Of a stretch of DNA of 64,000 bases, positions 1-64,000 are shown in pieces. The first letter of the stretch is position 1. The number at the start of each line of letters is the position of its first letter. Both the position numbers and the translations under genes were made by a program. The stretch covers positions 32,001 to 96,000 of the forward strand of contig CAVWBU010000041.1 of NCBI GenBank assembly GCA_963753345.1, written 5' to 3'. Source of the stretch: an uncultured Fibrobacterota bacterium (GTDB taxonomy: Bacteria; Fibrobacterota; Chitinivibrionia; Chitinivibrionales; FEN-1185). The notes under the pieces were generated by a model. That model had not been told where the DNA came from. It searched no databases and saw only the letters and a program-made list of their open reading frames with translations.

Positions 1-141
1 TTCTTTCTGGTGGGAGGCTTCTGCTGCGGGTTCAGTTCAACAGTTCTTTTGCGCGCCGGGTATCACCAGAGAAGCGAATACAGGAAGTGGAAGAAAGGCG
101 ATAGCGGCGCTCTTACCCTGGCGATTTCGTTCGAGTATTAG
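1..141 (+). CDS. 3' end of a hypothetical protein (partial)
   Basis: Frame 1 is open from the window edge: FFLVGGFCCGFSSTVLLRAGYHQRSEYRKWKKGDSGALTLAISFEY*, TAG at 139-141. Confidence 0.5.
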   Translation, partial: FFLVGGFCCGFSSTVLLRAGYHQRSEYRKWKKGDSGALTLAISFEY

Positions 142-262
142 CTGGACAAGAGGCAATCATCCTGAGCGACCTCCGGCGTATTCATTATGACCAGGATTGT
201 TCGTGACAGAAGCGCATCTGTCAAATCCTCTTCCGGGAATTGTTGATTCCCGTCTTGTCTTT

Positions 263-449
263 CGCGTCAGGCCGGACCGGAGGTCCCGCGAGAGCGGGAT
301 GCCGCCGGGATTTTCAAATGTAGATTGTAGAATGATGAATGTAGATTGAAAAAGTAGAACAATTGGTTTTGTTGCATTTCTATTCTACATTCTGCATTCT
401 ACATTCTACAATTATTGGGGCTGCCGTCTTCGGCGGGACGCCCAAATCT
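263..449. repeat. Structured intergenic repeat family 1, degenerate copy with its centre replaced by inverted 7-mer arrays
   Basis: Starts CGCGTCAGGCCGGACCGGAGGTCCCGCGAGAGCGGGATGCCGCC and ends GACGCCCAAATC like the other copies. AATGTAG-type array at 317-348 and ATTCTAC-type array at 382-412. Confidence 0.65.
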
Positions 450-527
450 TCGTTTTTGTTTCAAAAGTCTTGGCGCAAGCCACCATTGTCCGTCAACCTT
501 CCATCCCCTTTCTATTATATTATCCGC

Positions 528-1067
528 ATGCGGCCGGATATGAGGTCTCCTGCGGTTTCAGGTATGCTCTTGGGGGCTCTCGCGCTGTTTTCGGCTTTTT
601 TTTTGTCCTGCGCGCCTTCCCGAACCGTCAAGCCCGCGCCCGGCGATGAGCGGTCGGTCCCGGAGGTGCGCGGCGGGTGCGGAGACTGCAAAAGTTCGCC
701 GGACAGGCTCAAGAAGATCGTCGACTCCTATCTCGGCGTGCCTTACAAAACCGGCGGCATGAACAGGCGTGGGTTTGACTGTTCCGGATTCATCGTGACG
801 GTGTTCCGGGAATATAGCGGAGAGCGGCTTCCGCGCTCGACCAGGGAGCTTAAGCGGGTGGGGCGCAAGGTTTCCAAGAACGATGCCCGGCCCGGCGACC
901 TCGTCTTTGTCAAGGGAGGCGTTTTCGGGTCCATTAACCATGTGGGGATTTACATGGGAAACGGCGCGTTCGCGCACGCAAGCTCTTCGCATGGCGTCCG
1001 TTACGACAGGCTTGACGACGAGTATTACACAAAGCATTTTGCAATGATACGGAGGATTTTCCAATGA
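528..1067 (+). CDS. NlpC/P60 (C40) peptidoglycan endopeptidase lipoprotein
   Basis: Lipobox FFLSC; YLGVPY, GFDCSGF, GDLVF, HVGIY and FAHAS motifs. Start is ATG 528 or 540. Confidence 0.92.
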   Translation: MRPDMRSPAVSGMLLGALALFSAFFLSCAPSRTVKPAPGDERSVPEVRGGCGDCKSSPDRLKKIVDSYLGVPYKTGGMNRRGFDCSGFIVTVFREYSGERLPRSTRELKRVGRKVSKNDARPGDLVFVKGGVFGSINHVGIYMGNGAFAHASSSHGVRYDRLDDEYYTKHFAMIRRIFQ

Positions 1068-1915
1068 AGATCGCGTTTGCCGGCGAGCGGGGTGCGTTTT
1101 CCGAACTTGCCGCGTCACAGTACTTCGGGCCGCGCCACGCGCTGTCGGCGGTGCCCGAGTTCGACGACGTATTCGCGGCGGTGTCGCGCGGCAGGGCGCA
1201 GCGCGGCATTATCCCCATCGAAAACTCCCTCACGGGCAGCATCCACCAGAACTACGATTTGCTGCTCGAAAAAGAACTGTTCATTACGGGAGAGATTTTT
1301 CTCCGGGTGTCCCATTGCCTTATCGCGAACCACGGCGTGCGGCGGCACGACATCCGCCGGGTCTTTTCGCACCCGCAGGGGCTCGCCCAGTGCAGGAACT
1401 TTCTCGGAAAACTCCCGCAGGTGGAACGCGTTCCGGTCTCCAACACGGCCGTGGCGGTGCGGAAGATACGCGACGCCGGGCTTCTTGACGCGGCGGCAAT
1501 CGCCTCGCTCCAGGCCGCCATCGACTACGACATGAACGTGCTCGCGCACAACATCGAGGACAACAAGGCGAACATAACCCGCTTCCTCATCCTTTCCAAC
1601 GACTGCGCGCCGTCCCCGCAGAAGACCAAACACTACAAGACCTCCGTGGTGTTTTCGCTCAAGAACATCCCGGGCGCTCTGTTCCGGGCGCTCAGCGTTT
1701 TTGCGCTGCGCGACATCGACCTTCTCAAGATCGAATCGCGGCCCGTGCACGGCAAACCGTTCGAATACCTCTTTTACCTTGACTTTGCGGGAGACTGCCG
1801 CGACGAGCGCCAGGATAACGCCCTCAACCACCTGAAAGAAATCACCATGCTCATGCGGACCCTGGGTTCTTATGAGTGCGGGAAATTGGTGGATCCTGAT
1901 TATAAGAAGAGATAA
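1064..1915 (+). CDS. pheA: Prephenate dehydratase (monofunctional, with ACT domain)
   Basis: GERGAFSE, PIENSLTG, SHPQGLAQC, NITRF and KIESRP motifs; ATGA overlap with the upstream gene. Confidence 0.95.
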   Translation: MKIAFAGERGAFSELAASQYFGPRHALSAVPEFDDVFAAVSRGRAQRGIIPIENSLTGSIHQNYDLLLEKELFITGEIFLRVSHCLIANHGVRRHDIRRVFSHPQGLAQCRNFLGKLPQVERVPVSNTAVAVRKIRDAGLLDAAAIASLQAAIDYDMNVLAHNIEDNKANITRFLILSNDCAPSPQKTKHYKTSVVFSLKNIPGALFRALSVFALRDIDLLKIESRPVHGKPFEYLFYLDFAGDCRDERQDNALNHLKEITMLMRTLGSYECGKLVDPDYKKR

Positions 1916-1917
1916 GG

Positions 1918-2060
1918 GATTTGGGCGCCCCGCCGCTTTGCGGCGGCGGCCGTCCTTCCGGTCTCGGCCTTCGGCCTCGGGCCGCCTCGGCCCTATGCCG
2001 CAGTGGCGGCGGGTCCGGGCGGCACCGCGCTCTTGCGCGGCCTCCAGTTCTGCCTGGCGC
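1918..2060. repeat. Structured intergenic repeat family 1 (inverted relative to the other copies)
   Basis: GATTTGGGCG begins 3 nt after the pheA stop; the core is near-identical to the reverse complement of 12480-12552. Confidence 0.85.
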
Positions 2061-2180
2061 TTGGCAGAGGGAACTCTGCACAATCTCCACACGTCTGACT
2101 CATAAGAATTCGCGTACGCTGTCTAATGAGGATTCGAGTTGGCGCAAAAATCAATTCTTGACAGAATAGATTTCTGTTAC

Positions 2181-2348
2181 CGCGCGTTAGGTGGACCGGA
2201 GGGTGAGCGAGAGCGAATTGCCGCCCGATCCCTAGCCGAAGGCGGTTGGGACAGGCGGCAACGAGGCGAGCAGCCGAGTCCGAAGGGAGACCGACCCCTT
2301 TTCAGGGGTGCATGGATGCGCCCCTGAAAAGGGGGAACGCCCAAATCT
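2181..2348. repeat. Structured intergenic repeat family 1
   Basis: CGCGCGTTAGG...GGCAACGAGGCGAGCAGCCGAG...ACCGACC-hairpin-GAACGCCCAAATC. Confidence 0.85.
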
Positions 2349-2358
2349 TTTTTTCTAT

Positions 2359-4029
2359 TTATTCCTTTTTCCTCTTCAGCAATTCCTCCGCATGCTTCCT
2401 CGCTATCGCAGAATCTCCCCCAAGCATGCGTGCAATCTCTAACATCCGTTCCTCTTTGCCAAGCAGCTTCACCATGGTGACGGTGCGGCCGGCCTGCGCC
2501 TCCTTGTACACGTGGTACTGGCGGTCGGCCAGGGAGGCGATCTGGTGCAGGTGGGAAATGCAAAGCACCTGATGTGAGGCGCTGAGCGACGCGAGCGATT
2601 TCGCCACTTCGCCCGCGAGCACGCCGCCGATGCCGGAATCGATCTCGTCGAACACCAGGATGGGGACGTTGTCGTGCGTAGCGAGCACGGTCTTTATGGC
2701 GAGCATGAGGCGGGAGATCTCGCCGCCCGAGGCGATCTTGACAAGCGGCAGCAGCGCCTCGCCGGGATTGGTGCGCACGAGGAACTGCGCGTCCTCCATG
2801 CCCGCGGGCTGCGGCGCGTCAAAGGATGTGAAACACGTTTCCCATTGCCCGCCGGTAAAGCCAAGCGTCGCCATTTCCGCGGTGATGGCGCGGTCGAACA
2901 CCGCCGCGTGCTTTCTGCGGCCAGTCGAGAGCGCCCTGCCGGCCTTTACGCAGGCGTCAAGCGCGGCCTTTTCTGCCTTGGCAAGCTCCTCCCGGTCGGC
3001 GCCGGCGGCCGCAAGCGCGCTAAGGTCGGACGCCAATTGCTTTTCTTTCGCAATGAGGCCGTCGAAGTCGACACCGTATTTCTTCTTGAGCCGCTGGATT
3101 TTGGCGAGACGCGCATTGATGGCGTCAAGCTGCGCCGGGTCCATGGCGGCGCCGGCCTTTTCGAGGTAGGCCCCGCAATACGACTCAAGCGCCGAGAAAA
3201 CCGAGGCAGGCGCCGCCAGGTCGGCAAGCCAGGGCAAGGCGGTCGAATCGTACCGTACAAGAGTTTCCAGGCTTTTCCGGATAACGCCGATCTGCCGGCC
3301 GATACCGGTTTCGTCGGCGGCAAGAATGTCGTTGATCTTCGAGACACATTCCAGCCGCTGCGCCGACGAGGACAGGAGCGTGAGCTCCTGTTCGAGCCTG
3401 GCCTCCTCGCCCGGAGCAAGGTTCAGGCCCTTGAGTTCGTTGTGGGCAAATTCAATAACGTCTCTGCGGGCAGCAAGGTCTGCGGCCAGTCTGTCGTGCG
3501 CAGCAAGGTTCTCACGTGCCGCCACGTACGCGCCGTACCGACCGGCATAGTCGGCGGCCGGACCCGCAACGCCCGGAAGCTCGTCGATGGTGCGCCGCGC
3601 GGTTTCCGGATCGAGCAACGACTGGTGCTCGTGCTGGCCGTGAAAATCGACCAGCAGGTCGCCCACGCTCTTGAGCACCGACAGCGGCAGCGGCACCTGA
3701 TTGACATACACGCGGTTCTTGCCGCTGCGCGAAATCACGCGCCGCACGATGCACTCCCCTCCCTCGCGGGGAATACCGTTTGCGTCGAGCAGGCTGCCGA
3801 GCGGCTTTCGCATTTCGTTAAGTTCAAACACGCCGCTCACTTCTGCCTCGTCGAACCCGCCGCGCACCTGTTCGCTCGATGCGCGCTCGCCCAGGAGGAG
3901 CCCTATGGCGCCCACGAGTATCGACTTGCCGGCACCGGTCTCGCCTGTAAAGACGGAAAGCCCCTTGGAGAACTCAACGTGGACGTCCTCGATGAGGGCA
4001 AGGTTCCTGATGCGCAGTTCCCGGATCAT
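2359..4029 (-). CDS. recN: DNA repair protein RecN
   Basis: Walker A TGETGAGKS, HGQHEHQ, ASGGEISR, FDEIDSG, EIARMLGG; follows NAD kinase, a conserved gene order. Confidence 0.97.
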   Translation of the reverse strand: MIRELRIRNLALIEDVHVEFSKGLSVFTGETGAGKSILVGAIGLLLGERASSEQVRGGFDEAEVSGVFELNEMRKPLGSLLDANGIPREGGECIVRRVISRSGKNRVYVNQVPLPLSVLKSVGDLLVDFHGQHEHQSLLDPETARRTIDELPGVAGPAADYAGRYGAYVAARENLAAHDRLAADLAARRDVIEFAHNELKGLNLAPGEEARLEQELTLLSSSAQRLECVSKINDILAADETGIGRQIGVIRKSLETLVRYDSTALPWLADLAAPASVFSALESYCGAYLEKAGAAMDPAQLDAINARLAKIQRLKKKYGVDFDGLIAKEKQLASDLSALAAAGADREELAKAEKAALDACVKAGRALSTGRRKHAAVFDRAITAEMATLGFTGGQWETCFTSFDAPQPAGMEDAQFLVRTNPGEALLPLVKIASGGEISRLMLAIKTVLATHDNVPILVFDEIDSGIGGVLAGEVAKSLASLSASHQVLCISHLHQIASLADRQYHVYKEAQAGRTVTMVKLLGKEERMLEIARMLGGDSAIARKHAEELLKRKKE

Positions 4030-4922
4030 TCCTCGGGTCTTTCGCTGGCCTTGTGGTCCTTGCCCCACCCGAGCTTGCAGCGGAGCAGATCGAAATGCGA
4101 CCGCCCCGACAATTGCAGCAGGTTGGTCTGGTCTCCGCAGTAGTTGACAAGCACCTCGTCGCCGCTCTTGAGACGCATGTTGTCGATGCCGTCAGCGCTG
4201 AGCACGGTCTCGGCGCTGTCTTGGCTCACCACGATCCGCACCGGCTTGTCGCAGGGGAGAATAAGCGGCCGCTCCGTGAGCGAATGCGGGCATATGGGCG
4301 TGAGCAGCAGTGCCTTGACCGAGGGATCGACAATGGGCCCGCCCGCGGCGAGCGAATACGCGGTTGATCCCGAGGGCGAGGCGACGATGAGTCCGTCGGC
4401 CACGAATTCGGAGATGTACCGGTCCCCGCTCCACGCCTTAAGCGACATGAGCTTGGGCTTGTCGCTGCGGTTGACAAAAACGTCGTTGAGCGCGCGCATG
4501 CTTGTTATTTCGACGCCGGCCCTGAGCACCTTTGCCTCCAGCAGCATGCGGGTGAAGGTGGAAAAGTCGCCTTTCGCAATCCGGTCGAGGTCGGCCTCGA
4601 GGGTCTCAATGCCTATGTCGGTGAGAAAGCCCAATCCGCCGGTGTTGATGCCGACGACCGGCTTCCCGGAAAAATGCGACAGGTGCACGGTCGACAGAAA
4701 CGTCCCGTCGCCTCCCACCGACACGAGAATGTCGCTTTTCGCAAGCAGCTCCTCCTCGCTTCGGCACACGCGCGGATCGTTCGGGATGTGGATCGCGAGC
4801 GCGGGATGAAACAGCACGGGCTTGCCGGCCTTCTGAGACCACGCGATGATGCGGTCGAGAGCGGAATTGACCTTCGGTGATTTTTTAAACGCAACGATGC
4901 CGAAGGAAGTGATTGGTTTCAT
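4026..4922 (-). CDS. nadK: NAD kinase
   Basis: GGDGTFL, GIN-x-GGLGFL, ALND, ADGLIVASPSGSTAYSLAAGGP, PICPHSL. Confidence 0.96.
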   Translation of the reverse strand: MKPITSFGIVAFKKSPKVNSALDRIIAWSQKAGKPVLFHPALAIHIPNDPRVCRSEEELLAKSDILVSVGGDGTFLSTVHLSHFSGKPVVGINTGGLGFLTDIGIETLEADLDRIAKGDFSTFTRMLLEAKVLRAGVEITSMRALNDVFVNRSDKPKLMSLKAWSGDRYISEFVADGLIVASPSGSTAYSLAAGGPIVDPSVKALLLTPICPHSLTERPLILPCDKPVRIVVSQDSAETVLSADGIDNMRLKSGDEVLVNYCGDQTNLLQLSGRSHFDLLRCKLGWGKDHKASERPEE

Positions 4923-5009
4923 GAGATGATCCTTGGCAGAAAAGAGAGTGATAAAGAGACAAAGCGACAATGTGAACAACCGTTTGACCTTAATTGGTTT
5001 TTTCCCTAT

Positions 5010-5047
5010 AACCTCACCCCCGGCCCCTCTCCCACGGGGAGAGGGGA
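5010..5047. repeat. REP-like palindrome
   Basis: AACCTCACCCCCGGCCCCTCTCCCACGGGGAGAGGGG; near-identical copy at 60698-60736. Confidence 0.75.
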
Positions 5048-5130
5048 ACTGTCATGTCAAAAATGTTTTGAATCCACTTGAGTGCATTGTCTTTTCTTTA
5101 ACCGCTCTCCGTGGGTGCCGCTGCAGGAAG

Positions 5131-5220
5131 AAAGTGACAAAGTAACAAAGTGACAAAGTAATTCTTTGTTTCCAACTTTTCAACGCTTCAACTTTTCAAC
5201 GTTTCAACGTTTTTTCAACT
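5131..5220. repeat. Octamer tandem arrays
   Basis: AAAGTRAC x4 (5131-5161) and CAACNNTT x5 (5173-5220). Confidence 0.7.
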
Positions 5221-5420
5221 GCTCTCTGTGGGTGCCGCCGCAACAATGCATGGTCTTGCCGCTGCTTTGTCAAGGCGGTCACCCTGGAGGGGGTAGCGCA
5301 GGACCGGCCGCGCATGTTCAAATTACTGGTTTGTAAAGGAGCGCGGCCGGGCCGAAGCGAGGGGGACGACCCTTGGAAGTACCCGACGGGGTAAACTTCC
5401 CCCACAAGCAAATTTAAATC
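5212..5420. repeat. Structured intergenic repeat family 2 (copy 1)
   Basis: About 200 bp, alignable by eye to 60763-60950 (GTGGGTGCCGCC...TCAAGGCGGTCACCC...GGGGTAGCGCAGGACCGGCCG...CGGCCGGGCCG..GCGAGGGGGA). Confidence 0.85.
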
Positions 5421-6766
5421 TAATCCCTAAATTCACAAATCGACTCAAGCATCTCCCTGAATCTCGGCCACCGCCTCACAATCGCCTCGTCATTGATTTT
5501 TGTTTTTCCCATGCAGCGCAGCCCGGCCGCGGCAAAGCTCGCCGCGATGTGCGCGGGCAGGTGCTCCGACATATCGAAGCCGTCGAACTGGCGTCCTCCG
5601 TCGACAACGAGGCCGTCGGGCATCTCGCCGTGACGCGCACCCAGAAGGTTTACACATGAGAGTATCTGGGCGATGCCGTCCGGCTCGTCGCTGCGCAGGT
5701 CGGCAAGTCCGCGGAACACCGTCTGGCCGTCGCCGTAGGCCGCGAGCACCACCATGGCCGGCAGCTGGGGCACATACTGGAACAGCGGCTCGCAGTCCAC
5801 TTTCCTGCCGCTGTGGCCGCTCTTGACAATCGAGACGGTTCCGCACGATCCGAAAGAAGTCGCGCCCGTTTCCTGCGTGGCGATTGCGCCGCCCATCTTT
5901 TTGAACAGCGACAGCGTTGCCGTGTTCCACGATTCGAGCCCGGCATTTTCAATGATCAGGCTTCCCCTGGGGACAATGCATTTCGCAACGGCGAATATCG
6001 CGCCGAGCACGTCGTCCCCGGGCACGGTGATCTCGGGCTGCATTTCATCGCGCTTCGAAAAATCGGCCGCAACGGTGAACGTGACCGGCCCCTCGGACTT
6101 CTTGCCGGTCTGCATGAAGCGCATGCGCCGCACGAGCGGGTCCTCGTTTTTGTCGCGCAGGCTGTTGGTTACCGACAGCGTGTAGCCGAACGCGGGCAGC
6201 ACATGCCGCAGCGGACTGGCAAACACCGTGTCGGTGGTAAGCGACACCGCCCGGCCGAGCCCCAGCGCAAGTCCCAGAATCGGGTGCGCCTCGTCGATGT
6301 TTCTCACCGTGTCGCGCACCCGGAAGGCTTCCCCTCCGTCAAGATGCATGGTCGTTTTTCCGTTCGTTGCGGCAATAGCAAGGGTGCAGCCGAGGTCGGC
6401 GGAAAGTTTTGTCCACGCTGCAAGCCTGGCGGGCGGCAGCGGGTCTACGACCATGGTCTTGCCCAGCCCCAGAAGCGCGAACACCGCGAAATCGCGATAG
6501 GGTATTTCGTCGTACGACAGCGTGACCGGCGCGGCATTCGCATCTTCTACGGGCCGCACGACGCAGCTTCCCGCGTCGCAGGCAAAGACGGCGTGGCCGG
6601 CGAGCGCCTTTTCCCACCACGGCACAAGGGGTATGTCGGCAAGCGGCGATATTCTGGCCGCTGTCTTCGCCGCGAGCGCGATGATAATGCTTGTGAAGAA
6701 AAGATCTCCCGACGGCGGAAGCCGCACCGATCCCTTTATCTCCCTTGCGGGCCTGATTTCCAGCAC
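5420..6766 (-). CDS. aroA: EPSP synthase (AroA)-like protein with degenerate catalytic motifs
   Basis: AroA-like N-terminus (IKGSVRLP), VPGD, GQTVFRGLADLR and C-terminal WPRF; directly downstream of tyrA. GTG start at 6766. PGSKS, KETDR and DHR motifs are absent. Confidence 0.75.
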   Translation of the reverse strand: MLEIRPAREIKGSVRLPPSGDLFFTSIIIALAAKTAARISPLADIPLVPWWEKALAGHAVFACDAGSCVVRPVEDANAAPVTLSYDEIPYRDFAVFALLGLGKTMVVDPLPPARLAAWTKLSADLGCTLAIAATNGKTTMHLDGGEAFRVRDTVRNIDEAHPILGLALGLGRAVSLTTDTVFASPLRHVLPAFGYTLSVTNSLRDKNEDPLVRRMRFMQTGKKSEGPVTFTVAADFSKRDEMQPEITVPGDDVLGAIFAVAKCIVPRGSLIIENAGLESWNTATLSLFKKMGGAIATQETGATSFGSCGTVSIVKSGHSGRKVDCEPLFQYVPQLPAMVVLAAYGDGQTVFRGLADLRSDEPDGIAQILSCVNLLGARHGEMPDGLVVDGGRQFDGFDMSEHLPAHIAASFAAAGLRCMGKTKINDEAIVRRWPRFREMLESICEFRD

Positions 6767-6767
6767 G

Positions 6768-7892
6768 CTACTCCCTTTCCCACGTCGTGATGCCGAGGTT
6801 TTTGAAAAGCTCAACCACCCGGCGCGCAGTGTCGCGCGATTCAAACGCCAGCCGGATCGTGCCGGCTTCGTTCTCCCTCACCTTGAGCACCTCGATGTCC
6901 TTGATGTTGATGTTTTCCTTTGCGCAGGCGTTGGCCATGAGCGCGATCATGCCGGGCTGGTCCTTTACAACTACGAACACCTCGGACAGCGCGCCGATGA
7001 AACCCTTGCTCGACCGCGGGATCTTCGCGCGCGTTTCGGCCGCGGCGTTGAACGCCTTGTCGAGACCGTCGCGCAGCAGGAGTTCCTTCATGGCAAGCAG
7101 CGCCGCGGCGAACTCGTCGATGAGCGGCGCGATGCGCTCCTTGTTGGTCGACAGGATGTCGCGCCACAGGGCGTACGGCGACGACGCGATGCGCGTCATG
7201 TCGCGGAAGCCGCCCGCGGCCAGCGCAAGCGTCCCCGGCGACCTGCCGTCCATGGCCGCGGCGGCATTCACCAGCGCGACGGCCAGGATGTGCGGAAGGT
7301 GGCTCACCGCCGCCGCGATGGTGTCGTGCGCTTCGGGCGAGAGCCGCACGTGTTTGCAGCCGAGATTTGCTTCGAGAAAACGCGCAAAGCCGTCCGCAAC
7401 GGGCGCAGGAACGCTGTCCCCGGGCGTCAGAACGTAGATCGCGTCCTGGAAGAGATACGGGTCGGCCGACGACGGGCCGCGCTTTTCCGACCCGGCCATG
7501 GGGTGGCCGCCGACAAAATGCACGCCGGGCGGAAGGAAGCGCCGCGCCGCGGCGACGATTTCACTCTTGGTGCTCCCGACGTCGGTGACGATGCAGCCGG
7601 CGGGAAGCCGAAGCTTCCCCAGCCGTTCGAGCGCCGCAATGATGCCGTGTATGGGCGAGCACAGGAACAGGCAGCCGGTCGATTGTATCACTGTGTCAAG
7701 CGCGTCGTAGCCGTGCCCTTCGTCGATGCAGCCGAGCGACTTCGCGGCGCGAATGGCCTGCTCCGACGAAAGGCCGACAATGCGTCCCTTGTATCCCGAC
7801 GCCTTGAGGGCAAGCCCTATGGAACCGCCGAGAAGCCCGACGCTGTAAATGGTGACGGTCTTCGGCGAGAATGCGTCCTGCCGCCGGTTCAT
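6768..7892 (-). CDS. tyrA: Prephenate dehydrogenase with C-terminal ACT domain
   Basis: GLLGGS, TDVGSTK, GGHPMAGSE, SHLPH, GFRDMTRIA; ACT motif DQPG. Confidence 0.95.
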   Translation of the reverse strand: MNRRQDAFSPKTVTIYSVGLLGGSIGLALKASGYKGRIVGLSSEQAIRAAKSLGCIDEGHGYDALDTVIQSTGCLFLCSPIHGIIAALERLGKLRLPAGCIVTDVGSTKSEIVAAARRFLPPGVHFVGGHPMAGSEKRGPSSADPYLFQDAIYVLTPGDSVPAPVADGFARFLEANLGCKHVRLSPEAHDTIAAAVSHLPHILAVALVNAAAAMDGRSPGTLALAAGGFRDMTRIASSPYALWRDILSTNKERIAPLIDEFAAALLAMKELLLRDGLDKAFNAAAETRAKIPRSSKGFIGALSEVFVVVKDQPGMIALMANACAKENINIKDIEVLKVRENEAGTIRLAFESRDTARRVVELFKNLGITTWERE

Positions 7893-8644
7893 AGCGGGTC
7901 CGGCGTCCTGTTGAGCAGATACTTCACTTCGCCCTCTTTGGTAAGCGGAATAATGCAATCGCGGTAGAACCCGAGCACCGTGTCCGGATCGACCACGTGC
8001 CTGCTCGTGCGATTCACGCGCGCCTGGGCCGAGCAGACCTTTGCACGGATCCGTTCAACGATGCGGTCTTCGATGTCGGGCCGCGTGAGCAGGGCGAGGA
8101 GTCCGCCCGCGTCTTTCGCGCGCATCAGCCTCGTGTACAGCCGTTTGTCGCGCAGAAACTTGCTTTCTGCGACGTACAGTGCGCCGTAGTGGATGCGGCG
8201 CGCAATGGCCTGCAGGGCGTACACGTCGTGCTCCACGCTCGATCCGTAGTTGGCGTCGTCGCCTTTTCTGCATAGCAGCGGCACCAGGCCCAGGTAGGCC
8301 GGCATGATCTTCGCGGAAAGGTTGACCGCATTAATGTCCTCGATGCACAGCCCCGTGGGCGGAAGGTGCACCTTCCGCCTCGGCCTTGGCAGCCGGCTGC
8401 AGAACGGACGCTCCTCGGCGACGCAGAAGCGGCCGAACCGCGCGTCCATTTCCTCCTGAAATCGGACCCTGAGCGAGAACAGGCTTTGCCGGGCTGCGCC
8501 GGTGAATCCGCTCCGGCCCGGCAGGTACACGACCGGATTGTGCCGGAATTGCGCTCTGTCAATGAGCTTGAAGATGATGGTCTCCTCGAGCCCCTCGAGC
8601 AGCGTCGTTATCCTTTCCAGGTCGAAATTGCCGCTTGCGGTCAT
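7889..8644 (-). CDS. Chorismate mutase, eukaryotic (yeast Aro7/plant) type
   Basis: LEETIIFKLIDRAQF, LQAIARRIHYG, VAESKF and IIPLTKEGEVKYLL match the Aro7-type pattern; in an operon with tyrA. Confidence 0.88.
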   Translation of the reverse strand: MTASGNFDLERITTLLEGLEETIIFKLIDRAQFRHNPVVYLPGRSGFTGAARQSLFSLRVRFQEEMDARFGRFCVAEERPFCSRLPRPRRKVHLPPTGLCIEDINAVNLSAKIMPAYLGLVPLLCRKGDDANYGSSVEHDVYALQAIARRIHYGALYVAESKFLRDKRLYTRLMRAKDAGGLLALLTRPDIEDRIVERIRAKVCSAQARVNRTSRHVVDPDTVLGFYRDCIIPLTKEGEVKYLLNRTPDPL

Positions 8645-8826
8645 GGTGCGCCTTGGGTACGGTTGGGAAAAGTGTAATTGTTAAATATAAATGTTTGCTG
8701 TTTGACCAAGGCGGTTTGGGAGGATCGAGAAAGGACCTCTTGTCCTGCGACCCCGGCCAAATAATTCGCTCCTTCGACCCGTAATTCAATGATATGAAGG
8801 AGTGGGTAAGGTGAAAGGGGGCGACG

Positions 8827-9291
8827 ATGCGTACCGTAATTTACGGAATCTTGTTGTTGTTGCTCATAAGTTTCATTACGGGAAGTGTTCCCAACGAGGA
8901 CCGGTTTGTGATACCTGTGGAGAACGGGACGCCGGTTTTCCTGAATAACCCGAGGGCAACTGATGAGCAACCAGTATTTGCCGTGGGAACTACCGACAGG
9001 CTCATGGTGCTCGAATCCAAGGCAGAGGTTTACAAGGTGAGCGACCTAAAGGGAAATGTCGGATGGGTGGACAAAAGGTCGGTAAGTCCGATTCATCCGA
9101 CGGTGTCGATGGTCTTTGGTGACGCGAGCATCCAGGGATACCTTGATAATCCGGTGCCGGTGTACATTCTGGACGCCAACAATCCTTCAGCGGAGCCTCT
9201 GAAGCTTGAAAGATCGTTCGCGGCAGAATTGAAGGAAAATGTCGACCGCATGACTATCGAGCGGATAGTGGGCGAAGACGTGGCGCAATAG
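8827..9291 (+). CDS. Exported SH3-like domain protein
   Basis: N-terminal signal peptide; YKV...GNVGWV motif typical of bacterial SH3 domains. Confidence 0.6.
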   Translation: MRTVIYGILLLLLISFITGSVPNEDRFVIPVENGTPVFLNNPRATDEQPVFAVGTTDRLMVLESKAEVYKVSDLKGNVGWVDKRSVSPIHPTVSMVFGDASIQGYLDNPVPVYILDANNPSAEPLKLERSFAAELKENVDRMTIERIVGEDVAQ

Positions 9292-9458
9292 AGCGGACCA
9301 CAACCTCGTTGCGGCGGACGTGATCTCATCGGTGCTTGGTAAAAACGGTAGAAAGCCGCACGTACTTCTACTCAGCCGTTGTTCATTTTGGTGAATATAT
9401 TATATTTATTGAGGACAGGATCATCAATCGAACGGCACCAGTGAAGGAGCCACGTGTA

Positions 9459-10220
9459 ATGAAGAAAACGCTCAAAACACTTTTCCTGATGGCCATGCTG
9501 CTCGTTGTTCCGGCCGCCTGCAAGACCGGCCCCCTCATCTCGGTTGATTCAGAAGAAGTCAACCTGGGCACCATCAAACAGGGGACCAAGGCGGCGGCGA
9601 AGTACGTCTTCAAGGTGAAGAACACCGGCGACAGCGTGCTGGTGATCAGAGACGTGAGGCCCGGCTGAGGATGCACCGTGGTGGGTTTCGACACCACCAT
9701 CCTTCCCGGTCGGGAAGGTTCCATAACTCCGGAAGTGAACCTTACGAAGGCGCACGGCGGCACATTCAGCAAATGCGTGACGGTCTCCTCGAACGCGAAG
9801 AACAAGCCCGAGATGCATTTGTGCCTCAAGATGACCCTCAAGGTCCCGCTTGCCGCAATGCCTGATTACATCCAGCTGAGACGCAGTGCAAGCGGAAAGT
9901 TTGAGACCGAGGTGACGCTCTCCACCGACAAACCGGACCTCACGGTGAGGGAGGCTTCGTTCAAATCCACGGCGCAGCCGAACAACCAGAACCAGGCCGC
10001 GTGGATGTCGTCCCTGCCGGACCACCTGGAGTTCACCTTGACAAAACCGGACAAACCGACCGCCGACGGGTCGTGGGACTACAAGCTGAAGCTCTGGGAG
10101 GAACCCATGGAGCTCAAGGAAAACAAGTTCGGCGAGTTTACCATAGCCACCAATCATCCGGACATGCCGGAGCTCAAGGTGAACGGCATCATCGACGCGA
10201 GTCCGGCACCGAAGAAATAG
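9459..10220 (+). CDS. DUF1573-like exported protein, probable selenoprotein (UGA at 9666-9668)
   Basis: RBS AAGGAG and signal peptide; FKVKNTGDSVLVIRDVRPG-TGA-GCT continues in frame into ORF 9678-10220. The DUF1573 CGC motif becomes UGC. Confidence 0.82.
9669..9702 (+). promoter_or_regulatory. Candidate bacterial SECIS hairpin
   Basis: GGATG/CATCC lower stem and GTGGTG/CACCAC upper stem with a G-containing loop, immediately 3' of the UGA. Confidence 0.65.
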
Positions 10221-10248
10221 GGACGTTGCGTCAGTCTGTTTTCTAGGC

Positions 10249-10279
10249 CGGGCCTTGAATTTCAAGGCCCGTTTCTTTT
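10249..10279 (+). terminator. Rho-independent terminator
   Basis: CGGGCCTTGAA-T-TTCAAGGCCCG followed by TTTCTTTT. Confidence 0.7.
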
Positions 10280-10294
10280 GGCAAGGTTCGATCC

Positions 10295-11230
10295 ATGCCT
10301 TATGCATATCTTTTCGGCCCGGTCCCATCCCGGCGGCTCGGCCTCTCCCTCGGCGTGGACATCGTTCCGGCCAAGGTGTGCAACCTCAACTGCGTCTATT
10401 GCGAGTGCGGACAAACAACCAAGCTCACGAATGAGCGCAGGGAATGGGCGCCGCCGCAGGCCGTCATGGATGAACTGTCGGAGTTCCTGGGACGCTCGCC
10501 CGTCCTCGACGTCGTGACGGTAACCGGCTCCGGCGAGCCGACCCTTAACACCGGGCTGCAGGCAATAATATCATTTGTCAAAGAGAAGTTCCCCAACTAC
10601 AAAACGGCGCTTCTCACCAACGGGACCCTCCTGCATCTGGACGACGTGCGGCGCGCGGCGGCGCTGTTCGATTTCGTGCTGCCGTCGCTCGACGCCGTCT
10701 CGGACGCAGTTTTCGCTAAAGTCAACAGGCCGCACCGCGGGCTCGACAATGGCCGGATCGTCGAGGGGATCGCGCAGTTCGCCCGCGAATACAAAGGCAG
10801 GCTGTGGCTGGAGGTGTTCATCGTGCCGGGCGCCAACGATACGCCCGCCGAGTTGTCGCTGCTCAAGGAAGCGGTCCTCGCCATTGCGCCCGGCCGCGTG
10901 CAGCTCAACACGCTCGACCGCCCCGGCGCGAGCGCCTCGGTGCGGCCCGCGACCGGCCGCGAGCTTCTTGACATTGCCGACTTCCTCCGTCCCGCTCCGG
11001 TGGAAATCATCTCGCGGTCATATACTGCAGCCGCGGGCGCCGCAAGCGATGCGGCGTTCGAATCCGTCGTGCTTTCCATGCTCCGGCGCCGGCCCTGCAC
11101 CGTGGAGGACATCGCCGTGGCTTCGGGCCGCGCCATCAATGACATCTCCGGGATTCTGCCGCTCCTCCTTGCCGAAGGAACCGTGTCGACCGAGATAGTC
11201 CTGGGCAGGGTCTTTTACAAAGTGAAGTAA
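10295..11230 (+). CDS. Radical SAM protein (COG0731/TYW1-like)
   Basis: FGPVPSRRLG, CNLNCVYC, GSGEPTL, LLTNGTL. Confidence 0.9.
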   Translation: MPYAYLFGPVPSRRLGLSLGVDIVPAKVCNLNCVYCECGQTTKLTNERREWAPPQAVMDELSEFLGRSPVLDVVTVTGSGEPTLNTGLQAIISFVKEKFPNYKTALLTNGTLLHLDDVRRAAALFDFVLPSLDAVSDAVFAKVNRPHRGLDNGRIVEGIAQFAREYKGRLWLEVFIVPGANDTPAELSLLKEAVLAIAPGRVQLNTLDRPGASASVRPATGRELLDIADFLRPAPVEIISRSYTAAAGAASDAAFESVVLSMLRRRPCTVEDIAVASGRAINDISGILPLLLAEGTVSTEIVLGRVFYKVK

Positions 11231-11453
11231 ACGATGCGCTATCCGCTTTGGTCCGCGTGCGCCAAGGGTTGGCTGCAGCACGGCAGGCAAGCGCGGCCGG
11301 GGAGGTCAACCCTCATAACGAAAACCGTTCGGACGTTTTTTCCTTTGCAGCGAAGTTGACACAATTGTACAATTGCAGTATGTAGTGTGCTGACTTGTTG
11401 CGATTTAGTATTTTTAAAATGTAAAAACAATGTTCATTTCAGGGGGAATACCT

Positions 11454-11846
11454 ATGCGGAAAGTCTTGGTAATGGCAGCGGTCCTCTTTTCCTTAATAGG
11501 CTGCTCCAACAATAACAAGATAACGATCGTCAATGATGCGCAGGCACCAATTTACTTCAATTTCCGCGCCAACGAAACCACCCTGGCAAGCGGCGCGTCA
11601 ACGACAATCAAGAACATTCCAAACGGAACGTATAGTTACAATACAAGTTTTGAACTGCCGGATAAAAATGTGACATCCACCACTATTTCGGGCAATGCCG
11701 GAGCCGGCAGCTTGAGATTCGCCCAGGAAAATACTAATCAGCTTCTTATATTTTCCTCGACGTACTTGAGTGGAGTCTATACCGTCTATCTGAACTTCAC
11801 GTCAACTGACTCCAGCGGTGCGACGTCAATACTGCTCGGGCCTTAG
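11454..11846 (+). CDS. Hypothetical lipoprotein
   Basis: MRKVLVMAAVLFSLIGC lipobox; RBS AGGGGG. Confidence 0.75.
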   Translation: MRKVLVMAAVLFSLIGCSNNNKITIVNDAQAPIYFNFRANETTLASGASTTIKNIPNGTYSYNTSFELPDKNVTSTTISGNAGAGSLRFAQENTNQLLIFSSTYLSGVYTVYLNFTSTDSSGATSILLGP

Positions 11847-11867
11847 CGGCAAATACTTCCCCCGTCC

Positions 11868-12266
11868 TCACCTCAACCGCACCACTGTCGCGCCTTCCCC
11901 GCCGTCTTTCCGCATTGCCGTTGTAAAGCTTCGTATCCTGGGATCATTTCCCGCTTCAAGATATTGCCTCACCGCAGTCTTGAGCACTCCGCCCTCTCCC
12001 GGCGCGGAATGCAGGCCATACCCGTGGACCACGAGCAGTTCGGCAACGCCGCGCTGTGCGCAGTCGTCAATCGCATCGCGCAGCGCGGCGAGCGCGGGAC
12101 CGGTGGTCATGCCGTGGAGATCAATGGTCGCGCGCACGCTTCCCCGCTTTGTCGTGCCGGCGGCGAACGTCTTTTTCTTCCTTCCGAGCGATGCGGCTGC
12201 GTCCTTGTCGCGGACCCCATGGCGGTCGAGATAATCGAGAATGGTTTTTTTTGGATCGGGATTCAT
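11868..12266 (-). CDS. Smr/MutS2-domain protein
   Basis: IDLHGMT, VVHGYG, GVLK, GGEGATVV. Confidence 0.92.
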   Translation of the reverse strand: MNPDPKKTILDYLDRHGVRDKDAAASLGRKKKTFAAGTTKRGSVRATIDLHGMTTGPALAALRDAIDDCAQRGVAELLVVHGYGLHSAPGEGGVLKTAVRQYLEAGNDPRIRSFTTAMRKDGGEGATVVRLR

Positions 12267-12434
12267 GGTTTTTGCTAACGTTTCATGATACCACATCGCG
12301 TGAGGTAAGAGAAGGAAAATGCGGTTTTTCTGAGAACAGATGGCAAATTGTCAATTGAGAAGGCAAGAAGTATTTCTTTCTGAGGATTCCGATTGGCGCG
12401 AGAAGAGGTAGTTGACTGAATAGAATTCTGGTGC

Positions 12435-12617
12435 CGCGCGTTTGGGGGCGACTGGAAAAATGGTCCCGCTTGAGGCGGGATGCCGCTCGGACCCGCCGCT
12501 ACCGCGGCATAGGGCCGCCGCGGCCCGAGGCCGAAGGCCGAGACCGGAAGGAGAACCGACCTCTTTTGTGAAGGCGCGTACCTGTGTGCCTTCACAAAAG
12601 AGGTAACGCCCAAAATC
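12435..12617. repeat. Structured intergenic repeat family 1
   Basis: GGGGGCGACTGGA...GGAAGGAGAACCG-[17-bp-stem hairpin]-AACGCCCAAAATC. Confidence 0.88.
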
Positions 12618-12650
12618 ATGATACAATTCCAGAAATTACTTCCGCAATTA

Positions 12651-13664
12651 TCACCTGGGAACCACGACCTGAAGTCTCTGAACTTCCTGTCCGTTTCGAA
12701 CTTCGCACACATGCATTCCGGGAGCAGCGGCAATGGCGGCGCTGGCCCGCGTGCCGACCGTGACCCTCCCTGTCCCGCACACAACCTGCGCCTCTTTGAC
12801 GCCGGACAGCGAGAACAGGGTGAGCACGGAGCCTTGTTTTACATTTGCAATCTGCATGAGGCCGTTGCCGCACGACACAGCCCGAAGACCGCTGCGCGTT
12901 TCCCTGCCTGTCCGCTGCGGACCGGCCGCAGGCGGCTGCACGGCCGTCGCAATCGTCCCGACGCCGGTGACGCCCCAGAGCACGAGATAGCTTCCCGCGG
13001 TTTTCTTGAGAAGTTTGACGCTGGTGAGCGTCTTTGCCGAATTCGCAGTGACGCCAAATCCGTTGAGGGCGTGACCGTAGTTGTCACCCGGAGAATTCGT
13101 ATTGCTCCACTTTTGCATGGCAGAGTCGACATAGAAAACGCCGGTAGCCAGACCTTGATCATAGTCATTCAGCGTAAAAGTGGAAGTTGCCGGACCATCC
13201 GAATAGTTGAGTACGGCGTCGATTGTTGTGGATCCTTCTGAGCTTGTCAAGGCAAGGTAGATTTTCGAGTAATTTCCCTGCGGAACGGAAAAGGAGACAG
13301 AATCATTATTCTTTAGATAGTGAGTTTGAGGATCAGTGCTATCCACATTAGAGAAATTCAAAAGCATCTTTGGATGATTGGCATTAGCAGGATACAGGGC
13401 ACTGTCGGGAAGTGTGTGTCCTGTATAGTTCAGATGAACAGCAACAGCGTGCGTCACATATCCGTCCCCGCCTCCTCCACCGTCAATACCCATTGTCCAT
13501 GTATAGATTTTCCCGTTTGAAAAAGTGGAAACGGCCCGTGCGTTGAGAAGTGATTTGATATTCACCTGAACCGTATCGGCCTGTACCGCGGCCGCAAAGC
13601 CAAGCACCAGCGCGGCAGTCCAGCCCGCAACAGACATACCGCTTGAACCGTAAACATTCTTCAT
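12651..13664 (-). CDS. Secreted protein with T9SS-like C-terminal domain
   Basis: Signal peptide, beta-rich core, linker TAVQPP, tail LFSLSG...APGMHVCEV. Confidence 0.75.
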   Translation of the reverse strand: MKNVYGSSGMSVAGWTAALVLGFAAAVQADTVQVNIKSLLNARAVSTFSNGKIYTWTMGIDGGGGGDGYVTHAVAVHLNYTGHTLPDSALYPANANHPKMLLNFSNVDSTDPQTHYLKNNDSVSFSVPQGNYSKIYLALTSSEGSTTIDAVLNYSDGPATSTFTLNDYDQGLATGVFYVDSAMQKWSNTNSPGDNYGHALNGFGVTANSAKTLTSVKLLKKTAGSYLVLWGVTGVGTIATAVQPPAAGPQRTGRETRSGLRAVSCGNGLMQIANVKQGSVLTLFSLSGVKEAQVVCGTGRVTVGTRASAAIAAAPGMHVCEVRNGQEVQRLQVVVPR

Positions 13665-13841
13665 ACCGCAAACCCCCTCGTTTCGAATAGTGAAATTCTT
13701 GAGAAATCCATCACCCATAATATACCTTTTTCACGTTTTTACGCCAGATTTTTTCGCCGCAGCCCGCGGCATTGTTTTATCTTGTAAAGGCTTTATCCGT
13801 ACACAGGGCGATCTTTCATCCGGCCAAGAAAGCAAATCCGC

Positions 13842-14711
13842 ATGTGCGAACTCTGTATGAAACATGGAGCGGGCGGCAAGTGGTATCTCAATGCCGCCCA
13901 TTACGCGGATGAAATCGTTCGGAAATACAACCTGCGCGACTATCTGCTAGAGCAATACAGAAACTTCGAGCAGGTGCCGCTACGAAAAGTAAACGGGGTC
14001 AATCCGGTCGGATTCGATTACAAACTGAAAATTCCCCTTATCGGACGCCTTCTCAAGCGCATGGCCGAGCGCATGCTGCACAGCACGAGGCCTCCACGGA
14101 ATCCATTTCGAGCCGAAGGCCACATCGGGCAGGTAGTTCCCCTTGAGGATGCCACGGCAATCCTCGAATGCTGCGCTGCGGAGCCCATCATAGAAAAGAA
14201 CTGCATGTGCCGCTACATGAGCAGGGGAATCCAGGAAGCGTGCTGCATCAATTTCGGAGTGATGTCGGACATCATTTCGAAACTGCCGCGGTTTATTCCC
14301 GTTAAGGACAAGTTCTTCCTCAGCCGGAAGGAGGCCGTCGAAAAGTTCACGGCCTTTAACAACAAGGGATACATCGGTACCATCTGGTTCGGGCCTTTCC
14401 CGTATATCAACAACCTGTGTTCCTGCGCCACGCCCGAATGCGCGGGCATACGTCCCCGTCTCGACTTCGGCATCAAGTCAATTTACAAGGCGGAATACGT
14501 CGCCGATGTCCGCGCCGAAAAATGCAACGGCTGCGGCAGGTGCGCTTCGGTGTGCCAGTTCGGCGCCTTGAGCCGGGCGGGCGACGGACAAATAATGACC
14601 GTCGATTACAACAAATGCTACGGATGCGGCACGTGCAGGCATGCATGCGCGCAGGGCGCGCTGTATCTCCAGTCGCGCGACCTCTATCCGCAGATCGAGG
14701 AGAAATACTGA
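13842..14711 (+). CDS. 4Fe-4S dicluster-domain protein
   Basis: C-terminal CNGCGRCASVC and CYGCGTCRHAC; further Cys motifs CMCR and LCSC. Confidence 0.85.
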   Translation: MCELCMKHGAGGKWYLNAAHYADEIVRKYNLRDYLLEQYRNFEQVPLRKVNGVNPVGFDYKLKIPLIGRLLKRMAERMLHSTRPPRNPFRAEGHIGQVVPLEDATAILECCAAEPIIEKNCMCRYMSRGIQEACCINFGVMSDIISKLPRFIPVKDKFFLSRKEAVEKFTAFNNKGYIGTIWFGPFPYINNLCSCATPECAGIRPRLDFGIKSIYKAEYVADVRAEKCNGCGRCASVCQFGALSRAGDGQIMTVDYNKCYGCGTCRHACAQGALYLQSRDLYPQIEEKY

Positions 14712-14720
14712 GGAGCCGTC

Positions 14721-14981
14721 TTGACAATGGGTAAACGGACCACCATTCGCATCGATTATTCGGTGTGCGGCGACGGCGGAAAAATAGACCCCCGTGCATG
14801 CGCCGCGTGCATGCGCGCCTGCGGGCCCGCCCTCTTTAGCCTTCACCAGACTTTCGGCGCCGTGGAAAAAGACACGTGCAATCCGCAGCACTGGAGGATA
14901 ACGCCGCTGTGGGTTTCGCTTTGCACGCGGTGCAACAAGTGCGTGGAAGCGTGCCCGGAAAAGGCCATTACGGTAAAATGA
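14721..14981 (+). CDS. Ferredoxin-like protein
   Basis: CAACMRAC and CTRCNKCVEACP; RBS AGGAG. Confidence 0.8.
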   Translation: MTMGKRTTIRIDYSVCGDGGKIDPRACAACMRACGPALFSLHQTFGAVEKDTCNPQHWRITPLWVSLCTRCNKCVEACPEKAITVK

Positions 14982-15988
14982 AAAGTTCTGAGATCAACCT
15001 CGTCATCGGCGGCGCAGGCATGCTCGGCCACGATATTGTCGCCCAGCTGCTTTGCAGGGGCAAACGCGTGCGCGTGCTTGACATACAGAAATTCGACGGC
15101 GACCGGGCCGAGGCAATTGCCGGCGACATCCGCGACCTGGAAACGGTGTGCAATGCCTGCAAAGGGGTCGACGCGGTCTTTCAAACCGCCGCCGCCGTGT
15201 GGGACCCTGCCCTTTCTCGGCGCGCCTACGACACCGTGAATGTGGACGGAAACCGGAACGTAATCGCGGCATGCCGGCGTCTCGGCGTGCCGAAGCTCGT
15301 GTTCACAAGCACCATGGACGTTGTGGTGCACGGCGCGAGGCCGGTGGTTTACGGAGACGAATCGCTCCCCTATCCGCCCGCCGCTCCAAAGGACCATTAT
15401 TCGCGCACGAAAATCCTGGCAGAGAAAATGATGCTTGCCGCCAACGGCCCGGACCTGGCGGTGTGCATCCTACGGCCGGCGGGCATGTACGGCCCCAGGG
15501 ACAAATACCACGTGCCGAACATCCTGAAGGCGGCGCAAGGCGGAATGAACATCCGTCTCGGCAACGGTTCCGCAAAATTCTCGCACGTGTACTCGGAAAA
15601 CGTGGCGCACGCCCACGTGCTTGCGGCCGAACGCCTTCACCCGGGCTCGCCGGTTGCGGGCCAGTGCTACTTCGTCACCGATCACGAGCCGGAAAACCTG
15701 TTCGACTTCATGGCGCCGTTCCTGCGGGAACTGGGATTCCCTCCTGCAAAGCTCCGGATTCCGTACCGGGCCGCCTACGCGCTTGCCGCCATAGCGGAGC
15801 TTGCGGCCCCGAAATCGACGTTCAGCCGTTTCTCGGTTGTCCAGACCTGCGTCGACCACACGTTCTCCCATGCCAAGGCGACCAGGGATTTCGGCTATGA
15901 GCCGATTATATCAAAGGAAGAGGCATTCAGGAGGACGGTTGCGTGGCTCAAGAAAGAATGGAACGGAAGTTCAAAGTTGAAAGTTTAA
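14978..15988 (+). CDS. 3-beta-HSD-like NAD-dependent epimerase/dehydratase (extended SDR)
   Basis: GGAGMLG, NVDGN, TST, YSRTK, LRPAGMYGPRD, NVAHAH. Confidence 0.88.
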   Translation: MKSSEINLVIGGAGMLGHDIVAQLLCRGKRVRVLDIQKFDGDRAEAIAGDIRDLETVCNACKGVDAVFQTAAAVWDPALSRRAYDTVNVDGNRNVIAACRRLGVPKLVFTSTMDVVVHGARPVVYGDESLPYPPAAPKDHYSRTKILAEKMMLAANGPDLAVCILRPAGMYGPRDKYHVPNILKAAQGGMNIRLGNGSAKFSHVYSENVAHAHVLAAERLHPGSPVAGQCYFVTDHEPENLFDFMAPFLRELGFPPAKLRIPYRAAYALAAIAELAAPKSTFSRFSVVQTCVDHTFSHAKATRDFGYEPIISKEEAFRRTVAWLKKEWNGSSKLKV

Positions 15989-16075
15989 AGTTGACGGTTA
16001 GTGGTTGACGGTTGCAACGCACTTTTCTTGTTGAGCTGCTCGTCACAGATTTCGCTGTCGGTTTTCTTGCTTTTT

Positions 16076-16230
16076 GCGTTAGGGGCGACTGGAAGTCCCG
16101 CCGTTGCGGGATTGCCGGTCGACCCCGCCGCCAGGCATAGGGGCGGACCGGCAACGAGGCGACCAGCCGAGCTGGAAGGAGAACCGACCCGCCCCCGAGG
16201 CTTGCCGAGGGGCGGGTAACGCCCAAATCT
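16076..16230. repeat. Structured intergenic repeat family 1
   Basis: GCGTTAGGGGCGACTGGA...GGAAGGAGAACCGACC-hairpin-GGTAACGCCCAAATC. Confidence 0.88.
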
Positions 16231-16255
16231 AACCGGTTATCCTGCCCTCAATTCA

Positions 16256-16831
16256 TTACCCTGCGAACTGCTTCTCCACGAATTTCCAGTTGATAATCTT
16301 CCAGAACGCCTCGAGATAGGCCTGCCGGTTGTTGCGGTAGTCAATGTAGTATGCGTGTTCCCACACGTCGCAGACCAGCACGGGCGTCTTGCCGTCCTTC
16401 TGGGGCATGGCGGCGTTGCTCGTGTTGACAATAGAGAGCCGCTCGCCGCTTTTTACCAGCCAGGTCCAGCCGGAGCCAAAGTTGCCCACGGCCGTCGAGA
16501 CGAACAGGTCGCGCAGCCCCTCCGGCGACTTGAAGTCCCTTGCGATCGCTTCGGCGAGCGCGCCCGACGGCTGCTGCGAATCCGGGGCCATGCACTGCCA
16601 GTAGAACGAGTGGTTCCAGTGCTGCGCCGCGTTGTTGAAAATGGGGCCGCTTGCCTTTGCGCAGATCTGTTCAAGGGTCATGGATTCGAACTCGGTTCCC
16701 TTGATCAGTTTGTTGAGGTTGTTGACATATGCGTTGTGGTGCTTGCCGTAGTGGTATTCAAGGGTTTCCGGGGAAATCGCGGGCACCAGCGCCGTTTTCG
16801 CAAAAGGCAATTCTGGCAGTTTGTGTTCCAT
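16256..16831 (-). CDS. sodB: Superoxide dismutase [Fe]
   Basis: HYGKHH, FNNAAQHWNH, FGSGW, DVWEHAYY. Confidence 0.95.
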   Translation of the reverse strand: MEHKLPELPFAKTALVPAISPETLEYHYGKHHNAYVNNLNKLIKGTEFESMTLEQICAKASGPIFNNAAQHWNHSFYWQCMAPDSQQPSGALAEAIARDFKSPEGLRDLFVSTAVGNFGSGWTWLVKSGERLSIVNTSNAAMPQKDGKTPVLVCDVWEHAYYIDYRNNRQAYLEAFWKIINWKFVEKQFAG

Positions 16832-17168
16832 ATGGTCTCCTTGCGCGTGTGAGAAGGTTGTTGTGGAGTGGCGGCCCGGCACCTCCCTCATTATCGGTAC
16901 GCAATACCGACCCGCAACCTGGGATAATTTATAACAGAGTGAAGTAAGATTGCAAGAAGCTTGCCAAGACGGGTGCAGGCACAAGCAAGGCAGGCTATTT
17001 CGCGGACCTCCGAAGCCACGGTCGCACATGGGAAAAACATGCATGCTCGTTCTCATTTTGGGAATATGTTTTTGCAGAAAAGAGAAAGTCCGTCCGCTTG
17101 CATGATGCTTCGGCTCTGTCTCTATTTGCACCACGCTTATGAAACAAAATATGGTATATTTACACGAT

Positions 17169-18581
17169 ATGAACCACGATGTCTCCCACAACCCGGCAAG
17201 GCGCGATTTTCTCAAGACCTCGACGCTGGCCGCCGCAGGCTTGGCCGCCGCAACCACGGGCATCGGCAAAGTCTTCGGCACAACTGCCGGCTTCACGCCC
17301 GGCATGCAGATCAACCCCTCCATAGACAACCTCCGGGTGGTCGCGTGCCGCAATCCGGCCATGGAAACTTCCTCTCCCCTTTTGTGGGACACCGTCTCAC
17401 AGAACAGCGTGGTTGATCCGGCGCAGGTTTCTCTCACCTTGGACAAGATGGCCTGCGCGCTTGCGCAGGTGACGGATGTTCAAAGCGCATGGTCAACGAT
17501 ACTCCGGAAGCCCGATGCGAAATCATGGCAGGATGTGATTGCCGCGATCAAGGTCAACTGCTCCGGCAGCATGCATCCCCGGGCGGCTATTATCGACAAA
17601 GTCTGCAGAGTGCTCAACGGGTTCGGCGTTCCGTTTCCCAACATCACCCTCTACGACACCACCGACCCGGTCGTGACGTATTTCGCCGGATTCAAAGGGA
17701 CCCTGCTTCCCGCGGACATCGTGGTGAGCGGCGGGGGCGACACGTTTCCGGTCGTGGTGATGGGCGAATCGCTCAAATGCACCACGCTCATCCAGAACGC
17801 GGACATTCTTATCGATATCGCATCAAACAAGCCTCACATCGCAACGTGGGTCGGGCTCACCATGACCTGCAAGAACCACGTGGGCACCGTCAACCGCGCC
17901 CTGCCCACGGGCTCCAACTGCCCGCAGAACCTCACCCAGCTTTTCGAGATCAACAAGCACGACGCCATCATCGGCACTCCGGCCACGGGCGTCCCGTGCA
18001 GGCAGCAATTGTGCATCATCGATTCACTCTGGTCTTCCAACGTGGGCGACTGGAGCTCCCTGCCCAACTGCGCCCTGTATTACCTGGTGATGGGCACCTT
18101 CGGCCCGGCCGTGGACTACTTGACAACGAGGAAGATCCGCATCGACATGATGAAATGCACCACGCACCCGGACGCCCTGCTCAACCAGTTCATTACCTAT
18201 TTCGGGTACTCGGATGCGGAAAGGGACAACCTCACCTCGCTCACGCCCGACCAGAACGCGGGCCGCGGGTGGGTCGAAGTCCCCATCACGCGTATCGAAA
18301 ACGATCCTGCAAGCCGGCAATGGCCGGATGCCGAAACCTGCGAACTTGTCATTGGAGAAAACAGGGTGCTCAGGTTCTCCTTTCCCGCCTCCGAGCCCGT
18401 ACTGGAAGCTTCGATCTGCTCACCCGACGGAAGGCTCGTCTGCTCCCTTCGGCCTCAGGCGCCGCGGCGCTTTGTCTGGGACGGCAGCACCTCCGTTGGC
18501 GCCAAGGCCGGCCGCGGCTGGTACTATCTTCATGTGAAGGGAGCGCGCACCACAAGGTCTTTTCATTTGGCGCAGATGTAA
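17169..18581 (+). CDS. DUF362-like protein with Tat signal and T9SS/FlgD-like C-terminal domain
   Basis: RRDFLK signal; IKVNC, KPH, TMTCKNHVG, LCIIDSL; tail ICSPDGRLV...WDG...GWYYL. Confidence 0.7.
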   Translation: MNHDVSHNPARRDFLKTSTLAAAGLAAATTGIGKVFGTTAGFTPGMQINPSIDNLRVVACRNPAMETSSPLLWDTVSQNSVVDPAQVSLTLDKMACALAQVTDVQSAWSTILRKPDAKSWQDVIAAIKVNCSGSMHPRAAIIDKVCRVLNGFGVPFPNITLYDTTDPVVTYFAGFKGTLLPADIVVSGGGDTFPVVVMGESLKCTTLIQNADILIDIASNKPHIATWVGLTMTCKNHVGTVNRALPTGSNCPQNLTQLFEINKHDAIIGTPATGVPCRQQLCIIDSLWSSNVGDWSSLPNCALYYLVMGTFGPAVDYLTTRKIRIDMMKCTTHPDALLNQFITYFGYSDAERDNLTSLTPDQNAGRGWVEVPITRIENDPASRQWPDAETCELVIGENRVLRFSFPASEPVLEASICSPDGRLVCSLRPQAPRRFVWDGSTSVGAKAGRGWYYLHVKGARTTRSFHLAQM

Positions 18582-18886
18582 ACCAACCTGGCCGTGCGTT
18601 TCCGTTTGGCCCCTTCCCCGCAGTTATGCGTTTAACTCAACAATCCCTCTTTTTCATAAAAAAAAGCAATCTCTTGCCGTTTTCGTTATATTAAAAATGT
18701 GAAGGGGGGGGCGGACTGGAATTTCTTCCGTGCCGGTGTTGCGCAATGCGACAGTGCGGCCGGAAAAAAGGTTTATTGCTTTTTGCAATTTGCTCGCATC
18801 GCCCGTTCTGTCCATTTGCCCGCGGGCATAATGTTTGCCCGCAACGCGCAGCACCCCCCCCCTTCCCGCACCACCGGATTGCTCAT

Positions 18887-21800
18887 ATGCGCGGACCGAT
18901 TCAAATCTGCAATAGTCCCTTTTGTAAAGAGCTTTCCGCTGCCGCGCTCTGGATTGTCATGGCCGCGCACGCGGCGCTGCCCGCGCGCATGTATTGGACC
19001 AGCCCGGCGGGCGGCGACACGAGGTGGAGCAACGAGGCCAACTGGAGCGCAACCAGGGCGCCGCGACCGGGCGACACCGTGGTCTTCGGCGTCAAGGGAA
19101 AGCGTCTCGCGCCCTGCAACCTCGACGCGGATGCGGCAGTTGCGGACATTTATTTTCGTGCAGCGTATACCCAAAGGTTCGATTTCGGCGGTAATGTTCT
19201 TTCGGTGACCGGCGACACCTGCGACCTCCGTTCAGGCGGGGAAATCGGCGACGGCGATAGGCGGGGCGGCATAGTGTTCGAGCCGGCGGGAACGCTCGCC
19301 TTTTTTCCCGGATCGCAAGCAATCCTCCCGAATGTCACCGTTAGGTGCATGCCCGGCGGCGCGGTGGTCTGCCGCGAATCCGGCTTCCGGGCCGATACGC
19401 TTTCCTTTGTCGCCGGGACGTTCCGCTGCGGATCAAATCTGGCGCATCAGGCGGGGGTGGTTCAGTCGAGCGGCGGCGGCCTCAGTCTTGATTCCTCGGC
19501 GCTGGCGGTGTCAGGTGCAATTGTCAATTTCGCGGGACTTGCGCCCCTCTCGTCCGCAAACGGGACCCTTGTTTTCCGCGGGGCCGCGTCCCAGCGGATT
19601 GTCTTTCCGCCCGACTCGGTCCGCATCCACTGCTTGATCCAGGACGGCGGAGGGGGAACGGTGATTTCGAAAATTCCGGGCTCGGTCCTGTACGTGGACA
19701 CCCTGACGATCCGCTCCGGTATCATGATGCTTGACGACTCGGCATCGCTCACCCTCGGCGCTTTCCAGTCTATGCACGGCGGCCTTGTGATTCCGGCTTC
19801 CGCAAGGTTCACCCTGCGCGGCAACGCCGATTTTTCCGGGCTCGACTCGCTTGGCGCGGCCGGCCCGGTGCTGTGCGCGGGCCTGCAATCGTGGGTGACT
19901 CTCACGCCGAAAATCGGGGTGCAGTTCCCGCGGGTGGAAGTAACTGCAGGCAGATTGCAGCTTGCCGGCAACGGGCTTTGGGCAGACTCCGTCCGGTGCG
20001 CCGCAGCATGCACGATTTCCCTCGGAACACGCCTCGTTCACGCCGTTCGGGCGATCTCTCTGGAGCAAGGCGCGGTTGTCAATTTTGAATCCTCGGTCCT
20101 CAGGTTCGCCGGAGGCAGACTCGACTTGTCGGGATGCGGCGGCATTCTGCCGGGAACGGGCTGCATCGAATTCAACGGTGCATCGCCCCAGGTCTTTGCG
20201 CCGGCCGCGGGAAAGATGTGTCCGTCGGTTTTTCAAAACGGAACGGGCGGAACCACGCTTTCCGGATGCGATCTTCTCGCCGGCAGTCTCGCTATCGGCG
20301 CCGGGACATTCAACCTGAACGGCTACTCTGCAGCGGTCGACACTCTCAGGGGCAATCCCGCGGGCGACAACGATTCGCTCAAGATAGGCTCCTCACCCCC
20401 GTCGGCAATAAATGCGCGGGGAAGCGTGTTTCTTGACCAGATGGCAGTTTCGGGAGACATCCGGCTCGAGCTTTCGGGTGCGAAACAGGATCTGCGGGTC
20501 CCCGGCAATTGTCATATAGTCAAGTTGACGCAATCCGGTTCCTCCCGTGCCGCGGTGAGCGCCCCCGCGGGAGCGAAGCTGGCCATCGATACGCTGTGCA
20601 TCCGCTCGGGCACGCTCGATCTCGGCGGCTCTTCGGGCCCGTTCATCGCAAATGTCCAGTCGCTGTCCGCCGGCGGCGGCGAATCAGCTTCGGCGGCTCA
20701 ATCGTGCGCTTTTCGGGCGACACGCTGGATCTCTCCCGCTGCGCGGTGCCGTCTTCGCAGCAGGACGGCGGCATCGAGTTCTGCGGAGCCAGACCCCAGG
20801 TATTCATACCGGCGCCGGGCGCAGTCTATCCGGCCATTATTGCAAGCGGGCCCGGCCCCACAACCGTTTCGGGATCTGGTTTTTCGTGCGCAAGGCTTTC
20901 GGTTGCCTCGGGCGGCACGCTGTTGCTCGGCACCGCGCTCACCCACGCCGTTTCCTCGCGAATCCAGATCGTTGGAACGATTGATTTCGGCACCTCAACG
21001 TTGTCGGTCGCGGCCGATTCCGTGGACCTGTCGGCCGCCGCATCTCTTGTTCCGGGCAACGGCACATTGTCGTTTACCGGCGCGAACGGCACGCAGATCT
21101 TCGTGCCAAAGGCCGGCGCGCTGAACCCGAACATCATCAAGCCGCGCAGCGGAACCGTTGTCCTGGGCGGGCCGTGCGCAGCCAAGAAATTATGGATTGC
21201 GGACGGCACCTTCGACTGCGGCAATTACAAATGCGAACTCACGGGATTCTCCGCGATCGGCGGCTCGCTTGCGGTCGGTTCGGACAGTCTCATCGTCTCC
21301 GGCAACGCCCTGTTCGCCGGTCTCACGGCAGTTTCCGCCGCTGCCGCGCCTATTGTGGTGAGGACCTCTTCCGCCTCACCCGTCTCGGTTTTCTCCACGG
21401 GCGACAGGGAAATAGGCAACCTCGTTCTGCTGGCCGCCGGTGCGGGAGGGCCGGCGCGCATCATTGCCGCACCCGGGACCCACCGCGTGAGCCAATGCAC
21501 CTTCGCGTGGAGCAGGTCCCAGGACAGCGCCGTCTTCGATTTCCGCCAGAACAACGCCTCCCTTTCCGTAAGCGATTCCGCGGGGGTCCTCATCCGGGGT
21601 GCGGGAATTGACAAGGGACGCATTTACATGGGCAACGGCACGTGGACCTTTACGGGCAGCTTCGCGCTCGCAGACTACGAGCGCGACGGTTCGAAGATTG
21701 TTTTCACGGCCGACACGGGAATTCAGACCCTTTCGGCGCCGCTTCCGCTCGGCGACGTGACGCATTCCGGAGCGGGCAGGCTGCAGCTTCTCTCAAATGT

Positions 21801-23355
21801 CAAATGCCGTTCCTTCTCACAGACGGCGGGCATTCTCGATTTCAACGGGTACGCGGTTTCTTCGGAAGGCGACATCTCGGTTGCAAACGGGTCCGACTCT
21901 TCGATAGCGCCGTCCCCCCGCGGATGGAAGATGGAAACCCTCGGCTCCGCTTCGCTCAGCGGCGGCATAAGGAATTACCTCACCATTGCAAGCGCCGCGC
22001 AATGCACCCTGAGTGCGGCAGTCTCCCTCCGGGCCCGTTATGCGGTCCTCAAAAACTGCAGGGCGCTCCTGCAGAAAGGGACCGCGAGCAAATGCATCGA
22101 CAGCCTCGGCAACAGCAATTGGCTCTTTTCAAACAGGCCGGCGCCGCCTTCCGGGCTTTATGTGCGGCGGGGAAACGGCGCCGTTTCCCTTCTATGGAAC
22201 CGGAGCCCCGCTGCCGATGCGGTGCGTTACTTGGTTTATGCGGGAACAAGCGCTGCGGCCCTTTCGAAACGCGACTCCACCGACTCGCCTCAGGACTCGG
22301 CGCGGACAATCGCCAATTTGACAAATGGGCATTCGTACTATTTCTCCGTTACCGTGCTCGACAGCACCGGTTGCGAAAGCGATTTCTCGGGCCAGGTTTC
22401 GGCCATTCCCGATTCGGGATTGCTGGAAATCAGCGCGGGCCGCGTCTCATTCGGAAGAGTTACCGTCGGCACGGTGGACGACACCGCCATTTCGCTGTTT
22501 AACGGCTGCACCGACACGGTGGTTATAGCTTCCATAAAAGCAAGCTCCGCGGCCTTTGCCTGCAGCCTCACCTCGTGGCGGATTCCTCCCCGGCAGTCGG
22601 TGTCGGACACCCTGACGTTCAGACCGCTTCGGCAGGGGACGGATTCGGCAGTTATCGTGATTCGCAGCAATGCGATGTCGAGCCCCGACACCATCCGCGT
22701 GTCGGGCACGGGAACCGCCCCACGGCTGTGCGCCGTGCCGGATTCGGCCCTTTTCGACGTTCCCGGACCGGCCGCAACGGCCTTCATCCGCGTCATCGTG
22801 GTAAAAAACACTGGAAACGACACCCTCAGAATATCCCAGATCACCCGGCTGGTTACGGACGATTATATTTCGGACAGCCTGTTTACGCTGTCGCAGATCC
22901 GGGATCTTGCCCCCGGGGATTCATGCTTCGACACCGTGCGATTTTCTCCCGGGAAAGCCGGCACCTATGCGGCGAAGTTCCTTGTCAAGAGCAATTGCAC
23001 GACCCCGTCCGACACCATCTTCGTGACCGGAAAATGCGGGGCGGCCGCAGCACAACCGGCGCCGGCGCCGGTCCCCAGGGATTTTGCGTTCCAGGAGGCC
23101 TCGGTTGAGGGCCGTACGGTTGTCTTCAGGTACGCGCTTCCCGTTGCTTCCCGGGTGACGCTTGACATTTACAACGCGATCGGAAGGTTCCTCGAACGGC
23201 CGCTGGAAAGCGAGCAGAGTCCGCATGAATGCCAGTTCTCATGGGACGGCTCGCATGTGTCACGAGGGATTTACTTCTGCAAGTTCAAGGCGGCGGATTC
23301 GGACGACGCGGACCCCAAGTTCATGAAGACGATCCGCATCGTTTTCTCCAAATAG
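18887..23355 (+). CDS. Large secreted protein (beta-helix-like repeats, FN3, two Ig-like domains, C-terminal sorting domain); frameshift near 20680
   Basis: ORFs 18746-21124 and 20509-23355 join at GGCGGCGGC-GAATCAGC, where one base is missing. FN3 motifs LLWN and LTNGHSYYFSV; tail LDIYNAIGR...WDG...GIYF. Confidence 0.72.
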
Positions 23356-23515
23356 CGCGCATAGCGCGCACAAAAAACACCCTCCGTACCGGCAGGAAAA
23401 AAAGATCCGCCGCATGCGTGCCCGGTCTGCTTGTGAGGGGGGGCAGTTAACCGGACAATCGCACACGGCGGACTGTTCTCTTTATGGCCCCGAACAAACC
23501 CGCGCGCACCGACGC

Positions 23516-24967
23516 TCACCTGAAGTCTGCGTCAGACAAACCGTGAATTATGATGTTGTCAAGCCCCATGACGACCGTGTCGCCCTTGTTTTCCCACGCG
23601 GCAAACTCAATTCTATCGATGCTGTCGCACACGGAGCTCCAGGTGAGGCCGTCGGCAAGCTGCTTTGAACCAGCCGGCGCCGTAATGTCCGCCGGACGAA
23701 TGGTTATCGTCTGCCATGTAGGCGGACACAACAGCACCGTGCTCAATTGCCCCCACCACTGGGCCGCCGTGTATCCGGCAAGCGCTTTGTGCGACCTGAA
23801 CACCACCCTGATGTGGCCTTTTCCCATCAAAGTAAACGTGAGCGAGGTCATCGCCGTAAGGTTCGCGTAGCCGCTGCCGCGAGGCGAAATCGGACAGGTA
23901 ATGTAGGCGTAAGGCGCCGTCAGAGCGGGAGGCGTGATCCCCATGAGAAACGTCACAATGAAACTTTTCCCGCTGTAGGCATTGACATCCGTAATTCCCA
24001 GCGAGAATTGCTGTGCCGTGCCCGGCGGAAGCAGCTGCGTCGTGCCGCCGTCCTTTGCATCGGTCACCACCTGCCAGCCGCTCCGGCCGGTTATCGGATT
24101 AAGGCACGATAGGCTGTCTCCGTCGTCGAAATCGTCAAGCACGACAAAGACGTCACCCTCATCGTCCACCTGAACGAGCTGCCCATTCACTACCCGATAG
24201 TACTTGACTAGAGAGAAATCCTTCCCCGCATACCATGCCGGTGCGGTCAACGAATCGTATGCCGTGAACAAAACGGCAAACGTCGGCGACAGCGTGGTCT
24301 GGTAGAAACTGTAGGATACGGCCGTGCCTGCGGCGTTTTCGACAAAAGCAACGTCCCTGATATACAGCGTGTCGGCGGTTGCACGGTCGACCCGCACAGG
24401 GAGATAATTGACGGTTGTGCCGCGGTGGAAGCTGATGTCGTGCTGACCGACGGGAACATTCGGTAGAACATAGAAACCGCCTGCGTCGGGCTTCACGCTG
24501 CTCTGGCATCCGGGAACAAATACCGACACCGAGGTCGGATCGATACCGGCACTCACAAGAAGCCTGCCTTTATAGGTGATGGTAGGCTCCATGTACAGCA
24601 CAACGATTGAATCCATATTGGACCGGACCTTGGAAACAAGCGCCGCAATCCCGCTGTCCCTGTTCCCGCATACGGCAACAAAGCTCCCCGAAGGAAGGCT
24701 GTCGAAACCGCAAAACCCATCCACGTCGGTGGTTTTTGTCCACCGGGTGAGCACACTGTCGTCATGCTGGGTTATTTCAATTCTCTTGAGTGTCACCTGA
24801 GCATTTGAGTAAGCGTTCCCGTTGTAGTCGGTCACCATGCATTCCACCCTGCCGTTCCCCGCCTGCGACCCGGTGCCCGCGACCGTCGCCGGAGAAGAAC
24901 ACTCGATGCATGCGGAAACGACCAACCCCGCCGCAATCGCAATTGCTAGACAAACGCGAGTCCTCAT
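23516..24967 (-). CDS. Lipoprotein with carboxypeptidase-regulatory-like domains and a C-terminal CBM11-like domain
   Basis: Lipobox, then AGTGSQAGN (typical of TIGR02147 partner genes); LDDFDDG...W..VTD...GG and WQTITI; ATGA-coupled to the upstream gene. Confidence 0.7.
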   Translation of the reverse strand: MRTRVCLAIAIAAGLVVSACIECSSPATVAGTGSQAGNGRVECMVTDYNGNAYSNAQVTLKRIEITQHDDSVLTRWTKTTDVDGFCGFDSLPSGSFVAVCGNRDSGIAALVSKVRSNMDSIVVLYMEPTITYKGRLLVSAGIDPTSVSVFVPGCQSSVKPDAGGFYVLPNVPVGQHDISFHRGTTVNYLPVRVDRATADTLYIRDVAFVENAAGTAVSYSFYQTTLSPTFAVLFTAYDSLTAPAWYAGKDFSLVKYYRVVNGQLVQVDDEGDVFVVLDDFDDGDSLSCLNPITGRSGWQVVTDAKDGGTTQLLPPGTAQQFSLGITDVNAYSGKSFIVTFLMGITPPALTAPYAYITCPISPRGSGYANLTAMTSLTFTLMGKGHIRVVFRSHKALAGYTAAQWWGQLSTVLLCPPTWQTITIRPADITAPAGSKQLADGLTWSSVCDSIDRIEFAAWENKGDTVVMGLDNIIIHGLSDADFR

Positions 24968-25842
24968 GATTCCTTCGGCTCCTCCGGTTGGGGCTGCGGC
25001 GGCTGTTTCCCGTCGCCTGCGGCAAGCGGGAACAGTTGAAAATTGAGCTGGCACACGGTCTGCGATGGGGTTTTGTCCTCCACGGCAATGTGCAGTATTT
25101 CCTCTTTGAAATCCCGTATCCTCTTTTTGATTGTTTCAAAACAGGGGCCGGACACGCCGAGCGTGAGCGAGCTCACCTCCCGCTTCTGCGGGTCGTATCG
25201 TTCCAGCGCCTCTTGTCCGAGCCGGATCATTTCGTGATGATAATTTCGAAGCATCAGCGAGTTCATTTCCGCCTTGGACGAAATAAGCGTGTCGCACAGC
25301 TCAAGCCTTCCGTTGTCGTTGCGCTTGACAAGATTGAGATGCAGCAGCACTTCCAGCGCCTTTTTCGCCTGGCTTGGTGTGATTGCTGGATTGATGCTCG
25401 TTGCGATCCAATCGCAGTCTTCGCGGAAATCGGGCAGGGTTATCAGTTCGCGGATCGCGCTGTAATACCAGTTCGAATAAAATTCGTATTGTTTTTCATC
25501 GAGATACGTCAGATTGGTGCGTCGCCTGCGCTGCATCATGGCGGCAAAGGCATTGTTTTTCGTCCGGTTGTTTCTGGCATTTACAAATTCAACAAGTGCC
25601 CGGAAGTAATCGGTTTCCTTGTCCGAGAGCCGCATGGCGCGAGCATATTTCTCCATCACTTTCGGAGAAAGCTGGCGCCTGCCGGAAATGATATCCTTGA
25701 ATAGACTTGGCGATACTCCGGATTCTTTGGCAAAGGAACGGAAGGAAAAACGCCGGCTGTTTTTTTTCCGAAAGGAATAGAAATCCTTTAGAAAGAATCG
25801 GTAGTCGGTATATTCGAATATTTTGAGTGAACGAATTGCCAT
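24964..25842 (-). CDS. TIGR02147 family protein (putative DNA-binding regulator)
   Basis: IFEYTDYRFFLKDFY, FSFRSFA, WYYSAIREL, REVSSLTL, QLNFQLFPL. Confidence 0.92.
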   Translation of the reverse strand: MAIRSLKIFEYTDYRFFLKDFYSFRKKNSRRFSFRSFAKESGVSPSLFKDIISGRRQLSPKVMEKYARAMRLSDKETDYFRALVEFVNARNNRTKNNAFAAMMQRRRRTNLTYLDEKQYEFYSNWYYSAIRELITLPDFREDCDWIATSINPAITPSQAKKALEVLLHLNLVKRNDNGRLELCDTLISSKAEMNSLMLRNYHHEMIRLGQEALERYDPQKREVSSLTLGVSGPCFETIKKRIRDFKEEILHIAVEDKTPSQTVCQLNFQLFPLAAGDGKQPPQPQPEEPKES

Positions 25843-25870
25843 GGCAAGTAATATAATACAGAAAACGGCT

Positions 25871-25990
25871 TTTTGAAACAAGTATTTGATGGATATTGAA
25901 CTATTTTTGCGAACACAAATAACCATAACTCATTGATATTAAATGCGTATGAATGGAATAATGTTGCGAACAAACTTCTTTTTGCGAACA
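25871..25990. promoter_or_regulatory. Repeated TTGCGAACA boxes upstream of the TIGR02147 gene
   Basis: Exact TTGCGAACA at 25907, 25964 and 25982; related TTTTGAAACA at 25871. Confidence 0.5.
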
Positions 25991-26449
25991 TAATTTGGGT
26001 GGAATTTAAGACATTCTTTCCGGCAGAACCAAAATACCCTTCTCATAATTCCAAGAAGACTTTTCTCCCATCCCACACTCCTGGCTTGCCTGCATTCCTA
26101 TTGTTCCAAACCTTAAAACAAATTATTATGGCTCAAAGAGATGTACGCCTTCGCAGACCCTATATTCATCTTACTTCAAGTAAGAAAAAATAGGTGGTCA
26201 CTTCACCAATAAATTGATAGATTAATCTATGTCGGAATTGATGAAATGTTTACACTGATCCGATCATGACGGAAAACTGGCATTGAACCTATAATAATTG
26301 AGCGAACCCCTTGATCTCAAATAAACATCGTGGTATGATTAGTGCAACAAAGTCACGAGGTTATGCAGGGCAGGTTGGAATGCGGTTGATGCGGGCAAAA
26401 GATTTCTTCCTTACGCCAGGCGAAATTTCCGGGAAGCAACCTTGACATC

Positions 26450-27649
26450 ATGAAATCAACGCCCAACAAGAGCATCGTGGTCATTATTGCGGCAGTCGCG
26501 GTCTCGTGCATTTTTTGCTGTACTTTATTGCACCGCTGTGCAAGCGCACCTAATACGGTTGTCACACCGTGGGCAGCGGTGGGCGGATGCGGGTCGAGCG
26601 CAGGCAGCGCAACCGGCGACGTGCTGGTGAAGTGGATTGGAAACGGCGTGTCCGGAGCATTGTTCGACGCCGAACTCATCATGAGCGAAGGCGCGCTCAC
26701 CGACAGTTCCCTTGTTCGCGGCTCCGAATACGACGGAAGGCTCCGCATCAAGACCACGACCGCACTCCTGAGCCTGTTCTATCATCCGCCAAGAATCATG
26801 GATATCAAACTCAGCATGCCTTTTCTTATGCGGGAAGGAATCAGCACGAATACCGGCGGGTTCGGAGACCTGCTTCTGGACCTGTGTCGCAAATGGGGCA
26901 CGTCCGGCGACATCCAAACCGGCCTCTCGCTCATTTTTCCGACGGGCTATGCAGACATAATGAATACGGGCATTGAACCATTGGCATCCGACAATCAATT
27001 GGGCGGCGGACTGTTCAGCGCTTCGGCGCGCGGGAGCTACACGTTCGATTTTGACTGGGGAATCATCAACCTGGGAGCGACCTACTCGGCCGGAGTTTTT
27101 GCGATAAGAACAACCGAGTACGGATGCGATTCCACGGGCACGAAGATTAGTTCACAGCGTCAGGAATTTCAATTTGCCCGAGAAGGGTGGGGCGCGCGCA
27201 ACGACGCGGGCGTGTTCTCCCCGGACTATCTGGGCGCGTTTGTAGACTTCGGAATCAGGTCCCAAGGCTTCACGCACGGATTCAGCATCAACTACTCGTA
27301 CCCGCTTGCCCAGGGGAATGTCGAGATTTTCGACGTCCCGACAACGTATTCCCTTGCCTTGCCCACAAAGGCTGCGGCCCAGGCCTACGTAGATACCTCG
27401 GCTTCCGCGTCCCACGGGGATACCACGAATATCATCCTCAGGCAAGCCAGCGACGGGTCCTGGTATTATCTGAGAAAATCCCCTACGCCGAGGCCGACGC
27501 CGCCTTCGGTCACGTTGCAATACACCATTGAGAAAAGCGACATGATGTTCCCGATACTCGTTGGCGGCATTGTCAAACTGGAATATGCGAACAGGCTCAA
27601 CCTTGCGGGTATTTCCTTTGGCGTTGGATTCAAGTTCCCGGTCTATTGA
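26450..27649 (+). CDS. Putative outer-membrane beta-barrel protein (paralog 1)
   Basis: N-terminal hydrophobic segment, amphipathic strands, GFGDL...FPTG...QLG.G motif, ends GVGFKFPVY. Confidence 0.65.
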   Translation: MKSTPNKSIVVIIAAVAVSCIFCCTLLHRCASAPNTVVTPWAAVGGCGSSAGSATGDVLVKWIGNGVSGALFDAELIMSEGALTDSSLVRGSEYDGRLRIKTTTALLSLFYHPPRIMDIKLSMPFLMREGISTNTGGFGDLLLDLCRKWGTSGDIQTGLSLIFPTGYADIMNTGIEPLASDNQLGGGLFSASARGSYTFDFDWGIINLGATYSAGVFAIRTTEYGCDSTGTKISSQRQEFQFAREGWGARNDAGVFSPDYLGAFVDFGIRSQGFTHGFSINYSYPLAQGNVEIFDVPTTYSLALPTKAAAQAYVDTSASASHGDTTNIILRQASDGSWYYLRKSPTPRPTPPSVTLQYTIEKSDMMFPILVGGIVKLEYANRLNLAGISFGVGFKFPVY

Positions 27650-27689
27650 CAAAAGCAGAGGGCCGAAACCCGACGAAAGAAGAAAGGAC

Positions 27690-28829
27690 ATGTGGATGCC
27701 ACTTCAGCGCTGTACAATCATCACATCCCTCATTCTTGGGGCATTGGTTTTTTCAGCCTCCGGGCAACCGATGCAGGTTGGGGAAAACGGCCTCGGCCTG
27801 TCGGGTGACCTGCATCTGAAATGGATCGGCAAAGGCATTGCGGGAAAATTGATCGACGCCGAAGTCGTCGTGAGCGAAGCAATGATCGCCGACAGCTCAA
27901 AACTTGGCGGATCCGAATACGACGGAATGTTCCGCACGAAGATCACCCAGGCGCTGGTGAGTTTCTATGTCCATCCCGGGAAGGTCCTCGATCTCATGCT
28001 CAGCATGCCTTTTCTAATCAAGCAAGGTCCTGACGGAAAAACCGGGCCGTTTGGCGACTTGCTGGTCGATGTGAGCCGTTCCTGGGGCACCCTCAACATG
28101 GTCGCGGCGGGCCTTACCCTCAACTTTCCAACCGGATATTCGACAATCATGAGTGACAACACGACGTTCCTCTCTTCCGAAAATCAGTTGGGCAGCGGTC
28201 TCTTCGGTGCGACCGCGCGGGCAAGTTATGGATTTGCTCCGGACTGGGGTATCATCAACGTGGGAGCATCGTACTCCGCAGGGCTTTTTGCGATCAGGAC
28301 CTCTGAGTACGGGTACGACCCCAACACAGACAATATTAACTTCGACACCAAAACCTTCCAGGTGGCACGCGACGGATGGGCCGCGCGCAACGACGCCGGC
28401 GTGGTCACGCCGGATCATGTCGGCATGTTTGCAGATTTCGGCATCAAGACGGAAACGGTCAACCATGGCATCAGCGTCGGCTACTACTATCCGACTGCAC
28501 CCATGGGGTACGAAATACTTGACAAAGGCAACACCGCGTCCACGTTTTCCACAAAAGCCCAAGCGCAGGAATACCTCGACTCCTCAAACCACGCAAGCAG
28601 TACCACCTATTTTGTGGCCGGCCAGCGCGCGGACAACACGTGGGAATACCTCAGTAGAACGACCTTTACAACCAAGGCACTCCCTTCTCTCATTCTTCAA
28701 TACAACATCGAAAAGAACGACATGCTATTTCCGATATTTCTCGGCGGCATGGTGAAAATGGATTACGACAACAGACTTAATTTCTCGGCATTTTCACTGG
28801 GGGTCGGGTTCAAGTTTCCGGTGATCTAG
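27690..28829 (+). CDS. Putative outer-membrane beta-barrel protein (paralog 2)
   Basis: Clear paralog of 26450-27649 (KWIG, GSEYDG, GW.ARNDAG); ends GVGFKFPVI. Confidence 0.65.
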   Translation: MWMPLQRCTIITSLILGALVFSASGQPMQVGENGLGLSGDLHLKWIGKGIAGKLIDAEVVVSEAMIADSSKLGGSEYDGMFRTKITQALVSFYVHPGKVLDLMLSMPFLIKQGPDGKTGPFGDLLVDVSRSWGTLNMVAAGLTLNFPTGYSTIMSDNTTFLSSENQLGSGLFGATARASYGFAPDWGIINVGASYSAGLFAIRTSEYGYDPNTDNINFDTKTFQVARDGWAARNDAGVVTPDHVGMFADFGIKTETVNHGISVGYYYPTAPMGYEILDKGNTASTFSTKAQAQEYLDSSNHASSTTYFVAGQRADNTWEYLSRTTFTTKALPSLILQYNIEKNDMLFPIFLGGMVKMDYDNRLNFSAFSLGVGFKFPVI

Positions 28830-28875
28830 AATTGCAAAACACAACAATATTTCAACCTTATTGAAAGGACGACTC

Positions 28876-30003
28876 ATGCGCACTGGGATTCGTTTTCGGA
28901 AAGTTCCCGTGGTTTTGTCGGCACTCCTTTTGTTTGTCTTAACAAGTCAGGCAGCACCCGGACTTACCCTGGGAGGACAATTTGTTCCACAGGAAAGCCT
29001 TATGGTATTCATCGACATGGGAAACTCCGCCATGTCGGGCCGCGACAAACAACCCGACCTTGCTACAGACCCTCATTTGTGGAAATTCGAAATGAGCCCG
29101 GCAAACTACGACTGGCTGCTGGCAAAGGAACCCGTCTGTGTCGACGCGTATAATGTGCTCGCGGCTCCCTTGGGCGGCCCCATCATGCCCTTCCTCAAGA
29201 GGCTCCACGTGGATTATCCGAATTACTACTTTGGGGTAATGCAATTGTCCAACTCCGGCTGGGAGCTCAAGGACCATTTCTCTCCCGGCAAAGCCGAAGT
29301 CACGGCACTCTTGACAAAGGCAAACATCCTCAAGGCCAACGTGACTATCGCGGGTATTGTCAGCATGCTCAACAATGTCGAAGTCCAGAACAAAGATACC
29401 GCCAACTACCTGCAGCTTGTTGCGGCCATGGTCAGTAACATCCGGACCAACCTGGGAACCTTGCAATACAGTGGCGTTACCTATACCGTGCCATACGTCC
29501 ACGCCGGTTATCCGGTTGAGGCGAAAGACAGCCCGGATGGGTCGGTCCAGTACGATACCTCGCATATCCAGACCAAGAGCATCATGAGGCAGATTGCACA
29601 GATTCCCACGCTCGTCACGGATTGCGTGATAATTCCCACAAATGGATTGACGGTCTGCATGAACTGCACCCCTGCGGGCTACTACGACCATTACGACTCA
29701 GCCGGGAGCGCGGGGTGGGGACTCCGCGCCGCCGACTCGGTGCTGGGCCGGTGCTGGATACCTCCTGTCAACAATTGCTCCACACTTGCCACTGCCCCGC
29801 AACATCAGATTCCTTGTTTCATGTTTCCGCATTGCAGAAAGTCATGTTTCGACGGCGCCAACTGGTCCGTGTTTGACAATGCGGGAAAATCGTTCAGCGT
29901 GTATTCACCGAACGGAAGATCAATAGCAATCGCCGCTGGCGCCACAATTAGAAACCAGAAGCTGTTGCCGGGTGTCTATTTCGTCCGCGCCGATGTCAGA
30001 TGA
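28876..30003 (+). CDS. Secreted SGNH/CE6 (SASA)-like esterase with C-terminal sorting tail
   Basis: GNSAMSGRD (compare GQSNM), AKEP, GP..PFLK, C-terminal DHY; tail VYSPNGR...PGVYFV. Confidence 0.62.
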   Translation: MRTGIRFRKVPVVLSALLLFVLTSQAAPGLTLGGQFVPQESLMVFIDMGNSAMSGRDKQPDLATDPHLWKFEMSPANYDWLLAKEPVCVDAYNVLAAPLGGPIMPFLKRLHVDYPNYYFGVMQLSNSGWELKDHFSPGKAEVTALLTKANILKANVTIAGIVSMLNNVEVQNKDTANYLQLVAAMVSNIRTNLGTLQYSGVTYTVPYVHAGYPVEAKDSPDGSVQYDTSHIQTKSIMRQIAQIPTLVTDCVIIPTNGLTVCMNCTPAGYYDHYDSAGSAGWGLRAADSVLGRCWIPPVNNCSTLATAPQHQIPCFMFPHCRKSCFDGANWSVFDNAGKSFSVYSPNGRSIAIAAGATIRNQKLLPGVYFVRADVR

Positions 30004-30048
30004 TTTTCGGTTGGTGAATGAGGAACATTATAAAGGGGGAGCTTTGCA

Positions 30049-31237
30049 ATGAGGAATTCGGTCGAATCAAAAATCAAGGCAGGAATTTTCCTGTCACTCA
30101 TCACACTTCTCCCCTTTTCCGCGTTCGGGCAGGCCGGGCTCACTCTGGGAGGGAAATTCGTGCCCCGGGATTCAATCTACGTGTTCTTTTTCCTCGGGAA
30201 TTCCGTCATGTCGGGAAGAGACACGCCGCCGGACACGATGGCCGATGCTCATGCCTGGAAATATGTCATGACGAATAATTGTTACGGCTATGCAAAGCCC
30301 TGCCCGCCGCAATATTCCTGGCAACCCGGTGTTGATCCGATGTGTTTCGACTCGAAAAATCCTTTGGGCACTCCTGGGGTGGTCAAGTACAGCCCAGGTA
30401 CGCCTTTTCTCAAGAGAATGGCCAAGGACTATCCCGGCTACTATTTCGGCGTTGCTCAACTGTCCGGCTCTGCGTGGAAGTTTGACGGGCATTTTCAGCC
30501 GCCGACTGCCGGCGATTATAAAGCTATGAGTGACGCAAGCGCAACGCTCTCAAACCAGAACTGTCCATATTGCAGGAATGGTGATGATTTTCAACATAGT
30601 GGAAATTCAGTACAGTGACGGCGATTCCACGTACGCCGGAGTTGTCAATTATTGCGCAAATATCGACAGCGATCGCAACACTACATTCCGCGCCGATGTC
30701 GGCATCGACAGCCTTCCGCTTATTCAATCCGATTATCCGGTCTTAGCCGGCGACCCCAAGAAGCCAACCACCGACGACTACAGCATCACCGGTCCCTGGG
30801 CGGGTGCGATACGGGCGCTCATTGCCCAGAACAAACTTGCGGCGAAAACCATCCCGAACACCGTGCTCATTCCCACCGACAGCCTCACCATGTATACCGA
30901 GGACGGATTATATACTCATTACAACCACAACGGGGATTACAAATGGGCAAACCGTGTTGCCGACTCGATCTGCGCGCGAAATTGGGGACCTGCAAACCTG
31001 TGCGCCGCGACTCCGGCCTTTTCGGCAATCAGGAGTCAGTCGATTCATGGAACGTCACCTTCATCCTACGCGATATTCTTTGACGGCCGCAACTGGTCTG
31101 CATTCGACAAGGCGGGAAAATCGTTTGAAATGTTCCTGCCCAGCGGAAGAGTCGTCAGGAACGCGACAGGCGACCGGCTCAGGAACGAAAATCTCAGGCC
31201 CGGGATTTACATTATAAGGAACGTTGCGGACAAATAG
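30049..31237 (+). CDS. Second CE6/SASA-like esterase paralog, frameshifted near 30525-30565
   Basis: ORF 30049-30618 (GNSVMSGRD, PFLKRM) and ORF 30530-31237 (IAGMV, IPTDSL, YTHY) together match paralog 28876-30003. Confidence 0.62.
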
Positions 31238-31286
31238 GAAAATTATCAATTATGTATTCATGTAACATTCACAGAAAGGACCCCCC

Positions 31287-32936
31287 ATGGTCAAACTCTT
31301 CAAGCCGCTGATGCTTTCGGCAATGGCGGTCACGTTCTTTGGCGGCGTTTGTGTTCAATCCGCGGAATACCCGAAAACCGGGGCTGCCTGCGCCACGCTG
31401 GCAACGCAGGGTTGCTGGACCTGGTATCACGATCCCAGGGCTGTTTACTATAAAGGAACGCAGGAAAAAACTTACGTGGGCTATTTCCATTCTGACAACA
31501 ACCCGGGCGAGGCTGGAATCGCCTCATACGACCACGCAACAGGCGCAATCCAGACATTTAACTTAAAGACCAATTTCGGATTTGACGACCATAATACCAC
31601 CACGTTGACTATTCTGCCCGACGGCCGCATCATCACCTTTTACTGCGTGCATTACGGCGCGGCATGGTACAGCCGCATTTCGACGAATCCGGAAGACATT
31701 TCAGCCTGGGGCGCGGAAAAAACGGTCAATGTCGCATGCACCTATCCAAACGTCTGTCAATTGAGCGCCGAGAACAACAGGCTCTACTTGTTTTTCAGAG
31801 GCCCCTCCACGGAAGGCGGCGACGCAGGAATGCCCTATTACCAGACCAGCAACGACGGCGGCGCAACGTGGAGCACGGCGGTCAAATACTTTTTCGGCGG
31901 CACCGAGGCGGCGGGCATGAGGCCGTATTGCAAATACTGCTCAAACGGAAAAGACAAGATTTACATGCTCATCGAACAGGACAACCGCAACAATCCGCCG
32001 CCGAAACCGACGTTTTTCATGTATTACTTTAACGGCGGGTTTTACAGGATGAACGGTACGCTCATCAAGACCGTTGCCCAGGACGCGGCCACGCCTATCG
32101 GGGTCAACGACGTCGACATGGTCTTTGATCCGGCAAACCCGCCGGACGGCTTGTCCAACGTCATCGGCACAGGCTGGGACGTGGCGCTCGACCCGGACGG
32201 CAATCCTGTTTTCGTCTATGATATTTATGACAACACAAACGGCGGCCCCAATCACCGCTATTACTATTACCGCTGGGACGGAACAAAATGGAACTCTCAC
32301 TTCCTTGTCAATAGCGGAAACCCCATGACCGAAGGCAATGTTGAAGTCGGTTTCGGCGGCGGCCTCATTCTGGACCATGTGAATCCCAACATCGTGTATC
32401 TGAGCACGCATGTCAACGGCGTTTTCGAACTCGAACGCTGGGTGACCCCGGACAAGGGAGCCACGTGGACGTATTGGCAGATAACCTCCGGCTCCGCGGC
32501 CAAGAACTGCCGTCCCATTGTGCCGCGCAACACTCCCGGCGGAAAGATCGACGTAGTGTGGAATTACGGCACCTACACCACCTGGGGCGGCCCGTTCTCG
32601 ATGGACGTGAAAATGTACACGTTCGACTCCACCAAAATCGCGTCCGGCATGACGCCAATCAAATCCGGATTCGAACGCCGCGCGCCGAAGGAAACCGGTT
32701 TCAACCTGCTGGCGAGCGGCCTTTCGTTTACGCTCGCCACTCCCGCTTCGTCAACGCTCAGGATTTACAACATAGAAGGCCGGATGGTGTCGGACCTTAC
32801 CTCGAGCGTTCGACGCATGCAGGCCGGCGTCAACGCAATGCAATACAAGACGGTTGGCCTCGCCCGCGGCATGTATATAGCCCGGTTGTTCGACGGGGCG
32901 CAAAATTATTCGCAGAGTTTTGTAGTTCAGCGCTAA
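31287..32936 (+). CDS. BNR-repeat beta-propeller, lyase-like, with T9SS-like tail (paralog 1)
   Basis: WTWY..P.A, DDHN, TYPN, Asp-boxes SNDGGATW and TPDKGATW; tail LRIYNIEGR...GMYI. Confidence 0.85.
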   Translation: MVKLFKPLMLSAMAVTFFGGVCVQSAEYPKTGAACATLATQGCWTWYHDPRAVYYKGTQEKTYVGYFHSDNNPGEAGIASYDHATGAIQTFNLKTNFGFDDHNTTTLTILPDGRIITFYCVHYGAAWYSRISTNPEDISAWGAEKTVNVACTYPNVCQLSAENNRLYLFFRGPSTEGGDAGMPYYQTSNDGGATWSTAVKYFFGGTEAAGMRPYCKYCSNGKDKIYMLIEQDNRNNPPPKPTFFMYYFNGGFYRMNGTLIKTVAQDAATPIGVNDVDMVFDPANPPDGLSNVIGTGWDVALDPDGNPVFVYDIYDNTNGGPNHRYYYYRWDGTKWNSHFLVNSGNPMTEGNVEVGFGGGLILDHVNPNIVYLSTHVNGVFELERWVTPDKGATWTYWQITSGSAAKNCRPIVPRNTPGGKIDVVWNYGTYTTWGGPFSMDVKMYTFDSTKIASGMTPIKSGFERRAPKETGFNLLASGLSFTLATPASSTLRIYNIEGRMVSDLTSSVRRMQAGVNAMQYKTVGLARGMYIARLFDGAQNYSQSFVVQR

Positions 32937-33197
32937 GCAAGCGCCGGGGCAAAGGAACCGGCCTTTCTCGATGACGAAGGACGGCACTTGAGGATTCCCT
33001 GCGGATGAGTGCGGGGAGTCCTCAAGCCATAGTGAAATATGTTTTCTTTCCATAGGGATGGAAGATTCTTCGCAGGTTCGCTGCCGCGGCTGCTACAACA
33101 GTAGTGTAGTATTGTATGCCGTCCCAGTCGCAGTGCTGCGGGGTTCTTCAATTTATTGACAGATAGAACTATTCTCAAGATTTGAAGAAAGGCACCC

Positions 33198-34856
33198 ATG
33201 ATTAGGATTTTCAAACCGCTCATGCTTGCAGCATTGACGGCAATGATCTTTGGCGCCGGTTTCACCCAATCGGCCGAATACCCGAAAGCAGGCGCAAGCT
33301 GCGCGACGCTCGCGACGCAAGGCATATGGACATGGTATCATGATTCGAGAGCGATCTATTACAAAGGAACGCATGAGAAGACCTATGTAGGCTACTTCAG
33401 CAGTTCCAGCAATCCCGGCGCTGCGGCAATTGCCTCGTATGACCATGCCACCGGGGAAATCGACACGTTCTCCCTCAAAACCAATTGGGGCTTCGACGAC
33501 CACAACACGACCACGGTCCACGTTCTGCCCAGCGGCCACATCATAACATTCTACAGCGAGCACAACGGCGGAGCGTGGTTCACCCGCACGTCGACGAATC
33601 CGGAGGACATCACTTCGTGGGGCCCGGAATTAAAGGTCAACGTCGCCTGCACCTATCCTAACATCTGTCAATTGAGCGCCGAGGGAATAAACGGCAACAG
33701 ACTCTATATATTCTTCAGAGGAGCATCAACGGAAACCGGCGACTTCGGAATGCCGTATTATCAGACCAGCGACGACGGCGGCGCAACATGGAGCGCGGCA
33801 ATCAGATACTTCTTCGGCGGCCTCTCGTCTGTGGGGGGCGGCATACGGCCGTACTGTAAATACGTTTCCAACGGCAAAGACAAAATTTACATGCTGATCG
33901 AGGGTGACAACCGTAACAACCCGCCGCCCAAACCCACCTATTTTATGTACTACTACAACGGCGGATTTTACAAAATGAACGGCACCTTAATTGAAACAGT
34001 GGCACAGGACAAATCCTCGCCCATCACCACCGCACAACCGGACACCGTGTACGATCCGGCGAACCCTCCGGATGGTTTGAAAGGCACAATCGGAACGGGT
34101 TGGGATATCGCTCTTGATTCCGCCGGGTATCCGGTATTCGTCTATGATATTTATGACCCGTCCGGCGCCAATCACCGGTATTATTACTATCGATGGGACG
34201 GATCAAAATGGAACCACTATTTTCTCATCAACAGCGGCGGGCCAATGACCGAAGGCGGGAATGAAGTCGGCTTCGGCGGCGGGCTCGCTCTCGACCACGC
34301 CAATACCAACGTGGTGTACCTGAGTACTCATGTAAACGGCGTTTTCGAACTCGAACGATGGATAACGGCCGACAAAGGAGCAACCTGGAGAATCTGGCAG
34401 ATAACCTCGGGCTCAGCAGCCAAGAACTGCCGCCCCATTGTGCCGCGCAACACACCCGGCGGAAAAATCGACGTTGTCTGGAACTACGGAACCTATACCA
34501 CGTGGGGCGGCCCGTTCTCAATGGACGTGAAAATGTACACGTTCGACTCCACGAAAATCGCGTCGGGCATCACGCCAGTCAAATCGGGTTTCGAACGCCG
34601 CGCGCCGAAGGAAGCGGGATTCAATCTGCTGGCGGGCGGCCTGTCGTTCACGCTCGCGTCTTCCTCTTCGTCAAGTCTCAGGATTTACAACATGGAAGGC
34701 CGGCTCGTTTCCGATCGTACATCGGACGTGCGCGGCATGCCGGCGGGGGTGAATGCGATTCGGTACAAGTCGCTGGGCCTAACACACGGCGCCTATGTCG
34801 CCGGATTGTTCGACGGAGCGCATTACTATTCGCAGTGCTTCATCGTAGAGCGGTAA
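33198..34856 (+). CDS. BNR-repeat beta-propeller (paralog 2)
   Basis: Very close to paralog 1; DDHN, SDDGGATW. Confidence 0.85.
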   Translation: MIRIFKPLMLAALTAMIFGAGFTQSAEYPKAGASCATLATQGIWTWYHDSRAIYYKGTHEKTYVGYFSSSSNPGAAAIASYDHATGEIDTFSLKTNWGFDDHNTTTVHVLPSGHIITFYSEHNGGAWFTRTSTNPEDITSWGPELKVNVACTYPNICQLSAEGINGNRLYIFFRGASTETGDFGMPYYQTSDDGGATWSAAIRYFFGGLSSVGGGIRPYCKYVSNGKDKIYMLIEGDNRNNPPPKPTYFMYYYNGGFYKMNGTLIETVAQDKSSPITTAQPDTVYDPANPPDGLKGTIGTGWDIALDSAGYPVFVYDIYDPSGANHRYYYYRWDGSKWNHYFLINSGGPMTEGGNEVGFGGGLALDHANTNVVYLSTHVNGVFELERWITADKGATWRIWQITSGSAAKNCRPIVPRNTPGGKIDVVWNYGTYTTWGGPFSMDVKMYTFDSTKIASGITPVKSGFERRAPKEAGFNLLAGGLSFTLASSSSSSLRIYNMEGRLVSDRTSDVRGMPAGVNAIRYKSLGLTHGAYVAGLFDGAHYYSQCFIVER

Positions 34857-34981
34857 CAATGGCGCCGGTGTGATAGAACCGGTTTATTTCAGATCATGAT
34901 GAATTGGTGAGTGATAGAAATACGTTGTCTATTCGAGGACCTGCCGTAAACCGGCACTTCTTTAACAAGCGGGGGTTCGCC

Positions 34982-36703
34982 ATGTTCAGGAGAAGCGTTG
35001 TTGCTTTCTCGTTGGCGATGATTTGTGCGGGGTTCGTTTCCAGTGTAAGCGCTCAGGGAATTCCAAAGCCCGGCGAGCAGTTCTCGTCCATCACCAAGGA
35101 TGCAATTTACACATGGTATGCAGAGCCCAAGGCGATTTACTACGAAGGAACGCACAAGCGCACCTACATGGCGTGGAACACCTCGACGGGCACCAAGGGC
35201 ATCGCGTACTACGATCACGACACTAAGGACACCCTTGTGACCACGCTGCCGCCCATGCCCTACGGCGCCGACGACCACAACCACCCGGCGATCATAGCCC
35301 GGCCCGACGGCAGGATCGTTATTTTCTGCACCGGCCATGACGGCGGAACCATTACCGAATTGATTTCCAAGAATCCCGAAGACATCACCTCTTGGCAAAC
35401 CGCCATCAATCCGGGCGGCAACGGAGGATACTGCTATCCCAACGCGATCTTTCTCAAGGCGGAAGCGGACAGCGGGCGCCTCTATCTGTTCTTTCGTGAC
35501 AACAGCGGCGGCTATCCGGACGGCACCGTGGTGTGGGAGCCGTGTTTCTGTTACAGCGACGACTGGGGCGTCACCTGGAGCCGGAAGTATCATATGTTTA
35601 CCGGCGGAAGCTACAAACCCTATGTCAAGTACGCTTCGGATGATTCAACCGAAATCCACATGGTCGTTGAGCGCGAAAACCGGCAGGGCGATGCAACCGT
35701 CAAACCGATTTATTTCATGAAATACAAAAACGGAACATTCTATTGTGCAAATGGCAGGCAGCTTGCCACCATGGCCACGCTCCCTGTTCACGACTACAAT
35801 ATGGACACGATTTTTTATGCTCATCTGTCCGGCTGCAGCAACACCTGCTACGACGTCGCGCTCGACGCCAACAGGAACCCGGTGACGGTGATGGACATGT
35901 TCAAGGACACGTCGATAAACATTTACTGGTACCTGCGCTGGACCGGGACCTCGTGGTTCAAAACACCCTTTGTCAACAGCGGCATGTACCGCGGCTGCCA
36001 GAGCGGATTTGCGGCCGGCGTCACGCTCGACCACGAGAACCCGAGCAACGTTTACCTGTGCCGGCAGATGCTCAAGCCCTCGGCCACGCCGTTCAACATG
36101 GCCGACACAAGCTACACCAATTACAAAACCAACCTCAAGGCCACCTGCTGGACCGCGTCGGCGTATCCGCATGAGCTTGAGAAATGGACCACGCCGGACG
36201 GCGGCGCCACCTGGGATACCATGCCCATCACGCGCAATACCAATGCAACCGTCTACATGAACACGAACTGCCTGCCCTGCGTGCCGCGCCACCACAAGGC
36301 AGGCACCAAAATCGAGGTGATGTGGCTCAACGGCATCTATCAGAGCATGAGTCCCACTCCCATCAACGGGACTCCCGGTTATCAACTGGCGCTGCGGGTG
36401 TACCCGTTCCTCGAAACCACGGCGGCGCGGCCTCTGAGCGAAATCCGGACGGCGCACGTCCCCCAATTCATGGTGAGCCGCACCGGGATTTCCTTCACCC
36501 TTGCCGACCCCTCGCGATCGTCGCTTTTGCTGTATTCGCCAGACGGAAAGCTGGCCGGCAATTTCACCGCCAAAGTTCGCGCAATGCCTTCAGGAAGGGC
36601 GCTCGTCCCGTTCTCGGCGCTGTCGAACACCGGCGGGGTTTACCTGATAAAACTGAATGATGGAAAGTCAACAATTGCGGACAAGATAGTCATCTCCCAA
36701 TAG
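34982..36703 (+). CDS. BNR-repeat beta-propeller (paralog 3)
   Basis: DDHNHP, TGHDG, SDDWGVTW, TPDGGATW; sorting tail. Confidence 0.85.
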   Translation: MFRRSVVAFSLAMICAGFVSSVSAQGIPKPGEQFSSITKDAIYTWYAEPKAIYYEGTHKRTYMAWNTSTGTKGIAYYDHDTKDTLVTTLPPMPYGADDHNHPAIIARPDGRIVIFCTGHDGGTITELISKNPEDITSWQTAINPGGNGGYCYPNAIFLKAEADSGRLYLFFRDNSGGYPDGTVVWEPCFCYSDDWGVTWSRKYHMFTGGSYKPYVKYASDDSTEIHMVVERENRQGDATVKPIYFMKYKNGTFYCANGRQLATMATLPVHDYNMDTIFYAHLSGCSNTCYDVALDANRNPVTVMDMFKDTSINIYWYLRWTGTSWFKTPFVNSGMYRGCQSGFAAGVTLDHENPSNVYLCRQMLKPSATPFNMADTSYTNYKTNLKATCWTASAYPHELEKWTTPDGGATWDTMPITRNTNATVYMNTNCLPCVPRHHKAGTKIEVMWLNGIYQSMSPTPINGTPGYQLALRVYPFLETTAARPLSEIRTAHVPQFMVSRTGISFTLADPSRSSLLLYSPDGKLAGNFTAKVRAMPSGRALVPFSALSNTGGVYLIKLNDGKSTIADKIVISQ

Positions 36704-36712
36704 AAGGAGTTA

Positions 36713-38431
36713 ATGATGGCCTTACACAACAGATTGGTGCTCGTTGGATGCGCGTGCGCGGCGCTGATGGCCGCCTATGTCAATTCACCCGCTCAGCCGA
36801 TCCCGAAACCGGCCGAGCAGTTCGGCGCCGTTTCCATGAATGGCATGTGGACATGGTACGGCGAGCCAAAGGCGGTGTACTACGAAGGCGCGCACCGACG
36901 CACCTACATGACGTGGAACACGCAGAGCGGGACCAAGGGAATCGGCTACTACGACCACGATACCAAAGTTTTGGCTGCCGACTCACTGCCGAAGATGCCC
37001 TACAACGGCAGCGACCACAATCATCCGGCCATCATCATGCGGCCCGACGGCAAAATCGTTACGTTCTGCACCGGGCATGACGGCGGTGAAGTTACCGAAT
37101 ACATTTCCAAGAATCCCGAAGACATATCGTCCGGATGGGACGGACCGTATTATCCCGGCGGCAACGGCGGCTACTGCTATTGCAATGCCGTTTTCCTCAA
37201 GAACGAAGGAACAAAGGGACGTTTGTACATTTTCTACCGCGACAATACGCAATACACCGGAGAAACGACCAATTACTGTCCTGCCTTCTGCACCAGCGAC
37301 GACTGGGGCGTCACCTGGAGCGCCAAGAAACGGCTGTATGTCTATGTAGGCAGCGCCTACAAGCCGTATCTCAAGTATGCATCCGACGGGCTTTCGGAGA
37401 TATACATATCCATCGAATACCAGAACCGGGAAGGCGACGGAAAGGGCAGGCCCGATTATTTCATGAAATACCATGACGGGACGTTTTACACCGTCGATAA
37501 CAGGACGCTCGCCACCATGGCAACGTTGCCGGTTGTCAACACACAGCTCGACACCATTTTCTACCCCTATACCTACGGCGCCGGGTTCAGCAACACCTGC
37601 TGCGACATTGCCATCGACGCCAGCAACAATCCGGTGATCCTGTACTGCGCCTTCCAGAGCACGACGCTGTACGAGTACTGGTATATGCGGTGGACAGGCA
37701 CTTCGTGGTATAAGCGGCCGCTTGTCAACAGCGGCGCCTATCGCGGCGCCCAGAGCGGATTCTTTGCCGGCCTCACCTTCGACCACGAGAACACAAACAA
37801 CATTTACGTGTGCAGGCAGCTCTTGAAGCCTTCGGGCGCGGCCTTCAACCTCATGGATACATCGGTGGCAAACTACAAAACACTTTCCGCCGCCGATTGG
37901 GTGACGGTCGACACGGTGCATGAGCTTGACAGATGGACAACCGCCGACGGCGGCGTCACCTGGGACAGCCTCGCCATCACCCGGGGATCGCTCAACAAGA
38001 ACATGCTTCCGTGCGTGCCGCGCAACCACCTACCCAACATGAAGGTCGACTGCATGTGGCTCAACGGCGTGTATACGAGCATGGACGCCGCCGGTTACAA
38101 TTGCGCAGTGAGAATATTCCCGTATAAAGACGGGGAATCGCTTCCGACTACCGCCGCGCAACCCATGTACCAATCGACGTTCGTGCCGCGGGGAATGGTG
38201 TGCACCAAAACGGGCGTGACGTTCTCGTTGATACATCCGGAAAACGCTTCATGCAAAGTGTATTCGCTGAACGGCAGGATGGTGGCGGACCTGACTTCGC
38301 TTGTACGGGCGATGAACGCAGGCCATGTCACCCTCCCCTTTTCGGCCATGCACGTTTCCAATGAGGCCTGCATCGTTGACCTTGACAATGGAAGTACAAA
38401 AACCGTGGGGAGCTTTATCGTCACCAAATAA
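36713..38431 (+). CDS. BNR-repeat beta-propeller (paralog 4)
   Basis: SDHNHP, TGHDG, SDDWGVTW; sorting tail. Confidence 0.85.
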   Translation: MMALHNRLVLVGCACAALMAAYVNSPAQPIPKPAEQFGAVSMNGMWTWYGEPKAVYYEGAHRRTYMTWNTQSGTKGIGYYDHDTKVLAADSLPKMPYNGSDHNHPAIIMRPDGKIVTFCTGHDGGEVTEYISKNPEDISSGWDGPYYPGGNGGYCYCNAVFLKNEGTKGRLYIFYRDNTQYTGETTNYCPAFCTSDDWGVTWSAKKRLYVYVGSAYKPYLKYASDGLSEIYISIEYQNREGDGKGRPDYFMKYHDGTFYTVDNRTLATMATLPVVNTQLDTIFYPYTYGAGFSNTCCDIAIDASNNPVILYCAFQSTTLYEYWYMRWTGTSWYKRPLVNSGAYRGAQSGFFAGLTFDHENTNNIYVCRQLLKPSGAAFNLMDTSVANYKTLSAADWVTVDTVHELDRWTTADGGVTWDSLAITRGSLNKNMLPCVPRNHLPNMKVDCMWLNGVYTSMDAAGYNCAVRIFPYKDGESLPTTAAQPMYQSTFVPRGMVCTKTGVTFSLIHPENASCKVYSLNGRMVADLTSLVRAMNAGHVTLPFSAMHVSNEACIVDLDNGSTKTVGSFIVTK

Positions 38432-38445
38432 AAATGGGGGGCATT

Positions 38446-40158
38446 ATGAAATGCGGAAAAACGGTTTCTCTGTTCCTGTTTGCGATTGCTCTGGCATTCT
38501 GCGTGTCGAATTCCAGGGCCCAGGCAATCCCGAAGCCCGGCGAGCAATTTGCCGCAATGTCAAACGACGCCATGTGGACCTGGTACGGTGAGCCCAAGGC
38601 GGTTTATTTTGAAGGCGTGCACCGGCGGACCTACATGGCATGGAACAAGAGTACCGGCGACAAGCAGGTCGGCTATTACGATCATGACACAAAGGAAACC
38701 CTGTCGGTGATCATGCCGAAAATGCCCTATGGCGGCGACGACCACGACCACCCCTCCATCATCATGCGGCCCGACGGCAAGCTCATCCTTTTCTGCACCG
38801 GCCATGACGGCAACGAAGTCACCGAATATATTATGAAGAATCCGGAAGACCTTTCGTCCGGATGGGATGGTCCCTATTATCCGGGCGGCAACGGCGGCTA
38901 CTGCTATCCGAATGCGGTGTTCCTTAAGAACGAGGGAACACAAGGGCGATTCTATATTTTCTATCGGGACAATACGCAATACGCCGGAGAAACGGATAAT
39001 TACTGTCCGGCCTTCTGCACCAGCGACGACTGGGGAGTAACATGGAGCGCAAAAAAAAGGTTATACCTGTATGTGGGCAGCGCCTATAAGCCCTATTGCA
39101 AATACGCCACGGACGGTCTTTCCGAAATATATATCTCAATCGAATACCAGAACCGCGAGGGAGACGGAAAGGGCCGTCCCGATTATTTCGTGAAATACAG
39201 CAACGGGACGTTTTACGCGGACGACAACCACGTGCTTGCCACAATGTCCACCCTGCCCATTCTCAACACACAGCTCGACACCGTTTTCTATGCATACGCG
39301 TACGGTGCCGGATTCAGCGGAACCGCGTGCGACATAGCAATCGACCCGAACAACAACCCCGTTATCCTCTATTGTTCCTTCCTCGATACGTCCATTTACG
39401 AATACTGGTATGTGCGCTGGACCGGCACATCCTGGTTCAAGAGACCCATAGTCAACAGCGGGGCCTATCGCGGCGCACAGAGCGGTTTTTTTGCCGGTCT
39501 CACCTTCGACCACGAGAACGCCAATAACATTTACGTCTGCCGCCAGCTCCTGAAACCGGGCGCCGTAAATTTCAACCTCCAGGACACGTCCGTAGCCAAT
39601 TACAAGACCATCAAGGCATCCGATTGGGTAACGGTCGACGCGGTGCACGAACTTGAGCGATGGACCACCACCGACGGCGGCGTCAGCTGGGACACCATTG
39701 CAATCACCCGGGGTTCCGCGAACAAGAACATGCTGCCCTGCGTTCCCCGGAATCACAAGCCCAACATGCAGGTGGATGTCATGTGGCTCAACGGCGTGTA
39801 CACAAGCATGAGCCCCGACGGATACAATTGCGCAGTGAGAATATTCCCCTACAAAACGGGAGAATCGCTTCCGACCACTGCCGCACAACCGGCGGTTCAA
39901 TCAACGTTCGCGCCGCGGGGAATGGTGTGCAACAGCAACGGGGTGACCTTCTTCCTGACACATCCGGAGAAGGCGTCATGCAGAGTATATGCATTGAACG
40001 GCAGCCTGATTGCAGACCTTACATCAATGGTCCGTTCTATGAAAGCCGGCCACGCCGTGCTCCCCTTTTCGGCGTTGCACGTCGCCCGCGGGGCCTGCAT
40101 CGTTTCTCTTGACAATGGCACTTCACGAATGACGGGGAACGTGTTCGTCACCAAATAA
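38446..40158 (+). CDS. BNR-repeat beta-propeller (paralog 5)
   Basis: DDHDHP; very close to paralog 4. Confidence 0.85.
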   Translation: MKCGKTVSLFLFAIALAFCVSNSRAQAIPKPGEQFAAMSNDAMWTWYGEPKAVYFEGVHRRTYMAWNKSTGDKQVGYYDHDTKETLSVIMPKMPYGGDDHDHPSIIMRPDGKLILFCTGHDGNEVTEYIMKNPEDLSSGWDGPYYPGGNGGYCYPNAVFLKNEGTQGRFYIFYRDNTQYAGETDNYCPAFCTSDDWGVTWSAKKRLYLYVGSAYKPYCKYATDGLSEIYISIEYQNREGDGKGRPDYFVKYSNGTFYADDNHVLATMSTLPILNTQLDTVFYAYAYGAGFSGTACDIAIDPNNNPVILYCSFLDTSIYEYWYVRWTGTSWFKRPIVNSGAYRGAQSGFFAGLTFDHENANNIYVCRQLLKPGAVNFNLQDTSVANYKTIKASDWVTVDAVHELERWTTTDGGVSWDTIAITRGSANKNMLPCVPRNHKPNMQVDVMWLNGVYTSMSPDGYNCAVRIFPYKTGESLPTTAAQPAVQSTFAPRGMVCNSNGVTFFLTHPEKASCRVYALNGSLIADLTSMVRSMKAGHAVLPFSALHVARGACIVSLDNGTSRMTGNVFVTK

Positions 40159-40245
40159 AACAGGGGGAGGAAGTCGTCGGAACGAGGAATATCTTGGTGA
40201 TGCGATAGCCGGAGATTGATTCTTCGAGGCCCTAGACGCACGCTC

Positions 40246-40360
40246 GTCATTGCGAGCACAAAGCGATGCGATCTGATACAGACCGCATCGCTTCTCAGCA
40301 GATTGCCATCATCAAGGTCTGCAGCTAGAGATTGTTTCGTCGAGGACTCCTCGCAATGAC
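40246..40360. repeat. REP/MITE-like palindromic element
   Basis: Terminal inverted repeats GTCATTGCGAG...CTCGCAATGAC. Confidence 0.65.
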
Positions 40361-40464
40361 ACCAGGCCAATCGCCGAAATTGTTTTTAAACGATTTCGGC
40401 AGTCCTTGATAGACAGCAGGCGCAAAAAAATTCTGCTGCCGGTTTATCCAAAAGGGGGGATCAA

Positions 40465-42044
40465 ATGTCGTTTCGCCACAGGTCAGCCATTCTCATTCCC
40501 AGCCTTCTAATAATTTTTGCCGCCGCCCACCAGTCCCCCGCTCAGACACTCCCCACCTCAGGCGCGAATTTCTCCAACATAACCAGCAACGGCGTGTGGA
40601 CCTGGTACGGCGAGCCCAAGGCGGTTTACTATGAGGGAGCGCACAAGCGCACCTACATAGGCTGGATTTCCAACACAGGGACAGTCGCGGTAGCCTCCTA
40701 CGACCACGAGACCGGCGACACGCTCACGCATGTCATCCGCCTCAACTACGATCTCGACGACCATGCGCACCCGAGTATTATCATGAGGCCCGACGGCAGG
40801 TTGCTGGTTGCCTTGGCCGCGCACGATGGCGCAATCCTGAGCATCTACATAGCCACGAACCCTGAGGACGTTTCGTCGTTCGGACCCGAAAACCAGGTCC
40901 ATGCGGACCCGGGCGCCGGGTTCTGTTATCCCAACCTTTTGTGGCTTTCCGCCGAAGGCGACAGCGGCAGGCTGTACTGCTTTATCCGCGGCCTGGAAAC
41001 GCTGCCCTCTTATTTGTACTCGGACGACTGGGGAACTACGTGGACGCACGCTCGGGTGTTTTTCCACAGCACCGACAGCACGCCCAAGCCCTATTGCAAG
41101 TATGCCAGCAACGGCAAGGATGAAGTCCACATGGTTATCGAGCGCGGCAACCGCCAAGCCAGTTATCCTTCATATTATATGAAATACAAAGCCGGTGTGT
41201 TTTACCAGGCGGATGGGACGCCGTATCGCCGACACGGCACATCTGCCCATCTGGAATTACCTCATCGATACGTTGCACAATCCGGCCCTTGCAAAAGCCA
41301 ATGGATCCGTGTGGGACGTGGCGATTGACGCATTCGGAAGACCCGTCATAGTGTACGATCAATTCCCGGATGGCAACAATCATTACTATATGTATTTTCG
41401 CTGGACAGGGACATCGTGGTTCAAGAAAACCCTGCTCGACGCGGGCATGAACATGGGCGGGCAGGACGGATTTGCCTCCGGCATAACGCTCGATCACGAA
41501 AATCCATCCATCGTTTATCTTGCCCGCCAGATAGGGTCGGTGCCTGAACTTGACAAATGGGTCACGACGGACAGCGGGACCACGTGGGACACCATGGCGA
41601 TAACACGCGGGCTCCGCAAAAAAGAATTGTCGCCCATGCGTGCCGCGCGGCCACAAGGCGGGCGGGAACATCGAACTGATCTGGCTTTATGGGGACTACA
41701 CCACTTATGACGGCGGCGCCTGGAACATGGCGGTAAATGTGTATCCGTTCAGGCAGGCTGTTTCCGCGCAGGCGCCGGTCCGGGAACCAGGATCGTCCGC
41801 AGCAGCTTTGAGAGTCACTTCTTCGGGATTGTCCATGATTATTTCAGAGCCCGGAGCGTCATCGCTGCGGCTGTTTTCCCTCAACGGACAGCTTGCGGCC
41901 GACCTGACCTCGCGGGTAAAGGCGATGCGCGCCGGACAATCGTTCGTTCCTTACAGTGCATTTGGTCATGCAAACGGCGCATTTATTGTTATATTTGCCG
42001 ATGGGAAACGTTTGATTTCAAAAACCATTATTCTTTCAAGGTAG
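40465..42044 (+). CDS. BNR-repeat beta-propeller (paralog 6), frameshifts near 41221 and 41610
   Basis: Three overlapping ORFs (40465-41328, 41195-41710, 41640-42044) reconstruct one paralog; DDHAHP. Confidence 0.78.
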
Positions 42045-42059
42045 TCACGGAGGTTTTCA

Positions 42060-43624
42060 ATGCCTTCACGTAAATCAATTGTAACGGGCGCTGTCCTTGT
42101 CGCATCATTCGCCTGCCTGACGTTCGCCCAGTCATTCCCAAAGCCGGCGCGAACTTCACCTCTGCCACGGACAATGGTGCGTGGACCTGGTACGGCAATC
42201 CTGTTGCCGTTTACCACGAGGGCACGTACAAGAAAACCTACATGGGCTGGATCTCCAACACCGGCGTTGTCTCCGTGGCGACGTACGACCATACTGCGGG
42301 TACCATGGCCACCCATGTGATGGGGAGTATGGCGGCCGACGATCACAGCCATCCGAGCCTGCTGATACGGCCTGACGGAAGACTCATGGTGTTTTTCTCG
42401 GGCCACGACGGCGCCACCATGAATCTCTACATTGCCACCCACCCGGAGGACATCTCCGCGTTCGACTCTTTGATAAAAGTTGCGCCCGGCGTCACCTACT
42501 GCTATCCCAACCCGATGTGGTTGAGCGACGAGGGCGACAGCGGCAGGATCTACCTCTTCTACCGCAGCCTCGGACTCAAGCCCTGTTTTTCCACCTCGGA
42601 CGACTGGGGGAAAACGTGGACTCCCACGAAGAATTACTACACAAATCCCGACAGCACGCCCAAATCGTATGCGAATTACTGCTGCAACGGCAAGGATGAA
42701 ATCGATATCGTGATTGAAAAGGGACACCGCGCAGGCTACTGGCCGCTCTATTACCTCAAATACAAGAATGGCGCATTCTGGAAAGTAAACGGCACGAAAC
42801 TGGCAACGATGGACCAGTTGCCTGTCATCAACACCGTATTAGACACCGTAATGGATCCCCAGGCTGCGGGCTGCCACGGCTCGGCCTGGGACATCGCGCT
42901 CGACAACTCCGGACTGCCCGTTATAGCCTACGACCAGTTCAAGGATGCAAACAACCATGTCTACTATTATGTCCGCTGGACCGGAACAACATGGTTCAAG
43001 AAGGCGCTTGTCAACAGCGGCGCCGACATGGGCGCGGAGGACGGGTTCGCGGGCGGAATCACGCTCGACCACGAAAACACCGGCAACATCTACATGTCGC
43101 GCCAGATAAACGGCCTGCATGAGATTGACAGATGGACAACTCCTGACGGCGGGACCAACTGGGATTCAACGGCCATCACGCGCGGATCAGCCAACAAGAA
43201 CACGCGGCCCATTGTTCCGCGATACCACATCCCCTACGACAAGATCGACGTGGTGTGGATGTACGGAAGTTACTCCGCATTCACCGGCACCGGGTACAAC
43301 ACGGCGGTGAAGATGTACCCGTACAATGAGCCTGTGGGCTTGAGACCTTCGGAAAAATCGTCTTTTGTTGCTCATGGCGCGGGCATTACCGTTCAATCTT
43401 CAGGAATTTCTTGTTATCTCGTTAATCCCGGCGCATCGTCGCTCGCCATGTACAGTCTGAACGGAAAGCTTGTTGCAAATGTGTCATCAATGGTTCGGTC
43501 AATGAGCGCAGGGCGGGTATTTGTCCCCTTCTCCAAAATCCGCTGCGCATGCGGCGCCTATCTGCTTGAGTTCAATGACGGGAATTCAAGGACAATGAAG
43601 TACATTACAGTTTCCCGGCAGTAA
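42060..43624 (+). CDS. BNR-repeat beta-propeller (paralog 7), frameshift near 42145
   Basis: The signal peptide in ORF 42060 joins ORF 42242-43624 through PKP(G)ANF..WTWYG; DDHSHP. Confidence 0.8.
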
Positions 43625-43685
43625 GAAAACAGATAGTGCGGACATCCTTGTTTTTCTTTATTATATTGGGTGAATGATCAAGACA

Positions 43686-43714
43686 GGTACCCTGAATCTT
43701 CAGGGTACCCTTTT
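43686..43714 (+). terminator. Rho-independent terminator-like hairpin
   Basis: GGTACCCTGA-ATCT-TCAGGGTACC followed by CTTTT. Confidence 0.6.
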
Positions 43715-43792
43715 GTCAGGCAGCGTTGAAAGATGATTAGCACTTTGTTAATCGGTTAATACGAAAAGACCATCATCAAAAGGGGGAATCTC

Positions 43793-45466
43793 ATGCGATC
43801 CATTAAACTAACGGCTCTTTCGTTTCTATTTCTTGCAGTTGTCTTTGCCTTCCCGCAAAAGCTTCATGCGCAAACCATTCCCCAACCGGGTGAAAACTTC
43901 ACCGCAATCACCAACAACGGCATGTGGACATGGTACGGCGAACCAAAAGCTGTTTACTACGAGGGAGTGCACCGCCGCACCTACATAGGCTGGAACACCA
44001 ATATAAGCAGCGGCGCCCAGTATGTCGGATACTACGACCACGACACCAAGACGACCGCCCAGGTAGAGCTTCCAAGGCATTATCCTGCGGACGACCACAA
44101 CCACCCGAGTGTTATTGTGCGGCCCGACGGCCGTATCATGATCTTCCATACCGGCCACGACGGCAAGGAAATTTCCGAATATATTTCAAAAAACCCCGAA
44201 GACATCACGGCTCTTGATACTTTTACGGTAACCATACTTGACTGGTGCTGCTATCCGAATGTCTGCTTTCTCAAGAATGAAGGCACCCAGGGAAGATACT
44301 ATCTCTTCTTCCGCGACCTGAACCAGGAACCGTGGTTCCGCACCAGTGACGACTGGGGCGTTACCTGGAGCAAGGAACTCAATCTCTACACGAACAACCC
44401 GCACGGCTACAAACCGTATTTCAAATGCGCCTCGAACGGCATTGACGAAATCCATATCGACGTGGAGCGCGAAAACCGCGCCGGCGGCGGCAACATCCCC
44501 ACCTATTACATGAAATACAAGAACGGCTCTTTCTATCAGGCGAGCGGCAAGCTGATCGCCACCATGGCCCAACTGCCTATTGTCAACACCGTTCTCGACA
44601 CCGTGATATATCCCGGCGCCTACGGCGCAGGCGGCACGGTGTGGGACATCATGTACGATAAAAACGACAATCCGGTTATTCTGTACGATATGTTCTTCAA
44701 CAACAACTCGACTCATGTGTACTGGTATTTGCGGTGGACCGGAAGCTACTGGTTCAAAAGGCCGCTGGTGAACAGCGGCAACAACATGGGCGTCGCCGGG
44801 CAGCAGTTCTGCGGCGGGTTTACCTTCGACCACGAAAACCCGAACGTTATCTACGTGTCGCGCCAATTGTTGAAACCCAGCGCCACCCCGTTCAACCTTG
44901 CGGACACGAGCTTTGCAAACTACAAGAAGATTGCCCTAACGAATTTTGTGACCGTCGATTCCGGGTTCGAACTTGACAAGTGGACCACCGCCGACGGCGG
45001 CCTTACCTGGGACTCGATCGCCATAACCCGCGGTTCGGCCGCGAAGAATATCCGTCCCTGCGTGCCGCGCGGCCACAAGGACAGTATGAACATCAACCTC
45101 ATCTGGCTCGACGGCACCTGCACGAGCATGGGCGGCACGGGATACAACATGGCGGTGCGGATGTATCCGACCGACCGGGCCGACAATGCCGCGCCCCTAG
45201 CGAATCCCGTGCGGGCGACATCTTCCGACATCCGCATGGCAGGCTCCGGCATGGTGGTGACCCTTGTTCGCCCTGCTGCCGCATCCTTGAGGATCTACTC
45301 GCTGAACGGGGCTCTTGCCGCCGATCTCACGCCGGTGATACGGAGCATGGCGGCCGGTGCACAAACGGTGCCGATGTCGGCGCTGAGGCTCGGCAAGGGG
45401 ACCTATGTTGCAAGGCTTGACAACGGGAAATCAATAATCGAAAGGAACGTGGTCGTCAACCGCTAG
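43793..45466 (+). CDS. BNR-repeat beta-propeller (paralog 8)
   Basis: DDHNHP, TGHDG, SDDWGVTW; tail LRIYSLNG...GTYVARL. Confidence 0.85.
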   Translation: MRSIKLTALSFLFLAVVFAFPQKLHAQTIPQPGENFTAITNNGMWTWYGEPKAVYYEGVHRRTYIGWNTNISSGAQYVGYYDHDTKTTAQVELPRHYPADDHNHPSVIVRPDGRIMIFHTGHDGKEISEYISKNPEDITALDTFTVTILDWCCYPNVCFLKNEGTQGRYYLFFRDLNQEPWFRTSDDWGVTWSKELNLYTNNPHGYKPYFKCASNGIDEIHIDVERENRAGGGNIPTYYMKYKNGSFYQASGKLIATMAQLPIVNTVLDTVIYPGAYGAGGTVWDIMYDKNDNPVILYDMFFNNNSTHVYWYLRWTGSYWFKRPLVNSGNNMGVAGQQFCGGFTFDHENPNVIYVSRQLLKPSATPFNLADTSFANYKKIALTNFVTVDSGFELDKWTTADGGLTWDSIAITRGSAAKNIRPCVPRGHKDSMNINLIWLDGTCTSMGGTGYNMAVRMYPTDRADNAAPLANPVRATSSDIRMAGSGMVVTLVRPAAASLRIYSLNGALAADLTPVIRSMAAGAQTVPMSALRLGKGTYVARLDNGKSIIERNVVVNR

Positions 45467-45541
45467 GCAAGGCAGGGGTCTTCGGATCAACGTTACGTAA
45501 CACGAACCGTGACATCTGCTCATCCGGGAAGAGGAGCTTGT

Positions 45542-46891
45542 ATGCGCAATCGGATTCTTGTCCTCGTGGCGGCAGTTGTTGCGCTGTGCCTGTCCGCCTG
45601 GGCCCAGCCCGAGTTTTCCCCCGACAGCATCAAGGGCGCCTGCAAACGCGTGGCAAAGGCGCGCCTGAAATCGACCCAGGACAACGGTTGGCAGGGCGGC
45701 ACCTACTACGAGGGCGTGATGGCCCTCTATTACATGACAAAGGAGCAAGGCTACCTCGACACCACCGTAGCATGGGGCAAATACCACAACTGGATTTCGT
45801 CGTCAGGCGACAGCGCACCCACCAACTCGGACAACGTGGGATGCTATCAGGCATACCTTGAAGCCTACATGCAGAACCCGCTCCCTGCAAACGCCGGCTG
45901 GATCGCCGCGCCTATTGTGTATGTCAACAGAAACACCTACCAGATTCAACCGTCGTGGCCCATCGTCGACCAGTACCACATGTCGGCCGCGAACTTTGTG
46001 CGCGTGGCCGCGATCAACCACGACAGCGTAATTCTCGATTCACTGTACAAATTCTGCACGACGATTGCAATGCGCCATTACAACGTGAAGGACAGCCTGT
46101 TCAACAGCAACTGCAGCGACACGTCCCAGCCGCGCGACGCCTACTGGGGCCGCGGATGCGGCTGGGGAGTGATGGCACAGTGCCGTATCCTTCAGATGCT
46201 TCCGAAGTACCACTATTCGGCACCCTGGTACAAGGACAAGCTCCGTGCAGTGCTCTATCGACTCCTGCGACTCCAGAACCAGACCGACGGCATGTGGCGC
46301 AGCGACCTGATCAACCACCCAGAATGGAACAAGGAAGCAAGCTCCACTGGGTTTTTCGCGTTCGGCTATTTCTACGCCATCCGCAACGCAATCATCGATA
46401 GCGCGACCTATATTGGTCCGGCCAAAATGGCCTGGAAAGGACTGCTCGATTGCATCGGCGTTGACCCTGCCCAGCCCAACCTGATCGGCTGGTCCCAGGG
46501 CGTGGGCGGTTCGCCTTCCAACAACTTCGGCATCACCAACCACGACGAATATACCGAGGGCGGGTTCTTCCTTGCGGGCAACGAATTCTACCGGCTGCTC
46601 ACCGAGGGCGTCGACCGGACGGCAACAGGCGTGTCGAACAATCATTTGTCAACAACCGCCGGTGTTACCAAGAGCGCTGCCTGCAGGTTGCTGCTGTTTT
46701 CTTCCGTAAACGGGCGGATTTCGGTCCCCGCGGCCACGCGCAGTTTTGAAGTGTACAGCATGAGAGGACAACTGCTGTACAGACAGGCGGTCGAGGTGAC
46801 CAATAGTGAACAGACTGTCACCCTGCCTGAAGCAGTTCGGCATGCACCGGCGATTGCGGTGAGGTTTACAGGCCGCTCAGCAGGTTGCTGA
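45542..46891 (+). CDS. GH105/GH88 unsaturated uronyl hydrolase with sorting tail
   Basis: W.GGTYYEG, SDNV, VDQYHM, YWGRGCGW, GMWR, EASST, GGFFLAG. Confidence 0.82.
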   Translation: MRNRILVLVAAVVALCLSAWAQPEFSPDSIKGACKRVAKARLKSTQDNGWQGGTYYEGVMALYYMTKEQGYLDTTVAWGKYHNWISSSGDSAPTNSDNVGCYQAYLEAYMQNPLPANAGWIAAPIVYVNRNTYQIQPSWPIVDQYHMSAANFVRVAAINHDSVILDSLYKFCTTIAMRHYNVKDSLFNSNCSDTSQPRDAYWGRGCGWGVMAQCRILQMLPKYHYSAPWYKDKLRAVLYRLLRLQNQTDGMWRSDLINHPEWNKEASSTGFFAFGYFYAIRNAIIDSATYIGPAKMAWKGLLDCIGVDPAQPNLIGWSQGVGGSPSNNFGITNHDEYTEGGFFLAGNEFYRLLTEGVDRTATGVSNNHLSTTAGVTKSAACRLLLFSSVNGRISVPAATRSFEVYSMRGQLLYRQAVEVTNSEQTVTLPEAVRHAPAIAVRFTGRSAGC

Positions 46892-46932
46892 AGCGGAATG
46901 TGATTGCGGCAGCGTCCCGAAGCGTTGCAGCA

Positions 46933-46964
46933 GAAAAGGCCCCGACGTCAAGCGGGGCCTTTTC
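46933..46964. terminator. Bidirectional terminator
   Basis: GAAAAGGCCCCG...CGGGGCCTTTTC between convergent genes. Confidence 0.8.
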
Positions 46965-46989
46965 ATTCTTGCTACACCGTATACCGGGT

Positions 46990-48567
46990 TTACCTGAGGA
47001 CAAATTTCTGTTGATGGACCTGGCTGCCCACTGTCACCCGCATCAGATACACGCCCCTGAGCCCGGACGGAAGCGTGAGGCCCACCGAAGTGCCTGACAT
47101 CGAAGGTCTTTCCAGTCTGTAAACGAGCCTGCCGCTCATGTCGACCACGACAATCGAAACCGGCCCGTTGGGCATCTTGCCGAATTCGACCGCCACACGG
47201 TTGCCGCCGAGGAATGTTATCTTGAATTCCTTGACCGCGTCTTTGACGGCGGTTCGCACGGGCGAATACTCGAATATTGCGTTGTTCGCGGGAAGCACGG
47301 GCATGTCGGCAGGCACGACGAAGATCTCACTGGGCAAAAGCGGCGGGACCCCGCCATTCTGCCAGGCAAGAGCATCGGCCGCGCTGAGCGAGTCCTTTTC
47401 AAGAGCGAGAAGGTCCATCTTATCGTCCACGAAACCGAACACCCCGCCGTAGTTTCCGGTGTTTCCGGAGAGATTGTACTTGCAGGCCCAGATGAGGGGC
47501 ACGGACCCTGCAGTCGCAGTAGACGTATCGGGGGAAATCGCCTGGATCATTTGGTACACAGTGGTTCCGTCGTTTCTGTAAAGGCTCCAGTATATGTTGC
47601 GATCCCATGCGTCTGTGGACTTCAGATAAACGCCGAAACAACCGATATAGGGAATATCCGAAATGTAACTCTTGTCGCCGGTGACGACTCTTGCCTCGGC
47701 CGTGTAGCCGGTCAGCTGGAGTTCCTTGATCATGCCGGTAATCGTGTCCGGAAACCCGGCGAAGATCGCGGCATACCATCCACTTGCGTTTGTGGAATCA
47801 ACCTGGTACTGATATGCGCGGTTCAGACTCGTGGAGTCGGGCGCGAGGCTGAGGCTTGAAGAACCGGACGGCGTAACATTGCCGTACCAATCGGTGGTAT
47901 ATTGAACGAGATTGGCAATCGGGACCAGGTAGGTGGATCCGAGCTGAAGGGTTTTCTTCATGGTGCCGTACGTCAGCACGAAGGTGAACGGAACATTGGT
48001 GGCCTTGTCAAACTCGATTGGAATGGTGGCCGGGGTCTGTGCGCACCCGTAGGTAAACGCGGTTTTTATCCCGAATTGCGGTCCCGCGCTGTCTGCGGTG
48101 AGCGGGACAGTATAGAGAATCCGGATCTTCTTGGAATTACCGATGGTGTCGGGAAATATCTTAAATTGATAGATATTGTCGCCCACTTTCTGGAGCAGGC
48201 CAGGGCAAGGAGGACCACCAAGCTGTCCTTCCATGCTCCTTTCCCTCAATTTCGCCTTAAGCAGCACGTTTCCGTTCCACACAAGCATCGAACGGACCGC
48301 CGATCCAGACGTCAGTTCGAACTGGCCCTCAATCACAAGTGTTGTCGGATCGCCGCCCGACTGTACCTGTCCCTGCGCGGATATTACCGCCTCTTCTTCA
48401 ACATCGACATAGAAGGGATGGATGATCATGTGTATAGTGTTTGATTCCAGCTTGCACGGGCCGGACGAACTCCAGTAGGTTGCGTTCGTGGTCTGCCACG
48501 TGATCTGGCCGAAGACTGCAAATGCCTGGGCAAGGACAATGAGGAAAAGGGCGTGTAGAAACCTCAT
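46990..48567 (-). CDS. Secreted protein with VIT-like N-terminal domain and T9SS-like tail
   Basis: Signal peptide; IEGQFEL..GSAV..M.VWNG...KA; tail VVDMSGRLV...GVYLMRV...QKFVLR. Confidence 0.68.
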   Translation of the reverse strand: MRFLHALFLIVLAQAFAVFGQITWQTTNATYWSSSGPCKLESNTIHMIIHPFYVDVEEEAVISAQGQVQSGGDPTTLVIEGQFELTSGSAVRSMLVWNGNVLLKAKLRERSMEGQLGGPPCPGLLQKVGDNIYQFKIFPDTIGNSKKIRILYTVPLTADSAGPQFGIKTAFTYGCAQTPATIPIEFDKATNVPFTFVLTYGTMKKTLQLGSTYLVPIANLVQYTTDWYGNVTPSGSSSLSLAPDSTSLNRAYQYQVDSTNASGWYAAIFAGFPDTITGMIKELQLTGYTAEARVVTGDKSYISDIPYIGCFGVYLKSTDAWDRNIYWSLYRNDGTTVYQMIQAISPDTSTATAGSVPLIWACKYNLSGNTGNYGGVFGFVDDKMDLLALEKDSLSAADALAWQNGGVPPLLPSEIFVVPADMPVLPANNAIFEYSPVRTAVKDAVKEFKITFLGGNRVAVEFGKMPNGPVSIVVVDMSGRLVYRLERPSMSGTSVGLTLPSGLRGVYLMRVTVGSQVHQQKFVLR

Positions 48568-48882
48568 ACTCAGCCTTTCTGTTGAATCGGTGGCATAGCA
48601 AAGGCACTTTGATATTAATAATATATCGTCTTGCACGCAGGATTGCCATCCATGCATGATAAAAGTGGTTTCTGACAGAAAACACCATACTCCTGTTTGG
48701 AGACTTGACCATTGATACTGGTGACAAGGTAGATTATGGATGAAGACCCTGTGGCATGGCGCACCGGCAAGGCCTAAGGCGGACCCGAAAGCCTGGCGCC
48801 GTCGCGATAAAGGCTGCAGGGTTGCTGGTTTGAAGCTTCATTAATCATATCAATCAACCATCTCCAACGTAAAGTTCACCAT

Positions 48883-50181
48883 TTGTCAATAACCTCCCCT
48901 ACCCTTCTTCTCATCACGGCATCTTCCCCGGAAATCCAAAGGGTACGGCGGCCGCGCGTGCTCAATTTTCAGCAGATCACCATGCCCTATCTCGCCGCCT
49001 TTGCGCCGCCTCACTGGACTGTGCGCCACGTGGACGAGGCCGTGGAACCGGTCGATTTTGAAGCAGCCGCCGATGTGGTTGCGATCACCCTTCACACGCC
49101 GAGCGCGCCCCACGCATACGGCCTCGCCGACCGGTTCCGCCTGCGCGGAACAACCGTGGTGCTGGGCGGACCCCATGTCACCCTGATGCCCGACGAAGCG
49201 CAGGCCCACGCGGACGCGATCTTTTTGGGAGAGGCCGAAGAGAACTGGCCGCAGTTTCTTGCCGAATACAATGCACGCAAGTTCCGGCAGCGCTATTATT
49301 CCGCCGAGCCTCCTCTGCTCGATCATGCGCCGATGGCCCGCAAGGATCTGTTTCACCGGCGCGATTATACGGCCGGGGTCCTGTTCGCCGGACGCGGCTG
49401 TCCGCACCAATGCGATTTCTGCGCCATTGCGGTGATGTATCACGGCCGTATGCGCATGCGGTCGGTGGATGACATTGCCCGCGAATATGCTTCCTTCCAC
49501 GGCAAAGTGATCATCCTGTGGGACGACAATATCGCGGCTGACATTGAGTTCGCCAAAAAGCTGTTTCGGGCCCTCGCTCCCCACAGAAAATGGTGGAGCA
49601 GCCAGGCAAGCATTCATGCGGCCGACGATGACGAGTTCCTCGACCTGGCCGCCCGCAGCGGATGTAAGCAGCTGTTCATCGGATTGGAGTCGATATGCCA
49701 GGCAAGCATGAATGAAGTCTCAAAAGGATTCAATCGCGTGGACGACTACGGCCGAGCGATCGAGCGGATTCATTCCCACGGCATTGCCGTGCAGGCGGGT
49801 ATCGTGTTCGGATTTGACAATGATGCGGAATCGGTCTTCGGCGAGACCCTCGATTTCCTTGAGGCCGCTGGCGTGCAGAATGCGACATTCAACATTCTTA
49901 CGCCCTACCCCGCGACGCCTTTGTACCGCCGCCTGGAAGCACAAAACCGGATCCTGACCCGCGATTGGACAAAGTATAACGGCCGTGAGGATGTGGTGTT
50001 CTTGCCCCGGCGCATGAGTCCGGAGATTTTGCTGGAAGGGTACCGGTACGCAAACCGGCGGTTCTATTCTCCGAAGAGCATCGGGCGGCGCCTGTCGCGG
50101 TCGCCGGTGGGGCTGTGGTGGACCTTGCCGGTGAACCTTGCATACTCACTTGCACTGTGGTATTCGGGGCCAAAGCCGTGA
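48883..50181 (+). CDS. B12-binding-domain radical SAM protein
   Basis: VLGGPHVT, GEAE, RGCPHQCDFC, DDN, IGLES, TPYP. Confidence 0.92.
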   Translation: MSITSPTLLLITASSPEIQRVRRPRVLNFQQITMPYLAAFAPPHWTVRHVDEAVEPVDFEAAADVVAITLHTPSAPHAYGLADRFRLRGTTVVLGGPHVTLMPDEAQAHADAIFLGEAEENWPQFLAEYNARKFRQRYYSAEPPLLDHAPMARKDLFHRRDYTAGVLFAGRGCPHQCDFCAIAVMYHGRMRMRSVDDIAREYASFHGKVIILWDDNIAADIEFAKKLFRALAPHRKWWSSQASIHAADDDEFLDLAARSGCKQLFIGLESICQASMNEVSKGFNRVDDYGRAIERIHSHGIAVQAGIVFGFDNDAESVFGETLDFLEAAGVQNATFNILTPYPATPLYRRLEAQNRILTRDWTKYNGREDVVFLPRRMSPEILLEGYRYANRRFYSPKSIGRRLSRSPVGLWWTLPVNLAYSLALWYSGPKP

Positions 50182-50290
50182 GCACTTCGAACAAATCGCC
50201 GTCGCGTCTACAGGCCGTCTGACGACAGTTCTGGCATCATGCGTTGATTTTTGTGCATGCAGAATGACCGCCGGCCTGCCGAAGAAAAAC

Positions 50291-50320
50291 AAAAGCCGCC
50301 GTGACTTCCCGGCGGCTTTC
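50291..50320. terminator. Bidirectional terminator
   Basis: AAAAGCCGCCG...CGGCGGCTTT(T/C) between convergent genes. Confidence 0.75.
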
Positions 50321-50339
50321 TCCGTAATGTCAACCAGCC

Positions 50340-51074
50340 CTATCTCGGCAGCATGGAAAGCGGAGATCGGGGACCGGCAAGCATTTTGGCCGCCGGATTC
50401 TGAAGCTTGTACTCTTGCCAGGTGTTCCACAGGTGGCACGCGCTGCAGAGGCCGGGGTCGAACACTCCGTTGATGTGCGTCGCGGTATCCACGGTGGCGG
50501 ATGCCATGTTGTAGGCGCCGCCGTGGCAATTGTAGCATTTGTTGACATTGCCGCCCACGAGAGGCGTGCCCGTCGCGGGATACCGCTTGAGCGCATGGCC
50601 GAAGTGGAACGTGTAAATGCTTGTGGAATCCGCGGTGTTGGTCGAAAGATTGTGGCACGCGCCGCACGACCTGTCGATCGAGTCGGCGTTCCACGCGACC
50701 GTTGCGTGCGTCCCCTGCGGAATGCCGCCGTGGCAGTACACATTGCTGCACTGCATGGTTGATTTATCGTAAGCCGCCTTTCCGCTGTCGTTCCAGGGAG
50801 GGGTGAAAACAACGTCGGTGTCGCCGTTCATGTGCGTAACGTTATTGACGGAAAAGATGTCACGTGCGCTGTCCGCCTCGTATCCCGCATGGCAATACGA
50901 ACAGCGGTACCCCAGCGAGTCGACATGGTACAGATGCGCCCGGTCCCTGGGAGGCAGGTCGTGGCACAGGCCGCAGGTCCTGGCGGACACTACTTCCGGA
51001 GCTTCCGCGCGCTCGCTGCAGCCGGTGACGGCCAGAGCGGCGACTGCCGCCGCCATGCAAAGTGTTTTTCTCAT
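50340..51074 (-). CDS. Multiheme c-type cytochrome lipoprotein (CxxxxCH/CxxCH type, 6 heme motifs)
   Basis: Lipobox AVTGC; CGLCH, CSYCH, CSNVYCH, CGACH, CYNCH, CSACH; ATGA overlap with the upstream gene. Confidence 0.88.
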   Translation of the reverse strand: MRKTLCMAAAVAALAVTGCSERAEAPEVVSARTCGLCHDLPPRDRAHLYHVDSLGYRCSYCHAGYEADSARDIFSVNNVTHMNGDTDVVFTPPWNDSGKAAYDKSTMQCSNVYCHGGIPQGTHATVAWNADSIDRSCGACHNLSTNTADSTSIYTFHFGHALKRYPATGTPLVGGNVNKCYNCHGGAYNMASATVDTATHINGVFDPGLCSACHLWNTWQEYKLQNPAAKMLAGPRSPLSMLPR

Positions 51075-51976
51075 CGCAGCCTGTTTTCGTGACATTGAGA
51101 GCAGAAATTCCTTGTCTCGTGACACATTACGCAATTGGAAATCCCCATCCGCACATCGTTGCCGTGCATAAACCGGTATCCCGGCGGATGGATACGGCAG
51201 GCCGTCTGGCCTAGGTGGCACCGGTCGCATTCCTGTTTGTCGTGACACTGCATGCATTCCGCCTTCCCGTACTTGGCCTCCATGCCGTGGCCGTATCGCC
51301 CCACCCACAGGTAGGTGTGCGTCTTCGGCTTGATCTGCGCGACATCGTTGTGGCACACCGCGCACTGGCCCGACGCCTTGCGGTCCTCGTGGCAGTAGAG
51401 GCACGTTTTCATGGGAGGATAGTCGTCGTGCCGCATCCACTGGCCGCGCTGGGGCTCCGCATGGCAGTAGCGGCAGTCCTTTATGCGGGCGTAATGCTTC
51501 GCATGAGAGAATTTAATCTTGAAAAGGTCGGCCTGCATGGACTTTTTTTCCGGAATTTTGTGGCAGCTCGTGCAGCTCATGTCCATGTTGAGCCGGACTT
51601 GACATACGCCGAATCCCTTGTGCATGGTTTCCATGCCCAAAACGCCTTTGTGGCACTGGCTGCATTGCTTGATGCGGCTGTCGTTGCCCTTGCGGTGATG
51701 GCACGTGACGCACGAAATGCCGGCCTTCTCGAACCCCCGGTGCGACATTACGACTGGCCCCGGCGTCCAGCCGACCTTGACGGCGGAGAGACCCGTGTCT
51801 TTTGCGGTCACGAACGAATCCACCGAGGTGACGATGACCGTGTCGGTGGTAATGGAATCGTGGAAGAAGACATCGAGCTGGGAATATCCGGGCCGCGCCG
51901 ACGAAAGCACCATCATGCATGCCGCGAAAGCGACAAAGGAGAACGTCATTGTCGAAGTACAGCTGGGTTGTGTCAT
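51071..51976 (-). CDS. Periplasmic multiheme cytochrome c (c3-like; 10 CxxCH plus one degenerate site)
   Basis: CVTCH, CSQCH, CTSCH, CRYCH, CLYCH, CAVCH, CMQCH, CDRCH, CVMCH, CSQCH; FSHAKH. Confidence 0.9.
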   Translation of the reverse strand: MTQPSCTSTMTFSFVAFAACMMVLSSARPGYSQLDVFFHDSITTDTVIVTSVDSFVTAKDTGLSAVKVGWTPGPVVMSHRGFEKAGISCVTCHHRKGNDSRIKQCSQCHKGVLGMETMHKGFGVCQVRLNMDMSCTSCHKIPEKKSMQADLFKIKFSHAKHYARIKDCRYCHAEPQRGQWMRHDDYPPMKTCLYCHEDRKASGQCAVCHNDVAQIKPKTHTYLWVGRYGHGMEAKYGKAECMQCHDKQECDRCHLGQTACRIHPPGYRFMHGNDVRMGISNCVMCHETRNFCSQCHENRLR

Positions 51977-51977
51977 A

Positions 51978-53276
51978 TCACTTCACTTTGACCGGGACAG
52001 GGGGCTGGCCCGACTGCCAGAACCCGTGAAAATTGAAACGGGACATGAACATGACGCGAAAATCGCTTTTGTAATAGTCGTTCACCAGATACTCCACCTG
52101 CGGCTCCAGCACAAGACTCACCACCGGCGTGAGCCACGGAACGAACCACCGGCAAAAGGCCAGCGTTGTATAGGCATTGCGCCAGTCGGTTACGAGCAGC
52201 GTCTTGTACCGGTCGAACTGGAACGCCGCCCCTATATCGAAGACCTGGGCGTAGGCAAACGTGTAGCCCGGAACGATTTCATAGGTGGTGCCGTGGACGC
52301 CGGTGTTTACGTCGAGCCGCAGCGATGCGCCCTTTGCCAGAAGATTGCAACTCGCCAGGTGGTCTGTTCCCTCGCCGAACGCCCTCAGCGAATACGCGCC
52401 GAGAAACGAAACATCGCGCAGGAAGCCCAGGCCGATCACCATGCCGCCTTCGTTGTACTTGTCAAGGACCAACCGTTCGTAATAGTTGACCGAATCTATC
52501 TGACTTGCCCGGCCCGCGGCATGAATGGCAAGGTGGAGCATGTCCCAGCGCACGAGGCCTGCCTCGAGGTAGTATTCGTCAAGGGTTTGTGACGTGACGT
52601 CATAGCGGACATGGCCACGGACGCCCACGACATGGCCGATGTCGGACCGCAGGCTCGCGGCGGCTCGGTAGTGGCGGTCGAGATCGGAGTCCTGCTTGTC
52701 GGCCGAGACGCCCAATCCCACTTCGGTCCCGCGCAGGAAGCGCGCGCTGCCGTAGAAGCCCGCCTGCACTCTTTTCGGATCGAGGCTCGCGATGCTGTCG
52801 GAATACCTCGACGGCGTGGCCGTGCCCCCGAACGCATAGAGCGAAAGCACCTTGCCCGCATCGTAGCCGAGGCTGAGCCCGTCGAGATAGCCGGCGTCCA
52901 GGGCAAAGGTGTTGACAAACTGTCTGCCGAGGCTCGCGCTGAGTCCCAGCGGTTCGTGGGTCCAGTCGAGGCTGGTTGAGCGGAGCTCGTACTGCTTGGG
53001 CATGCCGCTCGTCTTGTCGTTGGTGACGCTCACATCGGACGAAAACGAAAGCGCCGATGCTCCCGGGTTGCGGACCGCAAGACCCACGTCCTCGTAGAAA
53101 TTGTTCCGCCTGGCCGTTGCGCTGGATACCGTATCTACCCTGTCGTCCCTGGCATAGTAGGTGTTGCCTTCGTAAACGTTGAGCGAAACCCCGAAGACGG
53201 CGGAACAGACGGCAAGAAAAACGGCAAGGACGGCGCCTGGTTTTCCGCGGGTGCAATTGCGGCAGCGCATCAGCAT
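51978..53276 (-). CDS. Putative outer-membrane beta-barrel (porin-like)
   Basis: Signal peptide; about 430 aa of alternating hydrophobic/polar strands, SLGRQF...LDGLSL motif; lies between hydrogenase and cytochromes. Confidence 0.7.
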   Translation of the reverse strand: MLMRCRNCTRGKPGAVLAVFLAVCSAVFGVSLNVYEGNTYYARDDRVDTVSSATARRNNFYEDVGLAVRNPGASALSFSSDVSVTNDKTSGMPKQYELRSTSLDWTHEPLGLSASLGRQFVNTFALDAGYLDGLSLGYDAGKVLSLYAFGGTATPSRYSDSIASLDPKRVQAGFYGSARFLRGTEVGLGVSADKQDSDLDRHYRAAASLRSDIGHVVGVRGHVRYDVTSQTLDEYYLEAGLVRWDMLHLAIHAAGRASQIDSVNYYERLVLDKYNEGGMVIGLGFLRDVSFLGAYSLRAFGEGTDHLASCNLLAKGASLRLDVNTGVHGTTYEIVPGYTFAYAQVFDIGAAFQFDRYKTLLVTDWRNAYTTLAFCRWFVPWLTPVVSLVLEPQVEYLVNDYYKSDFRVMFMSRFNFHGFWQSGQPPVPVKVK

Positions 53277-53284
53277 GCATGCCC

Positions 53285-54853
53285 CTAGCATACCCTGAAC
53301 CTCGCTATTTCCGCGCCCGCCTTTGCGCAGTGAATGGCGCATGCAAGGCATGGGTCGAATGTCCTCACCACCCTCGCGGCCTCCATGGGGTTTTTCTCGT
53401 CCACTACCGGCGTGCCGGCGAGCGCCTGCTCCATGGGGCCGGCCACGCCATTGTCGTCCCTCGGGGACGCATTCCACGTTGTCGGCACAATGCACTGGTA
53501 GCGGGCAATTTTTCCGTTTTTCACCGAAATCCAGTGGCCGAGCGCTCCGCGCGGCGCCTCGCCCAGGCCCGCCCCCTCTCCGCTTTCGGGAACGGCGCAC
53601 TCCTGTCTCGGTCTTCCGCCTTCTTCTATTTCGTCAAGCCAGCCTGAGATCTTCTTGCACAGGAGCCTGCTCTCCACGGCCCTTGCCGCGTGTCTGCCGA
53701 TTGCGGACTGTAGTTTTGCAAGCGTGAGGCCTGTGGCGGCAAGGAGCGCATCGACCTCTCGCCGTATGTCCACACTGCCTGCCGTGTATCCCACCATCAT
53801 GCGTGCCAGAGGCCCAACCTCCATCGGCTTGCCTCCGTACCGGGGCGCCTTTATCCACGTATATGCTCCGGCCTTGTCGACAGAGGGCTCGGTCTGCCCC
53901 TGCGACGGATGAAGGTTCGTTGCCGAGGAATAGCGCGAGTGCAGGACCTGCTCGGTTATCCTGGTCTGGTCGAATGCCACTCGTTTTCCCTCCGACACGA
54001 TGCCACGCGGAAAGTAAAGGTCTGCAGTCTCGGGACCGTCGGGAAATTCCCCGTAGGCAAGAAAATCGCCGAACCGGCCGAGCTCCGCATACCCGGGAAG
54101 CGACTTCGCGAGCGCAATCACGTCGGGCACATAGGCGAAATTGACAAATTCGCCTATTTCCGCAAGAATGGTCCTGGCGGACGCTACGGCCGCCTTGTCG
54201 GGCGTCTGCGCCACACCGCCGGGCACAAGCCCGATTGCATGCGGGACCCTTCCCGCGAACAGCGCCACGAGCCGGTGCGCCTTCATGCGTATGTCAAGCG
54301 CCTTTACGTAGTGCGCTATCGCGGCGATGTTGAACGCAGTGTCCTTTATGTAGAAGCCTTCTCCGGCGTACCTCGGCAGAAACGGCGCACACGCCGTAGC
54401 AGCTTCGACACCGGTCTTCTTTTCCGAAAGTTCGCTCTTCGCCCATGCCTTGAGATACAGGAGCTTCTCGTCGTTTCCGGAATATGCGAGGATCGCAGTG
54501 ATATCGACGTAGTCGAGCGCGGCTAGATGATAGAAGTGCAGGATATGCGACTGCAGAAAGTTGGACGCCAGCGCAAGGTTTCTCAGGAGCCGCCCGTTCT
54601 TGTTGGGCACGACCCCACAGGCGGTTTCCACGCACCGCGACGATTCGATGCCGTGTGAAACAGGGCATACGCCGCAGATGCGCTGCGCTATCTGCACCGC
54701 GTCGAAGGGATGCCTTCCGATAAGGATCTGCTCGAAGCCGCGGAACATGTCGCCCCGCATGCGCGCCGACGTAACCCTGCCGGCATCAACGTCGAGCTCC
54801 ACCGACAGGTGGCCTTCAATGCGGGTGATGGGATCGATGACGATTTTCGACAT
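53285..54853 (-). CDS. [NiFe] hydrogenase large subunit (group 1, 1a-like)
   Basis: DPITRIEGH, L1 QRICGVCPVSH, APRG.LGHW, VPTTWN, L2 FDPCLACAIH plus a cleavable C-terminal extension. Confidence 0.96.
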   Translation of the reverse strand: MSKIVIDPITRIEGHLSVELDVDAGRVTSARMRGDMFRGFEQILIGRHPFDAVQIAQRICGVCPVSHGIESSRCVETACGVVPNKNGRLLRNLALASNFLQSHILHFYHLAALDYVDITAILAYSGNDEKLLYLKAWAKSELSEKKTGVEAATACAPFLPRYAGEGFYIKDTAFNIAAIAHYVKALDIRMKAHRLVALFAGRVPHAIGLVPGGVAQTPDKAAVASARTILAEIGEFVNFAYVPDVIALAKSLPGYAELGRFGDFLAYGEFPDGPETADLYFPRGIVSEGKRVAFDQTRITEQVLHSRYSSATNLHPSQGQTEPSVDKAGAYTWIKAPRYGGKPMEVGPLARMMVGYTAGSVDIRREVDALLAATGLTLAKLQSAIGRHAARAVESRLLCKKISGWLDEIEEGGRPRQECAVPESGEGAGLGEAPRGALGHWISVKNGKIARYQCIVPTTWNASPRDDNGVAGPMEQALAGTPVVDEKNPMEAARVVRTFDPCLACAIHCAKAGAEIARFRVC

Positions 54854-54870
54854 AATATTCTTTAGCTACG

Positions 54871-55040
54871 AGTTGACAGTTGACGGTTGACAGTTGACGG
54901 CAAGAATCATGTGACAATAACGACCACGTGCAAGCAAGATACACCGCTCCGGTTACAAATTGGAAATTGCAGGAACAACTTCATTCGGAATTTTGTACTT
55001 TGCTTTCAACTGAAAACTGTCAACCGTCAACTGTCAACTT
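54871..55040. repeat. Inverted pair of 7-mer tandem arrays
   Basis: GTTGACR x4 (54872-54900) and the complementary YGTCAAC array (about 55006-55040) flank about 105 bp between the hydrogenase subunit genes. Confidence 0.75.
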
Positions 55041-55046
55041 GTTTGT

Positions 55047-55961
55047 TTATGCCTTCTTCGCCGTAAACAACCCCCGCTCGCCCGTGTCCGGGAACACCGG
55101 CTCAGTGCAGCCGATGCACCCGGCGCCGCACCCCGTGCACGAATTGACGCCGAGCCATTTGCGGACGGGAATGTCGCAGTTCGAATCAATGCCGAGGCAC
55201 CCGAGCTTGTACAGGCAGCCCTTGTCGCCCCAGGAGAGCGCGAACTCGTTCTTCCGGTATTCCTGGAGGTGTTCGCATTTGTCGTGCACCGTGGTCTTGA
55301 AATACAAAAGCGGCCTGCCGTACGCGTCGAGCTTGAGCCTCTTGCCCATAATAAGGTGCACCAGACTGCCGATGATCCAGTCCGGGTGCGCAGGGCAGCC
55401 GGGAATGTTGATCTGTTTTACGCCGGGCAGCACGCCCCACACCGGCATGGCGCCTGTGGGGTTTTCCCCGCCGCTCCGCATGCGCGCCGCGGGAATGCAG
55501 CCGTAGGCTGCGCAGGTCCCCACGGCCACCACCGCCTTCGCGTTCTTCGCAAGGAGCCCGACCCACTCGCGCACGCCGCGCGGTTTTCCGTTCACCTCGC
55601 CGATGGTGCAGAACGTCTCGGATTTTGCCGGAATGGAACCTTCGACCACCAGCACGTAGTTCTTTTTGCCTTCGTCAAGCGTTTTAAGAAGGATGTCGAT
55701 GGCGGTGTCGCCCGTGGCCGTGGAAAGCGTCTGGTGGAAGTGGAGGCTGATATGGTTGGTGATGAGCGTCGCGATGTCCGGGTCGCCGGCGTTGAGCAGG
55801 GACACCGAGTCGCCGGAGCAGCTCTGTCCCTGGAGCCAGATGACTGGGGTCCGCTTTGAGGCCTTGCCCAGGGTGATCTTCGTGCCGGCGAGCACGACTT
55901 CCGGAAACGCCAGAAGCGCGGTTGCGCCGCCCACGATGCGGATGAATTCTCTTCTGTTCAC
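55047..55961 (-). CDS. [NiFe] hydrogenase small subunit, Tat-exported, no membrane anchor
   Basis: NRREFI signal; WLQGQSCSGD, VEGSIP, GTCAAYG, PGCP, HDKC, GCLYKLGC, CIGC. Confidence 0.95.
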   Translation of the reverse strand: MNRREFIRIVGGATALLAFPEVVLAGTKITLGKASKRTPVIWLQGQSCSGDSVSLLNAGDPDIATLITNHISLHFHQTLSTATGDTAIDILLKTLDEGKKNYVLVVEGSIPAKSETFCTIGEVNGKPRGVREWVGLLAKNAKAVVAVGTCAAYGCIPAARMRSGGENPTGAMPVWGVLPGVKQINIPGCPAHPDWIIGSLVHLIMGKRLKLDAYGRPLLYFKTTVHDKCEHLQEYRKNEFALSWGDKGCLYKLGCLGIDSNCDIPVRKWLGVNSCTGCGAGCIGCTEPVFPDTGERGLFTAKKA

Positions 55962-56464
55962 GTGGCTGAAGTTTCCCCGCCGGTTCCCAGCGTCCCCGTT
56001 GATTCCTGATATTCGGCAATAATCGTTTGAACCATTGCAACGACCCTCGGCAGGACCGCTCTCACCGCCTGCGTCGGCTCCGGGTTCATGCTCTCTGCAT
56101 CGGCCGGGACAATCCCCAGAATCTCCGTACGCGGCCGTTCTCCCAGCAGACGCACGGCGGAAAGCGCATCGCGGATCCCCGCCTCGTGAACCGAAAACAT
56201 GCCGTCTGTTGTATTTGTCAAATACGATGCCGGGAACCTGAAAACGCTGCCGGGCGGCGCATTCGTTTTAAGGGCGTCAATCACCAGAATGCGCACCCTC
56301 CCGGAAATCAAGGCCGGCAGGTCGAGTCCGTTTGCGCCCGCGTCAACCGCCTCAACCCCGTCGGGCAGTCGCCCCGAGTCGAGGAGCAGGTTAACCGCAT
56401 GAACTCCGGCGCCGTCGTCGGAACGAAGCATATTCCCCATTCCCAGGATAAGCACAGGTTTCAT
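55958..56464 (-). CDS. Hydrogenase maturation protease
   Basis: LGMGN.L.SDDGAG, VDAG, IDA, SVHE. Confidence 0.93.
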   Translation of the reverse strand: MKPVLILGMGNMLRSDDGAGVHAVNLLLDSGRLPDGVEAVDAGANGLDLPALISGRVRILVIDALKTNAPPGSVFRFPASYLTNTTDGMFSVHEAGIRDALSAVRLLGERPRTEILGIVPADAESMNPEPTQAVRAVLPRVVAMVQTIIAEYQESTGTLGTGGETSAT

Positions 56465-56648
56465 ACGGCCGCGATGCCATCAAAAATATTTTTCCTGCGG
56501 ACTTTTTCCAATTCTTTTTTCTTACCTGCACGTAATCGGTTATCCCATCCGGGCAAGACCGATCCGAGTTAAGACTTTTTTCACGCCCGTACCGAATAAC
56601 TATAATATCACTTTGCACCATCAGGTGCAAGTCAGAATTGTCCCGCCC

Positions 56649-57746
56649 CTACCTCTGCACCCTCGCGCTCCCGCCCTTCATGATCTTTTCCACTTCCTTG
56701 AGCGTGGCGGTCGACGTATCGCCGGGCGTGGTCATGGCGTGCGCTCCATGCGCCGCACCGCAGTCCACGCAGTACTGCGGGTCCTTCCCGGAAAGGAACC
56801 CGTAGATGCAGCCGGAGGCAAAACTGTCGCCGCCGCCCACGCGGTCGCAGACGGCAAGATCGGGGTATTTGCGGGACTCGTAAAACTTCCCGTCGCACCA
56901 GAGCACCGCGGCCCAGTCGTTGACGGATGCGGTTTTCGCGTCGCGAAGCGTGGTGGCAACCGCCTTGAAGTTCGGGTAGGCCTTCACCGCCTTTTCGATC
57001 ATCCTCTTGAAGCTCGCCGGATCAAGACCGCTCAGGTTTTCGTCCACGCCCTCCACCTCGAATCCGAGCGCCGCAGTGAAATCCTCCTCGTTACCGATCA
57101 TCACGTCGACGTAGTTCGCGATTGCGCGGTTGACTTCCTGCGACTTGGCCTTGCCGCCTATCGACTTCCACAGCGATTCGCGGTAGTTAAGGTCGTAACT
57201 TATCACGGTGCCGTTGGCCTTGGCCGCCTTCATGGCCTCGATCACGACATCCGCCGTGGTGGCCGAAAGCGCCGCGAAAATGCCGCCGCAGTGGAACCAG
57301 CGGGCCCCCTCCTCCTTGAACAGTTTGTTCCAGTCGACGTCGCCCGTCTTCATTTGTGAAGCTGCCGAATTGCCGCGGTCCGACACGCCCAGCGCCGCGC
57401 GTACGCCGAAACCGCGTTCCGTAAAGTTAAGTCCCACGCGGACATTGCGGCCAATGCCGTCGAACGGAACCCATTTGATGTGCGACGCGTCGACCCCGCC
57501 CTGATAGACGAGGTCGAGCAGAAGCTGGCCCACGTCGTTTTCCGGGATCGCGGTGACCACGGAGGTGGCGCAACCGAAGCAGCGCTTGAGCCCCCGCGCC
57601 ACATTGTATTCGCCGCCGCCTTCCCACACCTTGAATTCGCGCGCGCACTTGATGCGGCCCTCGCCCGGGTCGAGCCGGAGCATGATTTCGCCGAGCGAGA
57701 CTTCGTCCCATTTGCAATGGGCCTTTGGTTTGATGGTGAGGGGCAT
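56649..57746 (-). CDS. kdgK: 2-keto-3-deoxygluconate kinase (PfkB family)
   Basis: GEIMLRL, GGGEYNVA, YDLNYRESLW, DRVGGGDSF; adjacent to eda. Confidence 0.9.
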   Translation of the reverse strand: MPLTIKPKAHCKWDEVSLGEIMLRLDPGEGRIKCAREFKVWEGGGEYNVARGLKRCFGCATSVVTAIPENDVGQLLLDLVYQGGVDASHIKWVPFDGIGRNVRVGLNFTERGFGVRAALGVSDRGNSAASQMKTGDVDWNKLFKEEGARWFHCGGIFAALSATTADVVIEAMKAAKANGTVISYDLNYRESLWKSIGGKAKSQEVNRAIANYVDVMIGNEEDFTAALGFEVEGVDENLSGLDPASFKRMIEKAVKAYPNFKAVATTLRDAKTASVNDWAAVLWCDGKFYESRKYPDLAVCDRVGGGDSFASGCIYGFLSGKDPQYCVDCGAAHGAHAMTTPGDTSTATLKEVEKIMKGGSARVQR

Positions 57747-57839
57747 CTTGGGAACTCCTGTTGATGAGTTGAAGCGTATTCGCGTATATGCGTGTATGCG
57801 TTGATGAGATGATGGGTTGATTTGCGCAACAGTAGTATT

Positions 57840-57866
57840 GTCACTCCCGCGGAAGCGGGAGTCCAT
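57840..57866. repeat. REP-like palindrome
   Basis: GTCACTCCCGCGGAAGCGGGAGTCCA. Confidence 0.55.
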
Positions 57867-57896
57867 CATCCTTTACTATCATCCATATATAGGGGT

Positions 57897-58544
57897 CTAC
57901 TTCTTCACCCCCGCCGCTTTCGCAATCTCCACCGCGCGTTTCGTGATTTCGGCTATCTGGTCAAACGCTTTGGCGTTGATAAGATCCGCTTTGGCTATCC
58001 ATGTCCCGCCGCAGCACAGCGTCTTTGCAAACGCGAGATACGCGGCGAGGTTCTTTTCTTCTATGCCGCCCGTGGGCACGAACCGCACCTTGCCGTACGG
58101 CGCGCTCATGGCCGTAAGCGTCTTGAGCCCGCCCATGGCTTCGGCCGGGAAGAACTTGAGCACGTCCACGCCCAAGTCCAGCCCCATCTCTATTTCCGTA
58201 GGCGTCGCAACGCCGGGCGTCACCGGGATGTTGTTCTTGATGCAATGCTCCACCACCTTTGGGTTGAACCCCGGCGCTACGATAAACACCGCGCCGCAGT
58301 CAACGGCTTTCTTCACCGTGTCGACGTTCAGTACCGTTCCGGCGCCCACGAGCATGTCGCCCCGCGATGCCATTTTCGTTATCGCGTCCGCAGCCGCCGC
58401 GGTGCGGAAGGTGATTTCGGCGCAGGGAAGGCCGCCCTTTACAAACGCGTCGGCAAGCGGCGGCGCGTCGCCGGCGTCGTCGATCTTGACGACCGGGATC
58501 ACCTTCATCTGTTCGAATTTCCTGAAAAGTTCGTTTTTGTCCAT
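57897..58544 (-). CDS. eda: KDPG/KHG aldolase
   Basis: EITFRT, VGAGTV, PGVATPTE, KFFPA, VPTGGI. Confidence 0.96.
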   Translation of the reverse strand: MDKNELFRKFEQMKVIPVVKIDDAGDAPPLADAFVKGGLPCAEITFRTAAAADAITKMASRGDMLVGAGTVLNVDTVKKAVDCGAVFIVAPGFNPKVVEHCIKNNIPVTPGVATPTEIEMGLDLGVDVLKFFPAEAMGGLKTLTAMSAPYGKVRFVPTGGIEEKNLAAYLAFAKTLCCGGTWIAKADLINAKAFDQIAEITKRAVEIAKAAGVKK

Positions 58545-58629
58545 TAAAGCTCCTTGCCGCGAATGTTCCCTTACACGCCCTTGTTCTATGATCTTCAGCA
58601 ATTAAAATCTACAATCTACATTCTACAAT

Positions 58630-60628
58630 CTACAATTTATATATCTCTCCGCTCCGGTACGCCTGCCACGCAGTCTCGAACCACGCATCGGCCTTGGGCA
58701 GCGGCCGGCGGGGCACCCATTGGTGCGAAAAGATTGCTTCTCCGGCCGAAACCACGTCCGTTTCCATCACCTTGTCGCGGAAGCGCTCGTCCAATGGCTC
58801 GAACCGCCATTCGTCGCCGAGGTCCTTGTGAGCGGGCAGTCCGTTTTTGTCAAGCACCACGGCCGATCCCCTGCTGCCCGCGCCGCTGTCCACCGCGAAC
58901 TTCACGGCGTCAAGATACGCCGCGTGCGCAAAACACAGCTGCAGATTGCGCAGGGATTCCACGGCATCTTTGACCGTGCGGCAGGCGTTTCCTTCGGCTG
59001 CGAGGCGCAGGTACTGGTCGCGCGCTTCCGGCACGGACGCGGCCAGCACGGCCGAGCTCCTGATGTGCGCGCCCGCCTTGGTCATGCGGCCCTGGAACTC
59101 CGCGCGCTCGTCCTGCCATCTTCTGTTTCGAACTTTTGCATTTGTCAATCCAGCCGAGCAGCCGGGCCGCGGTCTTCCCCGCCTCTGCAGCGGCAGCGCT
59201 TTCCCCCAGATCCTTTGCGGCATAACGGTGCGCAATGTACTCGGCTGCACGGAACCCGGCAACCTGCCCGGAATTGAGCGCCGAGCCGCCCGGCCGGTAA
59301 ATGCCGTGCGAGCCGTTCACTTCGCCGACCGGAAACAGGTGCTTGACATTCACCGATTCCCACCACAGGTTTCCGGCCAGCCCGCCGTTGTTGTGCTGTG
59401 CGCACACCGCGACCTCAAGCGGTTCCTTCGCGAGGTCTATGCCGTGCTCTTTGTAAAGGTCAATTGCGGGCTGGTTCATTTTCGCCAATCGTTCGATGGG
59501 CGTAGCGAGCAACGCGCCCGATTTCTCCAGGTACTCGCGCGCCTCCTTCGACAACGCCGCGAAATCGAATCCTTCCGGGTTTTTCGTGTAGTCAAGAAAC
59601 ACACGCCGGCCCTTGACAACGGTCTCGATGTAAACGAGGATGTCCACGATGGACGATCCGCCTGCCGCCTTCCGGGGGTCGAACGGCCACTGGTAGCCCT
59701 TGAGGAACACCATGCTGTTCATGGCGCCCGCGCTTTCGAAGAACGGCCTCAAAAATTCCCGCGCGTCGCTTTTCCCGTCGGCGGCGGTGCTTACAAACTG
59801 CGGAATCACCTGCATGTAGGTGCCGGATACGTTCCACCGGAACTTGATGGATGCGAGGCCGTACTGCGATTCGGGCAGGCTCTGCGCCTTTGCGCCGGCC
59901 AGCAAAGCGAGCCCGATACCGCCGGTGTGCACCGTGGGATACACGCTCGTTGCGTACAGGCCGCCCGGACCGCCCGCGGCGAACACTACGTTGTCGGCGA
60001 GGTAGAGCTCGAACGCGGCAGCGGTGCTCTTCGCGGAAGACTTCATCACCACGGCGCCGGCCGCGCGCCTGGCCTCGCCTTCGCCGGTTGTCAACAGCGA
60101 CACCGCAATACGTTTTTCGCGCACCATAATACTTCGGCGTTTCACTTCGTCAATAAGCACGCGGCACATTTCGCGCGAGGTGTAGGGTCCGAACGACGTG
60201 GCGCGCTGGCGCGGGTCGTGGTCGGTCTTGTAGCCCACGAACTGGCCGTACTTGTCCGAGGGGAATTTTACGCCGAGGTTCACAAGGCTGAGGAAGGCAC
60301 GCGCCGACAGCGACGCCTCCACGAGCGCCAGGTCGCCGTGCATGCCGCCGTTGTCAAAGAACGATTCGGCAAGCGCCATGGGCGAATCGTCCTGGCTGCC
60401 GTACATGCCGAGCTTGTAGTAGGTCTGCTTGTCGCTTCCCGTGTTGATGGAGGTCCCCATGCGCAGGCCCTCGGTCACGATGCACAGGTCGGTGATGCCG
60501 TTGGCATGCAGCTGCACCGCGGCATTGAGCCCCGCCGCGCCCGAGCCAATCACCAGCGTATGGACGCGGAAGCTGGGAATGGAAAATTTTCTGCCATTAT
60601 ATTTGACGATTTGTTTGGTGGTCTTCAT
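58630..60628 (-). CDS. FAD-binding oxidoreductase (SdhA/FrdA/NadB superfamily), frameshift near 59120
   Basis: GSGAAG, GTSINTGSDKQTYYK, QHNNGG, GEVNGSHG..RPGGSALN; the C-terminus (SRGS) lies in ORF 58630-59262. Confidence 0.8.
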
Positions 60629-60697
60629 TTGAGGATTTCCCTTGCGACAAAATTACAATGCGATTTTCCGAGGAACCTTGACCCGTAGTACCGTTTC

Positions 60698-60736
60698 AAC
60701 CTCACCCCCGACCCCTCTCCCACAGGGAGAGGGGGA
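60698..60736. repeat. REP-like palindrome
   Basis: Near-identical to 5010-5047. Confidence 0.75.
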
Positions 60737-60762
60737 CAGGCACACTGACCCAACCCGGTTTC

Positions 60763-60950
60763 TTTTCAACTATCGCTCGTGGGTGCCGCCACAACGATGC
60801 ATGGTCTTGCAGCCACTTTATCAAGGCGGTCACCCAGGAGGGGGTAGCGCAGGACCGGCCGTGGACATTTTGAATACTGGTTTGTGAAGTACGCGGCCGG
60901 GCCGGAGCGAGGGGGAAACTTCCCCCCTTGTAAAGCTATCTATTTAAATC
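60763..60950. repeat. Structured intergenic repeat family 2 (copy 2)
   Basis: Aligns to 5212-5420, lacking about 24 bp of internal insert. Confidence 0.85.
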
Positions 60951-61722
60951 ATAATCTTGATATCGAAAATCCCCCGTCCACATTCACCACCTGCCCGGTC
61001 GAATACCCTATGTCGCCGCGCGCCATCATTGCGGCGCATTTCGCAATGTCTTCGGGCATGCCCCAGCGCTTCTGCAGCAGGACCCCTTCGGCGATGAGCT
61101 TGTCGTACTTCTCCTTGACCACCGACGTCATATCGGTCATGATGATGCCGGGCCGTATCTCGTACACAGGAATATCTTCCTGGGCAAGGCGCACGGCCCA
61201 CAGCTTTGTGGCCATGCTCACGCCCGCCTTGGAGACGCAGTACTCGCCCCTGCTGATGGACGCGGTCTCCGCCGACGTCGACGATATGTTGATGATGCAG
61301 CCGCTCCACGACTTGTCCGCTTTCTTCTGCTCGATCATCCAGCGGGCCGCATGCTGCGTGAGGAAATACGGACCCTGCAGGTTGATCCGCATGACGCGCT
61401 CCCAGCTCTCTTCCGTTGCGTCAAGCACGTCAGCGCGCACCTTGGGGGCCACGCCCGCGTTGTTGACCAGCACGTTGAGCCCGCCCATGGTTTTTCTTAT
61501 TGCGTCAAGCGTGTTGCTCCTGTCGAGGGCGCTGCTCACGTCGCCCATCCAGTACAGGACCTTCGCGCCCGCGGCCTTGAGCGCGGCCATGTTCTTTGCG
61601 ACATCGTCCTGCGGCAGCACGTCGAACACCGCGACATCGTATCCTTCCATAGCGAACTGCCGGGCGATGGCAAAGCCTATGCCCCGCCCCGCGCCGGTGA
61701 CGAGGACTGTTTTTTTCTTCAT
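60949..61722 (-). CDS. Short-chain dehydrogenase/reductase (sugar-acid-type; often labelled 3-ketoacyl-ACP reductase)
   Basis: TGAGRGIG, NNAG, YCVSK, RPGII.TDMT. Confidence 0.88.
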   Translation of the reverse strand: MKKKTVLVTGAGRGIGFAIARQFAMEGYDVAVFDVLPQDDVAKNMAALKAAGAKVLYWMGDVSSALDRSNTLDAIRKTMGGLNVLVNNAGVAPKVRADVLDATEESWERVMRINLQGPYFLTQHAARWMIEQKKADKSWSGCIINISSTSAETASISRGEYCVSKAGVSMATKLWAVRLAQEDIPVYEIRPGIIMTDMTSVVKEKYDKLIAEGVLLQKRWGMPEDIAKCAAMMARGDIGYSTGQVVNVDGGFSISRL

Positions 61723-61732
61723 AGCAGGCTCC

Positions 61733-64000
61733 TTATCCCTTTAAGAACGCATCCACGCTTTCCGCGGCTTTCATGCCCTCGATAACGCCACGGACCGCGG
61801 TTTCGCCGCCGTTCACACAGTCGCCCGCGGCGAACACGCCCTTCACGTTTGTGGCAAAGGTGACCGGGTCGGCCGCGATGAGTTTGTCCTTGGTGATTGC
61901 CACGTCGCCCAGCGATCCCGCGACCTCGCTCGAAAGCTTCTGGCCTGTCGCTTCAATCACAAAGCCCGCTTCGAGAATGCTCTCGCTGCCGGGCACCGGC
62001 TCAGGCCTGCGCCTGCCGGAAGCATCGGGCTCGCCGAGCATTGTCCTCACCACCCTGAGCCCTTTCAGTTTCCCGTTGTCAATTACATAGCCCGCCGGCT
62101 GGGTGAGGATCATGAGGTGCACGCCCGCCTCGAGCAGGCCGTCGCGCTCGCCTTTCCATGCGGGCATCTGGCCGAATGACCTGCGATAGATAAGGTATAC
62201 GTCCCGGACGCCGAGTTTTTTCGCGGTCATCGCCGCGTCGATGGCCGTGTTTCCGCCGCCGATCACCGCCACGTTGTCCGGAAGTTCCGGCGGATTGCCT
62301 TTTTTCGCCTGCGACAGGAACGACAGCGCATCGATCACGCCGTCGCGCTTCTCGCCGCCGGCATCGAGACCCATCGCAAGGACCAGGGCATCGTGCCTGT
62401 TGCGCAGGTCGTCGAGCTTCTCCTGCGCGCCCAGAGAGTGGTTGACAAGGACTATGCAGCGCTTTTTGTCAATAGCGGGCCTGAGGACGGCGTTCACTTC
62501 GTCCGTTGCATCGCCGAACCGGTGCAGCGGGATGATGTTCGACGGCGTTCCGCCGAGCGTGCCGGTTTTCTCATATATGGTTACCGAATGCCCTGCTTCA
62601 ATAAGCCGGATTGCGCAGGAAATCCCGGCCGGTCCGCCGCCCACGATGCCCACCGACCTGCCGGAGGATTTTTCCGGAACGTCAACGCCGGTTATTCCCT
62701 GGAACCGTGCCGTTTGTGCGACCACAAGCTGTATGTCGGCGACCGATACCGGGTTGAGGCAGAAGATTTTTTCGAGGCATCCTCCCTCGCATTGCTCCTC
62801 GGCAGGGCACACCGACGCGCACATTTCGGGAAGCACGTTCGACCGGCGCAGGATGCGATAGGCTTCCCGGATGTCATTGCGCAAGAACGCCTGGATGAAC
62901 CCCGGGACGTCCACGTGGGCGGGGCACGCCTCAGCGCATGTGGGCTGCGTGCAGTTGCGGCAACGGGACGCCTCGGAAAGGAGGCGGTCGGGCGAAAACC
63001 GGCGCGCCTGGCGGTATTCCGGTCCGTAAACCTCCTTGTCGCGCACCACGCAGCCGGTGCGGCCGCCGTCGCGCATGATCTGGGTGCAGGCCGAACAGGT
63101 GACGCAGCATTTAGCCGGATCCATCGCGCCCTTGGTGAGAATGTCGTTCACCGAATCCGGATACGCGAACATTCCTCTGCCCTGTCCGACAAGCGTCGCG
63201 CTCCCCTCGCGCACAAGGGCTGCGGCGACAGGCGGCATGAATTCCCTGAGCCAGCCCAGACCCGAGCCCACCACGGGAAGCGCAGGGTATTTCTTCTGGA
63301 TGGCACTGTAGACCTCGATGAACCGCACCAGTCCGAAAAGCGGATGCTCGTCGGGCGCCTCGATTCCCTTGATGGGAAAATCGTAGGGCCTGCCCACGTG
63401 CGGATTGAAGTAGGGATTGCCTATCGAAACGTTGAGCGCCGAAATCCCGATCTTTTCGAGCAGGCGCACAAGCTCCAGCGGTTCGGCAAGGTCGGGTTTG
63501 AGAAAATCGTTTTTGTCAACGCCCCATCCGTACGGATACCGGTACGCGTCGAACGCGTTGAGGCGCGTGGCGACGAACACCTGCGGGACCTCCTGCGAGA
63601 TCCTTGCGAGCGTTTCGCGCAGCATGCGCGTGCGGTTTTCAAAGGAGCCGCCGTACCTTCCCTCCCGCGTGTAGCAAGCGAGCATTTCTGAAAACAGGTA
63701 CCCGTGACAGCTCTTGACATCCACGCCGTCAAAGCCCGCGGCGGCGGCAAGCCTGGCGGCCTCAACGTAGCGGTCCTGCAGTCTGTCGAGATACTCGTCG
63801 GTCACCAGAGGATAATCCGGCCCGAGGTTGTGGCGTGAGTCCAGGACGTCGCTGTGGTGCGCGATAATGGGCGCAGGCACCCCCGCGGGCTTGCTGTACC
63901 GCCCGGAGTGGGTGAGCTGCATCACCATCACCGCGTCGCGGCCGCAGGCGCGTCTCGCCGCCTCCTTGACATCTGCAACAAGACGCTTGAACGAATCGGC
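61733..64000 (-). CDS. Old-yellow-enzyme flavin oxidoreductase fused to a GltD/PreT-like Fe-S flavoprotein (5' partial)
   Basis: QLTHSGR, DVKSCHGYL, YGGSFENR, CVTCSAC; then EASRCRNC..P.C...CP, GGGPAG, GGGNTAID, FAAGD. The frame stays open to the window end. Confidence 0.88.
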   Translation of the reverse strand, partial: ADSFKRLVADVKEAARRACGRDAVMVMQLTHSGRYSKPAGVPAPIIAHHSDVLDSRHNLGPDYPLVTDEYLDRLQDRYVEAARLAAAAGFDGVDVKSCHGYLFSEMLACYTREGRYGGSFENRTRMLRETLARISQEVPQVFVATRLNAFDAYRYPYGWGVDKNDFLKPDLAEPLELVRLLEKIGISALNVSIGNPYFNPHVGRPYDFPIKGIEAPDEHPLFGLVRFIEVYSAIQKKYPALPVVGSGLGWLREFMPPVAAALVREGSATLVGQGRGMFAYPDSVNDILTKGAMDPAKCCVTCSACTQIMRDGGRTGCVVRDKEVYGPEYRQARRFSPDRLLSEASRCRNCTQPTCAEACPAHVDVPGFIQAFLRNDIREAYRILRRSNVLPEMCASVCPAEEQCEGGCLEKIFCLNPVSVADIQLVVAQTARFQGITGVDVPEKSSGRSVGIVGGGPAGISCAIRLIEAGHSVTIYEKTGTLGGTPSNIIPLHRFGDATDEVNAVLRPAIDKKRCIVLVNHSLGAQEKLDDLRNRHDALVLAMGLDAGGEKRDGVIDALSFLSQAKKGNPPELPDNVAVIGGGNTAIDAAMTAKKLGVRDVYLIYRRSFGQMPAWKGERDGLLEAGVHLMILTQPAGYVIDNGKLKGLRVVRTMLGEPDASGRRRPEPVPGSESILEAGFVIEATGQKLSSEVAGSLGDVAITKDKLIAADPVTFATNVKGVFAAGDCVNGGETAVRGVIEGMKAAESVDAFLKG

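Follow-up and report, generated by a model that had tools for sequence, protein, structure and literature searches.

A probable DUF1573-UGC selenoprotein gene of the Chitinivibrionales with two abutting hairpins 3' of its UGA codon

In the window analysed here, a stretch of 64,000 nucleotides from an uncultured bacterium of the Fibrobacterota, two open reading frames of the forward strand are separated by a single TGA triplet at 9666-9668. The question raised by this locus is whether the TGA ends a short protein, marks a damaged gene, or is read as selenocysteine (Sec) inside one longer protein. Judged from the reading frame, its homologs and the RNA that follows the codon, the segment 9459-10220 is very probably a genuine selenoprotein gene in which UGA is read as Sec. 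The locus would encode one exported protein of 253 residues, in which a signal peptide is followed by a DUF1573 domain of the PapD/ASH-like Ig type and by another β-sandwich domain. SelB and tRNA-Sec would insert Sec at the UGA at 9666-9668, so that a U-G-C motif stands in a β-turn where the homologs carry C-G-C, and this recoding would be directed by structured RNA right after the UGA, in the form of two abutting hairpins.

The reading frame and its in-frame TGA

Read directly from the sequence, the gene starts with an ATG at 9459 on the forward strand, passes through the in-frame TGA at 9666-9668 and ends with a TAG at 10218-10220. The stretch GAAGGAG at 9443-9449, 9 nt before the ATG, resembles a Shine-Dalgarno sequence. 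Under translation table 11, the frame is split into the ORFs 9336..9668 and 9678..10220. When the TGA is translated as U, a single frame of 253 residues with exactly one internal stop is obtained, reading ...VIRDVRPG-U-GCTVVGFD... at the junction (...VIRDVRPG-U-GCTVVGFDTTILPGREG...); the predicted read-through peptide across U70 is ...DVRPG-U-GCTVVGFDTTILPGR. The Pfam model of DUF1573 (PF07610) matches residues 27-119 of this translation, encoded by 9537-9815, with 70.6 bits and an E-value of 1.2e-19, above its gathering cut-off of 26.1 bits, and the match spans the TGA. The HYDIN/VesB-like Ig model PF22544 also covers this region (residues 25-124, 41.4 bits). The first-pass annotation had taken the two ORFs for one frame split by a single TGA, and both the read-through translation and the Pfam match across the stop bear this out. 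The segment 9459-10220 thus has the form of a complete selenoprotein gene, whose 253 codons, one of them for Sec, are followed by TAG, and full-length orthologs with one TGA are present in 23 of 41 related genomes.

The read-through protein was compared with 5.8 billion proteins, which gave 176 matches, and the best 120 of these 176 were examined. Among the matches listed, all 79 full-length homologs (at least 225 aa) have Cys at the TGA column, and the same 79 also have Cys two residues later, at the position of C72. This means that the TGA stands at the first Cys of a C-G-C motif inside the DUF1573 domain, in the place where the first-pass annotation had expected such a motif and had proposed to look for Cys. 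From the translation, the alignment and the AlphaFold2 model, the U-G-C motif (U70-G71-C72, 9666-9674) lies in the turn between the model strands 61-68 and 73-77. The matches shorter than 225 aa, 41 among those listed, all start with [M/V]VG[F/Y]D just after the TGA. By their sequence, these 41 short database clusters are truncated gene calls from the GTG at 9678, four codons past the TGA. One short match among those listed carries the NCBI name "hypothetical protein [Chitinivibrionales bacterium]". The Fibrobacterota (Chitinivibrionales) clade is unannotated in this sense: public records give a truncated hypothetical protein of about 180 aa.

In a six-frame search, this genome and each of its 40 relatives gave a match, and the best or second-best match contained exactly one TGA in 23 of the 41 genomes. 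The first 20 loci comprised 18 with PGUGCTVV (one as KAGUGCTVV) and two with PGCGCT; further loci then contributed another five orthologous loci with TGA and another 15 with Cys. In addition, an exact DNA-pattern scan for V-x-P-G-U-G-C-T-V-V, with one genome per GTDB species, returned 22 loci, of which 16 are labelled Fibrobacterota, Chitinivibrionales, Chitinispirillaceae or similar and six Desulfobacterales or Desulfobacteraceae. The same TGA is present in 24 distinct Fibrobacterota and six Desulfobacterales sequences.

These observations bear on two readings in which the TGA is not a Sec codon. The TGA might have arisen from a Cys codon by nonsense mutation or through an error of sequencing, which would make the gene a pseudogene; the assembly is a draft of 55 contigs, 94% complete, and contains at least one likely indel elsewhere, in selA. 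However, the recurrence of the TGA in the orthologs just counted excludes an error of sequencing as well as a nonsense mutation confined to this genome, and the coding sequence is kept on either side of the codon. On these comparisons the pseudogene reading is effectively refuted, and its probability is considered to be negligible. The TGA might instead be a true stop that separates an exported peptide of 69 residues from an independent protein of about 180 residues starting at the GTG 9678. The table 11 ORFs 9336..9668 and 9678..10220 have this arrangement, and the 41 database clusters among the matches listed were called in this way. Such a stop would, however, break the DUF1573 domain in the middle of a β-sandwich and align with an invariant Cys, and the downstream piece would be left without a signal peptide. 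Furthermore, the TGA form tracks selA, and Sec-specific, covarying hairpins follow the TGA, as described below. A true stop at this position is therefore highly unlikely, and the UGA is taken as a Sec codon in what follows.

Two hairpins 3' of the UGA

The RNA structure was analysed in an alignment of 18 TGA forms covering positions -9 to +66 (A1), using RNAalifold and counting of base pairs. Two stem-loops were found. Hairpin 1 (9678-9700) starts 9 nt after the UGA and consists of the stem 9678-9684 with 9694-9700 and the loop 9685-9693; hairpin 2 (9701-9718) consists of the stem 9701-9707 with 9712-9718 and an invariant GGUC loop at 9708-9711. With the U of UGA as +1, the two hairpins abut, occupying +13..+35 and +36..+53 (alignment columns 22-28 with 38-44 and 45-51 with 56-62, respectively). 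In the 18 TGA forms, all cells of the seven pairs of hairpin 1 are paired, and two of these pairs show compensatory changes; in hairpin 2, 94.4% of the cells of the seven pairs are paired, and three pairs show compensatory changes. For the two together, 97.2% of 252 cells are paired and changes on both sides occur in 5 of 14 pairs. None of 500 shuffles reached either the pairing or the covariation score of the two hairpins. In a control in which the 3' partner was slid by one to three columns, just 37-54% of the cells were paired.

The dependence on the TGA was seen when all distinct 75-nt segments of Sec and Cys forms were compared, with two loci missed by the motif (L051 and L076) counted separately. 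The 24 Fibrobacterota TGA forms have hairpin 1 with 7/7 pairs in 23 and 6/7 in one, hairpin 2 with 4-7 of 7 pairs, and the GGTC loop in 24/24. The 17 Fibrobacterota Cys forms reach 3-6 of 7 pairs for hairpin 1 and 1-4 of 7 for hairpin 2, and the GGTC loop occurs in 0/17. The hairpins are present in the Sec forms and missing from the Cys forms, and they therefore go with the TGA rather than with the sequence of the protein.

Support from folding of the single sequence was modest. The minimum free energy was -30.2 with a z-score of -2.06, and 6 of 200 shuffles were as good; a second test gave a z-score of -1.32, with 15 of 200 shuffles as good. The weight rests on the comparative evidence, and single-sequence folding alone is weak evidence. 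An Rfam scan of 9400-10300 gave no match to a SECIS family. Its sole match, suhB/mmgR over the terminator-like hairpin described below, was at chance level (13.7 bits, E 6.9) and was rejected.

It should be mentioned that a SECIS-like hairpin directly 3' of the TGA had been drawn in the first-pass annotation with another register, having an outer helix GGATG/CATCC and an inner helix GTGGTG/CACCAC. Its letters, GGATG CACC GTGGTG GGTTTCGA CACCAC CATCC, are present at 9669-9702. Across the 18 orthologs, this register was 77.3% paired, a value that 401 of 500 shuffles reached or exceeded, and the inner helix was 63.9% paired; the conserved register is offset from the drawing by three positions on the 3' side. 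A hairpin 3' of the TGA is thus real, but the register as drawn is no better than shuffles, and the second hairpin with its GGUC loop had been missed. When the whole genome was scanned for TGA triplets with a GGUC-loop hairpin behind them, 20 matches were obtained, of which only the 9459-10220 gene looks coding, and no second example was found.

The apical loop of the SECIS element of Escherichia coli fdhF reads GGUC. In the gene described here, the invariant G-G-U-C of hairpin 2 is located at +43..+46, and the loop of hairpin 1, at +20..+28, has an E. coli-like geometry and a variable sequence. A 2021 review describes the E. coli element as a 40-nt hairpin; its upper stem-loop of 17 nt (nt 15-31) is separated from the UGA by 11 nt, SelB binds at U17 and G23, and the apical loop contains G23 and U24 (PMC8659212). 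Like the fdhF type, the present element is a stem-loop inside the coding sequence, directly 3' of the UGA, and has G and U among its apical loop residues. The reported distance of 11 nt compares with 9 nt between the UGA and the start of hairpin 1. In contrast to the one 40-nt hairpin of E. coli, there are two abutting hairpins here; the GGUC loop is about 20 nt further out than the position of G23/U24 (about +22..+25); and no bulged U is evident. According to a 2022 review, some bacterial SECIS elements deviate from the consensus model (PMC9312934).

Which of the two hairpins SelB reads is nearly balanced on this analysis. We lean slightly to the arrangement in which hairpin 2 would be the SelB-binding element and hairpin 1 a folded spacer or scaffold, over the reverse assignment. 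In 5 of 6 minimum-energy folds of the Desulfobacterales genes, the P-P-G-G codons are likewise covered by a hairpin, and the loops are of the GGGCG type. From these hairpins over the same codons, the two-part layout seems to belong to the family.

Selenocysteine machinery in this genome and its relatives

The first-pass annotation implied Sec decoding in this lineage and named selA, selB, selC and selD as the genes to search for. All four were found in this genome, with scores above the curated cut-offs. The tRNA-Sec gene (selC) scores 68.3 bits against a cut-off of 47 and is reported by ARAGORN as tRNA-SeC(tca). On contig C14 it is directly followed by selA (476.6 bits) and selB (282.8 bits), whereas selD (369.3 bits) is on contig C21. 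Across the relatives, selA is present in 22 of the 23 genomes with a TGA form, the exception being one that is 73% complete (G001), and in just 3 of the 18 genomes with Cys forms only; the relatives are not independent, so that these figures are given as plain counts and no statistic is attached to them.

The selA match of this genome is split by a one-base frameshift. The HMM positions 2-364 and 371-453 are matched in two different frames, and translation places the shift inside a GCGCGC run near C14:6607 (around 6607-6624). Metagenome contigs of related populations from three runs lack one base exactly there (L009, places 2586/2587). The four runs compared consist of contigs, and those that cover the frameshift come from relatives diverged by 7-8%; for this reason they do not discriminate between a fault of the assembly and a genuine lesion of selA. 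The former is considered no less likely than the latter. If the frameshift is real, the organism may no longer make Sec.

This leads to a third reading, in which the locus is a selenoprotein gene by descent and Sec decoding was recently broken in this organism by a real selA frameshift, the UGA now terminating translation or being read poorly or otherwise. It is consistent with the selA match lying in two frames around C14:6607-6624 and with the base missing there from the related contigs of three runs. Against it, the extra base falls in a GCGCGC run and the covering contigs are diverged as stated; no damage is seen in the gene, in its TGA or in the two hairpins, and the protein shares 96% identity with its counterpart in the incomplete genome G001; and selB, selC and selD appear whole. 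A recent loss of Sec decoding is thus considered improbable, and a gene that is still decoded with Sec remains the preferred reading.

Other users of the machinery were sought in the same genomes. A profile search for FdhA (TIGR01591) found none in this genome. FdhA with a TGA was detected at meaningful scores in four relatives only (G008, G006, G016 and G027), and FdhA was not found in most of the selA-positive genomes searched. Codon-usage and dicodon scans discriminated poorly, the 9459-10220 gene ranking 68th in the dicodon scan; after shadow-frame filters had been applied to the coding scans, two convincing candidates were left. The other one from these heuristic scans is an AhpC/TSA-redoxin domain protein with a U-P-E-C motif on contig C40, for which no ortholog was found in the 40 relatives. 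Among the selenoproteins of the order, that of 9459-10220 may be the one retained in most genomes; the scans, being heuristic, cannot prove this, nor can they show that the selenoproteome is so small.

Family, fold and possible role

The family to which this gene belongs has been reported before. OS_HP2 was described in 2007 as a new selenoprotein family in the metagenome of Olavius symbionts, in Deltaproteobacteria (PMC1976440), and an ocean-sampling paper has the entry "OS_HP2, pfam07610, UxC" (PMC2398784). The present protein likewise has its U-x-C motif within the DUF1573 domain, as these published OS_HP2 table entries list, and shares with the OS_HP2/DUF1573-UGC family the position of Sec at the first Cys of C-G-C. 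The NCBIfam model NF041425, "OS_HP2 family (seleno)protein", has a curated cut-off of 100 bits. The read-through protein scores 70.3 bits, below this cut-off, and NF041425 is still its best-scoring NCBIfam model. Six other Fibrobacterota members score 73-86 bits, and none of the six passes; among the six Desulfobacterales members, four pass at 110-122 bits and two score 85-86 bits. Judged from these sequence comparisons, the gene belongs to the known DUF1573-UGC (OS_HP2-like) selenoproteins, in a clade outside the curated OS_HP2 boundary. In substance the first-pass annotation was right, and those of its proposed checks that were run all agreed with it. The locus had been called a hidden selenoprotein. 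This holds for the clade, which is unannotated, but not for the family, which is already published as OS_HP2 or DUF1573-UGC. In the library searched, no paper on selenocysteine in the Chitinivibrionales was found.

The Desulfobacterales members have V-x-P-G-U-G-C-T-V-V, a signal peptide and the second domain in common with the present protein, and their hairpins cover the same codons. Their second domain ends with K-T-N-Y-P, and their hairpin loops are of the GGGCG type, whereas the loop of hairpin 2 is GGUC in the Fibrobacterota. A maximum-likelihood tree was calculated from 45 rows, leaving out 14 duplicates, the short L046, and L051 and L076, in which the motif had been missed. The Desulfobacterales Sec forms make up a clade apart (support 99/96), and the 40 Fibrobacterota rows are mixed, with 23 Sec and 17 Cys forms. 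About four switches between Sec and Cys are needed on this tree, and the well-supported branches alone force at least two. A clade of nine rows that are Cys-only paralogs is apart from the Sec clade and includes the paralog of this genome on contig C24. Cys-form paralogs and orthologs, such as that at G000:C24:89734-90420 (G000 being this genome), have the same two domains and a PGCGCTVV motif; they differ in having a Cys codon and no conserved hairpins.

The N-terminus of the protein, MKKTLKTLFLMAMLLVVPAAC..., encoded by 9459-9524, resembles a signal peptide when read directly, and the N-termini of the orthologs are alike. The proposal in the first-pass annotation that the protein is exported thus agrees with the predicted signal. 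Residues 1-20 have a pLDDT of about 58 in the AlphaFold2 model. A lipoprotein signal seems doubtful, since Cys21 varies among the orthologs. The model, made from an alignment of 80 sequences, has a mean pLDDT of 91.7 and a pTM of 0.79 and consists of two β-sandwich domains, with strands in 27-128 and 131-245. The second domain (residues about 130-246, 9846-10196) has a pLDDT mostly above 90, contains a T-N-H-P motif at residues 231-234, and gave no match to a Pfam family. In the 80 sequences, G37, N55, G57, P68, C70, C72, D78, L121, G225, T231 and N232 are invariant, and G71, H233 and P234 are conserved at 90% or more.

The best structural match of domain 1 is PDB 2qsv_A, a protein of unknown function from Porphyromonas gingivalis, which has the same fold (Z 13.7, rmsd 1.6 Å over 102 residues). 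The next matches are HYDIN PapD-like domains and VesB/VesC (Z 10-11 for both) and then MSP-type Ig domains, and Foldseek agrees. Domain 1 thus has the fold common to the PapD/ASH/MSP-type Ig domains of HYDIN, VesB/VesC and CEP192. Sequence searches of the PDB found no solved chain related to the read-through protein. None of the 2qsv, HYDIN, VesB/VesC and CEP192 structures is known as a selenoprotein, no redox precedent is known among the structural matches of this fold, and the fold is uninformative on the chemistry of the U-x-C site.

The gene is followed by a terminator-like hairpin with a T-run at 10249-10281, located by a consensus scan on the forward strand between this gene and the next; its stem has 10 pairs, 7 of them GC, and its tail reads TTTCTTTTGG. 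The downstream neighbour at 10295-11230, on the same strand, is an uncharacterised radical SAM gene (PF04055, 61.8 bits) that no NCBIfam model matches at its cut-off. A radical SAM gene adjoins in 19 of 20 loci; in the DNA-pattern scan it is adjacent in 15 of 16 Fibrobacterota loci and in none of the six Desulfobacterales loci, and in this respect the two groups differ. This adjacency is read as a conserved gene order within the phylum, not as a proven functional link. The neighbouring genes examined gave no hint to function.

For the role of the U-x-C site, where the first-pass annotation had proposed redox activity or metal binding, we favour a periplasmic or surface site of selenol/thiol exchange, in which a selenenylsulfide would form across U-x-C, at somewhat less than an even chance. 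A more tentative possibility is a periplasmic carrier with an Ig-like scaffold, on which U-x-C would bind a soft metal or metalloid, e.g. Cu(I), Hg, As or Se itself. Near the site only U/C70 and C72, together with D78, are invariant, the Ig fold of the scaffold is of a binding type rather than that of an enzyme, and the published selenoprotein lists that contain OS_HP2 also include metal-related proteins, namely MerP, MerT and CopZ-like ones. On the other hand, no metal-handling genes are nearby, and there is no conserved third ligand, since the His of T-N-H-P (H233) is replaced by Tyr, Ser or Asn in the Desulfobacterales homologs. A role of some other kind for the site seems rather unlikely, yet conceivable.

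When its parts are joined, the proposal would be as follows. The two hairpins would form a distinct, bipartite class of SECIS element, in which SelB binds at the GGUC loop about 43 nt from the UGA and the linkerless first hairpin acts as a folded spacer that brings this loop to the ribosome entrance. The layout would be common to the Fibrobacterota and Desulfobacterales members, and the gene would be a core selenoprotein for which the Chitinivibrionales keep their Sec machinery. As a whole, this combined reading is put forward as a possibility that is rather less probable than otherwise.

The two-hairpin element, supported by covariation, is a natural test case for the limit on the distance between the SelB loop and the UGA. 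For annotation, a lower OS_HP2 cut-off or an extra model for this clade would recover the missed Fibrobacterota selenoprotein genes. Because the TGA form tracks selA across the order, it can serve as a convenient marker of selenium use in the Chitinivibrionales, and in genomes where formate dehydrogenase is not found, the gene is a candidate explanation for the persistence of the Sec machinery.

Genes flanking the DUF1573 gene

The DUF1573 gene is directly followed by an uncharacterised radical SAM gene (window 10295-11230, + strand), which carries the cluster motif CNLNCVYC; none of the NCBIfam models compared with it scored above its own cut-off. This gene was the direct downstream neighbour in 19 of 20 loci of one set and in 15 of the 16 Fibrobacterota loci of a separate DNA scan, including one locus of the Cys form, in which a Cys codon occupies the position of the in-frame TGA. 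It was the downstream neighbour in none of the six Desulfobacterales loci.

On the upstream side, a chorismate mutase gene (window 7889-8644, - strand) is kept in several relatives. It matched TIGR01802, a plant/yeast-type model, at 173.9 bits, narrowly over the cut-off of 170.9; this type is unusual in a bacterium. Two small predicted exported proteins (window 8827-9291 and 11430-11846, both + strand) also flank the locus. Neither was assigned to a Pfam or NCBIfam family, and conservation of both is confined to the genus.

Cys-form genes

The source genome also encodes a Cys-form paralog of the two-domain DUF1573 protein (contig C24:89734-90420, - strand; locus L061/L088). It shows 37% identity to the selenoprotein, has the motif PGCGCTVV, and falls in a Cys-only clade present in many relatives. 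In one relative, G013, the TGA form and the Cys form adjoin (contig C53:30-1124; loci L046/L066); the TGA form is incomplete there, as the contig end cuts off the gene.

Sec machinery and a second candidate outside the window

The selC, selA and selB genes are consecutive on another contig of the source genome (C14:5371-8020). The selA match is broken into two frames, apparently by one surplus base within the GCGCGC run near C14:6607. Contigs from three runs, which represent related populations, have one base fewer at this spot (places 2586-2587 of locus L009).

A second candidate selenoprotein gene lies on contig C40 (3036-4475, minus strand; TGA at 3357-3359; locus L087). It contains a PF00578 AhpC/TSA-redoxin domain (73.9 bits) with the motif U-P-E-C, in which U replaces the first Cys, and a hairpin at +18..+34. 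Its frame continues, in an odd arrangement, out of a truncated FAD_binding_2 domain. Since no ortholog was found in the 40 relatives, this candidate may stem from foreign DNA or from the chimeric joining of sequences.

Neighbourhoods in Desulfobacterales

At L071 and L076, two of the six loci from this order, the genes adjoining the OS_HP2 selenoprotein gene encode a rhodanese-like protein anchored in the membrane and a response-regulator/GGDEF protein. This neighbourhood might be a sign of sulfur or selenium trafficking.

Follow-up and report, generated by a model that had tools for sequence, protein, structure and literature searches.

Organization of the hydrogenase and cytochrome genes

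The window, a 64,000-nucleotide stretch of DNA from an uncultured Fibrobacterota bacterium, carries on its minus strand, from 56464 to 50340, six genes that run from a hydrogenase maturation protease through the small and large subunits of a [NiFe]-hydrogenase to a predicted outer-membrane beta-barrel protein, a decahaem cytochrome c (cyt10), and a hexahaem lipoprotein cytochrome c (cyt6) (Table 1). The initial annotation had described six same-strand genes in this order, mostly overlapping or abutting and without a cytochrome b subunit, and this description was borne out: every gene was located on the minus strand with an intact reading frame, no cytochrome b is encoded in the operon, and all junctions are tight except that between the small- and large-subunit genes, where a spacer intervenes. 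The protease and small-subunit genes overlap by 4 nt, the large-subunit gene is separated by 8 nt from the barrel gene (or overlaps it, if the barrel starts at 53291), cyt10 follows the barrel gene after 1 nt, and cyt10 overlaps cyt6 at an ATGA. The terminator-like hairpin 20 nt past the cyt6 stop codon is the strongest such site on the minus strand between 50000 and 57000. Because the genes overlap or abut and the sole strong terminator hairpin directly follows the last of them, the layout fits a single transcription unit.

The inverted repeat of the spacer has a stem of about 25 bp and a folding energy of -70.1 kcal/mol (z -7.6 against shuffled sequences), and the genome contains 83 copies of its 22-nt arm at up to 3 mismatches, which identifies it as a dispersed genomic repeat. 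At the same junction, the close relative L005 has a short spacer only, and the related genome L006 has one similar in length to that of the window.

Table 1 Features of the locus, in order of transcription
Feature	Position	Strand	Description
HyaD/HybD-type hydrogenase maturation endopeptidase	55958..56464	-	168 aa; first operon gene
[NiFe]-hydrogenase small subunit	55047..55961	-	304 aa; Tat signal RREFI; without C-terminal membrane anchor
Spacer between small- and large-subunit genes	54854..55046	-	193 nt; long inverted repeat, GTTGACR units
[NiFe]-hydrogenase large subunit	53285..54853	-	522 aa; Cys-type; C-terminal extension for protease
Predicted outer-membrane beta-barrel	51978..53276	-	432 aa; about 22 strands, no plug, no known family
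Periplasmic decahaem cytochrome c (cyt10)	51071..51976	-	301 aa; signal peptide; 10 CxxCH
Lost haem site in cyt10	51599..51613	-	residues 122-126, FGVCQ; CxxCH in 20/20 other aligned homologues
Hexahaem lipoprotein cytochrome c (cyt6), presumed outer-surface	50340..51074	-	244 aa; 251 aa from 51095
Intrinsic terminator-like hairpin, operon end	50291..50320	-	11-bp stem, 7 GC pairs, then T run

The hydrogenase and its maturation protease

The protease matches PF01750 (59 bits) and TIGR00072 (117.8 bits), and the small subunit contains the PF01058 and PF14720 domains and scores 209 bits with TIGR00391 against a cut-off of 179.5. As initially annotated, the small subunit is a Tat substrate without a membrane anchor. 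It carries the RREFI motif and closes with a distal-cluster domain like that of 2wpn_A in an alignment that reaches the end of both proteins; since this terminus coincides with those of soluble Desulfovibrio small subunits (residue 310/317 in 2wpn_A, for example), a C-terminal anchor is absent. The best solved relatives of the small subunit are soluble periplasmic NiFeSe and NiFe enzymes (E about 1e-54).

The large subunit matches PF00374 with 492 bits and NF033181 with 631.8 bits (cut-off 600), and both nickel-binding motifs (RxCGxCxxxH and DPCxxCxxH) are present, as RICGVCPVSH and DPCLACAIH. Its nearest solved structures are periplasmic enzymes of Desulfovibrio and Desulfomicrobium (E about 1e-115), among which the [NiFe] and [NiFeSe] enzymes score nearly equally. 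An assignment to the [NiFeSe] hydrogenases was nevertheless rejected: DPCLAC contains Cys and not Sec in an open frame, and the [NiFeSe] models stay below their cut-offs (NF045518, 507 against 780; NF045520, 257 against 470). Judged from its motifs, Tat signal, and anchorless small subunit, the enzyme is a group 1 periplasmic uptake [NiFe]-hydrogenase of the Desulfovibrio type, a type known to reduce c3, with subgroups 1a and 1b both candidates.

The barrel protein and the two cytochromes

The barrel protein has a signal peptide (437 aa from the alternative start at 53291) and no match in Pfam (E up to 0.01) or NCBIfam. It had been annotated as barrel-like, and it indeed models as a transmembrane beta-barrel: AlphaFold2 gave 22 long strands with moderate confidence (mean pLDDT 71.7, pTM 0.62; pLDDT above 60 in only one of five models), and the Foldseek matches of this model are all outer-membrane barrels. 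VIA-align placed it with the 22-strand TonB-dependent barrels (Z 16-18; SusC/BtuB, Z 17-18) and with MtrB (6r2q_B; Z 15.5, rmsd 4.6 over 326 residues), and the structural matches also include OprD/Occ- and AlgE-type substrate-specific porins. Membership in the MtrB/PioB family (MtrCAB, MtoAB, PioAB) was rejected, as the protein is shorter and lacks a Pfam match, though the fold is alike. All matches to the barrel family are hypothetical proteins from Fibrobacterota, Zixibacteria, or Terriglobales MAGs; no named Geobacter protein is found among the 19 near and 46 profile matches, a further 67 representatives carrying no names.

Cyt10 is divided into a c3-like domain (residues about 43-144) and a part predicted to lie within the barrel (about 150-301), with PF02085 matching residues 71-147 (47 bits) and PF14522 residues 155-209. 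The N-terminal domain is probably a hydrogenase docking module fused to the conduit, because residues 43-144 share 46% identity with a free tetrahaem c3 whose gene neighbors the orthologous hydrogenase in another Fibrobacterota genome, G294. The copies of cyt10 that are linked to a hydrogenase are extended at the N terminus and carry one more haem motif, at residue 105; both features are missing from the 16 unlinked copies. The ten haem motifs counted in the initial annotation are all there; the count needs refinement in that the clade has 11, and the window's copy has lost one. Compared with a 93%-identical relative (L004), the lost site differs by TGC to TTC and CAT to CAA, and the wire in this genome could be weaker, or interrupted, without it.

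Cyt6 corresponds to the six-haem lipoprotein with a CxxxxCH motif of the initial annotation. It has the lipobox LAVTG|C and five CxxCH motifs plus one CSNVYCH (residue 116), a CxxxxCH motif that is kept in 24 of the 24 homologues examined. It belongs to the CxxxxCH/CxxCH-domain cytochromes (TIGR01904, 53.2 bits against a cut-off of 27; PF09698, 27.2 against 21.7) and not to the MtrC/OmcA family, which was rejected at 22.9 bits for PF22113 (cut-off 30). We assume that cyt6 would be exposed on the outer cell surface.

Prediction of the barrel with cyt10 gave a complex with a median score of 0.63, compared with 0.00 for the best control. Of 157 solved complexes, 116 reach the mark used for such predictions, as do 2 of 215 mismatched pairs; these counts apply only roughly in this case because the alignments were self-supplied. 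At least 64% of the contacts are shared among three runs. The barrel residues in contact with cyt10 alternate along nearly every strand (29, 31, 33, 35 ... 417-421) and therefore face the lumen. On the side of cyt10, whose own fold is poor in this model (pLDDT 50-54, built without haems), only residues 194-292 are touched and the c3-like domain is left free. The model thus suggests that the C-terminal half of cyt10 sits inside the barrel lumen, although the pass could partly mirror a likeness to the solved MtrAB complex.

Conservation across Fibrobacterota

The initial annotation implied that this lineage is an unexpected host for such a module, which does not hold: the barrel family was found in 32 of 296 Fibrobacterota genomes, and the module cannot be called rare there. 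The next gene after the barrel on the same strand encodes a cytochrome of 184-363 aa with 7-11 CxxCH motifs for all 22 barrel genes (20/20 loci examined), and the second gene encodes a cytochrome with a CxxxxCH-type motif in 18 of the 22. In terms of gene content and order, the barrel, the periplasmic cytochrome, and the lipoprotein cytochrome are a conserved module.

An orthologous hydrogenase, defined by a large subunit at least 58% identical, occurs in 9 genomes of the phylum. In 7 of these, the barrel gene lies no more than 100 nt downstream on the same strand; of the other two, one is broken at contig ends and one is G294, where the free c3 (130 aa) replaces the barrel-cytochrome module. 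On metagenome contigs, the identical six-gene order was seen at all 6 loci with enough upstream sequence. As far as gene neighborhoods indicate, the orthologous hydrogenase is thus nearly always joined to the barrel-cytochrome module.

Genome context

The genome encodes cytochrome c maturation system II, with ResB and CcsA adjacent on one contig (C26), as well as hypA, hypF, hypC, hypD, and hypE. In its 4.5 Mb, only two ORFs have at least three CxxCH motifs, namely, cyt10 and cyt6. We found no inner-membrane or further periplasmic multihaem cytochrome that could feed the conduit from the quinone pool, no [FeFe] hydrogenase, and no hydrogenase cytochrome b above the cut-off (the best PF01292 match, at 21.1 against 30.1 bits, has an internal stop). 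These absences are provisional because the genome is a draft (94% complete, 4.8% contaminated). Two further hydrogenases are encoded, one Ech-like and one group-3b-like, which form H2 on the cytoplasmic side.

Discussion

The initial annotation proposed that periplasmic H2 turnover is wired across the outer membrane, and this reading is supported by the barrel model, the maturation genes, and the conservation of the gene order. We consider it reasonably probable that the six genes form a chain that is complete in itself, running from H2 through the conduit to an acceptor outside the cell, and that this chain likely closes a hydrogen cycle. In such a chain, the soluble, Tat-exported hydrogenase, matured by its own protease, would oxidize H2 in the periplasm, the c3-like domain of cyt10 would be reduced by the small subunit's distal Fe-S cluster, and the C-terminal half of cyt10 would thread the plugless 22-strand barrel in the outer membrane. 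From cyt6 on the outer face, the electrons would then reach an acceptor that is either insoluble or large; candidates are minerals of Fe(III) or Mn(IV), organic matter in humic or particulate form, and a partner cell. Quinone, cytochrome b, and an inner-membrane cytochrome would take no part. The gene content, the modelled barrel fold, the conserved module, its linkage to the hydrogenase, and the maturation systems are observed; what we infer from them is the physical complex, which a model supports, the exposure of cyt6 at the surface, the electron transfer, its direction of flow, its acceptor, and its role in hydrogen cycling.

Because the genome also encodes H2-forming hydrogenases of the Ech and group-3b types, the operon is most likely the closing step of a hydrogen cycle. 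Electrons from fermentation would exit the cytoplasm as H2, using up cytoplasmic protons; re-oxidation of the H2 in the periplasm would free protons outside, and the electrons would be discarded extracellularly. When external H2 is oxidized solely by this route, no charge crosses the inner membrane, and therefore, any energetic benefit hinges on the inferred hydrogen cycle. In its strictest form, the proposal would be a minimal chain free of the inner membrane, by which a quinone-independent fermenter conserves energy purely by hydrogen cycling and Chitinivibrionales-like Fibrobacterota act as extracellular reducers; we regard this form as tentative and somewhat doubtful.

Electrons might also flow inward, from an external donor such as reduced humics, Fe(0)/Fe(II) minerals, a cathode, or a partner cell through the conduit to the hydrogenase, which would then release H2 into the periplasm. 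Hydrogenases of the Desulfovibrio periplasmic type are reversible in vitro, and neither domain matches, motifs, nor the complex model sets the direction. Mtr-type porin-cytochrome conduits serve electron uptake in iron oxidizers, according to the accessible text of the survey of porin-cytochrome complex (Pcc) clusters by Shi et al. (2014; PMC4245776). However, H2 production would require donors near -400 mV, and a fermenter that already forms H2 with Ech-like and group-3b-like enzymes would gain nothing obvious from it. The nearest solved relatives from Desulfovibrio and Desulfomicrobium also serve physiologically in H2 uptake with c3, so that we think inward flow very improbable. Decay of the cluster, in which the hydrogenase may still work while the conduit is broken by the lost haem and the inserted repeat element, would explain why two independent substitutions abolish a CxxCH kept in 20 of 20 other homologues and why a dispersed repeat with a very stable hairpin splits the two subunit genes. 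Yet none of the six reading frames is disrupted, cyt10 keeps its other nine CxxCH motifs and cyt6 all six of its own, the haem number ranges from 7 to 11 across apparently intact family members, and the related genome L006 has a spacer of similar length; we thus give an inactive cluster little credence.

The proposed trans-membrane wire may finally be absent, the barrel being a diffusion porin that admits a small oxidant (a soluble Fe(III) chelate, small quinones, or a sulfur compound) and the cytochromes being periplasmic reductases that are reduced by the hydrogenase. Such a role would agree with the OprD/Occ and AlgE-type porins among the structural matches and with the family and homologue searches, which found no sequence link to characterized conduit barrels, and the surface location of the lipoprotein is an assumption. 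A plugless barrel of about 22 strands is, however, far wider than small solutes require, and the complex model fills the lumen with residues 194-292 of cyt10 at a score far above the controls. Moreover, a gene of this cytochrome family comes directly after each of the 22 barrel genes, an arrangement that the survey (PMC4245776) gives as the hallmark of porin-cytochrome complexes. A simple diffusion porin therefore seems unlikely to us.

If electrons do flow outward from H2 through the conduit, no simpler route from H2 to an acceptor outside the cell would be known, and the idea of hydrogen cycling in fermenters would take on a concrete form that can be tested. To our knowledge, the outer-membrane electron conduits described so far draw on the quinone pool by way of cytochromes in the inner membrane and periplasm, and known Desulfovibrio-type periplasmic hydrogenases send their electrons inward. 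Here, hydrogenase and conduit are joined in one operon and apparently even in a single polypeptide, with the c3 domain fused to the conduit cytochrome. In open-access full text, we found no account of a hydrogenase operon that is linked to a porin-cytochrome module, nor of porin-cytochrome modules in Fibrobacterota. A polysaccharide-degrading lineage of anoxic soil and peat would join the organisms able to divert hydrogen from methanogenesis; if the minimal chain were also true, Chitinivibrionales-like Fibrobacterota living in anoxic soils and peats would consume H2 as extracellular reducers and rival methanogens for their own fermentation hydrogen. As a six-gene part, the operon would also be attractive for linking H2 to electrodes.

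Comparison with known systems

Researchers have surveyed Pcc clusters in six phyla, and Fibrobacterota is not among the phyla listed in the accessible text of that survey (Shi et al. 2014, PMC4245776). As in the clusters described there, a barrel gene is followed by a multihaem cytochrome gene, which here starts 1 nt on and encodes a decahaem protein with a signal peptide, and, as in most of them, a lipoprotein multihaem cytochrome is adjacent (lipobox, 6 motifs, TIGR01904; its localization is predicted). On the complex model, the module may carry electrons across the outer membrane as a Pcc complex. It resembles the Pcc of Geobacter sulfurreducens (OmbB-OmaB-OmcB, Ext) in its CxxxxCH/CxxCH domain, TIGR01904, which was first defined in Geobacter, but the periplasmic cytochrome there has 8 haems, compared with 10-11 and a c3-like domain here, the outer cytochrome has 12, compared with 6, and only the present module lies within a hydrogenase operon. 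Shewanella MtrCAB (6R2Q), with a decahaem cytochrome insulated in a barrel and an outer lipoprotein cytochrome, is likened to the module by the models. The MtrB chain has 649 residues and 26 strands, however, whereas the barrel here has 432 aa and about 22 strands, and Mtr is supplied by quinol via CymA, not by a hydrogenase.

Porin-multihaem cytochrome clusters have also been found in uncultured peat Acidobacteriota and Verrucomicrobiota, whose authors propose reduction of organic or particulate acceptors (bioRxiv 10.64898/2026.05.27.727921). According to the accessible text of that study, which has 0 occurrences of Fibrobacterota, these clusters likewise combine a sequence-divergent porin with cytochromes in organic-matter degraders of anoxic, acceptor-poor habitats, but they are not joined to a hydrogenase, and hydrogenases 3c, 3d, and 4e lie elsewhere in the genomes. 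On the hydrogenase side, the closest systems are the [NiFe] and [NiFeSe] enzymes of Desulfovibrio and Desulfomicrobium (1frf, 1cc1, 2wpn, 4kl8), which are likewise soluble, Tat-exported, and without cytochrome b, and whose acceptor is a class III (c3) haem domain (PF02085), as is predicted for cyt10. In sulfate reducers, as described in the accessible text of PMC5539420, c3 passes the electrons to inner-membrane complexes for sulfate reduction in the cytoplasm, whereas the c3-like domain here is fused to an outer-membrane conduit cytochrome, so that the electrons would exit the cell.

Gene content and layout of the operon

All six minus-strand reading frames that the initial annotation had described between 50340 and 56464 were present (see the table). 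The genes mostly overlap or abut, as had been said, with the exception of the hydrogenase subunit genes, which are separated by a 193-nt spacer that forms a near-perfect long hairpin of GTTGACR heptamers (z -7.6). When as many as 3 mismatches are allowed, the 22-nt arm of this hairpin has 83 occurrences in the genome, indicating that the spacer is a dispersed repeat element inserted within the operon. A terminator-like hairpin (11-bp GC-rich stem followed by a T run) lies 20 nt past the last stop codon. A scan for sigma-70-like promoters, which is uninformative for this phylum, found none ahead of the protease gene and a single weak candidate at the 3' end of the spacer. At the operon end lies a convergently oriented gene for a B12-binding radical SAM protein; it also adjoins the module of barrel and cytochrome genes in the closest related locus (L004), is not found there in two others (L005 and L006), and has no evident link to cytochromes.

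The large subunit carries the motifs RICGVCPVSH and DPCLACAIH with cysteine in place of selenocysteine, and it scores below the cut-offs of the NiFeSe-specific models. The small subunit aligns with solved soluble Desulfovibrio enzymes and shares their C-terminus; thus, it has no membrane anchor, as had been proposed.

Positions of the operon genes and other features in the window, and of loci discussed in the text
Feature	Position	Strand	Evidence or description
Maturation protease	55958-56464	minus	PF01750, TIGR00072
Hydrogenase small subunit, 304 aa	55047-55961	minus	PF01058 and PF14720; TIGR00391 above cut-off; RREFI Tat motif
Subunit spacer	54854-55046		hairpin repeat
Hydrogenase large subunit, 522 aa	53285-54853	minus	PF00374, 492 bits; NF033181, 631.8 bits (cut-off 600)
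Barrel, 432 aa	51978-53276	minus	signal peptide; no Pfam or NCBIfam match
Decahaem cytochrome (cyt10), 301 aa	51071-51976	minus	signal peptide; ten CxxCH; c3 and c7 domain matches
Lost haem site of cyt10, residues 122-126	51599-51613	minus	FGVCQ
Hexahaem cytochrome (cyt6)	50340-51074	minus	lipoprotein signal LAVTG/C; five CxxCH and one CSNVYCH; TIGR01904, 53.2 bits (cut-off 27)
B12-binding radical SAM gene	48883-50181	plus	
Cytoplasmic hydrogenase (L044)	G000:C19:57000-76900		group-3b-like [NiFe], four subunits
Membrane hydrogenase (L045)	G000:C34:66000-85900		Ech-like, six genes
Large DHOR-type di-haem protein (L065)	G000:C32:89559-92363		
Large DHOR-type di-haem protein (L066)	G000:C41:257484-259943		
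Free tetrahaem c3, 130 aa (G294:C34)	L046:12613-13005		upstream of hydrogenase
Split barrel gene (G291:C19)	L038:6646-7880		two overlapping frames, 189 and 222 aa

The barrel and its predicted complex with cyt10

Structure prediction bore out the initial suggestion of a beta-barrel and placed the product among outer-membrane barrels. The AlphaFold2 model, built with 17 relatives, is all-beta with 22 long strands (mean pLDDT 71.7, pTM 0.62, a level of confidence found in the best of five models only). Against the PDB, Foldseek gave at least 279 matches at E <=0.001, all of them outer-membrane barrels among the matches listed; the top ones were the FimD usher, MOMP, OprD and AlgE, with no one family singled out. 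A second, independent aligner run against 48,161 chains gave its top ranks to 22-strand barrels from TonB-dependent transporters (SusC-like 5t3r_D, Z 18.0; BtuB, Z 17.1), the barrel part alone being aligned, and placed MtrB of the Mtr complex (6r2q_B) at rank 13, with Z 15.5 and an rmsd of 4.6 over 326 residues. The protein is too short to hold a plug, so that the lumen would be open unless filled by another molecule.

The decahaem protein may be that molecule, as co-prediction placed its C-terminal third in the lumen. The mature barrel and mature cyt10 scored 0.69, 0.63 and 0.60 in three runs, and all three controls scored 0.00; 116 of 157 solved complexes passed the mark used, as did 2 of 215 mismatched pairs, counts that are only a rough guide here because the alignments were self-supplied. 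The runs share at least 64% of their contacts, with a partner pLDDT of only 50-54. Confident contacts involve every other residue on nearly all barrel strands between positions 29 and 421, a pattern that marks the face towards the lumen, and are confined to residues 194-292 of cyt10; in the model, therefore, the last third of cyt10 runs through the barrel and the N-terminal c3-like domain stays outside. As a prediction, this modelling supports binding between the two proteins; resemblance to the solved MtrAB complex may account for some of the score.

Conservation of the module

Near relatives of the barrel are few, 19 being found among 5.8 billion clustered proteins, one of them labelled as from a Chitinivibrionales bacterium. 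A profile search gave 67 representatives at E <=0.001 among 1.84 billion proteins, and a second one that returns names gave 46 matches, all "hypothetical protein", from Fibrobacterota-like, Zixibacteria and Terriglobales MAGs. The family occurs in 32 of the 296 species genomes of the phylum, with no match in the 151 genomes of its largest family (f13). We fetched 20 loci around barrel matches, which together hold 22 barrel genes. In all 22 cases the next gene on the same strand encodes a cytochrome of 184-363 aa with 7-11 CxxCH motifs, detected by BLAST as a cyt10 homologue in 21, and in 18 the gene after that codes for a cytochrome that has a CxxxxCH-type motif and, in most cases, a lipoprotein signal. 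These counts fit the rule for porin-cytochrome (Pcc) clusters in the accessible text of PMC4245776, in which a porin-like gene always accompanies a periplasmic cytochrome gene and mostly also an outer-membrane cytochrome gene.

Many barrel modules of the phylum have no hydrogenase and lie beside very large cytochromes; examples among L020, L023, L025, L035 and L038 include one of 1196 aa with 27 CxxCH and 12 longer motifs, and others of 1075 aa with 22, 931 aa with 19 and 869 aa with 25. Some other Fibrobacterota genomes hold two or three modules in tandem. In L038 a barrel gene of the family is split between two overlapping frames, which could be due to a frameshift or an assembly error.

Linkage of the hydrogenase to the module

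The gene order of the window recurs in other Fibrobacterota genomes and in metagenome contigs. A large subunit at least 58% identical was found in nine of the 296 phylum genomes, and seven of these (the window's own genome G000 together with G062, G064, G066, G011, G073 and G077) have a barrel match on the same strand that starts less than 100 nt downstream. In G063 the hydrogenase and barrel genes each lie at contig ends. In five further genomes the enzyme is of a different kind, with 41-42% identity, and these genomes gave no barrel match. Three GenBank MAG contigs (labelled Chitinivibrionales, Fibrobacterota and Fibrobacteres) keep the same order as far as their sequence extends, and among nine loci of JGI metagenome contigs with a cyt10 relative at least 43% identical, the full six-gene order is present in 6/6 with enough upstream sequence, the other three being cut off upstream. 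On a quick tree of 28 barrels with several long branches, nine of the ten hydrogenase-linked barrels form one group (SH-aLRT 85); linkage needs two changes on this tree, or one if well-supported branches alone are counted.

The remaining genome, G294, has the orthologous hydrogenase beside a free tetrahaem c3. Downstream of the c3 gene come protease, small and large subunit genes (large subunit 58% identical), and no module adjoins them. This genome, which belongs to a different family of the phylum, encodes a barrel-cytochrome module on a separate contig (L028).

The free c3 matches residues 43-144 of the window's cyt10 (46% identity, E 4e-29), including an N-terminal extension. This extension is common to the hydrogenase-linked cyt10 copies (window, L005, L006, L021 and L022) in an alignment of 21, as is an additional haem motif at residue 105; neither occurs in any of the 16 unlinked copies. 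We rejected a class III c3 domain as a unique mark of the linked copies, as PF02085 matches 14 of the 21 family members. The solved structures nearest the hydrogenase are Desulfovibrio and Desulfomicrobium enzymes, whose physiological partner is tetrahaem c3 according to the accessible text of PMC5539420. Taken together, the homology to the free c3, the linkage and the c3-partnered nearest enzymes suggest that the N-terminal domain of cyt10 is a docking domain, namely the c3 partner of the hydrogenase joined by fusion to a conduit cytochrome. A search of PDB sequences matched cyt10 only to short domains of c7/c3 type (best E 1.8e-5) and gave nothing beyond chance matches for cyt6.

Genome context

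The assembly (4.5 Mb, 94% complete, 4.8% contaminated) contains the maturation functions whose presence the initial annotation had left to be checked, namely system II cytochrome c maturation (adjacent ResB and CcsA genes) and hypA, hypF, hypC, hypD and hypE; the hyp genes lie beside the group-3b-like hydrogenase. Neither an [FeFe]-hydrogenase nor, above cut-off, a hydrogenase cytochrome b was found in the 94%-complete genome; the former absence would be unusual for a fermenter, if true of the complete genome. In a six-frame, stop-to-stop scan of the same assembly, cyt10 and cyt6 were the only frames with at least three CxxCH motifs, and the scan therefore gave no other multihaem cytochrome that would join the module to the inner membrane. 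Three frames have two CxxCH, two encoding DHOR-type di-haem proteins and one a non-cytochrome. Besides cyt10 and cyt6, no c-type haem proteins were detected other than these two DHOR-type proteins, one of which carries a sorting tail for type IX secretion. The operon's neighbours are genes of uronate and polysaccharide catabolism (GH88, KDG kinase and KDPG aldolase), which fit the polysaccharide-degrading lifestyle first supposed, and a type IX secretion-sorted protein is encoded nearby.

Proposed electron route and alternatives

We propose that the hydrogenase would oxidize H2 in the periplasm. The c3-like domain of cyt10 would receive the electrons from the distal cluster in the small subunit, and they would then run along the cyt10 haems through the barrel to surface-exposed cyt6 and an external acceptor. 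External H2 oxidized by this route moves no charge across the inner membrane. The benefit would be clearest with H2 made by the cell's own Ech-like and group-3b-like enzymes; protons would then be used inside and released outside, and such a hydrogen cycle would relieve fermentation of its hydrogen. As a whole, we consider this outward route from H2 to an external acceptor somewhat probable. We are more confident that an outer-membrane barrel-cytochrome complex is tied functionally to the hydrogenase than of which way the electrons flow, what accepts them or whether hydrogen is cycled.

Electrons might instead flow inward and make H2, which seems to us very improbable. The barrel might also be a porin that serves together with periplasmic reductases; the co-prediction puts cyt10 inside the lumen, and we regard this arrangement as unlikely. 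Another alternative is that the system is decaying in the window's genome. At residues 122-126 of cyt10 the window has FGVCQ vs CxxCH in all 20 other aligned homologues; relative to the 93%-identical L004 copy, which keeps the motif, TGC has become TTC (Cys to Phe) and CAT has become CAA (His to Gln), so that the window copy has 10 of the 11 haem motifs of this clade. This could weaken the c3-like entry domain, but loss of one site need not be fatal, because other intact members range from 7 to 11 haems, and decay has in our judgement only a slim chance of being correct.

Comparison with known systems

In the main text of open-access articles, we found neither a report of a hydrogenase operon with an attached porin-cytochrome module nor one of porin-cytochrome modules in Fibrobacterota. 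The word "cytochrome" does not occur in the Chitinispirillum genome paper, nor "hydrogenase" in a 2025 Desulfobacterota survey. The accessible text of the 2014 Pcc survey (PMC4245776) covers six other phyla and mentions hydrogenase in a reference only, and in that of a 2026 peat preprint (bioRxiv 10.64898/2026.05.27.727921) the porin-cytochrome clusters are from Acidobacteriota and Verrucomicrobiota, with the hydrogenase genes at other sites. The novel element in the window is that a porin-cytochrome module is coupled directly to a periplasmic hydrogenase within one operon and, apparently, at the level of a domain fusion as well, in a genome (94% complete) with no other multihaem cytochrome. 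By Pfam, the window proteins are not members of the MtrB and MtrC families. The cluster falls within the Pcc gene-cluster definition as worded in the accessible text of PMC4245776, and by analogy the system would work like the Pcc and Mtr conduits.
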